A stretch of 7,266 bases of DNA, taken from a virus. Taxonomy: Duplodnaviria > Heunggongvirae > Uroviricota > Caudoviricetes. The notes beneath the pieces are model-generated. The model searched no databases. It saw only the letters and a list, made by a program, of their open reading frames with translations, and was not told the origin of the DNA. Position numbers and translations under genes: made by a program. Location of the stretch: IMG/VR virus record IMGVR_UViG_2690316166_000008; one strand, 5' to 3'. The number at the start of each line of letters is the position of its first letter. Within the stretch, counting starts at the first letter, position 1. This document shows positions 1-7,266 of the stretch, in pieces.

Positions 1-46
1 TACACTAAATCAGTAAGTTGGCAGCATCACCTCATTCGTCTGTTCC

Positions 47-553
47 TTAAATCTTCCAGGAAATTTCTGCATTGCCGTCAGCATCACCGGCACCTGTGAA
101 TTCAGCGTTGGTCAGCACCACGTTTTTGCCACTGACTGACGTGGACATGAATCCACCCAGCGGCACTTTGATGGATTCATCAGTGGAGACGACAACGTAT
201 ACCGGATCGCCTTTTTTGATAGTGCTGGCATCAAAATCAGAACCGAGATTAACGGTCACGTAGCCACGCTTCATGGCGTCGCCCGGGAAGTTCTTGCCTG
301 TTCCCACCTGGCGAACCATGTCCGGCTGCGACGTGGTCGGATAAGGGCGCACGTAGATCCCCTTCACCTTGTCTGCGGTATCACCATCTGCCAGCGGCAC
401 GAAAAAACCGTCATCATCGTATTTACCAGCCAGGCCATAGGCAGCGAAGGCGTTATCGGATTTAAGGACCACCGGTTCGACGGTTAAGTCCTGCGGGCGA
501 GAGACAGCCCCGGCAATGCCAACAGGCATCCGGTACAGAAATACATTATTCAT
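47..553 (-). CDS. phage head structural protein, small (possibly decoration/cement-type capsid accessory protein; function inferred from position only)
   Basis: 168-aa ORF. ATG at 553-551 lies 3 nt after the TAA stop (557-559) of the upstream gene, with AAAGGG inside the end of that gene acting as a Shine-Dalgarno sequence, so the two look translationally coupled. The protein is Gly/Thr/Val-rich and reads like a beta-rich fold. It follows a scaffold-like gene in a head module. No specific family recognised. Confidence 0.8.
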   Translation of the reverse strand: MNNVFLYRMPVGIAGAVSRPQDLTVEPVVLKSDNAFAAYGLAGKYDDDGFFVPLADGDTADKVKGIYVRPYPTTSQPDMVRQVGTGKNFPGDAMKRGYVTVNLGSDFDASTIKKGDPVYVVVSTDESIKVPLGGFMSTSVSGKNVVLTNAEFTGAGDADGNAEISWKI

Positions 554-556
554 TTT

Positions 557-1777
557 TTACCCTTTACGGTTTGCCCAGAATTCAGCGTTTTGTTTGTTCA
601 GGGAAGCGATACTGGTCATGCCCATGTTTAGGCGCTGTGCATCGCCGGTGGTGGCGCGGGTGTTTCGCCCTTTGGCAACCTCAGACACGGCATTAAACGC
701 CATGTCGACCGATTGTTTCGGTAATTTGCGGATATCCGCATCACCGACTATCTGGCGAACCAGCGTTTTGTCAGCAGAAGCCAGAACCTCGCGTTTGAAC
801 GCGGTCGGTTTCATCTTACGGCTCAGATCGATACCCGGAACGATAACTTCGGCACGCCAGGCTGAGTCACCAGTAATCGTGGTTTCCTCTTCATCGTCCT
901 CGCCGTCACCGGTCGGATTATCGTCAGGCTTATTATCGTTATCGCCCGTGGCATTTCTTTCCAGCTTAGCCAGCAGGGCTTTCAGTAATGTTTTGAGGTC
1001 ATCATCACTGTCGCCGGTTGGATCTCCGCCCATCTCTGGTGCTTTGTCCGGTAGTGGTTGCTGCGGGGACAGGTTGATGTTGAGATTAACGCCCTGCGGC
1101 AAATCCCCCTCATCTCCTGTAACCGATGCGGGAGCCGACTCCACCAGTTCGTTCATGGTGTCGGCATCTCCTGTCTTGATGGCCGCACGCATGCGGTTCC
1201 ACCAGTTTTTCTTTTGATTTGCCATTGTGTCTCTGTCTCCAATTGCACAACGATTTCCGGCTCTGCCTTTAGGGACAAGAGCCACATGGTTTCCGGTAAT
1301 ATCGACCTGCTCGGCTTTACCTGGCTCGGTCTGCTCGTACTCCGCGTCATAGCCGCACGACACTTCGCGCAGGCCATCTTCGATAAGCTGAATGGCGCTT
1401 TCGTCTTTGACGATAAGGTCAGCCAGCATCAAATCAGACTGCTCACCCGTCCCGCGCCGGACATTCTGGAGGTGCCCGACAGCAAGCTCTTTCCAGTTCT
1501 CGGGATTTACCAGCCGCACATTCCCGTTTTCATCTTCAGGATGCAGGATCGTGATGCTCATCCCTTCGAATGAGGCAAGCGTGGCCGGATGGAATACCTG
1601 CTCAGGAGAACGCGTGACGACTATTTCACCGAACTTATCGGGTTTCAGTTTTGGCAGGTCATCAGCACCATAGAGCTGCTTACCTGTTCGTCCTATCGGC
1701 ACGTCTTTGCACAGCAACGAGCCGTCAGCCAGGCGGTATCGGGTTTCCCCGAGCCTGGTCTCAAAAAAGTATTTCAT
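557..1777 (-). CDS. phage head morphogenesis protein, scaffold/prohead-protease-like (resembles DUF2213-type prophage head proteins) with a long acidic low-complexity linker
   Basis: 406-aa ORF. ATG at 1777-1775 lies 3 nt after the TAA stop (1781-1783) of the upstream gene. The N-terminal ~185 aa look globular. Residues ~203-305 are an Asp/Glu/Gly/Pro-rich low-complexity segment (e.g. GDSDDD, DGEDDEEE). The C-terminal ~100 aa look helical and basic, as in scaffolding proteins. Position between portal-side genes and a small head protein. The family name is recalled from memory, not searched. Confidence 0.8.
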   Translation of the reverse strand: MKYFFETRLGETRYRLADGSLLCKDVPIGRTGKQLYGADDLPKLKPDKFGEIVVTRSPEQVFHPATLASFEGMSITILHPEDENGNVRLVNPENWKELAVGHLQNVRRGTGEQSDLMLADLIVKDESAIQLIEDGLREVSCGYDAEYEQTEPGKAEQVDITGNHVALVPKGRAGNRCAIGDRDTMANQKKNWWNRMRAAIKTGDADTMNELVESAPASVTGDEGDLPQGVNLNINLSPQQPLPDKAPEMGGDPTGDSDDDLKTLLKALLAKLERNATGDNDNKPDDNPTGDGEDDEEETTITGDSAWRAEVIVPGIDLSRKMKPTAFKREVLASADKTLVRQIVGDADIRKLPKQSVDMAFNAVSEVAKGRNTRATTGDAQRLNMGMTSIASLNKQNAEFWANRKG

Positions 1778-1780
1778 GGG

Positions 1781-2711
1781 TTATGCTGCCCTTTTCATTG
1801 CGAATGGAACGCGAACAAACACGATCTCTTTATAGCAGCGGCAGTTTGGCAGCTCGCCCNNNNNNNNNNNNNNNNNNNNNNNNNNNNNNNNNNNNNNNNN
1901 NNNNNNNNNNNNNNNNNNNNNNNNNNNNNNNNNNNNNNNNNNNNNNNNNNNNNNNNNNNNNNNNNNNNNNNNNNNNNNNNNNNNNNNNNNNNNNNNNNNN
2001 NNNNNNNNNNNNNNNNNNNNNNNNNNNNNNNNNNNNNNNNNNNNNNNNNNNNNNNNNNNNNNNNNNNNNNNNNNNNNNNNNNNNNNNNNNNNNNNNNNNN
2101 NNNNNNNNNNNNNNNNNNNNNNNNNNNNNNNNNNNNNNNNNNNNNNNNNNNNNNNNNNNNNNNNNNNNNNNNNNNNNNNNNNNNNNNNNNNNNNNNNNNN
2201 NNNNNNNNNNNNNNNNNNNNNNNNNNNNNNNNNNNNNNNNNNNNNNNNNNNNNNNNNNNNNNNNNNNNNNNNNNNNNNNNNNNNNNNNNNNNNNNNNNNN
2301 NNNNNNNNNNNNNNNNNNNNNNNNNNNNNNNNNNNNNNNNNNNNNNNNNNNNNNNNNNNNNNNNNNNNNNNNNNNNNNNNNNNNNNNNNNNNNNNNNNNN
2401 NNNNNNNNNNNNNNNNNNNNNNNNNNNNNNNNNNNNNNNNNNNNNNNNNNNNNNNNNNNNNNNNNNNNNNNNNNNNNNNNNNNNNNNNNNNNNNNNNNNN
2501 NNNNNNNNNNNNNNNNNATTTCACTGTAACGCTCCAGCGCCGCAATAATTTCCGTGATACTGTCATTTGAACCATCGTAGCGACCATTTACGATGTCTCC
2601 GACCGCCCTCGCTATCCTGCGTAGGCTGGTTCGATACCGGATTTCCGCCTGACGGCTCCTGCGGTTCGTCATCAGGTTCGCCGATGCCGGGCGGCGCTTC
2701 ATCTTCGGCAT
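1781..2711 (-). CDS. phage protein of unknown function, interrupted by N run (5' fragment 2518-2711, 3' fragment 1781-1859); may be one gene, two genes, or a continuation of the portal gene
   Basis: 5' fragment: ATG at 2711-2709 preceded by GAGGA 8 nt upstream; the frame is open into the N run and shows good codon usage in its last ~45 nt before the gap (…AVGDIVNGRYDGSNDSITEIIAALERYSE). 3' fragment: only one minus-strand frame is open across 1781-1859 (…GELPNCRCYKEIVFVRVPFAMKRAA, stop TAA 1781-1783). The two fragments are in different frames relative to the N count, so the N-run length is not the true length. Interior is unknown. Confidence 0.45.
1860..2517. other. run of 658 N (assembly gap or masked sequence)
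   Basis: Directly visible. The flanking coding frames do not match across it. Confidence 0.99.
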
Positions 2712-3645
2712 TCTCGATGTCCTCGTCGGTAATGGATGCCCCGATGCCGGTTACGTCAGAATTTTCTCGCAAATCAGTCATAGCGGCTTTCAGTGTCATC
2801 AGACCATCACCCAGCGCCGTACTGATTGCGTTGGTGGTGTTTAACGCCACCGTTGAGCGATCGACATCAGACATTTGCCAGAGCGGGTTAAACTCAAACG
2901 TGAAATCGTCCGGCAGCGGCTTGCCAAGTTCCGAACGATGCATGATGTCCAGTATCCGCCGCACCGGAAGACGTAAACGCCTCTCCTGCAACGAACTGAT
3001 GCGATCGTAATAGTTGGCAAGGTCTGCATCACCGGTAGAAAATCCTTTCGGGGACTGTCCGAACAACCGCACCAGTGGGATACCAACAGCGCCACTAATC
3101 TGTTCTACAAACTGCGAAAGGATGTCATCCAGACCACTGAAGCTGTACTGATGGGTTTCAAACTTATCCCGCGAGTCCATGAGCGTCATGCCTTCATTAC
3201 TCTGGAACTGTCGAATCAGGTCGATATTCTTCAGCAACGCTTCATACGCAGGACCACCAAGTGCGATAAGCTCGCGTAGCTTCTCCACGCTGTAGGTACG
3301 CAAATGCGCCTTGTAGACCAGCTGCGCCGCGCCGACAGTAGCGCTGTCGAACGCGGTAAGACGATCCCAGATACGCTCTACAACCGACATTCCCCATTCG
3401 TTCTCGGTCATCTTCTGCTGAAATGGCAACGTGACGCCATCAAAGCGAATCAGGCGACTGTGATGAATGCGCCAGGCAGGAATTCCCGTTGCTGTGGTCA
3501 CCACATCGTAAAACTCAGGTTTACCCAGGTCCGGCCCCATATCTTTAATGCGGCGGGTCAGTGCCGGGTCGACCATCCAGCGGTCGAGCGGGAGAATCCC
3601 CTTAAACTTGCCCTTACCGATGGTTTCGGGTCGCAGCGGGGTCAT
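2563..3645 (-). CDS. phage portal protein (putative)
   Basis: 360-aa ORF immediately downstream of the terminase large subunit gene. ATG at 3645-3643 preceded by GAGGGG about 9 nt upstream, embedded in the last codons of the large-subunit gene. Acidic, Pro/Gly-rich disordered C-terminal tail. Gene order TerS-TerL-portal is canonical. The protein is short for a portal, so the assignment is by position and general character, not a recognised signature. Confidence 0.65.
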   Translation of the reverse strand: MTPLRPETIGKGKFKGILPLDRWMVDPALTRRIKDMGPDLGKPEFYDVVTTATGIPAWRIHHSRLIRFDGVTLPFQQKMTENEWGMSVVERIWDRLTAFDSATVGAAQLVYKAHLRTYSVEKLRELIALGGPAYEALLKNIDLIRQFQSNEGMTLMDSRDKFETHQYSFSGLDDILSQFVEQISGAVGIPLVRLFGQSPKGFSTGDADLANYYDRISSLQERRLRLPVRRILDIMHRSELGKPLPDDFTFEFNPLWQMSDVDRSTVALNTTNAISTALGDGLMTLKAAMTDLRENSDVTGIGASITDEDIENAEDEAPPGIGEPDDEPQEPSGGNPVSNQPTQDSEGGRRHRKWSLRWFK

Positions 3646-3651
3646 TGGTGC

Positions 3652-5552
3652 CTACCCCTCAATCATGATGAAACCCACCGCGCCGCCGTAGAGGCGCGAC
3701 CATTTCAGCACGTCNNNNNNNNNNNNNNNNNNNNNNNNNNNNNNNNNNNNNNNNNNNNNNNNNNNNNNNNNNNNNNNNNNNNNNNNNNNNNNNNNNNNNN
3801 NNNNNNNNNNNNNNNNNNNNNNNNNNNNNNNNNNNNNNNNNNNNNNNNNNNNNNNNNNNNNNNNNNNNNNNNNNNNNNNNNNNNNNNNNNNNNNNNNNNN
3901 NNNNNNNNNNNNNNNNNNNNNNNNNNNNNNNNNNNNNNNNNNNNNNNNNNNNNNNNNNNNNNNNNNNNNNNNNNNNNNNNNNNNNNNNNNNNNNNNNNNN
4001 NNNNNNNNNNNNNNNNNNNNNNNNNNNNNNNNNNNNNNNNNNNNNNNNNNNNNNNNNNNNNNNNNNNNNNNNNNNNNNNNNNNNNNNNNNNNNNNNNNNN
4101 NNNNNNNNNNNNNNNNNNNNNNNNNNNNNNNNNNNNNNNNNNNNNNNNNNNNNNNNNNNNNNNNNNNNNNNNNNNNNNNNNNNNNNNNNNNNNNNNNNNN
4201 NNNNNNNNNNNNNNNNNNNNNNNNNNNNNNNNNNNNNNNNNNNNNNNNNNNNNNNNNNNNNNNNNNNNNNNNNNNNNNNNNNNNNNNNNNNNNNNNNNNN
4301 NNNNNNNNNNNNNNNNNNNNNNNNNNNNNNNNNNNNNNNNNNNNNNNNNNNNNNNNNNNNNNNNNNNNNNNNNNNNNNNNACAGGATACTGTTCTCCGTT
4401 GTTAATGGCGTTAAACGTATTTCTGAAACGGTCAGCCACCAGCCACCATGCCTGAGCCTTAAGATTTGCGAAAAAGTCTTTGTTGGGGATGCCGTTGTAC
4501 TCGTCATCTGGCTCATGCACACCAGCACCGGCGTTAAACCTCTGGTAATTCACACGTCGCGCGTATGCGTTCTCGCTCTTCCGGTCAGCGTTAATTTCAG
4601 AGAATTTAGCACCGGCAGACGCACCAACACCGATAGAGTCGTAAACAATATCTGCTTCACGCTCCAGCGCCGCCTGATAAGTACGCTGGCAGCTCTTCAG
4701 TAATTCATCTTCTTTGGCCTTCCATTCGTCGGCCCAGAAAACAACGGATCCGTGACGGTAAACGTTAGCGCACTTATCTGTACCACTGTCAGCCACGTCA
4801 AAGCCAATACGCTTTCTTCCACTGGGTTCGAAATTTAACGTTTTGTGCGCATCCACTGCGGCTTCTATCCAAGACAGTTTGATGATTGCCGCATCATCAT
4901 CAGACTCCGGAACGCCCTCATACACATGTTTAAAACCATCCGGATCACGGCGTCGCGCCGCGTCGATAACCTTAAGCATGGTGTCAGACAGAAACGGATT
5001 TTCGTCATAGTTAATTTTGCGGATGAGAGTGCCTTCGGGCGGATCAACAACGAAGTTGCGCCAGACGAAATCAGTAACAAGTCCGGGGTTGAATATGAAC
5101 CAGCATTCCGAACCCTCTTTACGGATCGTTGGCTCCAGAATTTTCCACTGGTATTCCGTCAGTGCGTGGGCTTCTTCCAGCCACAACACATCGATCCCCT
5201 CCAGTGACTTAATTTCTTCGATGTTGCGCCATAATCCATAAAAAACAAATTCCGAGCCAGTAACCCGGTTAATGATTTTGTTGTTCAGAATACGGAAACG
5301 GTGCCGCAGACCAAACCTGTCTATCTGAATTTTGAGCAGGGTATACACCGACTCTTCGATTTTATTCTGGATCTGACGGGCACAACAAAAACGCAGGGTG
5401 TATTTATTCGACAGAAATATGGCAATGCCAGCGGCATCCCATGATTTTGACGATGACCGACCACCATAAAGCACTTTGTTACGTGCCCGCATAGTCCAGA
5501 AACTACGTAAAGCCGGATTCAGCGTCGGTTTGGATGTCAGAGTAGAAGTCAT
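3652..5552 (-). CDS. terminase large subunit (N-terminal ATPase, C-terminal RNaseH-like nuclease), interrupted by N run
   Basis: Walker A-like motif VLYGGRSSSKSWD (about 5442-5465), Walker B-like IDVLWLEEAH, and a nuclease-type motif GFDVADSGTDK. Proposed start is ATG 5552-5550 with GGAGAG 10 nt upstream, which places Walker A about 30 residues from the N terminus as in PBSX-type large terminases. The ORF-track start at 5660 lies deep inside the small-subunit gene and is rejected. After the N run the coding frame is a different one (…DVLKWSRLYGGAVGFIMIEG, stop TAG 3652-3654), supported by codon usage. Length is therefore nominal. Confidence 0.85.
3715..4380. other. run of 666 N (assembly gap or masked sequence) inside the terminase large subunit gene
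   Basis: Directly visible. 666 is a multiple of 3, yet the large-subunit frame differs before and after the run, so the true missing length is not 666. Confidence 0.99.
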
Positions 5553-6267
5553 TGAGGTCACGCTCTCCATTGCCATCATCAATACCTGCATCACGGCGAA
5601 GACGATCAGCCTCCAGAGACACCTTATCAGTGGCGGCCTTGCGGTAGGCTGTATCAGCAAATATTTTTCCTACCGTCGCAAGCGTGCCAACGATGGACTC
5701 AATACGAACTGTATTGCGCATCATTGCTTTCTCGGCGGCGCTGATATTTTCAATCAGCATCTTCCTTTCCTGGTCCCCATTAGCATCTTCCAGCGACACC
5801 AACCACCGACCAATATTCTCTGCAGCGACAAGGTTGTTAGCACGAAGGCGAAATAATTCGTCCTCGAGCGTCAACGCTTTAGCGTCCTCTATCACCTCAT
5901 CTTTGAGCAGAAGGCGACGGGCATAACCACCGTGTTTTAATGCCTGCTGGTTACCGGGTTGGAATGGGTTAGTCGGGGGATCGGTACGCATTCCGCGTAT
6001 CGGTTTCGTATCCGGTGTAGATTCTGTTTTTAGTTGCGTACTTTTTTGTGTAAGGCCAGTAATGGCAGGCTTTCTGCTGGTACGCACTTTCCTTTTTTGC
6101 GTACCATTTTTGCAAACCTGCGTACCGCCACTGCGTGCCCAACCAAGCTTTTTGGCCCTCTTCCTGATAGCCCCTTCTGTAACGCCGTATTTCTCGCCTA
6201 TATCACGGAGGCTAAGGACTCCGGCCCGGTATGCCGATTCGATGGCCTCCCAGTCCGGTTTTGCCAT
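5503..6267 (-). CDS. terminase small subunit (putative; N-terminal helix-turn-helix DNA-binding region)
   Basis: 254-aa ORF directly upstream of, and overlapping, the large-subunit gene. ATG at 6267-6265 with AGGAAG 7 nt upstream and in-frame stops just upstream. The N terminus (AYRAGVLSLRDIGEKYGVTEGAIRKRAKKLGW) looks like an HTH; the central part is a basic linker; the C-terminal half is helical and coiled-coil-like, as expected for a small-subunit oligomerisation region. Assignment rests on position and architecture. Confidence 0.65.
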   Translation of the reverse strand: MAKPDWEAIESAYRAGVLSLRDIGEKYGVTEGAIRKRAKKLGWARSGGTQVCKNGTQKRKVRTSRKPAITGLTQKSTQLKTESTPDTKPIRGMRTDPPTNPFQPGNQQALKHGGYARRLLLKDEVIEDAKALTLEDELFRLRANNLVAAENIGRWLVSLEDANGDQERKMLIENISAAEKAMMRNTVRIESIVGTLATVGKIFADTAYRKAATDKVSLEADRLRRDAGIDDGNGERDLNDFYSDIQTDAESGFT

Positions 6268-6298
6268 GATTATGCTTCCTGTGATTTACTGTTATCGC

Positions 6299-6352
6299 TG
6301 CCTGTCACAATAGGTTGCTTTAATTCTTCCTCATCACTCACTCCTGCGACGC
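6299..6352. repeat. 54-bp exact direct repeat, copy 1 (abuts left side of N run)
   Basis: tgcctgtcacaataggttgctttaattcttcctcatcactcactcctgcgacgc is identical to 6408-6461. Confidence 0.9.
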
Positions 6353-6407
6353 NNNNNNNNNNNNNNNNNNNNNNNNNNNNNNNNNNNNNNNNNNNNNNNN
6401 NNNNNNN
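6353..6407. other. run of 55 N between two identical 54-bp segments (probable unmerged contig overlap)
   Basis: Directly visible. Confidence 0.99.
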
Positions 6408-6461
6408 TGCCTGTCACAATAGGTTGCTTTAATTCTTCCTCATCACTCACTCCTGCGACGC
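6408..6461. repeat. 54-bp exact direct repeat, copy 2 (abuts right side of N run)
   Basis: Identical to 6299-6352. Confidence 0.9.
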
Positions 6462-6490
6462 TCCGTGGCAGGGCCCCCCACAGGAGTACC

Positions 6491-6520
6491 TTGTAAATGT
6501 AAGGTGTTTAAGCCTAAATT
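6491..6520 (+). promoter_or_regulatory. candidate sigma70-type promoter for the downstream membrane-protein gene
   Basis: TTGTAA (6491-6496), 18-nt spacer, TAAATT (6515-6520), in an AT-rich leader about 50 nt upstream of the start codon. Both hexamers are imperfect; this is a by-eye call. Confidence 0.25.
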
Positions 6521-6573
6521 AAGTCGTATCACGGTTAAATAGCAAAGAAAAATTCACAGAAGGAAAGACATTG

Positions 6574-7083
6574 ATGGAGTGGATAAATGCTTTGATGAAC
6601 TATTTTGTACTTCATCCATATCGCCTATGGGGGCTTCTTTTTATAATAGCGTTCACAAAATCCACTTTACTCATTTCGGCGATATTGCCACCAGCATCAA
6701 TTATGATGGCCACTGTAATTACAGTCAGCAAGACGACTCTTTCACCATGGGAAGCTGGAATCACGGTCATGAGTGGCGCATGGTGCGGTACTATCGTTAA
6801 TTACCATCTTGGTATAATAATTGGGCATATCCCTCAACTTGCATGTATAATATCAAGCCGTTCCAATACAATAGAACGGGTTCGCCTTCAGTTGCAAAAT
6901 AACTCTGTGTCAATACTTTTCACTTCGCGCTTTATCGCCGTGCTGCGTTATATTGCTCCTTTGGTGGCAGGAATGTTGCAACTTCATCCAGTGAAAGTGT
7001 ATACAGTGAGTCTGATTTCAGCTGCTAGCTGGTCAGCACTTTATGTTGGTAGTTTTAGCTTCGTGTTGCCTTTTTTTAGCTAA
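6574..7083 (+). CDS. DedA/YqaA-family-like small inner-membrane protein (about four predicted transmembrane helices)
   Basis: 169-aa ORF from ATG 6574 (the ORF track starts 3 nt earlier at TTG 6571). AGGAAAG lies 6-9 nt upstream. Four hydrophobic stretches of helix length. The pattern resembles E. coli YqaA-type DedA proteins (e.g. SAILPPASIMMATVITV, GAWCGTIVNYHLG). Visibly more AT-rich than the flanking phage genes and on the opposite strand. Confidence 0.75.
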   Translation: MEWINALMNYFVLHPYRLWGLLFIIAFTKSTLLISAILPPASIMMATVITVSKTTLSPWEAGITVMSGAWCGTIVNYHLGIIIGHIPQLACIISSRSNTIERVRLQLQNNSVSILFTSRFIAVLRYIAPLVAGMLQLHPVKVYTVSLISAASWSALYVGSFSFVLPFFS

Positions 7084-7171
7084 ACTGCCCATAAAAAGCT
7101 CTTGCGAATCCAGCTTCCCCCATTCCTCTGACAACAGAATCTGATTTGAAGGATAATGAGTAAAATTACCG

Positions 7172-7266
7172 CTACCCCCCAAGGCATTGGATCCTGATGT
7201 ACTCCTGAAGCATTCTCAATGCTGTCTGGTCGCTGATGATTCCGTCCCGGATACCGAGAACGTTTC
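7172..7266 (-). CDS. 3' end of a minus-strand CDS that continues beyond the window; product unknown
   Basis: One minus-strand frame is open from the window edge to TAG at 7172-7174 (…NVLGIRDGIISDQTALRMLQEYIRIQCLGG) and looks protein-like. Only 30 codons are visible. Confidence 0.3.
   Translation of the reverse strand, partial: NVLGIRDGIISDQTALRMLQEYIRIQCLGG

Follow-up and report, generated by a model that had tools for sequence, protein, structure and literature searches.

The window analyzed here (the whole stretch of viral DNA, 7,266 nt) carries an intact gene that encodes a 169-aa polytopic protein of the inner membrane from the DedA/VTT family; the gene is probably phage cargo, that is, a moron. 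The cassette formed by this gene and its leader is akin to chromosomal genes of Citrobacter and Kosakonia, and it sits between Rz and the small terminase gene (terS) of a lambdoid prophage of Shigella and E. coli. Morons such as bor, in the Rz-terminase slot, and lom, located elsewhere, are classic lysogenic-conversion genes. Parts of this picture are already known: the protein is named in RefSeq, and the slot, the orientation and the moron idea are textbook. In the literature searched, no description of a DedA protein as phage cargo was found.

The DedA gene is set against the direction of the late genes, as the preliminary description had claimed. All genes on its left, those for the cement protein, DUF2213, the portal and both terminase subunits, lie on the - strand, and the DedA gene is on the + strand (Table 1). 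To its right the Rz gene, whose stop is at 7172-7174 (-), converges on it with 88 nt between the two. From about position 7126 the DNA is similar to the Rz-distal DNA of other lambdoid prophages. No terminator-like site was found by a scan after 7083, and the folding of 7040-7175 is no better than that of shuffled sequences (z = -0.64).

Table 1. Features of the DedA gene and its surroundings in the window
Feature	Position	Strand	Basis
Small terminase subunit gene terS, 254 aa; left neighbor, divergent from the DedA gene	5503..6267	-	phrog_370, E=7.5e-95
Variant-specific spacer, terS start to cassette	6268..6498		
Portable cassette, 595 bp: 75-nt leader, ORF and 10 nt	6499..7093	+	blastn borders, alignments
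Direct repeat TGTTTA-AGCCT-AAATTA, with the form of a response-regulator (PhoP/PmrA-like) site	6505..6521	+	
Putative -10-like hexamer TTAAAT, conserved (TCTAAT in some orthologues)	6535..6540	+	conservation; promoter scan negative
Shine-Dalgarno-like AAGGAAAG, 9 nt between GGA and ATG 6574	6560..6567	+	read from sequence
Gene for short DedA/VTT-family inner-membrane protein, 169 aa, CDS including stop; signature K29, P40-A41, R119, R125	6574..7083	+	
Spacer between the convergent DedA and Rz genes	7094..7171		
Rz-type spanin ('lysis protein') gene, 3' end; right neighbor, cut by the window end	7172..7266	-	

Closed E. coli genomes carry the same DNA at 99.3-99.9% identity within a lambdoid prophage. 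This prophage has a holin, the lysozyme RrrD, a Q-like gene and an XM1/E217-type head and contractile-tail module. In the complete genomes the DedA gene sits between a gene annotated as 'lysis protein' (Rz type, -) and a terS-like gene. The prophage is defective there, with terL interrupted by IS2 and the head-morphogenesis gene by an internal stop. In S. flexneri the prophage has a 1.3-kb insert in terL.

The spacer between terS and the cassette contains a run of 55 N (6353-6407) flanked by an exact 54-nt duplicate (6299-6352 = 6408-6461). In addition, many database copies of the gene sit on contigs of 1.7-2 kb. Both observations would suit a chimeric assembly arising at the N-run, or a host gene from outside the prophage. 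The complete genomes have a single copy of the 54-nt stretch and a terS-DedA spacer of 195 nt, versus 304 in the window. Moreover, the closed E. coli and S. flexneri genomes show Rz, DedA and terS adjacent with no gap, which excludes such an origin for all practical purposes. The preliminary description had named two grounds that would speak against it, a host gene outside the prophage and a protein with neither a DedA match nor membrane character; the gene lies inside the prophage, and its product has both the match and the character.

The ORF of 169 aa spans 6571..7083 (+) when counted from a TTG and 6574..7083 when counted from an ATG. The RefSeq entry (WP_011069285.1, 'DedA family protein') starts at the TTG. 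All orthologues have ATGGAGTGG as their N-terminus and in some the codon ahead of it is a non-start codon; the ATG at 6574 is therefore the better-supported start. Every full-length copy examined has the ORF intact. Its GC content is 41.8% (GC3 38%), versus 48-55% for the late genes terS, terL, portal, DUF2213 and cement (GC3 50-61% for the four computed, terL left out), which agrees with the lower GC originally noted. The predicted protein is strongly hydrophobic (GRAVY +0.87) and contains no Asp. Hydropathy alone gives four long hydrophobic blocks (approximately 18-50, 61-92, 111-137 and 142-169), in keeping with the membrane protein first proposed.

The assignment to the DedA family was confirmed by two profile methods. 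The Pfam VTT domain (VTT_dom/PF09335) is matched with E=9e-14 and 52.4 bits (cut-off 33.9), and residues 41-161 align to profile positions 3-121 of 123. In the hhalign comparison with YqjA/DedA/YabI-type proteins the probability is 99.9% (E=1.2e-31, 160 columns). The Pfam search of the protein returned the VTT domain alone, with no match to the Bor lipoprotein family. The preliminary label 'DedA/YqaA-like' holds for the first name and is loose for the second, as BLASTP ranks YabI first among the E. coli paralogues (E=1e-12, 25% identity), with YqjA at E=3e-9. The VTT/DedA core is shared with YabI, YqjA/YghB and DedA of E. coli over 160 columns, but the identity to these proteins is just 21-25%. 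B. subtilis UptA/PetA and P. aeruginosa PA4029 belong to the same superfamily. However, the protein scores only 19.9 and 16.3 bits on the UptA equivalog models of NCBIfam, whose cut-offs are 250 and 300, and 31 bits on the DedA equivalog PRK10847 versus a cut-off of 236. A sequence search of the PDB returned no relevant relative. An AlphaFold2 model built from a 20-sequence alignment is poor (pLDDT 54.5) and too weak to use; its helix-break-helix at 15-37/41-52 is compatible with the DedA fold with two re-entrant loops.

On sequence criteria the protein belongs to a very small subfamily of DedA proteins. An exhaustive profile search of 1.84 billion representatives recovered just 12 clusters at E <= 1e-30. 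Beyond these there is a sharp fall to YabI-like proteins and to proteins of approximately 670 aa with an N-terminal DedA domain. Thirty-three residues are invariant throughout the subfamily, and the invariant signature is KST...LPPAS together with RF..LRY. The first part takes the form KST-x7-LPPAS in all members, where the canonical counterpart is E-x-x-...-LPGDS. The protein of the window is approximately 50 residues shorter than YqjA and lacks the last (C-terminal) helix.

The signature falls on the residues that matter most in the better-known DedA proteins. In YqjA/YghB the residues E39, D51, R130 and R136 are required, lie on two re-entrant loops and are modelled as meeting in a re-entrant-loop pore (PMC6849406, PMC7818093). 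The alignment equates K29 with E39, A41 with D51, R119 with R130 and R125 with R136 of YqjA. Lys29 and Pro40-Ala41 (for YqjA G50-D51) are invariant in the subfamily, and E39 and D51 are thus absent. Both arginines of the second re-entrant loop are kept and are likewise invariant. The position of YqjA R92 is Ile here and Ile or another non-basic residue throughout the subfamily. Sites of this kind, with two basic residues in the second re-entrant loop, have been proposed to bind a lipid phosphate (PMC11474028, PMC12893004, PMC10193950). The predicted site of the subfamily would be purely basic (Lys29, Arg119 and Arg125), with no acidic residue in the putative pore. Because of this, binding of an anionic lipid with no coupling to protons is proposed, and the protein would then probably act in this uncoupled way. 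The missing equivalents of E39 and D51 could also mean that transport has been lost, instead of a new mode of action.

The distribution of the gene is that of an accessory element. It is carried by only 6 of 5426 complete E. coli genomes, and 1444 of these genomes match just the Rz end, from about 7126. The terS gene occurs in 209 E. coli genomes, of which 112 match it over >=80% of its length (88-99% identity). Apart from the DedA carriers, all lose the similarity at 6269-6274, the terS start codon. The DedA gene is missing even from phages whose terS is 98.8% identical. A comparison with related prophages had been suggested, and in relatives that share terS the slot is empty or differently filled. 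Some relatives have a same-strand ORF of 61 aa there, others no gene at all, and Klebsiella phage GZ7 an ORF of 142 aa; in all of them the slot lies next to a different lysis module.

The cassette itself is also present in another phage backbone, unrelated to the first. Its identity is 82% to DNA in a Citrobacter-type prophage and 77% (from 6504) to the chromosome of C. meridianamericanus. The Citrobacter-type prophage has a lambda-like terminase (DUF1441/Nu1 and GpA) and a GH19 endolysin; in its lysis-terminase region the cassette is again antisense, with an Rz-like ORF on either side. A search for repeats at the cassette borders, which would mark an insertion, found none. Elsewhere the gene is a chromosomal one. 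A scan of one genome per species gave 64 loci, of which 60-61 are chromosomal with genus-conserved synteny (Enterobacter, Lelliottia, Kosakonia, Citrobacter, Hafnia, Morganella and Arsenophonus). Phage neighbors were found only in S. flexneri, in one Shigella-like 'E. coli' and in C. youngae. The 16 matches in IMG/VR comprise 14 of the Shigella/E. coli type, one C. youngae contig and one piece of host DNA. This last one, contig L097 (73% identity), had been a candidate third phage context and was rejected because its DNA is that of a host, beside the end of a Mu-like prophage. In the isolated-phage collection there is no homologue beyond two Acinetobacter records at 30% identity.

Taken at sequence level, this pattern points to a captured host gene that has moved between phage backbones as a small cassette and therefore fits the definition of a moron. 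The moron reading of the preliminary description is supported by the absence of the gene beside near-identical terS genes, its deviant composition, its portable leader and its recurrence in the second backbone.

A captured gene may nevertheless be a neutral passenger, picked up by illegitimate recombination and persisting in a decaying prophage with no benefit to phage or host. The defects of the prophage in the complete genomes and in S. flexneri would be expected of such a passenger, and the window copy is on the longest and most AT-rich branch, as if it had drifted. At least 1000 contigs from S. flexneri, S. sonnei, S. dysenteriae and E. coli encode the exact protein, but identical copies across Shigella may reflect clonality and not selection. 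Drift alone would not readily keep every full-length ORF intact, hold 33 residues invariant in the subfamily or retain the cassette in two unrelated backbones. The dN/dS between the two phage-borne copies is 0.24 (0.08-0.19 among chromosomal copies), and the DedA gene is under purifying selection. We consider the neutral passenger improbable and cargo that is maintained by selection the better account.

The closest parallel to the location is bor of lambda and borD of DLP12. The layouts around lambda Rz/bor and DLP12 rzpD/borD match the window in position and orientation, as had been claimed: a putatively autonomous gene for a small envelope protein lies in the same slot between Rz and a Nu1-type terminase gene, antisense and convergent with Rz. 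There is no sequence relationship, however, as Bor is an outer-membrane lipoprotein and the protein of the window a polytopic inner-membrane DedA. The resemblance is positional, and possibly regulatory, only.

The same location raises the question of a role in lysis, in which the protein would belong to the lysis cassette and, in the lytic cycle, tune holin triggering or the membrane potential. The DedA gene adjoins the spanin gene and in the Citrobacter prophage lies between two Rz-like ORFs, and DedA mutants have an altered membrane potential (PMC10846249). However, the gene is on the strand opposite to the late operon and therefore cannot be co-transcribed with S/R/Rz. Nearly all phages that share the lysis or terminase modules lack it, and its leader is common to chromosomal copies outside of phages. 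We consider a lysis accessory very unlikely.

The leader was originally described as the gene's own, with a promoter-like element and a Shine-Dalgarno sequence. The Shine-Dalgarno sequence stands. A consensus scan of the leader found no sigma-70 promoter (the best candidate by eye, TTGTAA-N18-TAAATT at 6491-6520, matches 8/12), and the leader as then read included the N-run and its duplicate. What is conserved is the pattern GTTNA-N6-ATTNA-N12/13-TNNAAT, which is kept in 10 orthologous leaders, phage copies included, down to approximately 50% protein identity. In the window the GTTNA-N6-ATTNA block is the direct repeat at 6505-6521, which ends 52 nt before the ATG. The hexamer follows the repeat by 13 nt, versus 12 nt in the orthologues. 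A consensus RNA structure was not found over the 10 orthologous leaders, and Rfam gave no match on the window.

This layout is that of the PhoP promoters of 'architecture I/II' described in PMC3335776. In architecture I the box lies 12 nt upstream of the -10 hexamer (PMC3335776). The PhoP box sought was (T/G)GTTTA-N5-(T/G)GTTTA in direct orientation, approximately 12 nt from a -10 hexamer. The repeat of the window differs from it by three mismatches, all in the second half-site, and by a spacing of 13 nt in place of 12. In the Citrobacter prophage copy there are two mismatches and the spacing is 12 nt. Enterobacter orthologues also have a two-mismatch box at 12 nt, and most of them add a perfect box farther upstream. 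The PmrA/BasR consensus is matched with a single mismatch at 6507-6523, in a register two bases downstream that was chosen post hoc. The repeat of the window copy is the most degraded among the copies, which again would be expected of a neutral passenger.

A PhoP box with no more than one mismatch is present at 27 of the 61 chromosomal loci, approximately 100 nt upstream and pointing towards the DedA start, and 20 of these boxes are perfect. The density of boxes upstream of the gene is 3.4 per kb versus 0.04 per kb elsewhere in these loci, an 84-fold difference. The 27 loci come from related species and therefore do not represent 27 independent events. Both bor and borD have a perfect PhoP box with its end 52 nt ahead of the ATG and 12 nt ahead of TACGAT; the repeat of the window ends at the same distance from its ATG and is degenerate. 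Indeed, borD is a gene of the PhoP regulon (PMC5740661). In the data on an S. flexneri 301 phoPQ mutant (PMC5775216) the DedA gene, whose locus tag is unmapped, is not recognizable in the 117 changed genes or in the 38 predicted PhoP boxes. SF1400 and SF2261, the strongest unnamed genes of the Sf301 phoPQ microarray, were considered as the DedA gene and rejected because their primers fail to match the window.

Because the gene has its own conserved leader and is oriented against late transcription, we infer that the lysogen would transcribe it independently, from a promoter that depends on a response regulator, a proposal that we regard as evenly balanced. Such a regulator, of the OmpR/PhoB type, would bind the direct repeat that precedes TTAAAT by 12-13 nt; as with bor, the leading candidate is PhoP.

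The chromosomal relatives provide a physiological context. They are 36-78% identical to the protein of the window, equal in length, and have the KST...LPPAS and RF..LRY signature and the proximal leader elements in common with it. They differ in being host genes with stable synteny, most of them next to M-box-mgtE or corA, whereas the window copy is phage-borne, more AT-rich and without the perfect upstream PhoP box. A gene for a Mg2+ transporter with CBS and MgtE domains (333-338 aa) lies nearby at 27 Enterobacter/Lelliottia/Hafnia species loci and five Arsenophonus loci. In Hafnia it is separated from the DedA orthologue by 2.8 kb; in the others the two are directly adjacent. An M-box riboswitch (107-115 bits) precedes mgtE at the loci that were scanned for it. 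The neighbor at eight Morganella loci is corA, which may simply be the housekeeping corA locus.

The chromosomal context also bears on superinfection exclusion or defence, in which an inner-membrane protein expressed in the lysogen blocks the DNA entry or replication of other phages. Small inner-membrane proteins are common among the exclusion proteins of prophages, and the DedA protein is a membrane-embedded, lysogen-oriented cargo of this type in a hot spot for accessory genes. Its family, however, is overwhelmingly one of stably syntenic chromosomal genes next to Mg2+ transporter genes and not in defence islands. No family among the PADLOC defence models matched the protein at E <= 0.1. The PHROGs search returned one weak family match, of unknown function, and there are almost no phage homologues. 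We find a role in exclusion quite improbable.

DedA proteins are translocators of undecaprenyl phosphate or phosphatidylethanolamine and affect divalent-cation homeostasis (PMC12893004, PMC10193950, PMC10846249). Like these, the protein of the window might carry an anionic lipid, either undecaprenyl phosphate or a phospholipid, from one leaflet of the inner membrane to the other, a possibility to which we give limited, tentative credence. Such movement would support the upkeep of the envelope when Mg2+ is scarce or cationic peptides are present. A broader and more speculative scheme is that the short DedA proteins with Lys for Glu are a distinct, proton-uncoupled branch with an ancestral role in Mg2+ limitation, together with M-box MgtE and under PhoP, from which one copy was mobilized by lambdoid phages into Shigella and E. 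coli for conversion. We think this scheme unlikely as a whole.

DedA proteins are now tied to undecaprenyl-phosphate recycling, polymyxin resistance and divalent-cation homeostasis. If this broader scheme is true, the cassette would be a lysogenic-conversion gene of Shigella and E. coli that alters the handling of undecaprenyl phosphate or anionic lipids and changes the tolerance of cationic peptides, polymyxin or low Mg2+ inside host cells. If expressed, the protein would be a widespread envelope factor of a major pathogen, given the number of Shigella and E. coli contigs that carry it in identical form. The more interesting content, if borne out, is the subfamily itself, with Lys in place of the essential Glu and its partnership with M-box-mgtE and PhoP boxes. 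The natural charge reversal at the essential Glu, with both Arg kept, is a lead to the mechanism of DedA proteins, and the clear genomic context of M-box-mgtE and PhoP boxes is a second. Both leads are independent of whether the phage story is true.

In lambda (L098) and in the K-12 prophage DLP12 (L099), a perfect PhoP box (TGTTTAGGGTTTGTTTA) lies upstream of bor and borD, respectively, and its end is 52 nt upstream of the ATG and 12 nt upstream of TACGAT. The distance from box to ATG is the same as that from the direct repeat to the ATG in the DedA leader. A post hoc comparison of TTTAAG-CCTAA-ATTAAG (window 6507-6523) with the PmrA/BasR consensus YTTAAK-N5-YTTAAK gave one mismatch on both strands; approximately 0.04 matches of that quality are expected in the leader.

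Chromosomal short-DedA genes are mostly found beside Mg2+ transporter genes. In chromosomal loci L026, L029, L033, L055, L057 and L059, a gene for a CBS+MgtE transporter of 333-338 aa follows an M-box Mg2+ riboswitch (RF00380, 107-115 bits). In Enterobacter, Lelliottia and Arsenophonus the M-box and transporter gene adjoin the short-DedA gene, and in Hafnia the pair is 2.8 kb away. In Morganella the adjoining gene is corA.

Locations of lysis, terminase and riboswitch features
Feature	Location	Strand	Details
Rz-like spanin ORFs	L006 7291-7776 and 8736-9005	-	161 aa, phrog_214; 89 aa, phrog_1026
terL insertions in closed genomes	window ~4887 and ~5100 (terL); L001 9482-10710; L018 5090-6420		
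M-box riboswitch RF00380	L029 7676-7845	-	

The IMG/VR call of the short-DedA copy on contig L097 as viral is misleading, because there a chromosomal gene abuts the end of a Mu-like prophage (146-7101; Mor, GemA, Gam, MuB, MuA and c repressor). In the Citrobacter-type prophage L006 two Rz-like spanin ORFs flank the DedA cassette, one on either side, and two lysis cassettes may meet at this site. In prophage L001, which also carries the DedA gene, tRNA genes for Gly, Thr, Arg and Ile are clustered at 14624-14934, with a Q-like region on one side of the cluster and the holin gene on the other.

The three N-runs of the window each exceed the corresponding closed-genome stretch (by 148, 120 and 109 nt). 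The 55-N run at 6353-6407 has an exact 54-nt duplicate on either side (6299-6352 and 6408-6461), which is single copy in the closed genomes. The run and its duplicate are either an artefact of contig joining or a tandem duplication of 109 nt, part of it masked. Between terS and the cassette, the variant-specific spacer also contains an imperfect GC-rich inverted repeat (CTCCGTGG...CCACAGGAG, 6461-6486), at which no T-run was found.

The large terminase gene is broken by IS2 in the closed genome of E. coli FDAARGOS_943. In that of S. flexneri SFBU1023, an insert of approximately 1.33 kb interrupts it at a different site. Neither insertion is present in the window terL. L001 has an internal stop in the head-morphogenesis gene. 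Many E. coli chromosomes, those of strains B, BL21 and C among them, have unannotated DNA with a 95-100% match to the first 42 nt of terS (window 6228-6269), which may be left over from a related prophage.
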